Sequence record: DRR378314_1276
Reading direction: 5' to 3' (one strand)
DNA length: 49,719 bases
The notes beneath the pieces are model-generated. The model had not been told where the DNA came from. It saw only the letters and a list, made by a program, of their open reading frames with translations, and ran no database searches. The position numbers and the translations under genes were made by a program. This document shows, one piece after another, positions 1 through 49,719 of the stretch. Positions within the stretch are counted from its first letter, which is position 1; each line of letters begins with the position of its first letter.

Positions 1-1
1 C

Positions 2-484
2 CGCGCCGGCGAGCACGGCCGCGGCTTCGCCGTGGTGGCCCAGGAAGTGCGCACCCTGGCGGGCCGCTCCGGCGACGCCTCCCGGGAGATCCGCGAGCTG
101 GTGGACCGCTCCGTGACCAGCACCCAGACCGGCGCCGGCCTGGTCAAGAACGCCGGCCGCACCATGGAAGACATCGTCGCCAGCATCGACAAGGTCACCC
201 GCGTGATCAGCGAGATCAGCACCGGCGCCCAGGAACAGAGCCAGGGCATCGGCCAGGTCAACACCGCCGTCGCCGAGCTGGACACCATGACCCAGCACAA
301 CGCCTCCATGGTGGAAGAAACCAGCTCCGCCGCCGAGGAGATGCGCCATCAGGCCGAGCAGCTGGCGGCCCTGATCGCCAGCTTCCGCCTCAGCGGCCAG
401 ACCGATGACCACGGCGGCGAGCGGGTGCCGGTGCTGCGTGCCGTCGCCGCCGACCGGTACGACCCGGAAGGCCGCGCCGCCTGA
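2..484 (+). CDS. Methyl-accepting chemotaxis protein, C-terminal signalling domain (5' partial)
   Basis: Frame from position 2 reads RAGEHGRGFAVVAQEVRTLA (MCP hairpin tip), followed by the EQSQGIGQVN and QHNASMVEE methylation helices. Confidence 0.95.
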   Translation, partial: RAGEHGRGFAVVAQEVRTLAGRSGDASREIRELVDRSVTSTQTGAGLVKNAGRTMEDIVASIDKVTRVISEISTGAQEQSQGIGQVNTAVAELDTMTQHNASMVEETSSAAEEMRHQAEQLAALIASFRLSGQTDDHGGERVPVLRAVAADRYDPEGRAA

Positions 485-499
485 CCGGCGTGCCCCTTT

Positions 500-1621
500 T
501 CAGAGCCGCCGGTTCAAACCGCTGTTGAGCAGCAGGCGCACCACGTCCTGCTGCTTGCTGACGCCCAGCTTGCCGAAAATGCTCTTTAACTGGCTGCGCA
601 CGGTTTCCCTGGAGACCTGATGCCGTTCGGCGATCTGTTCCACCGACAGCCCGTTGACCAGGGCGCTGGCGACCCCGCTTTCCGCCCGGGTGAAATGGAA
701 CAAGGCGGCCAGGTCCTCTTCGCAGGCAGCGAACGGGTGGCCCGGGTCGGACACGTACAGGACGATCTCACCCTCGCCGTAGACACCGGACAGGGACTCA
801 GGGGCGTCCTCCCGCAGCGTCGCCAGGACGATCAGCGGGTGCGGCCGGTCCGGATGGTTCAGCCCCACCGCCTGCTGCCTGGCCTTGCCCTGCCGCAGGC
901 CGGCCACCGCGGCCCACAACTCCGCCGCGTCGCTTGGATACCAGGTGCGAAGTCTGGCGCCATCCATCAGCAGCCCGGCGTGCCGCGACAGCAGGCGCTC
1001 GGCGGCGGCGTTGTGGTAGGTCACCTGGTCCTGCCCGTTCAGCACCACCACGCCATGCATCAGCTCGGACAACACCGACTGCAGTGAGGCGGCCCGGTGT
1101 GTCGCCTGCTGCAACGCCTTGTCGATGCGCAGCGCACGCTGAAAGTGCGGGGCCAGCACGTCCAGCAACTGCAGCTCCCGGTCGCCGAACGGCTCGGCCT
1201 TGAAGGACCGGTGCACACCGATACCGGCATGCCATTCCTTGTCGTTGAACAGGCTGATGGCGGCGACATAGCCCAGATCGTTGGGCTTCATGATCAGACG
1301 GTAGTAAAGCGGGTTCTCCGCCACCTGCTCGTCGTGCCGCACCACCAGGGCCGCTTCCGCCACCGGGCGCGCGGCCTGAATACGGTAGACCGGATCATGC
1401 CTGGAGAGACCGAGCCGGTAGGTCGCTTCAGCGAACCGGGGCAGCCCGTGGTTGGCCAGCAGATACCGTTTGCCCGAGGCGTGATCTTCCACGTGGATGC
1501 CGCCGGACTTGGCGCCCAGCAGCCGGCAGAGGCGGTCGAGGACCGTGCCCCAGTGGCCGGGCCGGTACGACGCCTCGTAAATGTCCCCAATGAACGACAG
1601 CAACCCTTCTTCGGCGGCCAA
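500..1621 (-). CDS. LuxR-family HTH transcriptional regulator with N-terminal sensor/PAS region
   Basis: C-terminal FTRAESGVASALVNGLSVEQIAERHQVSRETVRSQLKSIFGKLGV is a LuxR HTH. GVVVLNGQDQVTYHNAAAERLL is PAS-like. The TTG start is uncertain. Confidence 0.85.
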   Translation of the reverse strand: MAAEEGLLSFIGDIYEASYRPGHWGTVLDRLCRLLGAKSGGIHVEDHASGKRYLLANHGLPRFAEATYRLGLSRHDPVYRIQAARPVAEAALVVRHDEQVAENPLYYRLIMKPNDLGYVAAISLFNDKEWHAGIGVHRSFKAEPFGDRELQLLDVLAPHFQRALRIDKALQQATHRAASLQSVLSELMHGVVVLNGQDQVTYHNAAAERLLSRHAGLLMDGARLRTWYPSDAAELWAAVAGLRQGKARQQAVGLNHPDRPHPLIVLATLREDAPESLSGVYGEGEIVLYVSDPGHPFAACEEDLAALFHFTRAESGVASALVNGLSVEQIAERHQVSRETVRSQLKSIFGKLGVSKQQDVVRLLLNSGLNRRL

Positions 1622-1648
1622 AAGGTACCCCGCGAACCCAAACCCCGT

Positions 1649-1665
1649 TATTCCTTAAGGGAATA
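1649..1665. promoter_or_regulatory. Inverted repeat TATTCC-N5-GGAATA, candidate autoregulatory operator of the LuxR gene
   Basis: Palindrome about 30 bp upstream of the LuxR start. Function is inferred only. Confidence 0.35.
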
Positions 1666-1691
1666 GCAAAAGTCGTTTAGGGCGTCAAATA

Positions 1692-1707
1692 TGTGAATGG
1701 CATCACA
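1692..1707. promoter_or_regulatory. CRP/Vfr-type binding site TGTGA-N6-TCACA
   Basis: Exact consensus core TGTGA atggca TCACA in the divergent luxR/glyA intergenic region. Confidence 0.65.
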
Positions 1708-1772
1708 TCCGCCCGGCGGCGGGCGGCGCCTGCTCCGTGAGCGTGGCTCCTGCCGGAATGAGTGCAACTCAA

Positions 1773-1802
1773 GTGCCAACCGGGCCCCTTTTTGGTTAGA
1801 AT
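1773..1802 (+). promoter_or_regulatory. Putative sigma70 promoter of glyA
   Basis: -10 TAGAAT at 1797-1802 followed by the GC-rich discriminator ACGCGCCC. Weak -35 GTGCCA at 1773-1778. Confidence 0.5.
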
Positions 1803-1841
1803 ACGCGCCCCTGATCCCGCAATCCGACCCACAGGTAGCCC

Positions 1842-3098
1842 ATGTTCTCTAAATCCATGTCCATCGCCGAGTTCGACCCGGAAATCCAGGCCGCCATCGA
1901 CGCCGAGCGCGAGCGCCAGGAGCAGCACATCGAGCTGATCGCCTCCGAGAACTACGCCTCGCCCCGGGCCATGGAAGCCCAGGGCTCCGTACTCACCAAC
2001 AAGTACGCCGAGGGCTACCCGGGCAAGCGCTACTACGGCGGTTGCGAAAACGTGGACGTGGTCGAGAACCTGGCCATCGAACGCGCCTGCCAGCTGTTCG
2101 GCGCCGACTGGGCCAACGTCCAGCCCCACGCCGGCTCCCAGGCCAACGCGGCGGTCTACATGGCGGTGCTCAAGCCCGGTGACACCGTGCTCGGCATGAG
2201 CCTGGACGCCGGCGGTCACCTGACTCACGGCGCCAAGCCGAATTTCTCCGGCAAGATGTACAACGCCGTCCAGTACGGCCTGGACAACGACACCGGCCTG
2301 ATCGACTACGACCAGGTGGAAAAGCTGGCCCGCGAGCACAAGCCGAAGATGATCGTGGCCGGCTTCTCCGCCTACTCGCAGATCGTCGACTGGCAGCGCT
2401 TCCGTGACATCGCCGACGAAGTGGGCGCCATCCTGCTGGTGGACATGGCCCACGTGGCCGGCCTGGTCGCCGCCGGCGTCTACCCCAGCCCGGTGGGCAT
2501 CGCCGACATCACCACCACCACCACCCACAAGACCCTGGGCGGCCCGCGCGGCGGCCTGATCATGGGCAAGGCCAACGAAGACCTGCAGAAGAAGATCAAC
2601 TCCGCCGTCTTCCCCGGCGGCCAGGGCGGCCCCCTGGAGCACGTCATCGCCGCCAAGGCGATCTGCTTCAAGGAAGCCATGGAGCCGGAATTCAAGACCT
2701 ACCAGCAGCAGGTGGTGAAGAACGCCAAGGCGATGGCCAAGGTGTTCATCGACCGTGGCTTCGACGTGGTCTCCAACGGCACCGAAAATCACCTGTTCCT
2801 GCTCAGCCTGGTCAAGCAGGACATCACCGGCAAGGACGCGGACGCCGCCCTCGGCCGCGCCCACATCACCGTGAATAAGAACGCCGTGCCCAACGACCCG
2901 CGCTCCCCGTTCGTCACCTCCGGCCTGCGCATCGGCTCCCCGGCCATCACCCGCCGCGGCTTCAATGAAGCCGACGCCACCGAACTGGCCGGCTGGATCT
3001 GCGACATCCTCGACAACATGGGCGACGAATCCGTGATCGACGCGGTGCGCGGCAAGGTCGGTGAGATCTGTAAGCGGCTGCCCGTTTACGAGCGATAG
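1842..3098 (+). CDS. glyA: Serine hydroxymethyltransferase
   Basis: [37 protein letters not shown] (PLP lysine) and [19 protein letters not shown] motifs. Confidence 0.99.
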
Positions 3099-3139
3099 GT
3101 GATGAGTTAATGGTTAACAGGAAATAGTTAATAGCGAAA
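3091..3139 (+). repeat. Left heptamer tandem array (consensus about AGTTAAT)
   Basis: agcgata ggtgatg agttaat ggttaac aggaaat agttaat agcgaaa: 7-nt periodicity, AT-rich in a GC-rich background. The first two units are degenerate. Confidence 0.8.
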
Positions 3140-3158
3140 CCAAACCGAGGCGTCAGGG

Positions 3159-3515
3159 ATGACGGGAAGGTTCGTGGCGCGGGAGAAATCCCGCGCTTTT
3201 GCGTTGCGGGTGGTGAAAAGCTGCCAATACCTGCAGAGTGAGAAGCAGGAATACGTCTTAAGCAAGCAGTTGCTGCGCAGCGGCACCGCAATCGGAGCGC
3301 TGGTGCGTGAGGCCGAGTACGCGGAAAGCCGCGCGGATTTCGTGCACAAGATGCATGTCGCCCTGAAAGAAGCCAATGAAACGGACTACTGGATAGATTT
3401 GTTGGCCGCCTCGGGTTACTTCCATCCGGATTCCGGGAAGTCTTTGCAGGCGGACTGCCGGCAACTCCTGAGAATATTGATCGCCATTATCAAAACCACC
3501 AAAAGTCGGCGATAA
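3159..3515 (+). CDS. Four-helix-bundle protein (23S rRNA IVP-like / TIGR02436-type family)
   Basis: KSRAFALRVV, EYVLSKQLLRSGTAIGALVREA, ESRADFVHKMHVALKEANETDYWIDLL are family signatures. Codon usage is visibly less GC-rich than neighbouring genes. Confidence 0.92.
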   Translation: MTGRFVAREKSRAFALRVVKSCQYLQSEKQEYVLSKQLLRSGTAIGALVREAEYAESRADFVHKMHVALKEANETDYWIDLLAASGYFHPDSGKSLQADCRQLLRILIAIIKTTKSRR

Positions 3516-3526
3516 TGTCCCCGTGT

Positions 3527-3568
3527 TTTCGCTATTCACTGTTCACTATTAATTCTTAACTGTTAACT
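3527..3568 (-). repeat. Right heptamer tandem array, inverted relative to the left array
   Basis: Plus strand tttcgct attcact gttcact attaatt cttaact gttaact. Reverse complement is agttaac agttaag aattaat agtgaac agtgaat agcgaaa. Confidence 0.8.
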
Positions 3569-3577
3569 GGTCCTCTC

Positions 3578-4072
3578 ATGTATTGTCCTTTCTGCGCCGC
3601 TCAGGACACCAAGGTGATCGACTCGCGTCTGGTTGCGGACGGCGGGCAGGTGCGCCGGCGCCGGGAATGCCTGAGCTGTAACGAGCGGTTTACCACCTTC
3701 GAGACCGCCGAGCTGGTGATGCCCCGGGTGATCAAGTCCGACGGCACCCGCGAGCCGTTCAACGAGCAGAAGCTGCGCGCCGGCATGCTGCGCGCCCTGG
3801 AGAAGCGGCCGGTGAGCGTGGAGGACCTGGAAGCGGCGATCAGCCGGCTCTGCCACCGTCTGCGCGCCACCGGCGAGCGGGAGGTGCCGGCCCGGCAGGT
3901 GGGCGGCTTCGTGATGGAGGCGCTGCAGCAGCTGGACGACGTGGCCTATGTGCGCTTCGCCTCGGTCTACCGCAGCTTCCAGGACATTTCCGAATTCGCC
4001 GCCGAGGTGGACCGTCTGCGCGGCCGCGCCGGCGGCGGCGAACCGCAAGACGACGATACCCCGCAGCAATGA
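3578..4072 (+). CDS. nrdR: Transcriptional repressor NrdR
   Basis: [31 protein letters not shown] zinc ribbon, ATP cone, and [13 protein letters not shown]. Confidence 0.98.
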
Positions 4073-5253
4073 GCGCCGGGCGGTTCAGCGACTTCGACCA
4101 TGAGTGCATGGCCCGGGCCCTGGAACTGGCCCGGCGTGCGCTCTACACCACCGACCCGAACCCGCGCGTCGGCTGCGTGCTGGCCCATGACAGCCTGATC
4201 ATCGCCGAGGGCTTCCACGCCCGGGCCGGCGACCCCCACGCGGAGCGCAACGCGCTGGCCACCGCCGGCGAGCACGCCCGCGGCGCCACCGCCTACGTCA
4301 CCCTGGAACCCTGCTCCCACACCGGCCGTACCGGCCCCTGCGCGGACGCCCTGATTGAGGCCGGCGTGGCACGCGTGGTCGCCGCCATGGAAGACCCCAA
4401 CCCCCAGGTGGCCGGCAGCGGCCTGCAGCGGCTCCGCGACGCCGGCATCCAGGTGGACACCGGTCTTCAGGAAGCGGACGCCCGCGCGCTGAACCCGGGC
4501 TTCGTGCTGCGCATGAGCCAGGGGCGGCCGCTGATCCGCATCAAGGCCGCCGCCAGCCTGGACGGCCGCACCGCCATGGCCAGCGGCGAATCCCAGTGGA
4601 TTACCGGCCCCGAGGCCCGCGAGGACGTGCAGCGTCTGCGCGCGCGCAGCAGCGCCATCGTCACCGGCATCGGCACGGTGCTGGCGGACCGGCCCTCCTA
4701 CACCGTGCGTCCCGAACAATGGCGGCATGGCGAGTACGCCGACGGCCCGGTCCGCGCGCCGCTGCGGGTGATCCTCGACCCGGCCCTGCGCACCCCGGTG
4801 GACAGCCCGGTGGTCACCGCCGACGGCGCCTGTCTGATCGCCCACGCCGACGACCCGGACGCCGCCCCGGACGACCGCCGCCGGGCGCTGGAACACGCCG
4901 GCGCCGAGCTGCTGGCGCTGCCTCGCGCCCGCGCCGCCAGCGATCCCGCCGAGCCCGGCGCCGCCGCCCGCGCGGAACGGCGCGGCCTCGACCTGCACGC
5001 CCTGATCGCCGAGCTCACCCGCCGCGAATGCAACGAGGTGCTGGTGGAATGCGGCGCCACCCTGGCCGGGGCCTTTGTCCGCGAGGCCCTGTTCGATGAG
5101 CTCATCGTCTACCTGGCCCCCACGCTGCTGGGCGCCGACGCCCGCGGCCTGCTGGATCTGCCGTTCGACCGCATGGACCAGCAGATCCGCCTGCAATGGA
5201 GCGATCTGCGCCGCGTCGGCGACGACCTGCGCCTGACGCTCACCCGACCGTAA
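4069..5253 (+). CDS. ribD: Bifunctional riboflavin deaminase/reductase RibD
   Basis: [40 protein letters not shown] and VECGATLAG motifs. Overlaps the nrdR stop (ATGA). Confidence 0.98.
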
Positions 5254-5266
5254 ACGGAGGCGGCAC

Positions 5267-5851
5267 ATGACCCTGAACGTGGGGGTGTACCTGTACCCCG
5301 GTGTGGAACTGCTCGACTTCGCCGGCCCCTGTGAAGTGTTCACCACCGCCAACCGGCTGGCCCCGGAGGGCGCGCCGTTTTCGGTGTTCTCGGTGGCCGC
5401 CGAGCGGCGGCCGGCCACCAGCCGCGCGGGCGTGGTGATTCAGCCGGATTACAGCTTCGCGGATCATCCCCCGATCGACGTGGTGCTGGTGCCCGGCGGC
5501 GTGGTGGACGAGGTCGTGAACGAGGCGGCCGTGGTGGGCTGGATCGCGGAAGTCTCGGCGGCGGCGCGGCTCACCGCCTCAGTTTGCAACGGCGCCTTCC
5601 TGCTCGCCGCCGCCGGTGTCCTGGACGGCCGCCGGGTGACCACCCACTGGGAAGACATCGACGCCTTGCGCACTCGTTTCCCGGCGCTGAGGGTGGAGGA
5701 CGGGCCGCGCTGGGTGGATCAGGGCGACGTGGTCACCTCCGCCGGCATTTCCGCGGGCATTGATATGAGCCTGCATCTCGTGGAACGGTTACAGAGCCGT
5801 ACCCTGGCCGCCGCCACGGCACGGCAGATGGATTTTCACCGGGCGAGCTGA
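5267..5851 (+). CDS. DJ-1/PfpI family protein (InhA/ThiJ-like)
   Basis: ELLDFAGPCEVF, VLVPGG, SVCNGAFLLA, TTHW and VTSAGISAGIDM motifs. SD GGAGG. Confidence 0.92.
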   Translation: MTLNVGVYLYPGVELLDFAGPCEVFTTANRLAPEGAPFSVFSVAAERRPATSRAGVVIQPDYSFADHPPIDVVLVPGGVVDEVVNEAAVVGWIAEVSAAARLTASVCNGAFLLAAAGVLDGRRVTTHWEDIDALRTRFPALRVEDGPRWVDQGDVVTSAGISAGIDMSLHLVERLQSRTLAAATARQMDFHRAS

Positions 5852-5871
5852 TTTCGGGGGAGGTCGCCGTC

Positions 5872-6609
5872 ATGCAATGCCCCAAATGCGAGCACCCGCG
5901 AGGCGCCGGGGACACCACCTGCGGCGGCTGCGGGCTGGTCTTTCACAAGTACGAAGCCTACCTGGAGCGCCAGCGCGAGCTGCGGGAAAATCAGACGCCG
6001 CCGGGCCCGGACGGCGCCGAGCGCCTGAAAGCGTTTTTCCAGAGCCTGCTGGTGCCACCGGATACCCTCTACCGTTACCCGGCCCTCTACGCGCTGCTCT
6101 GGGTGGGTCTGGTGGTGTGGGGCTGGAGCTACATCACACAGAGCCTCCACCAGCTCGGTTACCAGCCCGCCTTCCTGCACAACGTGAACCTGCCGTTCCA
6201 CGAAGCCGGGCACGTGATCTTCGGCATTTTCGGCCAGTTCATCGGTTCCCTGGGCGGCACCCTGGGGCAACTGCTGGTGCCGGTGATTTGCGGCATCGCC
6301 CTGCTGCGGCGCCACGACACCTTCGGCGCCAGCGTCTGCCTGTGGTGGTTCGGCGAGAACTTCCTCGACATCGCGCCCTACATGGCCGACGCCCGTGCCG
6401 GCGAGCTGCCGCTACTGGGCGGCAACTACGGCAAGTCCTCCCCCTACGGCTTCCATGATTGGGAATTCATTCTCGGCGAGACCGGGCTGCTGGCCTGGGA
6501 CAAGACGCTGGCGGCGCTGACGCTGAACAGCGGCCGGGCGATCATGGTGCTGGCCATGGTGTGGGGCGCCTGGCTGCTATGGCGGGGCTGGCGCCGACAG
6601 CGCGGCTGA
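5872..6609 (+). CDS. Membrane protein with N-terminal zinc ribbon and M50-like HExxH motif
   Basis: MQCPKC..CGGCG zinc ribbon, several hydrophobic helices, LPFHEAGHVIF and HDW. Confidence 0.75.
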   Translation: MQCPKCEHPRGAGDTTCGGCGLVFHKYEAYLERQRELRENQTPPGPDGAERLKAFFQSLLVPPDTLYRYPALYALLWVGLVVWGWSYITQSLHQLGYQPAFLHNVNLPFHEAGHVIFGIFGQFIGSLGGTLGQLLVPVICGIALLRRHDTFGASVCLWWFGENFLDIAPYMADARAGELPLLGGNYGKSSPYGFHDWEFILGETGLLAWDKTLAALTLNSGRAIMVLAMVWGAWLLWRGWRRQRG

Positions 6610-6611
6610 CC

Positions 6612-7880
6612 TCAGGAGGCGATGGCGACCACGCCGCGGCCGCGGTCCTTGGCCTGGTACAGCGCCTGGTCGGCGCGGCGCAGGGTGCGCCGCCAGTCGT
6701 CGTCGGTGAGCTCCGCGAACCCCATGCTGGCGCCGATGCGCAGGTCCTCGTTGTCGCCGGCGGGGATGCTTTCGAACGCCTCCAGCAGGCGCCGGGCGAT
6801 GGAGTCCGCCGCGTCCGGGTTGGCGTCCGCCAGAAACACCACGAACTCGTCGCCGCCCCAGCGGCAGGCGATGTCACCGTCGCGCATGGTGTGGTCGATG
6901 CGCTGCGCCACGGCGCGCAGCAAGGCGTCGCCCCGGGTGTGGCCGAAGCGGTCGTTAACGACCTTGAAATGATCCAGGTCGATGAACAGCAGACCGCCCC
7001 GGGCGTGGGGTCCGAGGCCGTCCAGATGGCTTTCCAGAAAGGCGCGGTTGAACAGTCCTGAAAGCGGGTCACGGGTGGCCTTGTCCGCCAGGTGCCGCAG
7101 CTGGTGGTCGGTCTCGGTGCGCTCGCTGAGCGTGCGCGAGTAATGAATCACCATCGCCGCCAGCGCCGCCACCTGGAACGCCACGAACCCCGGCGTCAGC
7201 GCGCTCAGCGGCAGCAATTCCACGCCCATCTCGCGCAGGGTGTCATGCACCCCGGTGAGAAACACCAGCACGAAGCCGATCACCGTCAGCCACCAGGCCA
7301 GGGTGCCGCCGGTGCGCCGGGCGCGGCGCACCATCCGCCAGTTGGTGTAGCTGAACGCCACCATGCACAGCACGAAGAAGGGCGCGCCGGCGGCGCCGTA
7401 ATCCGCGAACACCTGGCTGCCCTCGATGGTGGGCCGGTTGCTGGCGATGATCAGCGCCGGATGGTCCACCCACAGCACGCTGGCCAGCAGAGCGCCGGCC
7501 AGGTAAATCGCCGCCAGCCGCCAGCGCGGCTCGTGCCGGCGGCGCAGCACCCGGTGCATGCAGATCAGCGCCGCCAGCCCCATCACCACCGCGCTCAGCG
7601 CCACGCGGTAGGGCGTCATCACCGCGTCCAGGTCGCCGGTCACGGCGTCGATCCGCGAGGTCAGATCGCCGGCGATGTACACCGTCGCGCACAGGTTGGC
7701 CAGGGCGAACTGCAGCGCCGCCGGCGCTTCCCGGTCGCGGTACAGATACAGCGCCAGGGTGAACACACTCAGCAGCAGCAACAACGCCACGGCCGCGCCG
7801 GTGGCCATGATGTTCAGCCACAGCGTCCAGGTATCCGTCCCGGCGCCGGCCAGGAAGGTGGAAGCAGAGTGTTCAGGCAT
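6612..7880 (-). CDS. Diguanylate cyclase (GGDEF) with multi-TM N-terminal sensor
   Basis: DPLSGLFNR, DLDHFKVVNDRFGH, RDGD (I-site) and RWGGDEF, ADQALYQAK. About 7 hydrophobic segments. The start at ATG 7880 is uncertain. Confidence 0.92.
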   Translation of the reverse strand: MPEHSASTFLAGAGTDTWTLWLNIMATGAAVALLLLLSVFTLALYLYRDREAPAALQFALANLCATVYIAGDLTSRIDAVTGDLDAVMTPYRVALSAVVMGLAALICMHRVLRRRHEPRWRLAAIYLAGALLASVLWVDHPALIIASNRPTIEGSQVFADYGAAGAPFFVLCMVAFSYTNWRMVRRARRTGGTLAWWLTVIGFVLVFLTGVHDTLREMGVELLPLSALTPGFVAFQVAALAAMVIHYSRTLSERTETDHQLRHLADKATRDPLSGLFNRAFLESHLDGLGPHARGGLLFIDLDHFKVVNDRFGHTRGDALLRAVAQRIDHTMRDGDIACRWGGDEFVVFLADANPDAADSIARRLLEAFESIPAGDNEDLRIGASMGFAELTDDDWRRTLRRADQALYQAKDRGRGVVAIAS

Positions 7881-8059
7881 GGTTTCCGGGGCGACTAAAA
7901 AATGAGCGGCAAGAATACCAAAAACGCCCGTCAAAACCGTTGTTTCTTCGTTTCAGCTTATTCGGGACACGTCTCTGTGGCTTTGGGCTCTTTACCAAGC
8001 GGCTTTTGCTTTCTCCGGGTGGCCAGGGCTAAGCTCCTGAGAAAAATGAGGGCCTCACC

Positions 8060-8386
8060 ATGACCACCGGAACCTTTCGCCTGCTGCTCGTGCTCTGGGC
8101 GGCGCTGTTCGCGCTGCTGTTCGTTGTGATCGTGATTCCGCCGCTGATCGGTGACCCGGATCTGCTCGCCGCCATCAGTGCCGGTTTCGTCAATCCCTAT
8201 GCCACCGGCTATTCCCTGGACACCATCATGTGCTGGGTGGTGCTCACCACCTGGGTGGCTTACGAAGCGAAGGCCCGGCCGGTAAAACACGGCTGGATCG
8301 CGCCGCTGCTGGGGCTGGTGCCCGGCGTCGCCACCGGCTTCGCCGTCTACCTGCTGTTGCGGCTCAATTCAGGCACCAATAAGTGA
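8060..8386 (+). CDS. Small membrane protein (DUF2834-like)
   Basis: Three hydrophobic segments, [12 protein letters not shown] and [18 protein letters not shown]. Confidence 0.65.
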
Positions 8387-8709
8387 TTACACCGCTTCTC
8401 TACATCGCCGCCGCCCTGGCGGAAATCGCCGGCTGCTTTTCGGTCTGGGCCTGGTGGCGGCTGGAGAAAACGCCGCTGTGGCTGGTGCCCGGCCTGGTCA
8501 GCCTGGCGCTGTTCGCCTGGCTGCTCAGTCTCGTCGACACCGACTATGCCGGCCGCGCCTACGCCGCCTACGGCGGCGTCTATATCGTTATGTCGCTGCT
8601 CTGGTTGTGGCTGGTGGAGCAGCGCGCCCCCGACCGCTGGGACCTGCTCGGCGCCGGAATCTGCCTCGTCGGCGCCGGCGTCATTTTGTTCGGCCCGCGC
8701 GGCGCCTAA
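8383..8709 (+). CDS. YnfA/UPF0060 family small membrane protein
   Basis: [22 protein letters not shown] and PDRWDLLGA signatures. Confidence 0.93.
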
Positions 8710-9587
8710 CGCAACCCCAGCACCCATTCCCGCACCGCCGCGATGGCGGGTTCGCGCAGCCGTTCTTCCGGGTACACCAGGTGGAAGGGCTTGGCGTGCA
8801 GATCCGGCCCGAACGGCTGTACCAGCCGGCCGCTGGCCAGTTCGTCGGCGATCAGCGCCTTGCTCATCAGAGCGATCCCCTGACCGTCCAGGGCGGCGGT
8901 GATGGTGTGGGTCTCGTCGGAGAACACCAGGCCGGCGCCCATGTCCAGGTCGGGCACCCGCGCCAGCTTTTGCCAGGTCGTCCAGCTCAGCAGGGCTCCG
9001 GAATGGCTGGGCGGCTGGTAGTGCAGCAGGGTGTGCCGGTGCAGATCGTCGTGCCGGGTGATGCCCAGGGTCGGGCTGCAGGCGGGGACAAAGACGTTAT
9101 CGAACAGCTTCTCCGACACCAGCCCGGGCCAGTGGCCGTCCCCGTAGCGGATCGCCATGTCGGCGGCGACGCCGTCCAGCGCCACCAGGTCGTGGGAGAT
9201 CCGCAGGTTCAGATTCAGTTGCGGGTGGCGGTCACGCAGCAGGCACACCCAGGGCAGCAGAAAACGCCCGGCCACCGCCGGGATGGTGGACAGCGTGACG
9301 GTCTGGTGGCCCGGGTCGTGGCGCAGCCGGGCCACCGTTTCCGCGAGGGTATCGAACGCCTCGCTGGACGCCGTCAGCAGGGTCTGGCCGGCGCCGGTGA
9401 GCACCAGCTGGCGCGGTTTGCGCACGAACAGGGCCACGCCCAGGTAGTCCTCCAGCTGCCGCAGTTGGTGGCTGATGGCGGTGGGGGTCACCGACAGTTC
9501 CTGGGCGGCGGCTTTGGCGCTGCGGTGGCGGGCCGCCGCCTCGAAGGCGCGCAGGGCGGACAGGGAGGGCAGTTTGCGGGCGCTCAT
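8706..9587 (-). CDS. LysR-family regulator (GcvA/AmpR-like)
   Basis: [41 protein letters not shown] and [14 protein letters not shown]. Divergent from the azoreductase gene. Confidence 0.95.
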
Positions 9588-9734
9588 GGGGTGCCTTATG
9601 GATGAGTTTTATTTTGCCTTCACGGCAAGAATTCATCGTTTGTCGCGGCTTTAAGCCTCCGGTTTCATGGGAAGCCTGTCAAGCAGGAGTGAGATCAGCT
9701 CACCTGTAAGCCAACCCTGACCGGAGACAATGCC

Positions 9735-10436
9735 ATGACCCGCTTATTGCACCTCGACGCCAGCCCCCGCCCCGGACGTTCCGGCACCCACGAGCACGGC
9801 TCGCACAGCCGGCGGCTGAGCCACCACTTCATCGAGCACTGGAAAGCCGCCCGGCCGCGGGATGCGGTGACGCGCCGGGATCTGGGCGTCCGGCCGCCTT
9901 CGCTGCTGAACGTGGAGTGGATCGAAGCCGCCTTTACGCCGTCGACGCAGCGCCCCGCCGCCCTGCAGCAGGTGCTGGCGGAGAGCGACAGCCTGGTGGA
10001 CGAGGTGATCCAGTCCGACGTGCTGGTGCTGGGCGTGCCGCTGTACAACTACAGCTACCCGGCGGCGTTCAAGGCCTGGATCGACCAGATTGTGCGCGTG
10101 GAGCGCACCATCTATTTCGATCCGGCCAACATCGATCACCCGGTGGGCCCGCTGCTCAACGACCGGCCGCGCCACGCGGTGATTCTGTCGTCCCGGGGCG
10201 GGTTCGGCCTGGGCGCTGGCGGCCCGCTGGCGCACCTGAACCATCTGGAAGCCAGCGTGCGCACCGCGCTGGAACTGATCGGCATCGGGCACTTCCATGA
10301 GATCGCCATTGAGTACCAGGAGGAGGGCGGCGAGCGGCTGGACGCGTCGGTACGCGACGCCCTGGCCGAGGTGGAGCGGCTGGTGGCCCGGCTGCAGCGG
10401 GACGCTTTCCCCGTGCCGCGGGCGGTATCCGCGTGA
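9735..10436 (+). CDS. FMN-dependent NADH-azoreductase (AzoR/AcpD family)
   Basis: LLHLDASPR, SHSRRLS, GVPLYNYSYPAAFKAWIDQIVR and SSRGG motifs. Confidence 0.9.
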   Translation: MTRLLHLDASPRPGRSGTHEHGSHSRRLSHHFIEHWKAARPRDAVTRRDLGVRPPSLLNVEWIEAAFTPSTQRPAALQQVLAESDSLVDEVIQSDVLVLGVPLYNYSYPAAFKAWIDQIVRVERTIYFDPANIDHPVGPLLNDRPRHAVILSSRGGFGLGAGGPLAHLNHLEASVRTALELIGIGHFHEIAIEYQEEGGERLDASVRDALAEVERLVARLQRDAFPVPRAVSA

Positions 10437-10458
10437 TGCCGGGGCCCCGGCGTTTGGT

Positions 10459-10469
10459 TTACACTGTAA
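10459..10469. promoter_or_regulatory. Candidate TetR operator TTAC-N3-GTAA (copy 1)
   Basis: TTACACTGTAA palindrome upstream of the TetR gene. The motif recurs at 11200-11210 and 11277-11287. Confidence 0.55.
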
Positions 10470-10514
10470 GCCTTTGCCGTCCGGCCCTGTGCCCGCAGAC
10501 CATGGAGCGCCCCG

Positions 10515-11141
10515 TTGCCCAAGAAGCCGAAAACCGACCAGGAGATCGCCGCCTTCCGCGAGCGCGTCTGCGAGGTGGCCACGGAACTGTTCGTGGAGCG
10601 CGGACCGGATAACGTCACCATGCGGCAGATCGCCGCCGGGGTGGGCGTCAGCCCGATGACGCCGTACCGCTATTTCCAGGACAAGGACGAGATTCTCGCC
10701 ACCGTGCGCGCCGCCGCGCTGGACCGCTTCGCCGCCGCTTTGGAGGCGGGGCTGGCCCAGGGCAGCGACGCCCGCGAGCGCGCCCGCGCCATCGGCGACG
10801 CCTATGTGCGCTTCGCCACCGAGCATCCGGCGGCCTACCAGCTGATGTCGGAGATCTCCCAGGTCGACGAGAGCCGCTACCCGGAGCTGGTGCGCGCCAG
10901 CCGCCGCGCCCGGGAGACCATGGTCGGCTATGTGCGTGATATGATCCGCGAAGGGATGATGGACGGCGACGCCGACCTGATCGGCTATATGTTCTGGTCC
11001 ACCCTGCACGGCATCGTGGTGCTGGACATGGCCGGGCGGCTGGGCGGCGAGATCGACGCGGACACCCTGCGCAAGAAAACCATGCGCACCCTGCTGGCGG
11101 GCATGGCGGTGTCGCCGCCGCGCCGCGACGACGAATCCTGA
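10515..11141 (+). CDS. TetR/AcrR family regulator (WHG-type C-terminal domain)
   Basis: ELFVERGPDNVTMRQIAAGVGVSPMTPYRYFQDKDEIL HTH and FWSTLHG. TTG start with SD GGAG. Confidence 0.93.
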   Translation: MPKKPKTDQEIAAFRERVCEVATELFVERGPDNVTMRQIAAGVGVSPMTPYRYFQDKDEILATVRAAALDRFAAALEAGLAQGSDARERARAIGDAYVRFATEHPAAYQLMSEISQVDESRYPELVRASRRARETMVGYVRDMIREGMMDGDADLIGYMFWSTLHGIVVLDMAGRLGGEIDADTLRKKTMRTLLAGMAVSPPRRDDES

Positions 11142-11184
11142 CCGAATCGCTCACCGGCGGACGCCAGCCGATGTCAGGAAGCGC

Positions 11185-11288
11185 TTGATTTTATAAAATG
11201 TACGTTGTAAATATTTGCCTTCCGAACCGGACGCCGTGCCAGAGCACGATCCCCGGTTTATCCGAATTCGAAAGATTTACAAAGTAAA
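11185..11288 (+). promoter_or_regulatory. AT-rich promoter region of the nitronate monooxygenase gene with two candidate TetR operators
   Basis: TTGATT (11185-11190), GTACGTTGTAA (11200-11210) and TTTACAAAGTAAA (11276-11288). Confidence 0.5.
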
Positions 11289-11313
11289 CGTCACCCACTT
11301 AACAGGAATCGCC

Positions 11314-12285
11314 ATGTCTCTGCCCCCGGAAATCGCCAAACGCCTGCGGCTGCCCGTGATCTGCTCGCCGTTGTTCATCATTTCCAACCCGGACCTGACC
11401 ATCGCCCAGTGCAAGGCCGGGGTGGTGGGCTCGTTCCCGTCGCTGAACGCACGGCCGCTGTCGCAGCTGGACGAATGGCTGGCGCGCATCACCGAGGAGT
11501 TGGCCGCCTGGGACCGGGAGCACCCGGACCAGCCGTCCGCGCCGTTCGCGGTGAACCAGATCGTGCACAAGACCAACGACCGTCTGGAGAAAGACCTGGA
11601 GCTGTGCGAGAAGTACAAGGTGCCGATGGTGATCACCTCCCTGGGCGCCCGTGAAGAGCTCAACCAGGCGGTGCACGGCTGGGGCGGCACGGTGATGCAC
11701 GACATCATCAACGACCGCTTCGCCCGCAAGGCCATCGAGAAGGGCGCCGACGGCCTGATCGCGGTGGCGTCCGGCGCCGGCGGCCACGCCGGCCAGCTGT
11801 CGCCGTTCGCGCTGATCCAGGAAATCCGCCAGTGGTTCGACGGCCCGCTGGCCCTGTCCGGCTCGATCGCCAGCGGCTCCTCGGTGCTGGCGGCCCAGGC
11901 CATGGGCGCGGATCTGGCTTATATCGGTTCGATGTTTATCGCCAGTGAGGAGGCCAACGCCGACCAGGCCTACAAGCAGATGATCGTCGACAGCAAGGCC
12001 ACCGATATCGTCTACAGCAACCTGTTCACCGGCGTGCACGGCAACTACCTGGCGCCGTCCATCGCCAAGGCCGGGCTGGATCCGGCCAACCTGCCGGAAA
12101 GCGACCCGTCGGCGATGAATTTCGGCTCCGGCGGCAGTTCCAAGGCCAAGGCCTGGAAAGACATCTGGGGCTGCGGCCAGGGCATCGGCGTGGTGGACGC
12201 GGTGCGCCCGGCGGCCAATATCGTCGACCAGCTCGCCGACGAGTACCACGCCGCCGCCAAGGCGCTGGACGCCAAGCGCTACTAA
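11314..12285 (+). CDS. Nitronate monooxygenase family / NAD(P)H-dependent flavin oxidoreductase
   Basis: LPVICSPLFIIS, VGSFPSLNAR, GAGGHAG, GADLAYIGSMFIA and AWKDIWGCGQG. ATG 11314 follows SD AGGA. Confidence 0.92.
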   Translation: MSLPPEIAKRLRLPVICSPLFIISNPDLTIAQCKAGVVGSFPSLNARPLSQLDEWLARITEELAAWDREHPDQPSAPFAVNQIVHKTNDRLEKDLELCEKYKVPMVITSLGAREELNQAVHGWGGTVMHDIINDRFARKAIEKGADGLIAVASGAGGHAGQLSPFALIQEIRQWFDGPLALSGSIASGSSVLAAQAMGADLAYIGSMFIASEEANADQAYKQMIVDSKATDIVYSNLFTGVHGNYLAPSIAKAGLDPANLPESDPSAMNFGSGGSSKAKAWKDIWGCGQGIGVVDAVRPAANIVDQLADEYHAAAKALDAKRY

Positions 12286-12322
12286 GGCTTGTAACGCGCT
12301 CCCAGGGAGCGCGCGCCAGCCG

Positions 12323-12955
12323 CTAAAGACGCCGGGCCAGGGCTTCCCTGGGCCGGCGTACTTTTTTCTGGCCCGCCTGACGGTCGTTGTCGGTGTCCCG
12401 GTAGCCCAGGCCCATCAGCGCCACACTGCGCAGCCCCTGCTCGCGCAGGCCCAGCAGCTGGTCCAGCCCGGGCGGATCGAAGCCCTCCATGGGCGAGGCG
12501 TCGACCCGCTCCATGGCCGCCGCCGCCAGCGCCATGCCCAGCCCGATGTAGGCCTGGCGGGCGGCCCACTGAAAGCCTTCCTCCTCGGAGGCGAAGCCGG
12601 CCATCTTGCCTTTCACGGTGTTCTCCAGCCCGGCCAGCGCGTCCCGGGGCAGGTCGCGCTCACGGGCGATCAAATCCACCATTTCCTCGACCTGGGCCTC
12701 GGTGACCGGGCTCCAGGCAGCGAAAATGATCAGGTGCGAGCACTCGGTGATCTGCGGCTGGTTCATCGCCACCGGCGCGATGCGCCGGCGCAGCTCCAGC
12801 GGCTCGGCGACCAGCAGGGTGTAGGGCTGCAGGCCGAAGGACGACGGCGCCAGCCGGGCCGCCTCCAGAATGCGCTCCACTTTCTCTTCGGGGACCTTTG
12901 CCCCGGTCATGCGTTTGGTGGCGTAGCGCCAGTTGAGGGCGTCTTCAAGCGTCAT
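12323..12955 (-). CDS. Nitroreductase family protein (NfsB-like)
   Basis: LNWRYATK, ARLAPSSFGLQP, DASPMEGFD and GLGYR motifs. ATG 12955 follows SD GGAG. Confidence 0.93.
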   Translation of the reverse strand: MTLEDALNWRYATKRMTGAKVPEEKVERILEAARLAPSSFGLQPYTLLVAEPLELRRRIAPVAMNQPQITECSHLIIFAAWSPVTEAQVEEMVDLIARERDLPRDALAGLENTVKGKMAGFASEEEGFQWAARQAYIGLGMALAAAAMERVDASPMEGFDPPGLDQLLGLREQGLRSVALMGLGYRDTDNDRQAGQKKVRRPREALARRL

Positions 12956-13053
12956 GGGGACTCCAGTGTCGAAACAGTGCCGGTTCGCGGGTAAGCCGTT
13001 ATCCTCTCCGGTATCGAGGCACAGCGTCCACACCCGCAACACGGAGAAAGATC

Positions 13054-13473
13054 GTGCAATCCTACACCGGAAGCTGCCTGTGCGGCGGCATCGCCTTCGA
13101 AGTCCGCGGCCCCCTGGCGCCGATTCAGGTGTGCCATTGCCAGCAGTGCCGCAAAGCCCAGGGCGCCCCCTTCGCCACCAACACGCCGGTGGAGGAAGCG
13201 GCCTTTGAGCTGCTGAGCGGTCGCGAGCTGATCACCGAATACCAATCCTCGCCCGGCAAGGTCCGCGCCTTCTGCGGGCGCTGCGGCTCGCCGGTCTACA
13301 GCCGCAAGGCCGACCTGCCCGGCGTGCTGCGGATCCGCGCCGGGCTGTTCAACGAGCCCCTGGAGGCGCGCCCGGTGTTTCACGCCTACACCGGCTCCAA
13401 GGCCAACTGGTGGCCGATTCTGGACGATCTGCCCTGCTACGAAGGAATGGCCGACCCGGCCGGAAAGCGCTGA
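13054..13473 (+). CDS. GFA/CENP-V family protein
   Basis: GSCLCG, CHCQQCRK, YQSSPGKVRAFCGRCGS motifs. Confidence 0.92.
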   Translation: MQSYTGSCLCGGIAFEVRGPLAPIQVCHCQQCRKAQGAPFATNTPVEEAAFELLSGRELITEYQSSPGKVRAFCGRCGSPVYSRKADLPGVLRIRAGLFNEPLEARPVFHAYTGSKANWWPILDDLPCYEGMADPAGKR

Positions 13474-13500
13474 CCGGCCCCCCGTCGGCGGTGTGCGCAT

Positions 13501-13529
13501 TTGGCCCGCCGCCGCCGGACGTTTATGAT
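13501..13529 (+). promoter_or_regulatory. Putative sigma70 promoter for ribE-ribBX-ribH-nusB-thiL
   Basis: TTGGCC (13501-13506), 17 bp spacer, TATGAT (13524-13529). Confidence 0.55.
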
Positions 13530-13573
13530 AGGCGCCCCTTCCTCCCCGCGTGTCTCTGCAGGAGCGGCAAACC

Positions 13574-14236
13574 ATGTTTACAGGCATCATCGAGGCCCAG
13601 GGCCATGTGGCGGCGCTGACGCCCAGTGGCGGCGACGTGACGCTGCGTATCCACAGCGACGAGCTGGATTTCGGCGACGTGAAGCTGGGTGACTCGATCG
13701 CCGTCAACGGCGTCTGCCTGACGGTCACCGCCCTGGCCGGCGGCGACAGCTTCAGCGCCGATGTCTCCGGCGAAACCCTGTCGCTGACCTCCCTGAAGCA
13801 GCTCAAGAGCGGCAGCCGGGTGAACCTGGAGAAGGCGATGACGCCCTCCACGCGCATGGGCGGGCACCTGGTGAGCGGCCATGTGGACGGCCTTGGCACG
13901 GTCAAGGCGATGACCCCGGACGCCCGCTCGGTGCGCATCGACATCGAGGCGCCGGCGGAGCTGGCCCGCTACATCGCCCAGAAGGGCTCGATCACCGTGG
14001 ACGGCATCAGCCTGACGGTGAACAGCGTGGACGGCGCGCTGTTCTCGCTGAACATCATTCCCCACACCCAGGACGTCACCACCATCCAGGATTGGAAACC
14101 GGGGACGCCAGTGAACCTGGAAGTTGATATCATTGCGCGCTATCTGGAGCGGCTGCTGCTCGGCGAGCGCGCCGCCCGGCCCGGTTCGGAGGGCGTGTCC
14201 ATGTCGTTCCTGGCCGAGCACGGTTTTCTGAAGTAG
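13574..14236 (+). CDS. ribE: Riboflavin synthase alpha chain (ribC in E. coli nomenclature)
   Basis: N-terminus MFTGII, GDSIAVNGVCLTV, GGHLVSGHVDG and KGSITVDGISLTVN. Confidence 0.97.
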   Translation: MFTGIIEAQGHVAALTPSGGDVTLRIHSDELDFGDVKLGDSIAVNGVCLTVTALAGGDSFSADVSGETLSLTSLKQLKSGSRVNLEKAMTPSTRMGGHLVSGHVDGLGTVKAMTPDARSVRIDIEAPAELARYIAQKGSITVDGISLTVNSVDGALFSLNIIPHTQDVTTIQDWKPGTPVNLEVDIIARYLERLLLGERAARPGSEGVSMSFLAEHGFLK

Positions 14237-14302
14237 CTCGCGGCGGTGGCCCGAGGGCGCGCAAACACCGGCACGCGCGGCGTGCATTAAAAGGTAGGTT
14301 TC

Positions 14303-15412
14303 ATGCAACTCAACAGCATTGAAGAACTGATCGAGGACATCCGTCAGGGCAAGATGGTGATCCTGATGGACGACGAGGACCGGGAAAACGAAGGCGACCT
14401 GGTGATGGCCGCCGAACACGTGACTCCCGAGGCGATCAACTTCATGGCCCGTTTCGGGCGCGGCCTGATCTGCATGCCGATGTCCAAGGAGCGTTGCGAG
14501 CAGCTGGATCTGCCGCTGATGGTGCGCGCCAACGGCAGCGGCTTCGGCACCAAGTTCACCGTCTCCATCGAGGCCCGCGAGGGCGTCACCACCGGTATTT
14601 CCGCCGCCGACCGGGCGCGCACCGTGCAGGCCGCCGCCGCCAAACACGCCAAGGCGTCGGACATCGTCCAGCCGGGGCATATTTTCCCGCTGATGGCGGA
14701 GCCGGGCGGCGTGCTGCGCCGCGCCGGGCACACCGAGGCCTCCTGCGACCTGGCGGTGATGGCCGGCTGCGAGGCCGCCGGCGTGATCTGCGAAGTGATG
14801 AACGAGGACGGTTCCATGGCGCGCCGCCCGGACCTGGAACAGTTCGCCCAGGAGCACGGCATCAAGATCGGCACCATCGCCGACCTGATTCAGTACCGCG
14901 CGCTCAACGAACAGACCATCGAGCCGGTGTCCGAGCACCCGCTGGACACCTGGTACGGTGAATTCCGGCTGGTGGCGTTCCGCGACACCGTCGACGGCCA
15001 TGTGCACATCGCCCTGGTCAAAGGCGAGGTGCACGAGGATAAGGAAGTGACGGTGCGGGTGCACCAGGTGGACCCGCTGCGCGATCTGATGAGCGCCAAG
15101 CTCAACGGCCGCACCGGCTGGAACATGCACCGGGTGCTGGAAGCGGTGGCCGACGCGGAAACCGGGGTGGTGATCATCCTCGGCCAGGACGAGGACTCCG
15201 AGCCCACCCTGGACCGCCTGCAGGCGTTTTTCGACGGCACCGCCAACAAGCCCAAGGGCGAGTCGCGCACTTATCGCAACATCGGCACCGGCTCTCAGAT
15301 TCTCAAGGCGCTGGGCGTGCGCAAGATGCGCCTTCTCAGCTCACCGATGAAATTCAACGCGCTTTCCGGTTTCGACCTGGAGATCGTCGAATACGTGGAA
15401 GCGGACGGCTAA
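14303..15412 (+). CDS. ribB: DHBP synthase fused to a degenerate GTP cyclohydrolase II-like domain (RibBX-type)
   Basis: [26 protein letters not shown] and ICEVMNEDG motifs. The C-terminal domain has VRVHQVD and lacks the GCH-II zinc-binding cysteines. Confidence 0.93.
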
Positions 15413-15422
15413 GGAAAAACAC

Positions 15423-15893
15423 ATGCACGATATCAAAACCTTCGAAGGCACTCTGAACAACGTGGGCGGCCGTTACGCCCTGGTGGTGGCGCGTTTCAAC
15501 AGCTTTGTGGTGGAAGCGCTGCTGGCCGGCGCGGTGGACACCCTGGTGCGCCACGGCGTGGCCCGCGATGACATCGAGATCATCCGCGTGCCCGGCGCCT
15601 GGGAGCTGCCGGTGGCGGTGAAGAAGATCCTGGAAAAGCGCGACTACGACGCGGTGATCGCGCTGGGCGCGGTGATCCGGGGCGGCACCGCCCACTTCGA
15701 GTACGTGGCCGGTGAGGCCGCCAAGGGCATCGCCGCGGTGCAGAACGACACCGGCGTGCCGGTGGCCTTCGGTGTGCTCACCGTGGAGTCCATCGAGCAG
15801 GCGATCGAGCGCAGCGGCACCAAGGCCGGCAATAAAGGCGCCGAGGCCGCGATGTCCGCTCTGGAAATGGTTTCTCTGTTCAAGGCGCTTTAA
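15423..15893 (+). CDS. ribH: 6,7-dimethyl-8-ribityllumazine synthase
   Basis: [27 protein letters not shown] and [12 protein letters not shown]. Confidence 0.98.
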
Positions 15894-16390
15894 TGACCCA
15901 GTCCGCCGTACCGTCTTCCCCCGCCGCGCGCCGCAAGGCGCGCCGCTACGCGTTGCAGGCGCTGTACCAGTGGCAGCTTGCCGGCGCCACGCTGAGCGAT
16001 ATCGAGGCCCAGTTCCTGGCCGCCAACGATATGCAGAAGGTGGACCGCACCTATTTCCACGACCTGCTGCACGGCGTGCCCGCCGAAGTGACCGGCCTGG
16101 ACGAGGCATTGCGCCCGTTCCTGGATCGCCGGGTGGAGGAGCTGTCCCAGGTGGAGAAGGCGCTGCTGCGCATCGGCGCCTTCGAGCTCAAGGAGCGTCT
16201 GGATGTGCCCTATCGGGTGGTGATCAACGAAAGCATCGAGCTGGCCAAGGTGTTTGGCGCCGACGACTCCTTCAAGTACGTTAACGGCGTGCTGGATAAA
16301 CTGGCGCGGCGGCTGCGTTCCGCCGAGACCGCCCACCGCCCCGCCGCGTCCCGGCAGGCCCCGGACGACGATGGAGCGGACAAGGACTGA
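15893..16390 (+). CDS. nusB: Transcription antitermination factor NusB
   Basis: [30 protein letters not shown] and [10 protein letters not shown]. Confidence 0.98.
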
Positions 16391-16419
16391 CCGTGGCATA
16401 ACAAAGGGAGCGTTTGATT

Positions 16420-17340
16420 ATGGATGAATTCGCTCTGATAGAACGCTACTTCCGCCGCCCGGACCACCCGCCGGGCGATGGCGTGGTGCTGGGCCCCGGC
16501 GACGACGCGGCCCTGCTGCTCCCGCCCGCCGGCGACGAGCTGGTAATGACCCTGGACACCAGCCTCGGCGGCCACCATTTCCCCGACGACCTGCCCGCCG
16601 CCGATGTGGGCCACCGCTGCCTGGCGGTGAATCTGTCCGATCTCTACGCCATGGGCGCGCGCCCGCTGTGGTTCCTGCTGTCGGTGACGCTGCCGCAGGC
16701 CGACGAGGCCTGGCTGGCGGGCTTCGCCCAGGGCCTGTTCGATCTGGCGGACCGGGCCGGCATCGCGCTGGTTGGTGGGGACGTTACCCGTGGGCCTTTG
16801 AGCGTGAGCATCCAGGCCACCGGTGCGGTGACGCCGGGCCGCGCGTTGCGCCGCGACGGCGCCCGCGCCGGCCAGCGCCTGGCGATCGGCGGCGTGCCCG
16901 GGCAGGGCGGTCTGGGGTTGCGTCACTGGCAGGCCGGCGAGCGTGCCACGGTGAGCGCCCGCCACCTGGCCCGGCCCGCTTTTCCGCTGGATCTGGGCGC
17001 CGCCCTGGTGGGCCGGGCGGGGGCTGCCATCGACGTCTCCGACGGTCTGTTGCAGGACCTGGGGCATATCCTCAAGGCGAGCGGCGGGCTGGGTGCGGAG
17101 CTGGATCTGGCGACGCTGCCGGTGAACGAGGAGCTGGCGGCCCTGGACGAGGCGGACCGTTACCCGTTGCAGCTCACCGGCGGCGACGACTACTGCTTGC
17201 TGTTTACCTGGCCGGACGCCCGGCCCCTGCCGCCGGGAACCAGCGACATCGGCATGATCACCGAGAAGGGGCCGATTCTGCTGCGTTACCCGGACGGCCG
17301 CACCGAGCCCGCCCGACCGGGGGGTTGGCGGCACTTTTAG
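16420..17340 (+). CDS. thiL: Thiamine-monophosphate kinase
   Basis: MDEFALI, GPGDDAA, AVNLSDLYAMGA, GGDVT, IDVSDGL and GGDDY. Confidence 0.96.
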   Translation: MDEFALIERYFRRPDHPPGDGVVLGPGDDAALLLPPAGDELVMTLDTSLGGHHFPDDLPAADVGHRCLAVNLSDLYAMGARPLWFLLSVTLPQADEAWLAGFAQGLFDLADRAGIALVGGDVTRGPLSVSIQATGAVTPGRALRRDGARAGQRLAIGGVPGQGGLGLRHWQAGERATVSARHLARPAFPLDLGAALVGRAGAAIDVSDGLLQDLGHILKASGGLGAELDLATLPVNEELAALDEADRYPLQLTGGDDYCLLFTWPDARPLPPGTSDIGMITEKGPILLRYPDGRTEPARPGGWRHF

Positions 17341-17360
17341 TCGGGGCCGGGCAGGCCGGC

Positions 17361-19283
17361 TCAGGCGCGGTGGGGCAGGGCGTCGTGCAGACGCTTCAGG
17401 CGCCGGCGCACGCTGGCTTCGATGCCGGCGGCGTCCAGGCCGTGCTCGGCGAGCAGCGCGTCCCGCTTGCCGTGGTGGATAAAGTGGTCCGGCAGGCCCA
17501 GGTTGAGCACCGGCACCACCACGCCTTCGTCGATCAGCAGCTCGTTGACCGCTGAACCGGCGCCGCCCATGCGCTGGTGGTCTTCCAGCGTCACCACCAG
17601 GTCATGGCGGGCGGCGGCGTCCAGCACCGCGCCCCGGTCCAGGGGCTTCACCCAGCGCATGTCGATCACCGTGGCGTCGAGTTTCTCGGCGGCCTCCAGG
17701 GCCGCCGGCACCAGCGCGCCGAAGGCGAGCAGGGCGACGTCGCCCTTGCCCTGGCGCAGCGTGCGGCTTTCGCCCACCGGCAGGGCGGTCATGGTGGGCT
17801 CGATTTTCGCGCCGGGGCCGGTGCCGCGCGGGTAGCGCACCGCCGCCGGGCCCTCGTGCAGCCAGGCGGTGTAGAGCAGCTGCCGGCACTCGTTCTCGTC
17901 CGACGGCGCCGCCACGATCATGTTCGGCACGGTGCGCAGGTAGGCGAGGTCGAACACGCCGCCGTGGGTGGCGCCGTCCTCGCCCACCAGGCCGGCCCGG
18001 TCGATGCCGAAGGTCACATCCAGGTCCTGCAGCGCCACGTCATGGATCAGCTGGTCGTAGGCGCGCTGCAGGAAGGTGGAGTAGATCGCCACCACCGGTT
18101 TGCGGCCTTCGCAGGCCATGCCGCCGGCCAGCGTCAGGGCGTGCTGCTCGCAGATCGCCACGTCGTGGTAGCGCTCCGGGAAACGGCGCGCGAAATCCAC
18201 CATGCCGGAGCCTTCGCACATGGCCGGGGTGATGCCGATCAGGCGCGGGTCCTGCTTGGCCAGGTCGCACAGCCACTGGCCGAACACTTCCTGGTACTTG
18301 GGGCTCTTCGGTTTGGCCGGCTTGGCCACTTCCACTTTCGCCTTGGGCTCGATCTTGTTGATCGCGTGGTAGCCCACCGGGTCCGCTTCCGCCGGGCCGA
18401 AGCCCTTGCCCTTGGTGGTGTAGACGTGCAGCAGTTGCGGCCCTTCCAGGTCGCGCATGGTCTCCAGGGTGGCGGTCAGCTCGTCGATGTCGTGGCCGTC
18501 GATGGGGCCGATGTAGTTGAAGCCGATCGCCTCGAACAGCATGTCCGGGCTGACCATGTTCTTCATGCTTTCTTCGGTGCGGCGCACGAAGTCCCAGGCC
18601 GCCGGCATGGCGGAGAGCACTTTCTTGCCGCCTTCGCGCAGGGCGATGTAGGTCTTGGACGACCAGATGCGCGCGAAGTAGTTGGCCAGCCCGCCCACGT
18701 TATGGCCGATCGACATGGTGTTGTCGTTGAGAATCACCAGCAGGTTGGCGCGGGTGTGGGCGGCGTGGCTCATGGCTTCGAAGGCCTGGCCGGCGGTCAT
18801 GGCGCCGTCGCCGATCACCGCCACGGTGCGGCGCTTGTCGCCGGCCTGCTCGGCGCCCAGGGCCATGCCCAGCGCGGCGCTGATCGAGGTGGACGAGTGG
18901 CCCACCCCGAAGGTGTCGAATTCCGACTCGGTGCGTTTCGGGAAGCCGGACAGGCCGTGCTGCTGCCGCACGGTGAGAATCTCGTCGCGGCGGCCGGTGA
19001 GAATCTTATGCGGGTAGCACTGGTGGCCCACGTCCCAGACCAGCCGGTCGTAGGGGGTGTCGAACAGATAGTGCAGGGCCACGGTCAGTTCCACCACGCC
19101 GAGGCCGGCGCCGAAGTGCCCGCCGGCGCGACCCACGGCGTAGAGCAGGTAGGCGCGCAGTTCGTCCACCATCTGCTCAAGGTCCGTTTCGGGCAGTCGC
19201 CGCAGGTCCGCCGGCGCGCCTATGCGGTCCAGCAACGGCGTGTGGGGGCGGGTCAGCGGAATGTCGGTAAACGTCTTTTGCAT
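17361..19283 (-). CDS. dxs: 1-deoxy-D-xylulose-5-phosphate synthase
   Basis: [51 protein letters not shown] and [10 protein letters not shown]. Confidence 0.99.
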
Positions 19284-19330
19284 TGATTGGGAGCCTGAAT
19301 CAGTCGGCGTCGGCTTGGCAAGGGGAGGGC

Positions 19331-19360
19331 ATTATAACGATCCTTGGGGCCCGTCGTCAG
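19331..19360 (-). promoter_or_regulatory. Internal sigma70 promoter for dxs
   Basis: Minus strand CTGACG, 18 bp spacer, perfect TATAAT (19336-19331) in the ispA-dxs gap. Confidence 0.55.
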
Positions 19361-19364
19361 TGAT

Positions 19365-20267
19365 CTAGTGAGACCGCTGCACGATGTAGTCCGCCAATTG
19401 TTGCAGCGGGCCGGCGGCGTCGCCGTAGCCGGCGAGGGCGGCGCGGGCCTGCCGGCACAGGGCCTGGGCGCGCTCGCGGCTGGCCTGCAGGCCGAGCAGG
19501 GCCGGGAAGGTGCTTTTGCCGTGCTTCTCGTCGGACTTGCTGGGTTTGCCGAGCTGTTCGGTGTCCATGGTCACGTCGAGGATGTCGTCCTGGATCTGGA
19601 ACGCCAGGCCGATGGCGTCGCCGTAGGCGGTCAGGTTGCGCGCCAGCTCGGCGTCCGGGCGGCCGGCGGCCAGGTAGCCCAGGGTCAGGCTGGCGGTGAT
19701 CAGGCGGCCGGTTTTCAGGTAATGCATGCGTTCCAGGGCGGCCACGTCCTGCAGCTGGCCATGGGCGGCCATGTCCTGCATCTGCCCGGCGGCCATGCCG
19801 GCGCCGCCGGCGGCCTGGGTGAGCGCGCGCACCATGCCGACGCGGGCGCCGTCCGGGTAGTCGCCGGCGCGGCTGAGCAGCTCGAAGGCGAAGGTGTGCA
19901 GGGTGTCCCCGGCGAGGATCGCGGTGGCTTCGTCGAAGGCGCGGTGGCAGGTGGGCTGGCCCCGGCGCAGATCGTCGTCGTCCATCGCCGGCAGGTCGTC
20001 GTGGACCAGGGAATAGGCGTGGATCAGCTCCACCGCCACCGCCGGCACGTCGGCCTGTTCCAGGCTGCCGCCGGCGAGCCGGCAGGCGGCGTACACCAGC
20101 ATCGGGCGGATCCGCTTGCCGCCGGCCAGGGCCGCATAGCGCATCGCTTCGGCGAGGCGCGGGGCGTCGCTGGCCGCGGGGTCGGGCAGATGGTCGCGCA
20201 GCGCCTGGTCGAGCCGCGCGCGCACGGTGGCGTTGAGCGGGTCCAGGGCGTTGAGGTTACTGGTCAT
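19365..20267 (-). CDS. ispA: Farnesyl diphosphate synthase
   Basis: [28 protein letters not shown] and FQIQDDILD. Canonical xseB-ispA-dxs order. Confidence 0.97.
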
Positions 20268-20493
20268 CGCGGCCTTCGAACGGCACCGGCTCGGCTTGCG
20301 GGTCCTGCTCCAGCAGGATGCGCACCTTCTGCTCCGCCTGGCTGAGCGCCTGCTGGCACTCGCGGGTCAGTTTGACGCCCTGTTCGAACGCCTGCAGGGA
20401 TTCTTCCAGGGTCAACTCACCGGATTCCATTCGTTCCACAAGGGCTTCCAGGCTGTCCAGGGATTGTTCCAGTTGCGGGGTCTTTTTGGCCAT
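20257..20493 (-). CDS. xseB: Exodeoxyribonuclease VII small subunit
   Basis: [43 protein letters not shown]. Confidence 0.97.
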
Positions 20494-20587
20494 GTGTGCG
20501 ATAACCTCGGGTGACCTCGTGGGATGGCCGGCGCAACATACTTCAGCACCGCCGGGGGGTCAATTGGGGCGGCCGCCGGCCCTGGCT

Positions 20588-20998
20588 TCAGGCGCCGGGC
20601 GGCCCGTCGTACTTCTTCGCGCCCAGGCCGGTGTCGTACCAACCGGCCCGGTCGGCATAGAAGATGTGATCGTTGGGGGCCAGGTCCGGGGTTTGGTCCA
20701 GTCCGCCGGCGGGCACGATCACGCCGCTGCCATCGCGTTTCTCATGGGGCACCATGCTGCCGCACTGCGTGCAGAACGCCCGGGCGAAGCTTTTCGCCCC
20801 GGGCAGATCGAAACGGCGTACCTGGTCCTCGCCTTTGAGCCATTCCAGCGCGTCCGCCGCGGCGATCAGATTGGCGGCGTGGGCGGTGCCGCTGAAGCGC
20901 TGGCAGCGCGAGCAATGACACAGGTGGAACTGGTGAAACGGGCCGCTGATCCGGTAGCGGACCTGGCCGCACAAACAGCCGCCTTCGTAGGTGGTCAT
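20588..20998 (-). CDS. GFA/CENP-V family protein
   Basis: YEGGCLCGQVRY, CHCSRCQR and FCTQCGS. ATG 20998 with SD AGGAG. Confidence 0.92.
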   Translation of the reverse strand: MTTYEGGCLCGQVRYRISGPFHQFHLCHCSRCQRFSGTAHAANLIAAADALEWLKGEDQVRRFDLPGAKSFARAFCTQCGSMVPHEKRDGSGVIVPAGGLDQTPDLAPNDHIFYADRAGWYDTGLGAKKYDGPPGA

Positions 20999-21024
20999 CG
21001 GCGCAACTCCTGACTCTGGAGGTG

Positions 21025-21038
21025 TGTGAGTGCTCACA
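21025..21038. promoter_or_regulatory. Palindromic operator-like site TGTGAG-TG-CTCACA
   Basis: Inverted repeat 27 bp upstream of the GFA start. Confidence 0.4.
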
Positions 21039-21375
21039 ACGGGTGGTGCCGTAATGAGCAGTTCCGGTTGATTCCAAAAGGGTCTAAACACGCCCTTCCG
21101 CCTCGCCGGGCGCCGTCCTATAGTGAAATGCCCGCCGGGTCGTCGCAAGCGGCTTCTTCCTCTGATCTCCTTAATCTATGGCGTTTCGCTTGCGGAGCCG
21201 GCGGGGCTCTTTCGCCGCTCCGTTTCGGTCTCGCCGCTCGTCCCTTCCCCCGACTTACCATGATTTTACGACCCGACGCTGGCCGTTTTGAGCGGCCCTC
21301 TCCTATGCTGATCCATGTTGAAAGCCATTCCCGGCCGCTGGACGCAGGCCGACTCACTCTGCAAGGAGAGCAGCC

Positions 21376-22233
21376 ATGAGCGACAGATCACATTTCCCTC
21401 CCCAGCATCAAGACGAGCAGCCGGGCGACGAACACCGGATGACGCCGGAGCCGCAGTACATACGTGATGAATATCGCGGCTCCGATAAGCTTCTCGGGAA
21501 GGTGGCATTGATCACCGGCGGCGACAGCGGTATCGGGCGCGCGGTGGCGCTGCATTTCGCCCGCGAGGGCGCGGATTGCGCGCTGGTCTACCTGGAAGAG
21601 GAAACCGACGCACGGGAGACCGCTGATCTGGTCGAAGCGGAAGGCCGCCGTTGCGTGTTGATTCGTGGCGATGTCGGCGATCCCACGTTCTGCCATGAGA
21701 CTGTCGCCCGTACCCTCAATGACCTGGGCGATATTAATATCGTCGTGAATAACGCGGCGGAACAATACGATTGGAAGGAGATCACCGAACTGGAAAACGA
21801 CCAGCTCGAACGCACCTTCCGCACCAATGTGTTCAGCCATTTCTATCTCACCAAGGCGGCGCTGCCGCACCTGCACGAGGGCGACACGATTATCTCCACG
21901 TCCTCGATCAATGCGTTCAAAGGCAACCCCACGCTGCTCGACTACACCGCCACCAAAGGCGCGGTACAGGCGCTGGTGCGTTCGTTCGCGACCGCGCTGA
22001 TCAGCAAGGGCATCCGCGTTAACGCGGTAGCCCCCGGGCCGATCTGGACGCCGCTGATTCCGGCCAGTTTCGATGAAGAGAAGGTCGCCAAGTTCGGCGG
22101 GCAGGTGCCGATGAACCGGGCCGGGCAGCCGTGTGAGGTGGCGCCGGCTTATGTCTATCTGGCGAGCGCCGACAGCTCCTACGTCAGCGGCCAGACCCTG
22201 CACGTCAACGGCGGGGTGATCCTTAACACCTGA
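21376..22233 (+). CDS. SDR family oxidoreductase (YghA/YhdF general stress type)
   Basis: PPQHQDEQPG, TGGDSGIGRA, NNAAEQ, DYTATKGA and VAPGPIWTPL. A sigmaS-like CTATGCT lies at 21303-21309. Confidence 0.95.
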   Translation: MSDRSHFPPQHQDEQPGDEHRMTPEPQYIRDEYRGSDKLLGKVALITGGDSGIGRAVALHFAREGADCALVYLEEETDARETADLVEAEGRRCVLIRGDVGDPTFCHETVARTLNDLGDINIVVNNAAEQYDWKEITELENDQLERTFRTNVFSHFYLTKAALPHLHEGDTIISTSSINAFKGNPTLLDYTATKGAVQALVRSFATALISKGIRVNAVAPGPIWTPLIPASFDEEKVAKFGGQVPMNRAGQPCEVAPAYVYLASADSSYVSGQTLHVNGGVILNT

Positions 22234-22245
22234 GCGGCCCATGGG

Positions 22246-22254
22246 TGCTAGAAT
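22246..22254 (+). promoter_or_regulatory. Extended -10 promoter TGcTAGAAT for dusC
   Basis: TG-n-TAGAAT ends 8 nt before ATG 22263, and no SD is present. Confidence 0.5.
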
Positions 22255-22262
22255 CCGCGCCC

Positions 22263-23225
22263 ATGAAACGGATCCTCGCCCCCATGGAGGGTCTGGCGGA
22301 CTTCTGGGTGCGCCGGGCCCTCACCGATGTCGGCACCTACGACTGGTGTGTCAGCGAGTTCGTGCGCGTCAGCGGCGAGCTGTTGCCGCCCCGTGTCTTC
22401 TACCGCTGGTGCCCGGAGCTGCGCGATGGCGCCCGCACCCGTTCCGGCACCCCGGTGCATCTGCAGTTGCTGGGCTCGGACCCGGTGAGCATGGCGGACA
22501 ACGCCGCCCAGGCGGTGGCACTGGGGGCGCCGGCCATCGACCTCAATTTCGGTTGCCCGGCGAAGATCGTTAACCGCCACGGCGGCGGCGCGATCCTGCT
22601 GGATGAACCGGAGCGGGTGCACGCGGTAACCCGGGCGGTGCGCGCGGCGGTGCCCGGCCACATACCGGTGTCGGTGAAGATGCGGCTCGGCAACGAGGAT
22701 ATGGACCTGGCGCTGGATAACGCCCTGGGCGTGCAGGAGGCCGGCGCCGCCTGGCTCACCGTGCACGGCCGCACCAAGCGGCAGGGTTACCGGCCACCGG
22801 CCTATTGGGACCGGATCGGCGCCATCCGTGAGCGAGTGACCCTGCCGGTGATCGCCAACGGTGAAATATGGACCCTCGAGGACGCCCGCCGCTGCCAGGC
22901 GGAGAGCGGTTGCCAGGATTTGATGCTGGGGCGCGGCGCGGTCGCCAACCCGCTACTGACCCGGGAGGTGGCCGGCGGCGAACCCGCGGGCTGGCCGGAA
23001 GTACTGGCGGTCCTGCGTGATTTCGGCGCCGACATTGTCGGCACCGGCAGTGAGGCGCAGCTGTGTGGCCGGGTCAAGCAATGGCTCAGCTACAGCCGCC
23101 GGCGCTGGCCGCAAGCGGGGCCGCTGATGGAGTCGGTGAAGCGCGAGACGCGGCTGGCGGATCTGCGCGCCATTCTGGAGCGCGAGTCAGGGGGAAACAA
23201 CGACGGCCAGGTTGTATCTTTTTAG
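22263..23225 (+). CDS. dusC: tRNA-dihydrouridine synthase (DusC type)
   Basis: ILAPMEG, VSEFVRV, IDLNFGCPAKIVNRHGGGA, VHGRTK and VIANGEIW. Confidence 0.9.
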   Translation: MKRILAPMEGLADFWVRRALTDVGTYDWCVSEFVRVSGELLPPRVFYRWCPELRDGARTRSGTPVHLQLLGSDPVSMADNAAQAVALGAPAIDLNFGCPAKIVNRHGGGAILLDEPERVHAVTRAVRAAVPGHIPVSVKMRLGNEDMDLALDNALGVQEAGAAWLTVHGRTKRQGYRPPAYWDRIGAIRERVTLPVIANGEIWTLEDARRCQAESGCQDLMLGRGAVANPLLTREVAGGEPAGWPEVLAVLRDFGADIVGTGSEAQLCGRVKQWLSYSRRRWPQAGPLMESVKRETRLADLRAILERESGGNNDGQVVSF

Positions 23226-23243
23226 GCCAAAACCTGCCTTTCC

Positions 23244-23265
23244 AAAGGCCCTTTCGAGGCCTTTT
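23244..23265 (+). terminator. Possible weak intrinsic terminator after dusC
   Basis: aaaggcc-ctttcga-ggcctttt hairpin. Confidence 0.35.
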
Positions 23266-23486
23266 CCAGCCCTCTCGGAGCCCGGTTTGACGCCCGGTTC
23301 CGGACAAGCGTCCGCCGCTGTAAGCCCCGCGATGAGCGCTTCTCCGCCATGCCCTCGGCGTCCCCCGCCGCATGTTTTCATTTTTTTAGGGGGGCCTTTA
23401 ACCTTTTTTCGATCACGACACCGGCATGGTCCGTGCTATCCCTTAAAAGGCGGTTATGTGAACAGGGTTTTGCAGGAGAGCGGAAC

Positions 23487-23807
23487 ATGTACGAGGTACA
23501 CGCTTTTTTCGCCGAGGGTGAGGCGACCAAAGCCATGGAACCGGAATACGAAGCCGGGGAACGCTACGTTCTGATTGTGTTTTGCCGTCGTCCCCGTTAC
23601 AGCGTCCACGACTTTAAACTGGTGGAAGAAGTCGCCGGGCGTTTCGGCTGGGAAGACGTGCAGGTCTCCCACGGGGGGGTGCTGCAGCCGGAATTTCTCA
23701 ACGGCGATCTGTGCGATCTTCAGGACAGTTTTATCGAAGCCCTGCACAAGGGCGGCGCGGTGGTGTCGCTGAACGACTGGCTGATGCGCGCGCTTTACGT
23801 CCGCTGA
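23487..23807 (+). CDS. Hypothetical protein (106 aa)
   Basis: ATG after SD AGGAGAG, plausible globular composition, fills the intergenic gap. No family recognised. Confidence 0.65.
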   Translation: MYEVHAFFAEGEATKAMEPEYEAGERYVLIVFCRRPRYSVHDFKLVEEVAGRFGWEDVQVSHGGVLQPEFLNGDLCDLQDSFIEALHKGGAVVSLNDWLMRALYVR

Positions 23808-23825
23808 ACCCGCTCCAGGCCCTTC

Positions 23826-23867
23826 GACTAAAGTCATACTGTGGCTGAACACACCTTTGTTTACTCT
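23826..23867 (+). promoter_or_regulatory. Putative CrbR/ErdR box (GAC-N4-GTC) and -10 of the actP operon
   Basis: GACTAAAGTC at 23826-23835 and TACTCT at 23862-23867. Matches the inverted repeat I recall for CrbR targets in Pseudomonas. Confidence 0.7.
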
Positions 23868-23929
23868 TGAGCCAGCTGGCCCGTGTCAACGCGGGTCCCG
23901 TGTTTGTCAGTGCGCAAAGGGGTAAACAA

Positions 23930-24187
23930 ATGAGAGAAGAAAACGCCCGTGCCTACTGGGCCGCTAATCTCAAGCTCATCTTCACCTATCTCATCATCTG
24001 GTTCGTAGTGTCCTACGGCTGCGGCATCCTGTTCGTGGATGCACTCAATAACATTCAGTTCTTCGGTTTCAAACTGGGTTTCTGGTTCGCCCAGCAGGGC
24101 TCGATCTACGTGTTCCTGGTGTTGATCTGGATGTACGCCTTCACCATGAACAAGCTCGACCGAAAATTCGACGTCCACGAAGAGTGA
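23930..24187 (+). CDS. DUF4212 / putative solute:sodium symporter small subunit
   Basis: AYWAANL, IWFVVSYG, GFKLGFWFAQQGSIYVF and LDRKFDV. Directly upstream of the symporter. Confidence 0.93.
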   Translation: MREENARAYWAANLKLIFTYLIIWFVVSYGCGILFVDALNNIQFFGFKLGFWFAQQGSIYVFLVLIWMYAFTMNKLDRKFDVHEE

Positions 24188-24218
24188 GCGCCGCGAAAAT
24201 AACAAAGAGGACCAAGAG

Positions 24219-26015
24219 ATGGATGTTCAACTACTAACGTATCTTTTCGTCGGTGGCTCGTTCGCGCTCTATATCGGCATCGCGATCTGGTCGCGGGCGT
24301 CATCCACGAAAGACTTCTACGTCGCCGGCGGCGGTGTATCACCGATCGCCAACGGCGCGGCCACCGCGGCGGACTGGATGTCCGCGGCATCGTTTATTTC
24401 CATGGCGGGTATCATCGCCTTCTCCGGTTACGACGCCTCGGTGTATCTGATGGGGTGGACCGGCGGCTATGTGTTGCTGGCGATGCTGCTGGCGCCCTAC
24501 CTGAGAAAATTCGGCAAGTTCACCGTGCCGGACTTCATCGGTGACCGTTACTATTCCAATGTGGCGCGTACCGTCGCGGTGATCTGCGTGATCTTTATCT
24601 CCTTTACCTATGTGGCCGGCCAGATGCGCGGCGTGGGTATCGTGTTCGCCCGCTTCCTGGAAGTGGACGTGAACATGGGCGTGGTGATCGGCATGGCGAT
24701 CGTGTTCTTCTACGCCGTACTCGGCGGCATGAAGGGGATTACCTACACCCAGGTTGCCCAGTACTGCGTATTGATTTTCGCCTTCCTGGTACCGGCGGTG
24801 TTCCTGTCCATTCTGATGACCGGCCATGTGCTGCCGCAGACCGGCTTCGGCGCCACGGTGCTGGACGCCGCCGGTAACGACACCGGTGTCTACCTGCTCG
24901 AGCGACTGGACGGCATTGTTCAGGATCTCGGCTTCGACGCTTATACCGAAGGTCAGAAGTCCACCATCGATGTGTTCTTCATCGCCGCCGCGCTGATGTG
25001 CGGTACCGCCGGTCTGCCGCACGTTATCGTGCGTTTCTTCACCGTACCCACGGTCCGTGATGCGCGTATCAGTGCCGGCTGGGCGCTGCTGTTTATCGCC
25101 CTGCTGTACACCACCGCTCCGGCGGTCGGCGCCTTCGCCCGTACCAACCTGATCGAAACCGTGCACCAGACCGAGTACGAAGAGCTGCCGGGCTGGTTCT
25201 ATAACTGGGAAAACTCCGGTTTGATCGGCTGGGTGGATAAGAACGACGACGGCCGGGTACAGATGTCCGCCGGCGCTGCCTTCAAGGGCACGCCGACCTT
25301 CGCCGGCGACCGCGACGAAGTGACCGGCTCCCACGGTCAGCGCGTGGTCACCAACGAAGTCACCGATAACGATGCGGAAGTGTATATCGACCGTGACATC
25401 ATCGTGCTGGCGAACCCGGAGATCGGCAATCTGCCGGCCTGGGTGATCGCACTGGTGGCCGCCGGTGGCGTGGCCGCGGCACTGTCGACGGCGGCCGGCC
25501 TGTTGCTGGTGATCTCGTCGGCGGTGTCCCATGACTTGCTGAAGAAAACGCTTAAGCCGGATATTTCCGAGAAACAGGAGCTGCTGGCGGCGCGTCTGGC
25601 CGCGGTGGTGGCGATCCTGATCGCCGGTTACTTCGGTATCAATCCACCGGGCTTCGTGGCGCAGGTGGTGGCGTTCGCCTTCGGTCTCGCCGCGGCCAGC
25701 TTCTTCCCGGTGATTCTGATGGGCATCTTCTACAAGCGCATGAACAAAGAGGGCGCGATCGCGGGTATGGCGGTAGGCCTGGCCTTCACCTTCTCCTACA
25801 TCGTGTACTTCAAGTTCGTGTCGCCGGAGCTGAACAGCGCCGAGAACTGGCTGTTCGGGGTATCACCGGAGGGCATCGGTACCGTCGGTATGGTCCTCAA
25901 CTTTATCGTCGCGTTCGCGGTATCCCGTGTGACCGCGCCGCCGCCGGAGCACATCCAGCATATCGTTGAAGACATCCGCGTACCGCGTGGCGCCGGCGGG
26001 GCTTCCGCCCACTAA
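24219..26015 (+). CDS. actP: Sodium:solute symporter, ActP-like (VC_2705 subfamily), probable acetate/monocarboxylate permease
   Basis: NGAATAADWMSAASFISMAG, LRKFGKFTVPDF, GGMKGITYTQVAQY and GTAGLPHVIVRFFTVP. Confidence 0.88.
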   Translation: MDVQLLTYLFVGGSFALYIGIAIWSRASSTKDFYVAGGGVSPIANGAATAADWMSAASFISMAGIIAFSGYDASVYLMGWTGGYVLLAMLLAPYLRKFGKFTVPDFIGDRYYSNVARTVAVICVIFISFTYVAGQMRGVGIVFARFLEVDVNMGVVIGMAIVFFYAVLGGMKGITYTQVAQYCVLIFAFLVPAVFLSILMTGHVLPQTGFGATVLDAAGNDTGVYLLERLDGIVQDLGFDAYTEGQKSTIDVFFIAAALMCGTAGLPHVIVRFFTVPTVRDARISAGWALLFIALLYTTAPAVGAFARTNLIETVHQTEYEELPGWFYNWENSGLIGWVDKNDDGRVQMSAGAAFKGTPTFAGDRDEVTGSHGQRVVTNEVTDNDAEVYIDRDIIVLANPEIGNLPAWVIALVAAGGVAAALSTAAGLLLVISSAVSHDLLKKTLKPDISEKQELLAARLAAVVAILIAGYFGINPPGFVAQVVAFAFGLAAASFFPVILMGIFYKRMNKEGAIAGMAVGLAFTFSYIVYFKFVSPELNSAENWLFGVSPEGIGTVGMVLNFIVAFAVSRVTAPPPEHIQHIVEDIRVPRGAGGASAH

Positions 26016-26045
26016 CGGCGCTACTACAAACGGAGTAAGCTGAAT

Positions 26046-26075
26046 ATCGGGGCCGCGTATCCGCGCGGCCCCGAT
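26046..26075. other. 12-bp GC-rich stem-loop after actP without a U-tract
   Basis: atcggggccgcg-tatccg-cgcggccccgat. Likely an mRNA stabiliser or partial terminator. Confidence 0.6.
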
Positions 26076-26094
26076 CTCCGTTCAGGACCTGGCC

Positions 26095-27909
26095 ATGATC
26101 GACGTGGACTTTACCCAACTACCGTTTTCATTGCTGGACGAGGAACACCGCCACCGTCTCGAGAACGCCATGGAAATGGCGTACTTCGAAGCCGGTACGG
26201 TGATTATCGAAGCGCGCCATCCGGCGCAGTTTGTTTATCTGGTTCACAAAGGCGCGGTTCTGGAACTGGACCCGACCCTTCCCGCGGAGGCGGGACGGCT
26301 TGGTGTCTACAGTGCCGGTGATCTGTTCGGCGCGCTCAGCGTGCTTAACGGTCGCAGCCGTTACCGGTTTATTACCGAAGAAGAAACTCTGTGTTATCTG
26401 ATACCGGCCGACCTGTTCCAGTCGTTGTGCCAGGATCAGAAAGAATTCGACGATTACTTCCGCCAGCGCCTCGCCAGCAAGAACCAGCTTCTTGCCGAGC
26501 GGCGCGAGGGCGGGGTGACCATGGCGGGCTTTATGCTCGCCAAGGTGCATCAATGCATGCGCCAGCCTTTGATACTCGACAGCGGCGGCACCATCGCCCA
26601 GGCGGTCGCCGCGCTTAACCAGCACAACGCCGACAGCCTGCTGATGGAGCGCGACGGCCATGTCGGTGTGATCACCAAAACCGACCTGCTGCGCGGCCTG
26701 GTCAACGACGGCCTGACCCCGGACTCTCGTGCTCTGGCGCTGGCCAGTTTCGAGCTGGTGACGGTGCCGCCGGATCAGTTTCTGTTCGCCGCCCTGGTCA
26801 GCATGACCCGCCACGAGGTGCAGCGGGTGGTGGTCATGGACGGCCGCCGTCCGGTGGGCGTGGTGGAGCTCACCGATGTGCTCAGCTTCTTCTCCAGTCG
26901 CTCCTACGTGGTGGGGCTGGAAGTGGAGAAGGCGGACAACCTGGAGGCGCTGGCGATGGCCAGCGCCCGTCTGCCGGAACTGATCCAGGCGCTGATGGCG
27001 CAGGGCGTCAAGATGCGCTTCGCCATGGATCTGCTGGCGGCGCTGAACGGACGCATCATCAGCAAGGCGTTCCAGTTCGTGGTGCCGGAGAGCCATCAGG
27101 AGCACGGTTGCCTGCTGGTGCTGGGCAGCGAAGGGCGCGGCGAGCAGATCCTCAAGACCGATCAGGACAACGCCTTGATCGTCGACGACCCGGAGAACTG
27201 GCCCGAGCGCGACGCGCACATGCAGCGCTTCACCGAAACCCTGCTGCGGCTCGGTTACCCCCGTTGTCCGGGCAACATCATGGTGTCCAACCCGGAGTGG
27301 GTGGGCAGCGCCACCGACTGGAAGGCACGCATCGGCCGCTGGGCCAAGCAGGGCGACGACGCCTCGATGATGAACCTGGCGATTCTGCTCGACGCGCACC
27401 CGGCGGCGGGGCGCACCGAGCTGGTCGATGAGCTGCGGCGGGACCTGTTCCGGGTATGCAGCAACAACGATCTGATTCTGTCGCGCTTTGCCCGGCCGCT
27501 GTTGAAGTTCTCCACCCCGCTGAACTGGTTCGGCGCCCTGAAGAAGCCCCAGCAGGGCATCGATATCAAAAAGGGCGGCCTGTTCCCGGTGGTGCACGGG
27601 GTGCGCGCCATGTCCCTGCAGCACCGCGTCGGTGAGACCGGTACCTTCGGCCGGCTCGACAGGCTGGTGGAGGCGGGGCATATGGAGACCGGCTTCGCCG
27701 AGGAGCTGGGCGAGTCCATGGCGCTGTTCGCGGAGCTGCGGCTCAAGCAGCAGCTGGCCCGTCTGGAGGGCAACGACGAAGAGGGCCGCAACAACCAACT
27801 GCTGATACAGGCGCTGTCGCCGTTGGAAAGAGACCTGCTCAGGGAGTCCCTGCAGGTGGTCAATGAGTTCAAGAAGCGCCTGACCCGGCGTTTTCATCTG
27901 GAGTACTAA
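26095..27909 (+). CDS. cNMP-binding / CBS / DUF294 nucleotidyltransferase protein
   Basis: N-terminal cNMP fold (VYLVHKGAV, GDLFG), CBS pair, GSEGRGEQILKTDQDNAL nucleotidyltransferase motif, GYPRCPGNIMVSNPEW and IDIKKGG. Confidence 0.93.
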   Translation: MIDVDFTQLPFSLLDEEHRHRLENAMEMAYFEAGTVIIEARHPAQFVYLVHKGAVLELDPTLPAEAGRLGVYSAGDLFGALSVLNGRSRYRFITEEETLCYLIPADLFQSLCQDQKEFDDYFRQRLASKNQLLAERREGGVTMAGFMLAKVHQCMRQPLILDSGGTIAQAVAALNQHNADSLLMERDGHVGVITKTDLLRGLVNDGLTPDSRALALASFELVTVPPDQFLFAALVSMTRHEVQRVVVMDGRRPVGVVELTDVLSFFSSRSYVVGLEVEKADNLEALAMASARLPELIQALMAQGVKMRFAMDLLAALNGRIISKAFQFVVPESHQEHGCLLVLGSEGRGEQILKTDQDNALIVDDPENWPERDAHMQRFTETLLRLGYPRCPGNIMVSNPEWVGSATDWKARIGRWAKQGDDASMMNLAILLDAHPAAGRTELVDELRRDLFRVCSNNDLILSRFARPLLKFSTPLNWFGALKKPQQGIDIKKGGLFPVVHGVRAMSLQHRVGETGTFGRLDRLVEAGHMETGFAEELGESMALFAELRLKQQLARLEGNDEEGRNNQLLIQALSPLERDLLRESLQVVNEFKKRLTRRFHLEY

Positions 27910-27911
27910 CG

Positions 27912-28508
27912 ATGTTGAAGCGTCTTGTGCAACGGCGGCGCCACGGCAAGGGCCCCTATGGTCATTTGTTCGCGGCGCCACCGGGCGACGAAGTGATGGC
28001 GCTGGATTGCGAGACCACCGGGCTGAACACCCGCACCGCCGAACTGGTCTCGGTGGCCGCGGTACCGGTCAGCGCCGGCCGGGTTCAGGCGGGCGCGGCG
28101 CTGGACCTGCGCATGGCGCGGCCGGCCAGCCTGGACGGCGAGTCGATTTGCATTCACGGTCTGCGCGGTGTGGACTTGCACGACGGCGTGCCGGTGGAAG
28201 AGGGCCTGCGCCACCTGCTCGACTTTATCGGCAACCGGCCGCTGGTGGGCTGGTGTCTGGATTTCGATCTGGGGATTATCAACCGCTATCTGCGCGCCTC
28301 CCTGGGGTTCGACCTGCCCAACCCGGTGATCGAGTTGTCCGATCTGTATCGGCGGCGGCACCATTATCGCAATCCGGAGTCGCTGCCGGACCTGCGTTTC
28401 GAGCGTGTCGCCGGCGAGCTGGGGGTGCCGGTGATCGGCCGGCACAGCGCCCGCGGCGACGCCACCACCGCCGCCTTGATGTACTTGAAGCTGAAAAGCG
28501 AACCATAA
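27912..28508 (+). CDS. DEDDh 3'-5' exonuclease (DnaQ-like)
   Basis: ALDCETTGL, IHGL, FDL and RHSARGDA motifs. Confidence 0.92.
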   Translation: MLKRLVQRRRHGKGPYGHLFAAPPGDEVMALDCETTGLNTRTAELVSVAAVPVSAGRVQAGAALDLRMARPASLDGESICIHGLRGVDLHDGVPVEEGLRHLLDFIGNRPLVGWCLDFDLGIINRYLRASLGFDLPNPVIELSDLYRRRHHYRNPESLPDLRFERVAGELGVPVIGRHSARGDATTAALMYLKLKSEP

Positions 28509-28521
28509 ACGGAGAATAACA

Positions 28522-28743
28522 ATGCAATACCTGCAAGGGGCGCTGTTGGCGCTGGGCCTGCTGCTGGTGCTGGTGGCTTACGGTCAATACATCCGCCGCA
28601 CCGGCGACTGGGGCGGGGTGCTGCGCTTCTGGCGCCGGGGCATGGCGCTGTCGGTCACCGAGTTCAAGATCCAGCGCGCCGGCTTGCTGGTGATGATTCT
28701 GGCGGTGGTGTTGCGTTTCGTGGCGGTGCTGTTTCAGTGGTAA
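28522..28743 (+). CDS. Small two-TM membrane protein
   Basis: SD GGAG, two hydrophobic helices, operonic spacing. Confidence 0.65.
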   Translation: MQYLQGALLALGLLLVLVAYGQYIRRTGDWGGVLRFWRRGMALSVTEFKIQRAGLLVMILAVVLRFVAVLFQW

Positions 28744-28772
28744 AGCCGTGATGATCGGACGGAGGCGCTCTC

Positions 28773-31700
28773 TTGTTTAGTCTCTGGCAGCTGGGTGTGT
28801 TCGCCCTGCTGTATGTGATGGTGCTGTTCGTGATCGCCTGGTGGGGGGACCGCGCCGAGCGGCGCGGCCTGCGCGTGGTCAATAACGCCTGGACCTACAG
28901 CCTGGGCCTGGGCGTGTACTGCACCTCCTGGACCTTTTACGGCGCCGTCGGCGAGGCCAGCGGCAACGGCTGGACCTACCTGCCCATTTATCTCGGCCCG
29001 ATCCTCACCATGCTGCTGGGCGGCGAGCTGATTTATAAGCTGGTGTCGGTGGGCAAGCAGCACCACATCACCTCGATCGCCGACTTCATGGCCGCCCGCT
29101 ACGGCAAGTCCCGGCAGCTGGCGGTGCTGGTGACCCTGGTGGCGGTGGTCGGCGTGCTGCCCTACATCGCCTTGCAGCTTAAGGCGGTGACCCTGTCCTT
29201 CGAGCATGTGGTGGGCCCCCAGGTGGCGCCGTCGCCGGACATCGCCCTGGTGGTGGCCACCCTGATGGCGATCTTCACGCTGCTGTTCGGCACCCGCCAT
29301 ATCGACGCCACCGAGCACCAGTCCGGCTTGATGCTGGCGGTGAGTTTTGAATCCTTCATCAAGCTGGTGGCGTTCGTGATCATCGGCCTGTTCTGCCTGT
29401 TCGCGATCTTCGACGGCCCGGTGGACATGTGGCAGCGGGTCCGTGACGTGCCGGCGATCCGCTCCGTGTTCGAGCCGGCCCTGTTTTCGCAGAGCTTCGT
29501 CACCGCGCTGCTGCTGTCGATGCTGGCGATCATCTGCCTGCCCCGCCAGTTCCATGCCGGCGTGGTGGAAAACAACGATCTGCAGCACCTGCGCACCGCC
29601 CGCTGGGTGCTGCCCACCTACCTGGGCCTGTTCGCGCTGTTCGTGCTGCCGATCGTGGCCGCCGGCATGATCACCCAGCCCGGCTCCACGCAGCCGGATA
29701 TGTACATGCTGTCGCTGCCCATGGCGGCCGACAATCAGGGGCTGCTGCTGTTGTCGTTCATCGGCGGCATCGCGGCGGCCACCGGCATGGTGATCGTGTC
29801 CACCATGGCGCTGGCGATCATGCTCACCAACGAGGTGCTGATGCCCGCCTGGGTGCAGTACCGGATCCAGGGCGACGAGGAACTCTCGGACCTGAGTAAC
29901 CAGGTGCGCCTGCTCAGACGGCTGAGCATTGTGGTAATGCTGGCGCTGGCGTTCCTGTTCCATATTCTGATCGACCGTTTTGAAGGGCTGGCGCGCATCG
30001 GCCTGCTGTCGTTCGCGGCGGTGGCGCAGCTGGCGCCGGCGCTGTTGGGCGGGCTTTACTGGCGGCGCGGCCACCAGAGCGGCGCCTTTGTCGGCCTGGC
30101 GGTGGGCTTTCTGGTGTGGGGCTACTGCCTGCTGTTGCCGTTGATGCTGCCGGTGGAGTTGGTGGATTACCTCAACCGGGCCGGTCTGCTGGGGCTGGGC
30201 ATACTGCGGCCCAATGCGCTGTTCGCCATCGAGGGGCTGGAGCCGCTCACCCACGGCGTGTTCTGGAGCCTGAGCCTTAATCTGCTGGCCTATGTGTGGC
30301 TGTCCCGCCGCGCCACCCAGGCGCCGCTGGACGACACTCAGGCCACCCGCTTCGTGGACACCCCCACCGACTGGTGGCGCGAGGGCATGGGCCACCCGCT
30401 GATCACCACCGGCGAGCTGCTGCAGGTGTGTGAGCGGGGTCTGGGCCACCCGCGCGCGCGGGCGCTGTTCTTTGATTATCTGCAGCGCCGCCAGATATCG
30501 GAGGACCCGGCGCTGCCGGCGCCGCTGCATCTGGTGCGCTACGTGGAGCGTTTGCTGGCCGGCGCCATGGGCGCGTCCACCGCCCGCATTGTGATGGGCT
30601 CGCTGCTCAGCAAGCAGAACGTGCGCCGCGACGACATGGTGCGGATCATGGATGAGGCCTCGCAGCTGATCCAGTTCAACCACCAGCTGCTGCGCACCAC
30701 CATCGAGACCATCAGCCAGGGCATCTGCGTGGTCGACCGGGACCTCAATATCGTCGCCTGGAACCAGGCCTACGTGAACCTGTTCGATTACCCGGAGGGC
30801 TTTATCCGCCTGGGCCGTCCCATCGAGGAAGTCTACCGGCATAACGCCGAGCGCGGCTTTTACGCCGGCGACGACCTGGAGCAGGACGTCAATAAACGGG
30901 TGCAGTTACTGCGCGAGGGCAGCGCCCACCGCTTCGAGCGGGAGCTGCCCAACGGGGTGATCGTGGAGGTGCGCGGCAACCCCATGGAGGGCGGCGGTTT
31001 CGTCAGCACCTACATGGACATCACCGAACGCAAGCGCGACGAAATCGCCCTGCGCCAGATCAACGAGAACCTGGAGCAGATGGTCTCCGAGCGCACCCGG
31101 CGGCTCTCGGAACTGAACAGCCAGCTGGAGCAGGCCAACGAGGGCAAGACCCGCTTCCTGGCCGCCGCCGGCCACGACCTGATGCAACCGTTGAACGCCG
31201 CGCAGCTGTTTGCCTCGTCCCTGTCCCAGCGCCTGGCACGCAAGGACGAGGCGTTCGGCTATGAGCGGGAAGTGTTGGGGCATATCGACAGCTCGCTGCG
31301 TGCCGCCGAGCAGATTATTTCCGCGCTGCTGGAGATCAGCCGTCTGGATACCGGCACCATGCAGGCGCACCCGCGCACCGTGGCGGTGCGCCCGCTGATG
31401 CAGCAACTGGGGCAGGAGTTCAGTGTGCTGGCGCGGGCGGAGGGGCTCACCCTGCGCACCGTGTTCAGTGATCTGCAGGTGCGCACCGACGAAGCGCTGT
31501 TGCGTCGGGTGCTCCAGAATCTGCTCTCCAACGCGGTGCGTTACACCGAGCGCGGCCGGGTGCTGTTCGGCTGCCGCCGTCGCGGCGACACGCTGTCCAT
31601 CGAGATCTGGGACACCGGCCCGGGGATTCCGGACGACCAGCAGGCGCGCGTGTTCCATGAGTTCCAGCGCCTGCCGCAACTGGGGCGCCGACAGATCAAG

Positions 31701-32237
31701 GGGCTCGGTCTGGGGCTGGCGATCGCCGACCGTATCTGCCGGCTGCTGGAGCACCGCATCAGTGTGCGCTCCTGGCCCGGGCGCGGCACCGTGTTCGCCG
31801 TTTCCGTGCCGCTGGTGGTGGGCGAGCCGGAGGTGGCGTCCCCGCCGGAACCGGCGGTGTCCGATCAGCGCGACGTGGCCGGGTTGCGGGTGTTCTGTGT
31901 GGATAACGATCCGGCGTTGCTGGCCAGCTTGGAGGCGCTGCTGCGCGCCCTGGGTTGTGACCCGATCGTCGCCCGCTCCCGCGCCGACGCCCTGGAGGAA
32001 GCCCGGGGCCGGCCGGCGCCGGACCTGTTGCTGGTGGATTATCAGCTCGACGACGGCGAGACCGGCTTTCAGGTGATCGACGCGCTGGACGGCTGCTGGG
32101 AGGATGTGGTGCCGGCGATGCTGATCACCGCCGACCGCCGCGCCGAGGTGCGCGTGCGGGCCCGTGAGCAGGGCGTGGGCTTTCTGCAGAAACCGGTCAG
32201 CGAGGCCGCGTTGCTGGAGGTGCTGCGCGCGCTCTAG
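28773..32237 (+). CDS. crbS: Hybrid sensor kinase with SLC5 transporter-like, STAC, PAS, HisKA, HATPase and REC domains (CrbS/MxtR family)
   Basis: YSLGLGVYCTSWTFYGAVG, ITSIADFMAARYGKS, LPRQFH, KTRFLAAAGHDLMQPL, NLLSNAVRYT, GLGLGLAI and a C-terminal receiver domain. Confidence 0.92.
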   Translation: MFSLWQLGVFALLYVMVLFVIAWWGDRAERRGLRVVNNAWTYSLGLGVYCTSWTFYGAVGEASGNGWTYLPIYLGPILTMLLGGELIYKLVSVGKQHHITSIADFMAARYGKSRQLAVLVTLVAVVGVLPYIALQLKAVTLSFEHVVGPQVAPSPDIALVVATLMAIFTLLFGTRHIDATEHQSGLMLAVSFESFIKLVAFVIIGLFCLFAIFDGPVDMWQRVRDVPAIRSVFEPALFSQSFVTALLLSMLAIICLPRQFHAGVVENNDLQHLRTARWVLPTYLGLFALFVLPIVAAGMITQPGSTQPDMYMLSLPMAADNQGLLLLSFIGGIAAATGMVIVSTMALAIMLTNEVLMPAWVQYRIQGDEELSDLSNQVRLLRRLSIVVMLALAFLFHILIDRFEGLARIGLLSFAAVAQLAPALLGGLYWRRGHQSGAFVGLAVGFLVWGYCLLLPLMLPVELVDYLNRAGLLGLGILRPNALFAIEGLEPLTHGVFWSLSLNLLAYVWLSRRATQAPLDDTQATRFVDTPTDWWREGMGHPLITTGELLQVCERGLGHPRARALFFDYLQRRQISEDPALPAPLHLVRYVERLLAGAMGASTARIVMGSLLSKQNVRRDDMVRIMDEASQLIQFNHQLLRTTIETISQGICVVDRDLNIVAWNQAYVNLFDYPEGFIRLGRPIEEVYRHNAERGFYAGDDLEQDVNKRVQLLREGSAHRFERELPNGVIVEVRGNPMEGGGFVSTYMDITERKRDEIALRQINENLEQMVSERTRRLSELNSQLEQANEGKTRFLAAAGHDLMQPLNAAQLFASSLSQRLARKDEAFGYEREVLGHIDSSLRAAEQIISALLEISRLDTGTMQAHPRTVAVRPLMQQLGQEFSVLARAEGLTLRTVFSDLQVRTDEALLRRVLQNLLSNAVRYTERGRVLFGCRRRGDTLSIEIWDTGPGIPDDQQARVFHEFQRLPQLGRRQIKGLGLGLAIADRICRLLEHRISVRSWPGRGTVFAVSVPLVVGEPEVASPPEPAVSDQRDVAGLRVFCVDNDPALLASLEALLRALGCDPIVARSRADALEEARGRPAPDLLLVDYQLDDGETGFQVIDALDGCWEDVVPAMLITADRRAEVRVRAREQGVGFLQKPVSEAALLEVLRAL

Positions 32238-32262
32238 GCGCGGCGCTTAAGGTGCGCAGGGT

Positions 32263-32910
32263 TCAGGCCAGGCCGGGCGGCTCGATGGCCAGATCCTTCA
32301 GGGCCAGCACCGCCTGGGTACGATTGCGCACCCCGAGCTTGCGGAAGATGGCGGTCATGTGGGCTTTGACGGTGGCTTCGGACACGTCCAGCTGATAGGC
32401 GATCACCTTGTTCTGCAGCCCTTCCATGAGCATGCCCATGACCCGGAACTGCTGCGGCGTCAGGCTGGTGATGCGCTCGCGCATGGCGGCGAAGTCCGGC
32501 AGATCCGGCGGCAGCGGGCGGCGTGCCTTCTCCGGCACCCAGCGTTCGCCTTCCATCACTTTCAGCACCGCCTGGGTCATCGCTTCCACCGAGGCCGACT
32601 TGGGAATAAAACCGTCGGCGCCGAACTGCAGCGCCCGCTGGATCACTTCCAGCTCCTCGTTGGCGGAGATCACCACCAGCGGCACCCGCCGGTAAAGCTC
32701 GCGCAGATAGATCAGCCCGGAAAAGCCATGGGTCCCCGGCATGTGCAGGTCCAGCAGAATCAGGTCAAAGGGGACCTGGTCGTCGCCCAGCTTTTCCAGC
32801 GACGCCAGGGAATCGGCCTCCTGGATACGGGCGTCGTTGAAGCTGACTTCCACGGCCTGACGCAGAGCGGCGCGGAACAGCGGATGGTCGTCGGCGATCA
32901 GTATTCTCAT
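32263..32910 (-). CDS. crbR: NarL/LuxR response regulator (CrbR/ErdR-like)
   Basis: ILIADDHPLFRAAL, LLDLHMPGTHGFSGL, SLTPQQFRV, NKVIAYQLDVSEATVKAH. Convergent with crbS. Confidence 0.88.
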   Translation of the reverse strand: MRILIADDHPLFRAALRQAVEVSFNDARIQEADSLASLEKLGDDQVPFDLILLDLHMPGTHGFSGLIYLRELYRRVPLVVISANEELEVIQRALQFGADGFIPKSASVEAMTQAVLKVMEGERWVPEKARRPLPPDLPDFAAMRERITSLTPQQFRVMGMLMEGLQNKVIAYQLDVSEATVKAHMTAIFRKLGVRNRTQAVLALKDLAIEPPGLA

Positions 32911-32943
32911 TATTAGGACCTGTTTTATCTCCGGACGATACAA

Positions 32944-32953
32944 TACTAGCGTC
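32944..32953. promoter_or_regulatory. Degenerate CrbR box upstream of crbR
   Basis: Minus strand ttaGACgctaGTAt, about 35-45 bp before the crbR start. Confidence 0.45.
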
Positions 32954-32991
32954 TAAGCGGCGCCGGCGCGCCCCGCGGTGCGAGGAATCAG

Positions 32992-33180
32992 AAATAAAAA
33001 GAGGGGCCGCCGCCTGGCAGCCGAGGTAAGGACGTGGAAAATCAGAATCAGCTTGATGTTCAAGCGGACGACCCGTGCGGTTTGGCGCGGGCGTCCAGGG
33101 TCCTGCGGAAACTCTCCCAAGCCGTTTGTTCGGGGTTCGATTTATTGTTATCCGGCTGTCGGCGGGTCTGGCCCGCACTT
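32992..33180 (-). ncRNA. Candidate small RNA (about 185 nt), unannotated
   Basis: No minus-strand ATG, four hairpins, an A-rich motif, a C/U-rich single-stranded stretch, a terminal hairpin followed by a U-tract, and a CrbR box upstream. The 5' end is estimated. Confidence 0.45.
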
Positions 33181-33224
33181 GATATGCCCGATACCTTGCC
33201 CGCTTCCAGAGCGCCGTGGAATTA

Positions 33225-33234
33225 GACTTTTGTC
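33225..33234. promoter_or_regulatory. Putative CrbR/ErdR box GAC-TTTT-GTC
   Basis: ttaGACTTTTGTCga, the same architecture as the actP box. Confidence 0.6.
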
Positions 33235-33253
33235 GAGTCCCGGGGCGCAGGCC

Positions 33254-33281
33254 AAAAAAAACGGAACCCTGGGGTTCCGTT
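33254..33281 (-). terminator. Intrinsic terminator of the ect operon
   Basis: acggaacc-ctgg-ggttccgt stem followed on the minus strand by a U-run. Confidence 0.85.
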
Positions 33282-33309
33282 CTCTTCGCTTGGCTGGCAG
33301 GCGCCGCTG

Positions 33310-33708
33310 TCAGTCAAGATCGGCCGGGTAGACGCCGTTCTCGTCGTGCACTTCCTTGCCGCTGAGCGGGGGGGTGAAGGCGCACGCCACCACCATGTCC
33401 TCGTTCTCGCCACCATAGAGGTAGTGCTCGTCGTGCTGGTCGAGTAGGTAAATGGTGCCTGGCGTCAGCTCGTGCACGTCGCCGCTTTCCACCATCTCGA
33501 TCTTGCCCTTGCCGGAAATCACGTAAACGGATTCCCAGTGGTTGGCGTATTTGATGTGGGTCTTGGTGCCTTTAAAGATGGTGGTAATATTGAAGGAATG
33601 GCCCATGCCGTCCTCTTTCAGGGACAGGCGAACGGATTGCCAGTTGCCGTTTTCCGCGACCACGCGACGGTCGGTTTTCTCGGCTTCCGCCAGAGTGCGA
33701 ACGATCAT
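33310..33708 (-). CDS. ectC: Ectoine synthase
   Basis: MIVRTL, WQSVRL, MGHSFNITTI, YANHWESVY, YLLDQHDEHYL and FTPPLSGKEVHDENGVY. Confidence 0.97.
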   Translation of the reverse strand: MIVRTLAEAEKTDRRVVAENGNWQSVRLSLKEDGMGHSFNITTIFKGTKTHIKYANHWESVYVISGKGKIEMVESGDVHELTPGTIYLLDQHDEHYLYGGENEDMVVACAFTPPLSGKEVHDENGVYPADLD

Positions 33709-33732
33709 CTACACCTCCAAAAACAAAAATGG

Positions 33733-33770
33733 AAAAAAACAGGGAAGCCCGGCCGCGCGGGGCGGCCGGG
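33733..33770 (-). terminator. Terminator-like hairpin between ectB and ectC
   Basis: 9-bp stem cccggccgc/gcggccggg, then cttccctg and U7 on the minus strand. Confidence 0.45.
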
Positions 33771-33784
33771 AAGTCCGGAAGGGT

Positions 33785-35122
<1,338 letters not shown>

Positions 35123-35668
35123 TTAGGCGTCGTCGCGGTTGAACGGCCCGATGCGCAGCAAATGTTCATCATTGTGCTCGCCGGCGAAATGGATGCGTGA
35201 ATCGAAGAGGATGAACTCTTCGGTGGGCATCCGGCGCTCGTAGGCGAAGCTGCGGAACATACCCCAGGACGCTTCGTTGTCCGGGGTGATGGTGGTCTCG
35301 ATGAACTGAACGTTTTCCGCTTCGTCGCGCTTGATCAGTTCCGCCAGCATGCGCTTGGCGAGACCCTTGCCGCGTGCCTTGCCGTGCACCGCCACCTGCC
35401 ACACGAACAGCGTGTTCTGCTGCTTGGGCGGGATGTACCCGGAGATGAAGCCCACCAGATCGCCATCCATTTCCGCGGCCACCGAAGTGTCCGCGAAGTG
35501 CGTGCACTGCAGCAGATTGCAGTACACGGAGTTTTCATCCAGCGGCTTACATTCCGCGATCAGCTTGTGCACCCGCGGGCCGTCCGGGCTCTCGGGCTTG
35601 CGAAAAATGATGTCGTCTTTTGTGTCAGCGGAGGATGAATCCGCCTTTTTCGGTTCGTCTGCAGGCAT
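35123..35668 (-). CDS. ectA: Diaminobutyrate acetyltransferase
   Basis: LDENSVYCNLLQCTHF, LFVWQVAV and ETTITPDNEASW. Confidence 0.97.
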   Translation of the reverse strand: MPADEPKKADSSSADTKDDIIFRKPESPDGPRVHKLIAECKPLDENSVYCNLLQCTHFADTSVAAEMDGDLVGFISGYIPPKQQNTLFVWQVAVHGKARGKGLAKRMLAELIKRDEAENVQFIETTITPDNEASWGMFRSFAYERRMPTEEFILFDSRIHFAGEHNDEHLLRIGPFNRDDA

Positions 35669-35672
35669 GATG

Positions 35673-36212
35673 TCACTTCTGGTCGGTTTCAAAAGATGGG
35701 TTGATCCGAGGCCGTCGGCGCTGGCCGTCGGCGGCGGGTTGGGTGCGGTCAATGGCACCCAGATCCAATACCGGCGAAGCGTCAATGTCACCGGCGTTCA
35801 TCATCGCCGCCACCCGCTGCAGGGAGCTGAGTATCAGCGACTGTTCCCAATTCTCGAGATGCGAAAAGCGGGACATGAATTCATCTTGAAGCGGAGTCGG
35901 CGCCCGCTCCATGATGTCGCGGCCAGCGTCGGTCAAATAAGCATAAACCCGGCGTTTGTCACGTTCACCCCTTTTACGCTCGATCAGGCCACGTTTTTCG
36001 AGCCGATCAAGGATGGTGGTGACGGTGGCCTGGCTGACGGACACCTCCGTTGCGATATCGCCCATGGTCATTTCGCCGTGGGAGGCGGTGGCCTGGAGGA
36101 TCAGTAACTGCGGCGCGGTGAGGCCGGCCACCTTGCTCAGCTTGCGCGAGTAAAGGTCCGTGGCGCGGATAATCTGGCGTAGGGCAATCAACACTTCGTC
36201 GTGTCTGGCCAT
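35673..36212 (-). CDS. ectR: MarR-family repressor EctR
   Basis: VLIALRQIIRATDLYS, GLTAPQL, VSQATVTTILDRLE, DKRRV and APTPLQ. First gene of the ect operon. Confidence 0.88.
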   Translation of the reverse strand: MARHDEVLIALRQIIRATDLYSRKLSKVAGLTAPQLLILQATASHGEMTMGDIATEVSVSQATVTTILDRLEKRGLIERKRGERDKRRVYAYLTDAGRDIMERAPTPLQDEFMSRFSHLENWEQSLILSSLQRVAAMMNAGDIDASPVLDLGAIDRTQPAADGQRRRPRINPSFETDQK

Positions 36213-36352
36213 GGTCGTTAATTCTCTGGATAACAAACCAATGTGACCGTGAGGAGACAAGGTCATTTTGACGTGAAAGCAGGTTGTGTCACGGTTTTCG
36301 TCACGTGAGTCCAGCGCATGACCGGGATATTCCTGGCAATAAGTGGTAGGCT

Positions 36353-36385
36353 ATTTTAGAGATATAATATTTAGATGTCAAAACA
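36353..36385 (-). promoter_or_regulatory. Near-consensus sigma70 promoter of ectRABC with overlapping EctR-like operator
   Basis: Minus strand TTGACA (36381-36376), 17 bp spacer, TAAAAT (36358-36353). TATTTAGA-TG-TCAAAACA at 36368-36385. Confidence 0.75.
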
Positions 36386-36484
36386 GTTGCCGGTGAGGCT
36401 GGGGACCCTGGCATTGCCGTAGTGCGCGTTATAAGCGGCTTTGGCAGCGTTGATGATAGGTAAACCTTGTGGTTGTATAGTTTG

Positions 36485-37078
36485 ATGAAGTTCGCGATTA
36501 AGGGAGTGCTTGCCGCCCTCGCCGTGCTTGACCGTGCTATCGGAGTTATCGAACGTCTGATTATCGGCGGCACCATGCTCGCCATGGCGCTACTGATGAG
36601 CGCTCACGTGGTCGGCCAGTTATTGTTCGATCGGGGGATCCCCGGCACCTACGAAGTCACCGAAATGTTGATCGTGGTGATGACCTTCGTGGGGGTCAGT
36701 TATGCCGCCCGTCACGCCCGTCATATCCGTATGTCCGCACTCTATGAACAGCTCCACGGCGGCGCCCGCAAGGCCCTTCTGATGTTGATCTGCGTCGGCA
36801 CCGCAACCCTGATGTTCTATTTCGCCTGGAAGTCCGGTCAGTACGTGATCGACGTTCACGACCGTGGCCGGGTCAGTTCCGCTCTGGGCTTGCCGATGTG
36901 GATCGTCTACCAGGCCCTGCCCGCTGGCTTTGCGCTCGCCGGAATCCAGTACCTGCTGACCCTGATCCGCAACGCCCTGTCTCCCGGTATCTGGCGGTCG
37001 TTCAACGAAGAAGAAACCTATTCCGATGTGCCGGTGCACGGCGGCGAAGCGGGAGGGCACCATGACGACCGTGTCTGA
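36485..37078 (+). CDS. TRAP transporter small permease (DctQ, TeaB-like)
   Basis: Four TM segments, EVTEMLIVVMTFVGVSYAARHARHIRMSALY and GRVSSALGLP. Confidence 0.9.
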   Translation: MKFAIKGVLAALAVLDRAIGVIERLIIGGTMLAMALLMSAHVVGQLLFDRGIPGTYEVTEMLIVVMTFVGVSYAARHARHIRMSALYEQLHGGARKALLMLICVGTATLMFYFAWKSGQYVIDVHDRGRVSSALGLPMWIVYQALPAGFALAGIQYLLTLIRNALSPGIWRSFNEEETYSDVPVHGGEAGGHHDDRV

Positions 37079-37111
37079 TTCGCAGCACCGGTTGGGCGAG
37101 AAGGCGACGCT

Positions 37112-38395
37112 ATGCTGATCGTGCTCGCGCTGATTATGTTGGTCCTGCTGCTGCTGGGTTATCCCATGATGGTGCCGCTGGCGGTGGGGACCTTGTTCAT
37201 GATGTTCACCGGGATGACTTTCTTCGGGCCCGACCAGGCGGTGACCTGGATGGTCACCGGCGTCGGCAGCTGGGTGCTGGCGGCGGTGCCCATGTTCATT
37301 TTCGCCGCCGACATTCTCACCAAGGGGCACACCGCCAATCGTCTGCTGGATTTGGTGGATGCCTTTAGTCGGCACTGGCGCGGCGGGTTGCCGATCACCA
37401 CGGCGGCGGCCTGTGCCATGTTCGGCGCCGTCTCCGGCTCGACCCAGGCCACCGTGGTGGCCATGGGTGGCCCCATGCGCCCGCGCCTGCTGGCCAAGGG
37501 CTACCCGGACAGTTTCGCGCTGGCGCTGATCATCAACGCCAGCGATATCGCCCTGCTGATCCCGCCGAGCATCGGTTTCATCGTGTATGGCGTGGTGATG
37601 AAGACCTCCATCGGCGACTTGTTCCTTGCCGGCATTCTGCCCGGCATTCTGATCCTGATGATGTTCGCCACCTATTGCTGGTTGGGTGCCCGTGCCAAAG
37701 GTATTGAGCCGGAGTCGCGCGCCAGTTGGCCTGATCGACTGCGGGCCCTGCGCCGGGCGATTTTGCCGCTGGGCTTTCCGGTGCTGGTGGTGGGCGGCAT
37801 TTATGGCGGGCTGTTCAGCGCGGTGGAGGCGTCCGCGGTGGCGGTGGCCTACGCGCTGTTGCTGGAGGTGGTGATCTACCGCAAGGTGAGTATTCGGGAT
37901 CTCGGCGGGTTGGCGCTGTCCTCGGGCATGATCACCGCGGTGGTGTTCATCCTGGTGGCCATTGGTGCTGCCTTCTCCCACACCCTGGGCACCGCCGGCG
38001 TGCCGGAGAAGCTGCTGGGCCCGGCCATCGATGCCATTGGCGACAGTCAAACGGCGGCGCTGGCGCTGATCGCGGTGGCCTTCTTCGTTGGCTGTATGTT
38101 CGTGGACCCGATCGTGGTAATCCTGATCCTGGTGCCGATTTTCAAACCACTGGTGGAATCCGCTGGCCTGGATCCGGTGCATGTGGGCGTGATTGTCACC
38201 CTGCAGGCCGCCATCGGTTCAGCGACGCCGCCGTTCGGCTGCGACATTTTCACCGCTATCGCCGTGTTCCGGCGGCCCTATTTGGAAGTGATCCGAGGGA
38301 CGCCGCCGTTTATTCTGATGTTACTGCTGGCCACGGTGGTGCTGATCCTGTTCCCGCAGATTTCGTTATGGCTGCCGTCGTTGGGCAATCTCTGA
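37112..38395 (+). CDS. TRAP transporter large permease (DctM, TeaC-like)
   Basis: LAAVPMFIFAADIL, FGAVSGSTQAT, ASDIALLIPPSIG and IGSATPPFGCDIF. Confidence 0.95.
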   Translation: MLIVLALIMLVLLLLGYPMMVPLAVGTLFMMFTGMTFFGPDQAVTWMVTGVGSWVLAAVPMFIFAADILTKGHTANRLLDLVDAFSRHWRGGLPITTAAACAMFGAVSGSTQATVVAMGGPMRPRLLAKGYPDSFALALIINASDIALLIPPSIGFIVYGVVMKTSIGDLFLAGILPGILILMMFATYCWLGARAKGIEPESRASWPDRLRALRRAILPLGFPVLVVGGIYGGLFSAVEASAVAVAYALLLEVVIYRKVSIRDLGGLALSSGMITAVVFILVAIGAAFSHTLGTAGVPEKLLGPAIDAIGDSQTAALALIAVAFFVGCMFVDPIVVILILVPIFKPLVESAGLDPVHVGVIVTLQAAIGSATPPFGCDIFTAIAVFRRPYLEVIRGTPPFILMLLLATVVLILFPQISLWLPSLGNL

Positions 38396-38429
38396 TCCCC
38401 TCCAGGACTAGAAACGATGGGAAGGGCGG

Positions 38430-39452
38430 TTATTGCTTGCCGTCGGCCTTTTTGACGGCATCGAGCAGAATGTTCAATGCCTGCTCGCCACGCTCGCCTA
38501 CCTCGTCGATGTAGGTTTCGCGGACCGGCCTGGCCAGTTCGCGGAAGGCGTCGCGCTGGGCGTCGTCCAGCTCGATAATCTCGATATCGCTCTTGGATTG
38601 GATCGCTTTGAGGCGCTTCTTGTTGAACTGGGTCTGGATGTTGTGGCCCTCGCGTACCAGTTTCTTGGTGACCGCGTCGATCATTGCCCGCTGATCATCG
38701 GAAAGGCCGTCGTACCAGTCCGCGTTGCCGATCAGGGTGGCCACGAACTGGGACTGACCGGCGAAGATCATGTAGTCCTGGACCTCGTAGAACCCCATTT
38801 CCTCGTGGGCGAAGATCGGCTGGATATTGCCCTCGGCCTGGCCCTGCTGGAGGGCACTGTAGAGCTCGCCATAGGCGATGGAGGTGGGCGAGGCGCCGTA
38901 GGCCCGGTAGGTGGCGCGCAGCAGGCTGTTGTCCATGACGCGGATATTCAGCCCCTTCATATCCGCGGGGGTGCGGACGGCTTTGTTCGCCGTCCACGCC
39001 TGGTTACCCTCGGGCAGCTCGGCCAGGGCGACCAGATCGCGTGCGCGGAAGGCCTGCCGCCAGGGTTCGCTCTTGAGAAAGGCATCGGAGTTGAGCACCT
39101 TGGCCGTGAGCCACTGGTCGTCGGGCATGATGTAGTTGAGATTAAGCAGCTGACTTTCGGGCACCGTGCCGCCCAGGAAGCCGGAGCCGAAGCCGAGCTG
39201 GATGGCACCGCCCTGGATGGCGTCATAGAGGGCGGAATAGGTCGACCCCCAGGTGCCGTAGGGCAGTAGTTGCACGTTGATCTCGTCGTCGCTTTTCTTC
39301 TCGACCAGTTCCTTGAAGCGTTCCGCGTAGCGATGCTGGACACTGCCTTCGATTTCTTCCAGGCCGATGCGCCAGGTTTCCGCGTTGGCGCTGGCGCTGA
39401 GCGCCATCAGGCCGAGCGCGGCGACGGCGCCCACGAGTCGATGCATTCTCAT
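38430..39452 (-). CDS. TRAP substrate-binding protein DctP (TeaA/UehA-like)
   Basis: Signal peptide ending ANA, WRIGLEEIEGSVQ, MKGLNIRVM, GELYSALQQG and GFYEVQDY. Only the C-terminal part of the listed 722-aa ORF is real. SD AGGAG precedes ATG 39452. Confidence 0.92.
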   Translation of the reverse strand: MRMHRLVGAVAALGLMALSASANAETWRIGLEEIEGSVQHRYAERFKELVEKKSDDEINVQLLPYGTWGSTYSALYDAIQGGAIQLGFGSGFLGGTVPESQLLNLNYIMPDDQWLTAKVLNSDAFLKSEPWRQAFRARDLVALAELPEGNQAWTANKAVRTPADMKGLNIRVMDNSLLRATYRAYGASPTSIAYGELYSALQQGQAEGNIQPIFAHEEMGFYEVQDYMIFAGQSQFVATLIGNADWYDGLSDDQRAMIDAVTKKLVREGHNIQTQFNKKRLKAIQSKSDIEIIELDDAQRDAFRELARPVRETYIDEVGERGEQALNILLDAVKKADGKQ

Positions 39453-39653
39453 GAAACTCCTTGGTGGTGACATTGCGGATGAACTCACTACATTGCATCC
39501 GGCGGAATGTGTCAAGCGCGCCCCGGGTCGCTTTTGCGGCCTTCGGGCTGGCGCCTGACGGACCTTAATGCCACCATACTCTCCGACTTTCCTGGCCACG
39601 GCGGCCGGGGCGTGTGACGGTATGAGCGAACCATTGGCGAAGAGGACGCGGTC

Positions 39654-40553
39654 TTGTTCAAGCGGTGCCTGAAGGCGGGAATCTGGGTGTTGTTGATGGC
39701 TGTCGGCGCCGGGGCCGGGGCCCAGCAGGAAACTGACGACTCCCGCCCGGAAGCGCAAAGCGAGATCGAAAAGGGACCGGTGATTTCCCAGTTCCGCGAG
39801 AACTGGATTCTCGGTGAGCTGCGCAGCCTCCGTCAGGACATGATGGAGTACCGCAACGACATGAACCGGATCGTCACCGACCGGGAACTGGAAGTGGCCG
39901 ACAAGGCCATGGGCTACGCCACCAATACGGTGACCTACTTCTTCTACCTGATCGCCGGCGCCGCCTCGATTCTGGCGCTGGTGGGCTGGTCCACGATTCG
40001 TGACCTCAAGGACAACATCCGCGTCTACGCCGAGAAGGAGATGTCCCGGCTCACCGTGGAGTACGAGTCGCGCCTGGCGGACCTGGAGCAGGAGCTGCGC
40101 CGCAAATCGCGCACCATCACCGAAAACCAGGAAGAGATCGAGCGCACCAACGAGATCCACAGCCTGTGGCTGAAAGCCACCAAGGAAACCAGCTACAAGG
40201 AGAAGATCGAGCTCTACGACCGGATCCTGGAGCTGCGCCCGGACGACCCGGAGGCGCTGGCCTGGAAGGCCGACGCCGCCCTGGAGCTGGGCGAGCAGCG
40301 CTGGGCGCTGAGCCTGTGCGACCGGGTGCTGGAAGTGGACGAGGACAACGCCCACGCCCTCTACCAGCGCGCCTGCGCCTGGGCCGGCCTGGGCGAGACC
40401 GAGAACGCCCTGCGCGACCTGCGCCAGGCGGTGGCCATCTCCGAGGCCCTGCGCCAGCACGCCCGCGCCGAGGAAATGTTCGTTCCGCTGCGTGAAATGG
40501 AGCGCTTCCAGGAGCTGGTGGGGCGCGCCGAGGACGATGAAACGCCCCTGTGA
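39654..40553 (+). CDS. Membrane-anchored coiled-coil/TPR repeat protein
   Basis: Signal-like N-terminus, one TM (FFYLIAGAASILALVGW), coiled coil, and TPR-like repeats (ALAWKADA, ALYQRACAWAGLG). The start is uncertain. Confidence 0.82.
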   Translation: MFKRCLKAGIWVLLMAVGAGAGAQQETDDSRPEAQSEIEKGPVISQFRENWILGELRSLRQDMMEYRNDMNRIVTDRELEVADKAMGYATNTVTYFFYLIAGAASILALVGWSTIRDLKDNIRVYAEKEMSRLTVEYESRLADLEQELRRKSRTITENQEEIERTNEIHSLWLKATKETSYKEKIELYDRILELRPDDPEALAWKADAALELGEQRWALSLCDRVLEVDEDNAHALYQRACAWAGLGETENALRDLRQAVAISEALRQHARAEEMFVPLREMERFQELVGRAEDDETPL

Positions 40554-40636
40554 CGGGGCCCGCCGCCGATAGGCCCGGGCTGTCGCTTTTATCGCCAATC
40601 CCGTCGTTCCGGTCTGTCTATTTGCCGGGCGGTTTC

Positions 40637-40645
40637 TGCTACACT
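40637..40645 (+). promoter_or_regulatory. Extended -10 TGcTACACT upstream of folE2
   Basis: TG-n-TACACT motif. No Zur box seen nearby. Confidence 0.4.
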
Positions 40646-40746
40646 CTGCGCCCCTGAGAGGTCGGGCGGCATCGCCTGGAGAATTGTCCCAGCCTTCACC
40701 GGCCAGCGGTCATGCTCCGTCCCTTGCCGTCCCAGCGGAGATTTCC

Positions 40747-41709
40747 ATGAAGCGCGATAGCAGTTCGGAAACCACCAAGTCGATGCCCGATGTGGCGACG
40801 AACTCCATGGTGGAACACATTCACAGCACCCTGGACTGGGTGGGCATGAGCGAGATCCATCTGCCGGCCCGCATCAGCGACACCCTGGCCGGCGAACGCC
40901 CGGTGAGCACGTCCATCCAGGCCTATGTGAACCTTTCCAACCCGGACGCCAAGGGCATTCACATGTCCCGGCTTTACCTGATGCTGGAGGAAACCTTCGG
41001 CGATCATTCGGTAAGCGCCTATTCGATCCGCAAGCTGTTGCAGAATTTCCTCGACTCCCACGAGGGCCTCAGCGACCGGGGCTTCGTGCAGTTCGATTTC
41101 GAGTACTCGATGCGCCGGCCGGCGCTGAAAAGCAGCTACTCCGGCTGGAAGAGCTACCCGGTGACCATCAAGGCGACCCTGGCCCCGGACGGCATGCGCA
41201 TGGAGCTGGCGGTGGAAGTGCCCTATTCCTCCACCTGCCCGTGCTCCGCGGCGCTGGCCCGGCAGCTGATTCAGGAGCAGTTCCGCAAGGACTTCGAAGG
41301 CGAAGGCTCCGTGGACATGGAGAAGGTGTTCGAGTGGCTGGGCACCGAGGAAGGCATCATGGCGACGCCGCACAGCCAGCGCTCCGTGGCCCAGGTGCGG
41401 GTATTGCTGGATACCGACTGCGACGAGGCCTTCCCGATCACCGCTCTGATCGATTCCATCGAGGGCGCGCTGAAAACGCCGGTGCAGACCGCCGTGAAGC
41501 GGGTCGACGAGCAGGAATTCGCCAAGCTCAACGGCCAGAACCTGATGTTCTGCGAGGATTCCGCGCGGCGCTTGAAGCGGGCGCTGGACGGCCAGCCCTG
41601 CTACCAGGACTTCTGGCTGCGGGTGAATCACCTGGAGAGCCTGCACGCCCACAACGCGGTGGCCATCGCCACCAAGGAAGTGGAGGGCGGCTACCTGCCG
41701 ATTCCCTGA
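40747..41709 (+). CDS. folE2: GTP cyclohydrolase I type IB
   Basis: [51 protein letters not shown] and ESLHAHNA. The start is approximate. Confidence 0.96.
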
Positions 41710-41731
41710 CCGGGGCTCGTAAGGCCGCTAC

Positions 41732-41762
41732 AAAAAAAGCCGCGCTATGCGCGGCTTTTTTT
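41732..41762. terminator. Bidirectional intrinsic terminator
   Basis: aaaaaaagccgcgc-tat-gcgcggcttttttt between convergent genes. Confidence 0.93.
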
Positions 41763-41804
41763 ATGACCGCCGTCCCTGGCGGTCGCTCCTCGGCTCGCCG
41801 GCGC

Positions 41805-42335
41805 TCAGAAGCGGCCGTTGAGCCCCAGGGACAGGTTGGTGACTTCGTCGCCGCCACTGTCCACGGCGCGCATGTATTCCACGCTCACGAACACCACGTC
41901 GGTCAGGCTCACGTCGGCGCCCAGGCCGATGGAGAGGCCGGAGTAGTTCTCGCCGGTGGAGCCGCCGCCGGGGAAGTTCTCGGTGGTTTCCATGCGGGTC
42001 AGGCCGATCAGGCCGTAGGGGCGCACCGGCAGGGTGTTGGGGAACTGGCCACGGAAATAGGCGCCGTAGTAGCGGTCGATTTCCACATCGGTGCCACGGC
42101 CCAGGTCGTCCTCATCAATACCCAGGCCCAGGCGCAGCTCGCCGCCCAGGGTTTCATTGCGGTTGATCCAGGTACCGAACTTGAACTGCAGCGCGGTGGG
42201 ATCGGCGCTGCCGCCGTCGTCCGGTTCGATTTCGCTGCTGACAACGTCGATACCCGCGAAGCCGGAGGCGCCGGCGGCAATGGGCAGGAGGGTCAGGGGC
42301 AGCGCAAGGCTCGCGGCTAACAGGAAAGGCTTCAT
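41805..42335 (-). CDS. Small outer-membrane beta-barrel protein (OmpA-like TM domain)
   Basis: Signal peptide, alternating beta strands (GGELRLGLG, YGAYFRG, PYGLIG, VSVEYM) and a C-terminal Phe. Confidence 0.88.
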   Translation of the reverse strand: MKPFLLAASLALPLTLLPIAAGASGFAGIDVVSSEIEPDDGGSADPTALQFKFGTWINRNETLGGELRLGLGIDEDDLGRGTDVEIDRYYGAYFRGQFPNTLPVRPYGLIGLTRMETTENFPGGGSTGENYSGLSIGLGADVSLTDVVFVSVEYMRAVDSGGDEVTNLSLGLNGRF

Positions 42336-42455
42336 GGGTACTCCGATCATTACTGCGGATGGTTATTAAGGATGCTGTCCGTGAACGCATTGTAGTGAAA
42401 AGAAGCGCGCAAGGCGACGCGCAAGGCCCCGGCCGGACGGCCGGGGCGGAGGGCG

Positions 42456-43775
42456 TTAATGGTCGTGATCGTGATCTTCGTCGTGATCGTCGTGGCCGTC
42501 ATGGTCGTGCGCCTCGCCGACGCCGGTCCAGGCCAGGCCGGTGGGCGGGAATGCCAGGGGCACCGCTTCCAGGCTCAGCGCTTCCAGGTCGATGATGTGG
42601 ATCGCCGGCGCCGCCGGGTCACTGACGAAGGCCTGATCGCCGGCGGCGCTCACCGCCAGTGCCGGTGCCGGGCCGCTGGCGGGCACGCTGTCGAGCACCG
42701 CGATACTGCCGCGGTGGCTCCAGTCGCTGCTCTCCAGCACGTGCAGATCGCCGTTGCTGTCGAGAACCAGCAGGTGCTCGCCGTGGCCGTCAAAGCCCCG
42801 TGCCAGCGCCGAGACCGGGTCGCCGTCACCGTCCACGGCGCCGTCGCGCCAGTCCACCTGCGTGGCGGTGCCGGCTTCCGGGTCCAGCGCGTAGAGGTTG
42901 CCGCCGGGGTAGGAGAACGCGGCGAACTCCGCCACATCGGGATGGCCCACCACCGTGGCCAGGCGCTCCGCCACCGCGATCTTGGCGTCGTCGAAATGGT
43001 CGCCGTGCAGTTCGGCCACCAGCGCGCCGTCGTCGCAGCCGAACACCGAGAAGGTGCCGTTGGATGCGCCGCCGTGCAGGCCCGGGCAGGCCGTGGCCAG
43101 CTCGCCTTCATTGTGGAAGTGGTCGCCGTGCAGCTCGAACACGCTGATGCCGTCCGGCGCGTCGCCGCTGGCGGCGGCGTGGCTGGCCAGCACCACACCG
43201 TCGAGGGGCTCGGCGATGCCGTGATGGGCGGTGTCCAGGGTCTGATGGGCCAGGGTGCCGCCGCTTTCCAGACTCTCATCGCTGAACAGATGGAACTGGC
43301 TCAGGGCGGCGCTGGCGCTGTCGCCGTCGAAGAACAGGGCGGCCTGCTCGCCGTGGTGGCGGTAGTGGGTGGGCCGCACGCCGGACAGGGTAAACGGCAG
43401 CATCGCCGGATCGCCCTCGTCGACATGGTCGTCGTGGCGGTAGACGCCGCCGTCCAGGAATTCCACCTGGTCGTTGTCGCGCTGCACGATCACCGCGTAG
43501 CGGTGCTCCGGGCTGCTGTGGACCGCCGTGGCGGGATGCACCAGGGCGAAATCCGCCAGGGTGGAGCGGCTCTCCAGGTCGTGCACATAGACCCGTGAAT
43601 TAGAGCCGTCGGCGTGGGTGAACACCAGCCGGCCGGCGCTTTCCGCGCCGTGGTCATGGTCGTGTTCGTCCTCGCCGCCGGGCAGCGGGGTGCTGCCGGT
43701 GTCGTTGTTGCAGGCGGCAAGCAATACCGACGCGGCCAGCAGGGCGGCGCCGGTGGGGGAAAATGAGCGTTTCAT
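42456..43775 (-). CDS. His-rich lipoprotein, AztD-like beta-propeller zinc-binding protein
   Basis: Lipobox LAAC, His/Asp-rich N- and C-terminal tracts, HHGIAEP and CPGLHG motifs as in AztD, and repeated HGDHF. Confidence 0.75.
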   Translation of the reverse strand: MKRSFSPTGAALLAASVLLAACNNDTGSTPLPGGEDEHDHDHGAESAGRLVFTHADGSNSRVYVHDLESRSTLADFALVHPATAVHSSPEHRYAVIVQRDNDQVEFLDGGVYRHDDHVDEGDPAMLPFTLSGVRPTHYRHHGEQAALFFDGDSASAALSQFHLFSDESLESGGTLAHQTLDTAHHGIAEPLDGVVLASHAAASGDAPDGISVFELHGDHFHNEGELATACPGLHGGASNGTFSVFGCDDGALVAELHGDHFDDAKIAVAERLATVVGHPDVAEFAAFSYPGGNLYALDPEAGTATQVDWRDGAVDGDGDPVSALARGFDGHGEHLLVLDSNGDLHVLESSDWSHRGSIAVLDSVPASGPAPALAVSAAGDQAFVSDPAAPAIHIIDLEALSLEAVPLAFPPTGLAWTGVGEAHDHDGHDDHDEDHDHDH

Positions 43776-43815
43776 TGAGCTCTCTCCAATGTCTTTTTGC
43801 TGTGGATGTTCCGCG

Positions 43816-45894
43816 TCAAAAGGTCAGGCGCACGCCGGCGGTCAGGTTACGACCGGGTTCCGGTACCGTGCGCGCCAGAAACGACGCGTGGTTCCACACT
43901 TCCTCGCCGAGCAGATTGCTGGCGCGCAGGAAGGCGCTGTACTGGGGGCTGCCGGTGAAGGTGTAGCTCACCGTGGCATTGAGCATGTCGTGGCCCGGCG
44001 TGCGGGTTTCGAAGCCGGCGATGCGGTCCTGGGCGAACACCCGGTAGAACTCCAGCTCCGCGTCGAAGGCGCGCCAGTAGGTGTTCAGGCGCGCGCCCAG
44101 CCGCTGTGCCGGGATGCGCGGCAGCTCGTCGCCGTTGTCCTCGAATTGCGCGTACACCGTGTCGCCGAAGGCGGTGGTGGAGAAGCGGTCGGTCCACTGG
44201 TAGGTGGCTTCCGCTTCCGCGCCGGTGAACTCCACGTCTTCCTGGCTGTATTTGATCAGGCGGAATTCCTCGATCTGATCCAGGGTGCGGGCGTAGATGT
44301 AGTCCTGAACCCGGTTGTGGAACACGCCGAGGTCGAAGGTCAGATCGCCCTGCACCTTGCGCAGATTTAGGCCCACGTTGTGGGACGTCTCCGTTTCCAG
44401 GTCGGCGTCGTTGGCGGCGCCGCCGCAGGTGAAGGTGTCGGAAAGCAGCCCGCACTCATAGGTGTTGGTGGCCAGATGCACGCCGCGCGCGTAGACCTCC
44501 TGGGTCTGGGGCAAACGCTGGGAGCGCGCCACCGACAGCGACACGTTGTAATCCGGGCGGAACGCCCAGGTCAGCGCGCTGGAGATCGAGGTGGCGGAAT
44601 CGCTCACCGAAGGCAGCGGGCGCTGAGCGTCATCGGGGTCCAGGTCCTGGTGCTCGTAGCGGGCCCCGGCCTCCAGCTGCCACTGGTCGTTGAAGCGGTA
44701 GCGCTCCACCGCGAACAGGGCCGCCACCCGGGTATCGGTTTTCGGCAACAGCCCCTCTTCGCCGGTGGTCTCGATCTGGCCGTCGGTGAACTGGGTGCCC
44801 ACCGTGCCGCGCCAGCCGAGGATGGGCGCGTGCTCCGCCTCCACGCGGGTGTCCACGCCCCGGTGGCGGAAGCTGGTGCCGATTTCGCCTTCCTCGATCT
44901 CGTGGTGACGGTAATCCGTATGGCTGGCGCGCAGGCGCACCGCTTCCACGCCGTCGAACGGCCGGCGGTATTCACCGCGCAGGTCCACGCGGCGGCTGTC
45001 CAGGTCCACGAACGGCGCTTCCTCTTCGCCGTGCTCGTGCTCATGGCCTTCTTCCGCGCAATCCAGGCTGGCGCCGTTGCTGGTGCAGCCCTCGAACTCG
45101 TGGCTGTGGCCGGGCAGGCCGTAGAGGTCGCCGCGGTAGGAGTAGGCGACGCCCAGATAGCCCCGGCCACCGATCCATGAGAGCCCGACGCTGGCGTTGT
45201 TGCTTTCCGCCCAGGTGCCGTCGATCTCCTGTTCGGTGAAGCCGTTCACCTCGTAGTTGTCGGCGTCGCGGCGGGCGCCTTCCACATGGATGGCGATATT
45301 ATCGCCGGCGCGGGCGGTCAGCCCCACGGCGCCGGCCTGTTCGTCGGCCACGGTGTTGCCGCGCGCCGAGACGAAGCCTTCCACCGGGCGGTCCGGCATG
45401 CGCGTGGGGATTTTGTTGTCGAGCACGTTGACCACGCCGCCGATGGCGCCGCCGCCATACAGCAGGGTGGACGGGCCGCGCAGCACTTCCACCTTGCGCG
45501 ACAGCATGGGCTCCACGGTGGTGGCGTGGTCCGGCGAGATGGTCGACATGTCGAACAGTTGCGCGCCGTCGGACAGCACGCTGACACGCGGCGCGGTCTG
45601 GCCGCGGATCACCGGCCGGCCGGAGCCGCCGCCGTAGGTGTCGGCGTGCACGCCGGGCAGGCCGTCCAGGGTATCGCCCAGGGTGGCTTCGCTTTGCTGG
45701 AACAGCAGCTGGTCTTCAAGCAGGTCGAACGAGGCCGGCGTCAGATTGGCGTCGCTGCCCAGCGGCAAAGCGGACACTTCCACGGCGTCCAGCCGGCCTT
45801 CGGTGTCGGTGGACGCGGGCTCGGCGGCGGGCGCCACGGACCAGACCATGGCGGCCACGGTGGCGGCGGCCATGGGGGGAGTAAAGCGTTTCAT
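43816..45894 (-). CDS. TonB-dependent receptor, ZnuD-like (zinc uptake)
   Basis: RPVIRGQ, SPDH, EVLRGPSTLLYGGGAIGGVVN plug, YGLPGHSHEFEGC..CAEEGHEHEH loop, DYRHHEIE, GVHLAT and the C-terminal PGRN..F. Confidence 0.92.
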   Translation of the reverse strand: MKRFTPPMAAATVAAMVWSVAPAAEPASTDTEGRLDAVEVSALPLGSDANLTPASFDLLEDQLLFQQSEATLGDTLDGLPGVHADTYGGGSGRPVIRGQTAPRVSVLSDGAQLFDMSTISPDHATTVEPMLSRKVEVLRGPSTLLYGGGAIGGVVNVLDNKIPTRMPDRPVEGFVSARGNTVADEQAGAVGLTARAGDNIAIHVEGARRDADNYEVNGFTEQEIDGTWAESNNASVGLSWIGGRGYLGVAYSYRGDLYGLPGHSHEFEGCTSNGASLDCAEEGHEHEHGEEEAPFVDLDSRRVDLRGEYRRPFDGVEAVRLRASHTDYRHHEIEEGEIGTSFRHRGVDTRVEAEHAPILGWRGTVGTQFTDGQIETTGEEGLLPKTDTRVAALFAVERYRFNDQWQLEAGARYEHQDLDPDDAQRPLPSVSDSATSISSALTWAFRPDYNVSLSVARSQRLPQTQEVYARGVHLATNTYECGLLSDTFTCGGAANDADLETETSHNVGLNLRKVQGDLTFDLGVFHNRVQDYIYARTLDQIEEFRLIKYSQEDVEFTGAEAEATYQWTDRFSTTAFGDTVYAQFEDNGDELPRIPAQRLGARLNTYWRAFDAELEFYRVFAQDRIAGFETRTPGHDMLNATVSYTFTGSPQYSAFLRASNLLGEEVWNHASFLARTVPEPGRNLTAGVRLTF

Positions 45895-45898
45895 GTTG

Positions 45899-45982
45899 TC
45901 TCCTGAATACAACCACGGGCCGTCCTGGCGCAGCGCCAGGGCCGGTCCCGATAAGGGAAGTCAGTGCTTGGAATTCAGGAGA
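45899..45982 (-). promoter_or_regulatory. Anti-SD/SD translational attenuator hairpin of the TonB receptor
   Basis: Perfect 10-bp inverted repeat (45899-45908 / 45973-45982). In the mRNA, UCUCCUGAAU (uORF end and stop) pairs with AUUCAGGAGA (receptor SD). Inner hairpin CCUGGCG/CGCCAGG. Confidence 0.75.
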
Positions 45983-46274
45983 AGCGGGGTGGCGCGCGCG
46001 CCGGATGGTTGCGGGTCGGGGTGACCGCCCGCGGGCGACGGACGTCGGCCGCGGGCGTGGTGGTGTCGGGAAGCACCGGTGGCGGCGTGAACAGGGTGGG
46101 CACGCCCACCAGGCCGTGGCCTTGCACGCACAGGTCGCAGTCGTGGGCGACGATCGCGGACTGGCCGTCGTGGCCGTCGAAGATGTGCGCCGGGGCGTGC
46201 CAGGCGAGCAGCGTCTGCGCGACCAGCAGCAGGGCGACGAACAGTAACCGACCCTGGGGACGCGGCTCACTCAT
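45975..46274 (-). CDS. DUF2946/CruR/CutF-like leader protein with TM/signal, His/CxxC and C-terminal RAPP arrest motif
   Basis: [34 protein letters not shown], Pro-rich linker, ARAPPRFS-stop. Ends 80 nt upstream of the receptor. Confidence 0.82.
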
Positions 46275-46503
46275 GGGCGTCCCCGCAACGGTGGCCGGGC
46301 ACCGGGTCGAAGCCGCCGGGGTGCCAGGGGTGACACTTGCACAGCCGCTTCACCGCCAGACCGGAACCGCGCAAGCTGCCGTGGGCTTCCACCGCCTGAC
46401 GCGCGTACTCCGAACAGGTCGGATAGAACCGGCACTGATTCCCCAGCCAGGGGCTCAGTACGGTCTGGTACACACGCAGGGCGGCCAGCAGAAGGCGTTT
46501 CAC
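46267..46503 (-). CDS. yidD: Membrane protein insertion efficiency factor YidD (paralogous or relocated copy)
   Basis: [29 protein letters not shown] and [20 protein letters not shown] start. Confidence 0.92.
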
Positions 46504-46673
46504 GTTGGCATCCGGTCATAACAGGGGTTGATTCGACTGGGCATCATAGCGGTTATCGGGCCGATGTCGCCACCGCGATGTGCAAAAGGGGCCAATCCCA
46601 CACCGCGCGCTTGTGCGCGGGCGGCCGGGTCCCATACTGAGCGGCCTGTCTCTCACCGAACCGAGGAATCGCC

Positions 46674-47348
46674 GTGTTGAACCCGCTTGTGTCCCTGTGT
46701 ACGGGGCTGCTTCTCCTGGCCGTCAGCGTCTCCGCCGCCGCTCAATCCTGGCAACCCAACCGGGAGGCCGACGCCCGCGACCAGGTCTCCACCTGGACCC
46801 GGGATGTGCCGGACAGCCCGGTTAAGGCGTTTCGTGGCGTGGTGGAGGTGCCGCACGGGCCGGTGCCGGTGCTGGCGGCGATCACCGCCGTGGACACCTT
46901 TCCGGAGTGGATCTTCCAGGTCCAGGCCAGCGAGGCGGTGCCGGACACCGGCGGCGAGCGCACCTATATGCGCTTCAACGGCATCTGGCCGGTGTCCGAC
47001 CGCGACGTGGTGCTCGACAACAGCGTCAGCCAGGCGCCGGAAAGCGGTGCCGTGACCCTGCACAGCGTCAACGCCGAGGGCGCGCGGCCGCCCAGCGACG
47101 GCTATGTGCGCATCCCGGCGCTGAATAATCGGTTCGTGGTGACGCCGCTGGCGGACGGCTGGACGCGGGTGGAATTCCGCACCTTCGTCGACCCGGGCGG
47201 CAAGGTGCCGGTGTGGCTGGCCAATCTGGTCGCCACCAAGGCGCCGCTGGTGACGCTGGAAGGGCTGCAGGCGCAGCTGGAGAAGCCGCGCTTCAAGAAC
47301 GCCGGCAAGGACGACCTGCCGGCGGTCTTCGACGGGGTTCGTTTCTAG
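46674..47348 (+). CDS. Secreted START/SRPBCC lipid-binding domain protein
   Basis: Signal peptide, WPVSDRDVV and VDPGGKVPVWLAN motifs. Confidence 0.85.
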   Translation: MLNPLVSLCTGLLLLAVSVSAAAQSWQPNREADARDQVSTWTRDVPDSPVKAFRGVVEVPHGPVPVLAAITAVDTFPEWIFQVQASEAVPDTGGERTYMRFNGIWPVSDRDVVLDNSVSQAPESGAVTLHSVNAEGARPPSDGYVRIPALNNRFVVTPLADGWTRVEFRTFVDPGGKVPVWLANLVATKAPLVTLEGLQAQLEKPRFKNAGKDDLPAVFDGVRF

Positions 47349-47363
47349 GGCCGCGCCGTCCGC

Positions 47364-48746
47364 TCAGCCGCGCGTCCAGCGGGTGCCTTCGCGGGTGTCC
47401 TCGAGCTGGATGCCGGCGTCCTTGAGCTGGTCGCGGATCTCGTCCGCGCGGGCGAAGTTCTTGTCTTTCTTGGCCTGGGTGCGTTCCGCCACCAGGCCGT
47501 CGATGGTGGCGTTGTCGAGGCCGTCGTCGCCGGCTTTCTTGTCCTGGAACCAGGCGCTGGGGTCGGCCTCGAGCAGGCCGAGCAGGTGCGCGGCGGCCTG
47601 CAGCTCCGCTTTGAGCGCCGGTTTTTCTTCCAGCGCTGCCTTGTTGAGGCGCGCCGCGATGGCGTGCAGGGCGCTGATCGCCTCGGAGGTGTTCAGGTCG
47701 TCCAGCAGCGCGGTGAGCACCGGGTGGTCCTCGGGCAGCCGGTAGTCCGGGTCGGCGTGCACGGTCTCGCCACGGCCGAGCAGGGCGTAATAGAGCGAAT
47801 CCAGGCTGCTTTCCGCCTGCTCCAGCAGTTCGGCGGAAAAGTTGAGCGGCGAGCGGTAGTGGCTGGACAGCAGCGCGAAGCGCAGCACCTCGCCGGGAAA
47901 CTTCTCCAGCAGGTCACGCACCAGCCGGAAGTTGCCCAGGGATTTGGACATCTTCTCGCCGTCGATATTGATGTAGCCGTTGTGCATCCAGTAGCGCACG
48001 TACTCGGTGCCGTGGGCGCAGCAGCCCTGGGCGATTTCGTTCTCGTGGTGCGGGAAGATCAGATCCTGGCCGCCGCCGTGAATATCGATCACATCGCCCA
48101 GATGCTTGTGGATCATCGCCGAGCACTCGATGTGCCAGCCCGGCCGGCCGCGGCCCCAGGGCGATTCCCAGCCGGGCTGGTCGTCGCTGCTGGGTTTCCA
48201 CAGCACGAAATCGCCGGGGTGGCGCTTGTAGTCCGCCACTTCCACCCGGGCGCCGGCGCGCATGTCTTCCAGATTGCGGCCGGACAGCTTGCCGTAGTCG
48301 GGCATCGACTCCACCGCGAACAGCACATGGCCGTCCGCTTCATAGGCGTGGCCCTTGGCGATCAGGGTTTCGATCATGGCGGTCATCTCGCCGATATGAT
48401 CGGTGGCCTTGGGCACGATGTCTGGCTGCAGGGTATTGAGCGCCGCCATGTCCTCGCGGAAGGCGTCGGTGTAGCGCTCGGTGAGCGCGGTCATCGGCTC
48501 GCCGGTTTCCGCGCAGGCGGTGATGATCTTGTCGTCGATGTCGGTGATGTTGCGGGCGTAGACCACCTTCGGGTAGAGCCGGGACAGCAGCCGGTACAGC
48601 ACGTCGAACACCACCACCGGCCGCGCGTTGCCGATGTGAACGTAGTTATAGACCGTCGGGCCGCACACATAGAGGGTTACCCGTTGCGGGTCGAGCGGCT
48701 GGAACGCGTCCTTGTGGCCGGTGAGGGTGTTATGCAGTGTCAGCAT
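47364..48746 (-). CDS. cysS: Cysteine--tRNA ligase (probably a second, paralogous copy)
   Basis: [39 protein letters not shown] and KMSKS. Confidence 0.97.
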
Positions 48747-48755
48747 GCTGGTCCG

Positions 48756-49184
48756 TCAGTGGTCATAAAGGTCCTTGGGATCGATAAGCGGTGACTTATC
48801 GATGCGCGCGGTGTCGTTGTCCAGTTTCCAGAAGAAACAGTCACGCCGTCCAGTGTGGCAGGCCGCGCCGGTCTGCTCGACGCTGGCCAGCAGCACGTCG
48901 CCGTCGCAGTCCACCCGCAGTGCCTTGAGGGTCTGCGTCTGGCCGGAGGATTCCCCCTTGCGCCACAGCGTCTTGCGCGAGCGTGAGTAGTAACACACCT
49001 GCCCGGTGGCCAGGGTCTCCTCGATCGCCGCCCGGTTCATCCAGGCGAACATCAACACCTCGCCGGTGTCGTGCTGCTGCGCGATCACCGGCACCAGGCC
49101 GGCGTCGTTGAACGCCAGGTTGTCCAGCGCTTCGTTAAGCGGGACGCTGAAGCCTTCGGGTTGTTGTTCGTTGTCCTTGAACAT
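48756..49184 (-). CDS. hisI: Phosphoribosyl-AMP cyclohydrolase (outside the his operon)
   Basis: GLVPVIAQ, VLMFAWMN, YSRSRKTLWRKGESSG, DCDGD and ACHTGRRDCFF. Confidence 0.96.
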   Translation of the reverse strand: MFKDNEQQPEGFSVPLNEALDNLAFNDAGLVPVIAQQHDTGEVLMFAWMNRAAIEETLATGQVCYYSRSRKTLWRKGESSGQTQTLKALRVDCDGDVLLASVEQTGAACHTGRRDCFFWKLDNDTARIDKSPLIDPKDLYDH

Positions 49185-49193
49185 GGGCGTCCC

Positions 49194-49719
49194 TCAGATT
49201 GGCGCGCGGGTTTCCTGAAACAACTGCTCCACGGCGTCTTCAAGGCCCAGTTCCTGGGTGTCCTTGGAGCCCAGGCTGCGGATCGCCACCTTGCGTTCTT
49301 CCGCTTCCTTTTCGCCCACCACCCAGATGCGGGCGGTCTTGGCCTTGGAGTGCTCGCGAACCTTGAAACCGATTTTTTCGTTGCGGGTATCCAGCTCCGC
49401 CGGGATGCCCTTGGCTTTGAGCAGCGCCACCGCCTCGGCGGCGTAGTCGTCCACCGCGTTGGTGATGGTCGCCACCACCACCGGGCTGGGTGACATCCAC
49501 AGCGGCAAATGGCCGGCGGTGGACTCGATCAGAATACCCAGGAAGCGTTCCAGCGAACCGAGCACTGCCCGGTGCAGCATCACCGGCCGCTGGCGGGAGC
49601 CGTCCTCGGCCACGTATTCCGCGTCCAGCCGCTCGGGCAGCACGAAATCCACCTGCAGGGTGCCGCACTGCCAGTCCCGGCCGATGGCGTCGCGCAGCAC
49701 GAACTCCAGTTTGGGGCCG
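49194..49719 (-). CDS. thrS: Threonine--tRNA ligase, C-terminal part (5' partial; probably a paralogue)
   Basis: [39 protein letters not shown] and anticodon-binding [10 protein letters not shown]. Followed by hisI rather than infC. Confidence 0.96.

Follow-up and report, generated by a model that had tools for sequence, protein, structure and literature searches.

A leader peptide ending in RAPP upstream of a ZnuD-like receptor gene is probably a zinc-linked variant of a copper-sensing peptide switch

Bacterial zinc uptake is explained almost wholly by the repressor Zur, whose regulons include ZnuD, ZnuABC, ZigA, and FolE2 and share a general Zur-box consensus; we know of no zinc riboswitch. 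The 49,719-nt stretch of sequence record DRR378314_1276 analyzed here (the window) carries an operon with the same set of target genes, headed by yidD and containing a gene for a ZnuD-like TonB-dependent receptor, at which no Zur box was found. How, then, might this receptor gene be controlled? A search for the Zur-box pattern TGTTATNNTATAACA with up to three mismatches returned no site near the locus and a single match elsewhere in the window, at 26392, a number equaled by 22 of 100 shuffles. Zur boxes have been listed for Caulobacter (PMC4176598). Unlike in Zur regulons, control at this operon would be post-transcriptional and would act through a nascent peptide encoded by the short ORF between yidD and the receptor gene (Table 1).

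Re-reading of the sequence confirmed the anatomy that the initial annotation had given this leader ORF: 99 aa with a hydrophobic N-terminus, His residues, a CxxC, and the C-terminus ARAPP-RFS-stop. Residues 10–24 are the most hydrophobic 15-residue window (Kyte-Doolittle mean 2.6) and are preceded by Arg, features that, on hydropathy only, are those of a presumed export signal or membrane anchor. C46 and C49 form the CxxC within an HDCDLC stretch, 43 residues separate it from RAPP (residues 93–96), and three residues follow RAPP. The sole PPP of the leader lies at residues 64–66, 30 residues upstream of RAPP. The DUF2946 profile (PF11162) matches residues 31–96 through model positions 49–117 of 117 with 17.3 bits (E 0.0085), below the gathering cut-off of 23.7. 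None of five related genomes contains a PF11162 match above the cut-off; among 71 database clusters of the leader family, precomputed PF11162 assignments fall on two, and DUF2946 appears in one UniRef name.

Table 1. Features of the leader-receptor locus and its surroundings (positions in the window).
Feature	Coordinates	Strand	Remarks
folE2, GTP cyclohydrolase I type 2	40684..41709	plus	PF02649 4.5e-73; convergent with operon
Small outer-membrane beta-barrel protein	41805..42350	minus	PF13505 2.1e-15; same position in related loci (synteny)
AztD-like periplasmic protein, His-rich termini, 439 aa	42456..43775	minus	NF038015 AztD 94.6 bits, cut-off 400; no Pfam family
TonB-dependent receptor, ZnuD-like, 692 aa	43816..45894	minus	Plug and barrel domains; NF038289 ZnuD E 1.5e-195
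SD arm AUUCAGGAGA	45899..45908	minus	Holds AGGAG Shine-Dalgarno of receptor gene (ATG at 45894)
Inner hairpin CCUGGCGC/GCGCCAGG	45924..45940	minus	Arms 45924-45931 / 45933-45940, inside long-range helix
C-rich, G-poor tract, possible Rho-loading region	45960..46090	minus	C 0.43-0.53, G 0.20-0.30, C/G ratio 1.6-2.5
Anti-SD arm UCUCCUGAAU	45973..45982	minus	Last 2 nt of codon 98, codon 99, stop UGA, 2 more nt
Leader ORF, CruR/CutF-like, 99 aa	45975..46274	minus	ATG to TGA; fringe of DUF2946
R93-A94-P95-P96 codons, presumed arrest motif	45987..45998	minus	R, P, P invariant in alignment
C46-D-L-C49 codons	46128..46139	minus	C46 invariant; C49 not conserved (16 aligned homologues)
H26-x3-H30 codons	46185..46199	minus	Invariant, 16/16 aligned homologues
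Hydrophobic N-terminal segment, residues 10-25	46200..46247	minus	Presumed export signal or membrane anchor
yidD, membrane protein insertion efficiency factor, 78 aa	46267..46503	minus	Pfam YidD 1.5e-30; TIGR00278 89.1 bits, cut-off 40
Sigma-70-like promoter candidate GCGACA, 16 nt, TATGAT	46543..46570	minus	Upstream of yidD

The architecture resembles that of CruR (Bp2923) of Bordetella pertussis, described as a DUF2946 uORF of the operon of the TonB-dependent transporter bfrG (PMC9426467). Like CruR, the leader combines an N-terminal hydrophobic segment (a signal peptide or N-in/C-out transmembrane segment in the CruR class), a CxxC, and a spacer of ~45 residues that leads to RAPP, after which three residues remain. 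In both cases the ORF is C-rich toward its 3' end, and the next gene, reached across a long structured spacer, encodes a TonB-dependent receptor. In the CruR report, RAPP is placed three residues from the end, the CxxC-RAPP gap of 45 residues is conserved to 1–2 residues and tolerates mutations of +/-2, and the CXXC is described as invariant across DUF2946 and as required for control by copper (PMC9426467). Toeprinting is reported to place the two Pro codons of CruR in the P and A sites upon arrest in vitro, and the same source describes RAPP/RGPP as the strongest such arrest motifs and uORFs that carry them as enriched upstream of TonB-dependent receptors (PMC12992588). Unlike the CruR genes, which head operons, our leader follows yidD and falls under the DUF2946 cut-off.

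Conservation was assessed in an alignment of 16 leader homologues (A1) and in the 71 database clusters. The family keeps HxxxH (70/71 clusters), one Cys, and R[AG]PP, which is followed by 2–3 terminal residues in 65/71 clusters and by exactly three in 61; the Cys-to-Arg distance is 46–47 in 56 of 64. The hydrophobic N-terminal segment is kept across the alignment, and beyond it conservation is confined to the two His residues, the Cys, one Gly, and (A)R[AG]PP, with the Cys-RAPP spacing fixed. Judged from sequence, this pattern is that of a sensor peptide rather than of a folded protein. The emphasis that had been placed on the CxxC did not survive the comparison: the motif is present in only 6/16 aligned homologues and 29/71 clusters and lost in 42/71; it is present in each of the 11 homologues from other families. 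Since the CxxC with which CruR senses copper is missing in most members, metal may be sensed by another chemistry or not at all. Whereas CruR responds to copper via an invariant CxxC, the leader stands in a zinc context and belongs to a family that often loses the second Cys.

What could an arrested ribosome do at this position? An inverted-repeat search identified two 10-nt arms, 45973-45982 at the end of the leader ORF and 45899-45908 in front of the receptor gene, which are 100% complementary and 64 nt apart; the 3' arm, AUUCAGGAGA, stops 4 nt short of the receptor ATG. The MFE and centroid folds of 46030-45880 (-57.2 kcal/mol) both contain this 10-bp helix around the inner hairpin, and in the folding ensemble the Shine-Dalgarno (SD) core pairs with the leader tail with a probability of 1.00. 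The perfect complementarity and the inner hairpin reported in the initial annotation, and the helix expected from an RNAfold-type check of this segment, are therefore all present. We conclude that an anti-SD stem-loop that shields the receptor SD is predicted at this locus. Between 45700 and 46700 no Rfam family matched at E up to 1.

Helix and motif could in principle be a chance product of a GC-rich, Pro-rich ORF end with no regulatory role. Composition alone gives an appreciable baseline: pyrimidine-rich Pro/Ser codons by themselves supply some of the pairing signal, as tails shuffled without changing their composition keep pairing with the SD (mean P 0.33; 0.59 at this locus), and the z-score of the whole-region fold is modest (-2.03, with 5/200 shuffles folding equally well). 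However, when the SD 10-mer was kept fixed and the 122 nt before it were shuffled with composition preserved, only 9 of 200,000 shuffles produced its perfect complement, and neither the absence of any equal outcome in 20,000 permutations across related loci, nor a geometry shared by 25/27 loci, nor a motif set shared by 65/71 clusters is expected of coincidence, which makes this explanation very improbable.

These comparisons used 27 leader loci, 16 from Alcanivoracaceae and 11 from other gammaproteobacterial families. In the Alcanivoracaceae, the native tail-SD duplex averages -15.38 kcal/mol, as against -11.01 kcal/mol for tails and SDs taken from different loci, a difference not reached in any of 20,000 permutations, also when Pro codons were omitted; windows moved 27–135 nt upstream had no native advantage. 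The 11 loci of other families gave -14.35 vs -11.06 kcal/mol (7/20,000 permutations) and all 27 together -15.1 vs -10.9 kcal/mol (0/20,000), counts that overstate independence because the loci share kinship. The paired tail/SD sequences vary by lineage, for example GUCCUGAA/UUCAGGAC, CACCUCUG/CAGAGGUG, CCUGAAAGC/GCUUUCAGG, and CUGCCUGC/GCAGGCAG. Ensemble folding gave a probability above 0.5 for pairing between SD core and tail in 22/27 loci; the other five fail this stop-anchored test. Tail-SD pairing is thus locus-specific across the 27 loci, a finding new here; the conservation of pairing in homologous loci that had been proposed as a check stands to that extent, with part of the signal owed to composition. 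Among close relatives the inner hairpin shows compensatory changes: 5 of 20 consensus pairs, spread over this hairpin and two other short stems, are altered on both sides. In the genus, 11/11 sequences have an identical outer stem, which is hence uninformative on covariation at this level.

The position of the pairing is anchored to the presumed arrest site. Counted from the first nucleotide of the P95 codon, the anti-SD arm occupies +11 to +20. In 25 of the 27 loci the SD core finds its MFE partners at -1 to +17 from the P-site Pro codon (two loci fail), and the stop codon wanders between +10 and +25. In these 25 loci the anti-SD therefore sits at or before +17 from the arrested P-site codon independently of where the ORF stops, which is likewise new here. 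The placement of the anti-SD under a RAPP-arrested ribosome, proposed initially for this locus, fits the geometry computed for these 25 loci. As a separate observation, made by reading the sequence by eye, G149 has its stop at +37 and an anti-SD at about +11 to +18.

With moderate confidence we favor a reading in which the leader is a cis-acting regulatory peptide of the CruR/CutF class whose arrest frees the SD of the ZnuD-like receptor gene, the metal being most probably zinc. The leader would be transcribed from the yidD promoter and translated directly behind yidD. In free mRNA its last codons and stop would pair with the receptor SD and block initiation. A ribosome arrested with Pro95 in the P site (codon 45992-45990) and Pro96 in the A site would hold anti-SD nucleotides +11 to ~+15 in its mRNA channel, so that the AGGAG core would become free and the receptor would be translated; the AztD-like gene would probably be translated too, via coupling or mRNA protection. 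The length of the arrest would be set by metal, most probably zinc, on the emerged nascent chain (H26, H30, and C46). Metal would release the arrest, as in CruR, and the uptake genes would be on in scarcity and off in sufficiency; this proposed polarity is that of CruR.

The second half of this scheme has its precedent in CutF of the Rhodobacter capsulatus cutFOG operon, where a stalled ribosome is reported to open an anti-SD stem-loop in cutF-cutO (PMC9973294; bioRxiv 10.1101/2025.02.05.636593) and CutF is described as acting in cis only (PMC9973294). By the filters given there for CutF-like proteins, the leader is shorter than 150 aa, has PP among its last 15 residues (95–96 of 99) and a hydrophobic N-terminus that stands, on hydropathy only, for the signal peptide asked for there, and precedes a same-strand gene by less than 1000 nt (PMC9973294). 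As in CutF, stalling at the C-terminus (predicted here) of an exported leader (presumed here) would melt the anti-SD stem-loop of the next gene. CutF differs in its motifs, a CxxxC and an EF-P-dependent Pro-rich/PPP sequence as opposed to CxxC and RAPP, and in its logic: copper raises CutF stalling and turns on a detoxifying oxidase, the opposite polarity and type of target. Unlike in CutF, the anti-SD of the leader lies within the ORF's own last codons and stop. Because it combines the architecture of CruR with an SD-shielding stem-loop of the CutF type, the leader represents a kind of switch that is already known.

Does the peptide need to sense a metal? Any terminating ribosome would briefly open the helix, so arrest is not strictly required, and the leader could be a constitutive coupling device, an ApdA-, ApdP-, or SecM-like monitor of Sec/YidC/YidD-dependent export, or a genuine small metal-binding protein of the periplasm with a chance overlap between its end and the SD-masking helix. 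RAPP arrest peptides are indeed best known, in the published descriptions, as export monitors pulled by the translocon (PMC10987492, PMC10951233), and the leader shares with the RAPP or RAGP arrest peptides of the ApdA, ApdP, and SecM type a C-terminal RAPP or RGPP in a presumed exported small protein and, presumably, arrest at Pro-Pro in the P and A sites (PMC10951233, PMC10987492, PMC12992588). It also lies directly behind yidD, whose 3' end overlaps the leader start by 8 nt and which makes the leader the second ORF; five of five related genomes contain a single PF01809 match, always adjoining the leader ORF. Yet yidD is upstream, not downstream, of the leader, and this adjacency is confined to Alcanivoracaceae. 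Whereas the reported monitors precede sec genes or yidC and are released by translocon pulling, the gene downstream of our leader encodes a zinc receptor outside the Sec/YidC pathway, and neither sec nor yidC follows a leader at any of the loci examined. The conserved metal ligands H, H, and C and (A)R[AG]PP at fixed spacing fit a sensor peptide. We consider devices that sense no metal quite unlikely.

Metal sensing by an arrested leader being preferred, the neighboring genes point to zinc. The receptor scores 651.8 bits against the ZnuD model NF038289 (cut-off 950), with 144.3 bits for the next best family and 69.5 for TonB-copper; being under the cut-off, it is ZnuD-like and not a curated ZnuD. 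In related loci long enough to reveal it, folE2 adjoins the island. In other genera the leader is followed by ZnuA and ABC-3 genes, and in other families by a ZrgA-like gene (L068) or ZnuD-like genes (L071 and L076); no copper family was matched at these loci. At all loci examined, the genes after the leader encode outer-membrane or periplasmic proteins, and all those that can be named belong to zinc uptake. The zinc targets suggested in the initial annotation are thus borne out, here by the ZnuD-like and AztD-like genes and elsewhere by the ZnuA/ABC-3 and ZrgA-like genes.

The same switch might nonetheless sense copper or another metal, with the ZnuD-like receptor controlled by, or importing, that metal. 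ZnuA-family proteins and ZnuD-like receptors are not strictly zinc-specific. CruR and CutF are both copper-responsive, the leader's CxxC is a copper(I)-type motif, and CutF-like proteins with only His motifs have been tied to Ni/Co genes (PMC9973294). However, no copper gene was found in the neighborhood of this locus, the receptor is far closer to ZnuD than to TonB-copper, and AztD-like, ZnuA, ZrgA-like, and folE2 genes surround homologous leaders. Loss of the CxxC in most clusters and Zur-type boxes at three related leader loci likewise count against another metal, which we regard as improbable. These boxes lie inside the spacer at L028, where the leader precedes a ZnuD-like receptor gene, and upstream of the leader at L076 (a perfect TGTTATCTTATAACA) and L071 (CGTTACGATATAACA); a canonical Zur box also precedes zigA in the nearest genome. 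The absence of a Zur box noted initially holds for this locus, and no box was found at the operon in 15/16 Alcanivoracaceae loci, but the argument for a peptide switch drawn from it does not generalize to the three loci with Zur-box-like sites. Since Zur-type boxes coexist with the leader at L071 and L076, zinc sensing need not fall to the leader.

An alternative output is suggested by CruR itself, whose reported output is Rho-dependent termination, unlike the SD unmasking proposed here; the words hairpin, Shine-Dalgarno, and ribosome binding site are absent from the main text of that report (PMC9426467). In the mechanism described there, the stalled ribosome prevents Rho from loading on a C-rich stretch toward the 3' end of the ORF (PMC9426467). 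Here that stretch would be the C-rich, G-poor tract at 46090-45960; termination or polarity would be the main effect, and the helix would be secondary or would leave the untranslated receptor message open to Rho. A scan of 45600-46800 gave one promoter-like site, upstream of yidD (shuffles mean 0.0), and none in the 80-nt spacer between leader and receptor gene, where a promoter had been named initially as evidence against the switch. Contigs X1 (45545-46699) and X3 (45400-46313), from two RNA libraries, span leader, spacer, and receptor. Two others from two studies, X4 and X6, end at 45955 and 45957, 18–20 nt beyond the leader stop and without a loose end, and the upstream contig of X4 has the higher word depth (24.2 vs 5.4). 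These ends hint weakly at a transcript or coverage break past the leader. However, X1 and X3 bridge the junction, strain differences in the spacer may account for the contig ends, and Rho action leaves unexplained an SD partner that covaries and stays within +17 of the P site. We therefore think it unlikely that termination is the main output; the Rho and anti-SD mechanisms are compatible and may act jointly.

Both halves of the favored mechanism are already published, metal-relieved RAPP arrest for CruR and, for CutF, a stalled ribosome that opens an SD-shielding stem-loop, and the leader is probably a zinc-linked variant of the known copper-sensing peptide switch. If so, it would provide a protein-based post-transcriptional zinc switch and a natural series of variants, their ligands shifting from CxxC to HxxxH with a single Cys while the arrest scaffold stays fixed, that helps to ask how metal binding becomes arrest release. 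The placement of the anti-SD within ~+17 nt of the arrested P site would be a structural rule usable for finding and testing such switches genome-wide. The host, a marine bacterium that degrades hydrocarbons and is not a pathogen, is easy to work with. More tentatively, and with less than even confidence in the whole, we propose that the leader is the first nascent-peptide sensor to respond to zinc: its His2-Cys ligands, exported while RAPP holds the chain on the ribosome, would read zinc (possibly that of the periplasm) and gate translation of the genes for outer-membrane and periplasmic zinc uptake, free of Zur in Alcanivoracaceae by way of the housekeeping yidD promoter and as a second layer under Zur in other Gammaproteobacteria. 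A P-site-anchored anti-SD would then be a general output of the CruR/CutF class, including members so far explained by Rho only.

In full-text literature we found nothing that joins an arrest peptide with zinc uptake or ZnuD with an upstream open reading frame. The CruR and CutF papers present DUF2946 leaders as copper devices and raise Ni/Co for some (PMC9426467, PMC9973294). The word zinc is absent from the main text of both and of the arrest-motif study (PMC12992588), whose supplementary neighbor tables, like theirs, cover thousands of homologues and may already hold ZnuD-type neighbors. Where DUF2946 and zinc do occur together, the sources include a gene table with a DUF2946 gene beside czrCBA and a second text that names DUF2946 a copper-homeostasis protein.

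The tail of the leader ORF and the Shine-Dalgarno (SD) region of the ZnuD-like receptor are predicted to form a perfect helix. A repeat search recovered the 10-nt complementarity (100%) and the inner hairpin that the initial annotation had described, and the helix forms in both the MFE and the centroid fold, with only a modest fold z-score for the whole region (-2.03). With the SD arm held fixed, shuffling the 122 nt upstream yielded its perfect complement in 9 of 200,000 trials. The locus has no Rfam match. Among the 11 genus-level sequences aligned by RNAalifold, the outer stem does not vary at all and is therefore uninformative on covariation; compensatory changes affect 5 of 20 consensus pairs, each belonging to the inner hairpin or to one of two other short stems.

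Coordinates of features in the window and, where a locus handle is given, at related loci
Feature	Position	Strand	Remarks
Sigma-70-like site	46570..46543	(-)	single promoter-like site within 45600-46800
yidD	46503..46267	(-)	Pfam YidD 1.5e-30; TIGR00278 above cut-off
Leader ORF, 99 aa	46274..45975	(-)	8-nt overlap with yidD end
Anti-SD arm	45973-45982		last 2 nt of codon 98, codon 99, UGA and 2 nt
Spacer			leader stop to receptor start, 80 nt
Inner hairpin	45924-45940
SD arm	45899-45908		includes AGGAG, 4 nt ahead of receptor ATG
TonB-dependent receptor	45894..43816	(-)	ZnuD best NCBIfam model by far
AztD-like His-rich protein, 439 aa	43775..42456	(-)	94.6 bits, under AztD cut-off 400; without Pfam family
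Small outer-membrane barrel	42350..41805	(-)
folE2	40684..41709		convergent to operon
L031, first leader	2515-2808
L031, second leader	5965-6291		RGPP-ASA-stop
L031, porin-like gene	2933-4234
L038, porin-like gene	2935-4227
L039, porin-like gene	2892-4190
L070, porin-like gene	75-1397

The best duplex was computed between each ORF tail (-15 to +9 relative to the stop) and the 20 nt leading up to the start of the next gene, for 16 non-redundant Alcanivoracaceae loci (L025, near-identical to the window, was left out) and for 11 loci of other gammaproteobacterial families, drawn from the 13 of 301 genomes matched by A1, the profile of 16 leader homologues. Native pairs were more stable than cross-locus pairs in every set, also with the Pro codons omitted, and this advantage was absent for windows shifted 27-135 nt upstream within the ORF.

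Duplex energies of native and cross-locus tail-SD pairs (kcal/mol); the permutation figures are not probabilities because the loci are kin
Loci	Native	Cross-locus	Permutations reaching native
16 Alcanivoracaceae	-15.38	-11.01	0/20,000
16 Alcanivoracaceae, Pro codons omitted	-13.58	-9.75	0/20,000
11 other-family	-14.35	-11.06	7/20,000
11 other-family, Pro codons omitted	-11.03	-9.37	284/20,000
All 27	-15.09	-10.89	0/20,000

Both arms differ between lineages; examples of tail/SD pairs are UCUCCUGAAU/AUUCAGGAGA, CACCUCUG/CAGAGGUG, GUCCUGAA/UUCAGGAC, CCUGAAUA/UAUUCAGG, CCUGAAAGC/GCUUUCAGG, CUGCCUGC/GCAGGCAG, and CGCUCCA/UGGAGCG. Ensemble folding gives a probability above 0.5 for pairing between SD core and tail in 22 of the 27 loci, across spacers of 45-243 nt. 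Shuffling the tails at constant composition does not abolish pairing with the SD: the mean P is 0.33, versus 0.77 for native tails, and in several loci the native pairing is no better than that of the locus's own shuffles; for the window the values are 1.00 native and 0.59 shuffled, with 0/40 shuffles as good. We read the helix as selected rather than accidental.

The position of the helix appears to be set relative to the arrest motif. Counting from nt 1 of the first Pro codon, which occupies the P site upon arrest, the MFE partners of the SD core fall within -1 to +17 in 25 of the 27 loci (two of these with one stray partner beyond), and the stop codon in these loci ranges from +10 to +25. 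The exceptions, L066 and L068, have their SD-core partners at +22 to +27. At the G149 locus (L085) the stop lies at +37 and the anti-SD UUUUCUCC, read by eye, at about +11 to +18. The window anti-SD spans +11 to +20, with the AGGAG partners at +12 to +16. The mRNA channel of the ribosome extends to about +15/+16 from the P site, so the very nucleotides that mask the SD core would be held inside a ribosome arrested there. This geometry links the helix to the site of arrest, not to termination, and would explain why 'RAPP plus 3 codons' is fixed.

The anatomy assigned to the leader ORF in the initial annotation is right. The ORF has a hydrophobic N-terminus (residues 10-24, KD mean 2.6), H26-x3-H30 followed by HDC46DLC49, a Pro-rich linker, and the end A-R93-A-P-P96-R-F-S-stop. 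CruR of Bordetella pertussis, a DUF2946 uORF with an export signal, CXXC, a 45-residue spacer and RAPP 3 residues from its end (PMC9426467), has the same layout and is the closest described counterpart; the window ORF has 43 intervening residues and RAPP plus 3 residues. Its DUF2946 score of 17.3 bits stays under the cut-off of 23.7. PF11162 gave no match above cut-off in 5/5 related genomes searched, and by sequence the leader ORF sits at the fringe of the DUF2946 family.

Leader homologues occur in 21 of 61 related genomes, all of one family, and the A1 profile matched 71 clusters among 5.8 billion proteins. The organism names given with these clusters are all Alcanivorax, Alloalcanivorax or Alcanivoracaceae save two generic bins (Pseudomonadales, Pseudomonadota). 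Nearly all named entries are 'hypothetical protein', one UniRef entry being DUF2946, and precomputed PF11162 is carried by 2/71. R[AG]PP plus 2-3 residues ends 65 of the 71 clusters (RGPP 34, RAPP 31), with exactly 3 residues in 61; the remaining six comprise four that are truncated or have unrelated ends, one RDPP, and one RGPP with a 12-residue tail. HxxxH is present in 70 clusters and in the 71st lies past the 60 residues scanned, the conserved Cys and the Arg lie 46-47 apart in 56/64, and CxxC is found in only 29/71. In A1 itself M1, A24, H26, H30, C46, R93, P95, and P96 are invariant and W25, P28, G54, and A92 nearly so. Such a fixed scaffold with little else conserved suggests a regulatory nascent peptide, not a folded protein. 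CxxC occurs in 6 of the 16 A1 sequences and is retained by all 11 other-family homologues. That the second Cys is often lost while both His and one Cys are kept would fit a shift from a Cu(I)-type site, though this is suggestive only. UGA is the stop in 24 of the 27 leader ORFs, and in 17/17 of Alcanivoracaceae with L025 counted. The leader UGA is also part of the helix, where it pairs with UCA, and is a common stop in GC-rich genomes. Variant leader ends upstream of ZnuD-like receptors are KAPP-AA-stop in L084 (G339:C6) and RAPP followed by 10 residues in L085 (G149:C1).

The best available reading is the switch put forward in the initial annotation, in which a leader ribosome arrested at RAPP opens the receptor SD; stalling, the identity of the metal, the polarity, and Rho's share are inferred. 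Switches of this kind have been described before, with CruR covering RAPP and metal release and CutF the SD-masking stem-loop. RAPP and RGPP are described as the most arrest-prone such motifs, their uORFs are enriched ahead of TonB-dependent receptors, and in vitro CruR arrests with both Pro codons in the P and A sites (PMC12992588). In cutF-cutO, a stalled ribosome opens an anti-SD stem-loop that was mutated experimentally (PMC9973294; bioRxiv 2025.02.05.636593); the window helix is, by prediction, a like device.

Control could also pass through Rho. CruR lies upstream of a TonB-dependent transporter, and copper relieves its RAPP arrest, whereupon Rho terminates transcription; the cruR rut region is described as C-rich and G-poor (PMC9426467). 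The 3' third of the window ORF is likewise C-rich and G-poor (C 0.43-0.53, G 0.20-0.30 over 46090-45960). RNA-library contigs, which give no levels, strands or ends and may derive from libraries containing DNA, bridge leader, spacer, and receptor in two libraries (X1 45545-46699, X3 45400-46313). Contigs of two other studies (X4, X6) end at 45955/45957, 18-20 nt past the stop and without loose ends, and X6 leaves 45851-45956 uncovered. They may mark a 3' end or a fall in coverage, or reflect strain variation within the spacer; at most they hint weakly at an additional termination or decay step. An intrinsic terminator was rejected, as the hairpin has no T-run after it and the minus strand yielded no terminator. 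The Rho route and SD masking are compatible.

The single promoter-like site in 45600-46800 lies upstream of yidD, and the separate spacer promoter that would undercut the switch was not seen. yidD is the sole PF01809 match in 5/5 related genomes (G001, G015, G018, G020, G023), always beside the leader, and a second yidD paralogue was ruled out, this being the genome's only yidD. Every primary Alcanivoracaceae locus shows this adjacency, which is absent from the other families. As a sole copy, housekeeping yidD therefore heads the Alcanivoracaceae zinc-uptake operon instead of being grouped with rnpA and yidC. A housekeeping promoter before conditional uptake genes would be a plain reason for post-transcriptional control. 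The host affinity is Alcanivorax/Alloalcanivorax (ORF residues 5-99 are 93% identical in A. venustensis ISO4); a search with the leader protein alone returned six close loci of these genera and did not widen the diversity.

The operon lacks a Zur box, as first noted: the window scan found none near the locus and chance-level matches only. A regex scan of the 16 Alcanivoracaceae loci found one in L028 alone, and the yidD upstream regions, by reading, have -10-like elements and no palindrome. The general Zur-box consensus is anchored by boxes tabulated in PMC4176598 and by a perfect Zur-type box, TGTTATATTATAACATAAC, that in the nearest genome precedes zigA (681.8 bits, above cut-off; L044 about 1500, G001:C28:21954-21972); the genus therefore has Zur sites elsewhere, not at this operon. 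L028 (G002:C9) carries a Zur-type box TGTTATGTTATAAC in the 132-nt spacer from the leader stop to a ZnuD-like receptor (669.8 bits) and retains a perfect 8-bp tail-SD pairing, CACCUCUG/CAGAGGUG, so that Zur and leader may both act on one receptor gene. Upstream of the leader lie a perfect Zur-type TGTTATCTTATAACA in L076 (about 30 nt away) and CGTTACGATATAACA in L071. Nine ZnuD-like loci were found in 301 genomes of the class, five with an upstream [RK][AG]PP-ending ORF; in this small sample the half-site TATAACAT occurs at 3/4 loci without a leader-type ORF and at 0/4 new ones with it.

By sequence, every nameable gene around the leaders points to zinc, in line with the targets initially proposed, and so do the Zur-type boxes at three leader loci (L028, L071, L076). 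The window receptor scores 651.8 bits against the ZnuD model (E 1.5e-195, under the strict cut-off of 950) versus 69.5 for TonB-copper, and an AztD-like gene follows. The termini of this AztD-like protein bear His/Asp/Glu runs, with EDEHDHDHG near the N-terminus and HDHDGHDDHDEDHDHDH at the C-terminus. In the other genera of Alcanivoracaceae, the genes after the leader encode, in order, a His-rich porin-like protein, ZnuA (PF01297), and an ABC-3 permease, with folE2 adjacent. One island (L031, G027:C8) has two leaders, each with its own tail-SD pairing: the first stands behind yidD and before the porin-like gene, ZnuA, and ABC-3, the second about 3.2 kb downstream before a ZnuD-like receptor (648.4 bits). 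Other-family leaders precede ZrgA-like (L068), ZnuD-like (L071, L076), and His-rich porin-like (L070) genes, and six more precede porin-like barrels of no assignable specificity; no gene after these leaders matched copper families (L073 by Pfam scan only in both respects). In the literature searched, supplementary tables excepted, four points appear to be unpublished: that the context is consistently one of zinc, that the ligand set is altered, that the leader stands behind yidD with no Zur box, and that a P-site-anchored anti-SD covaries over 27 loci.

Members of the His-rich porin-like family, about 430 aa long, are encoded after the leader at many loci. They share an FNPAxSVIxDG..YY motif and the ending LGAHGAH(T/S/Q)F, and also carry a His-rich loop and a signal peptide. 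Scans of three members, from L039, L038 and L070, gave no Pfam or NCBIfam match at the thresholds used, and the family looks like an unnamed outer-membrane zinc channel.
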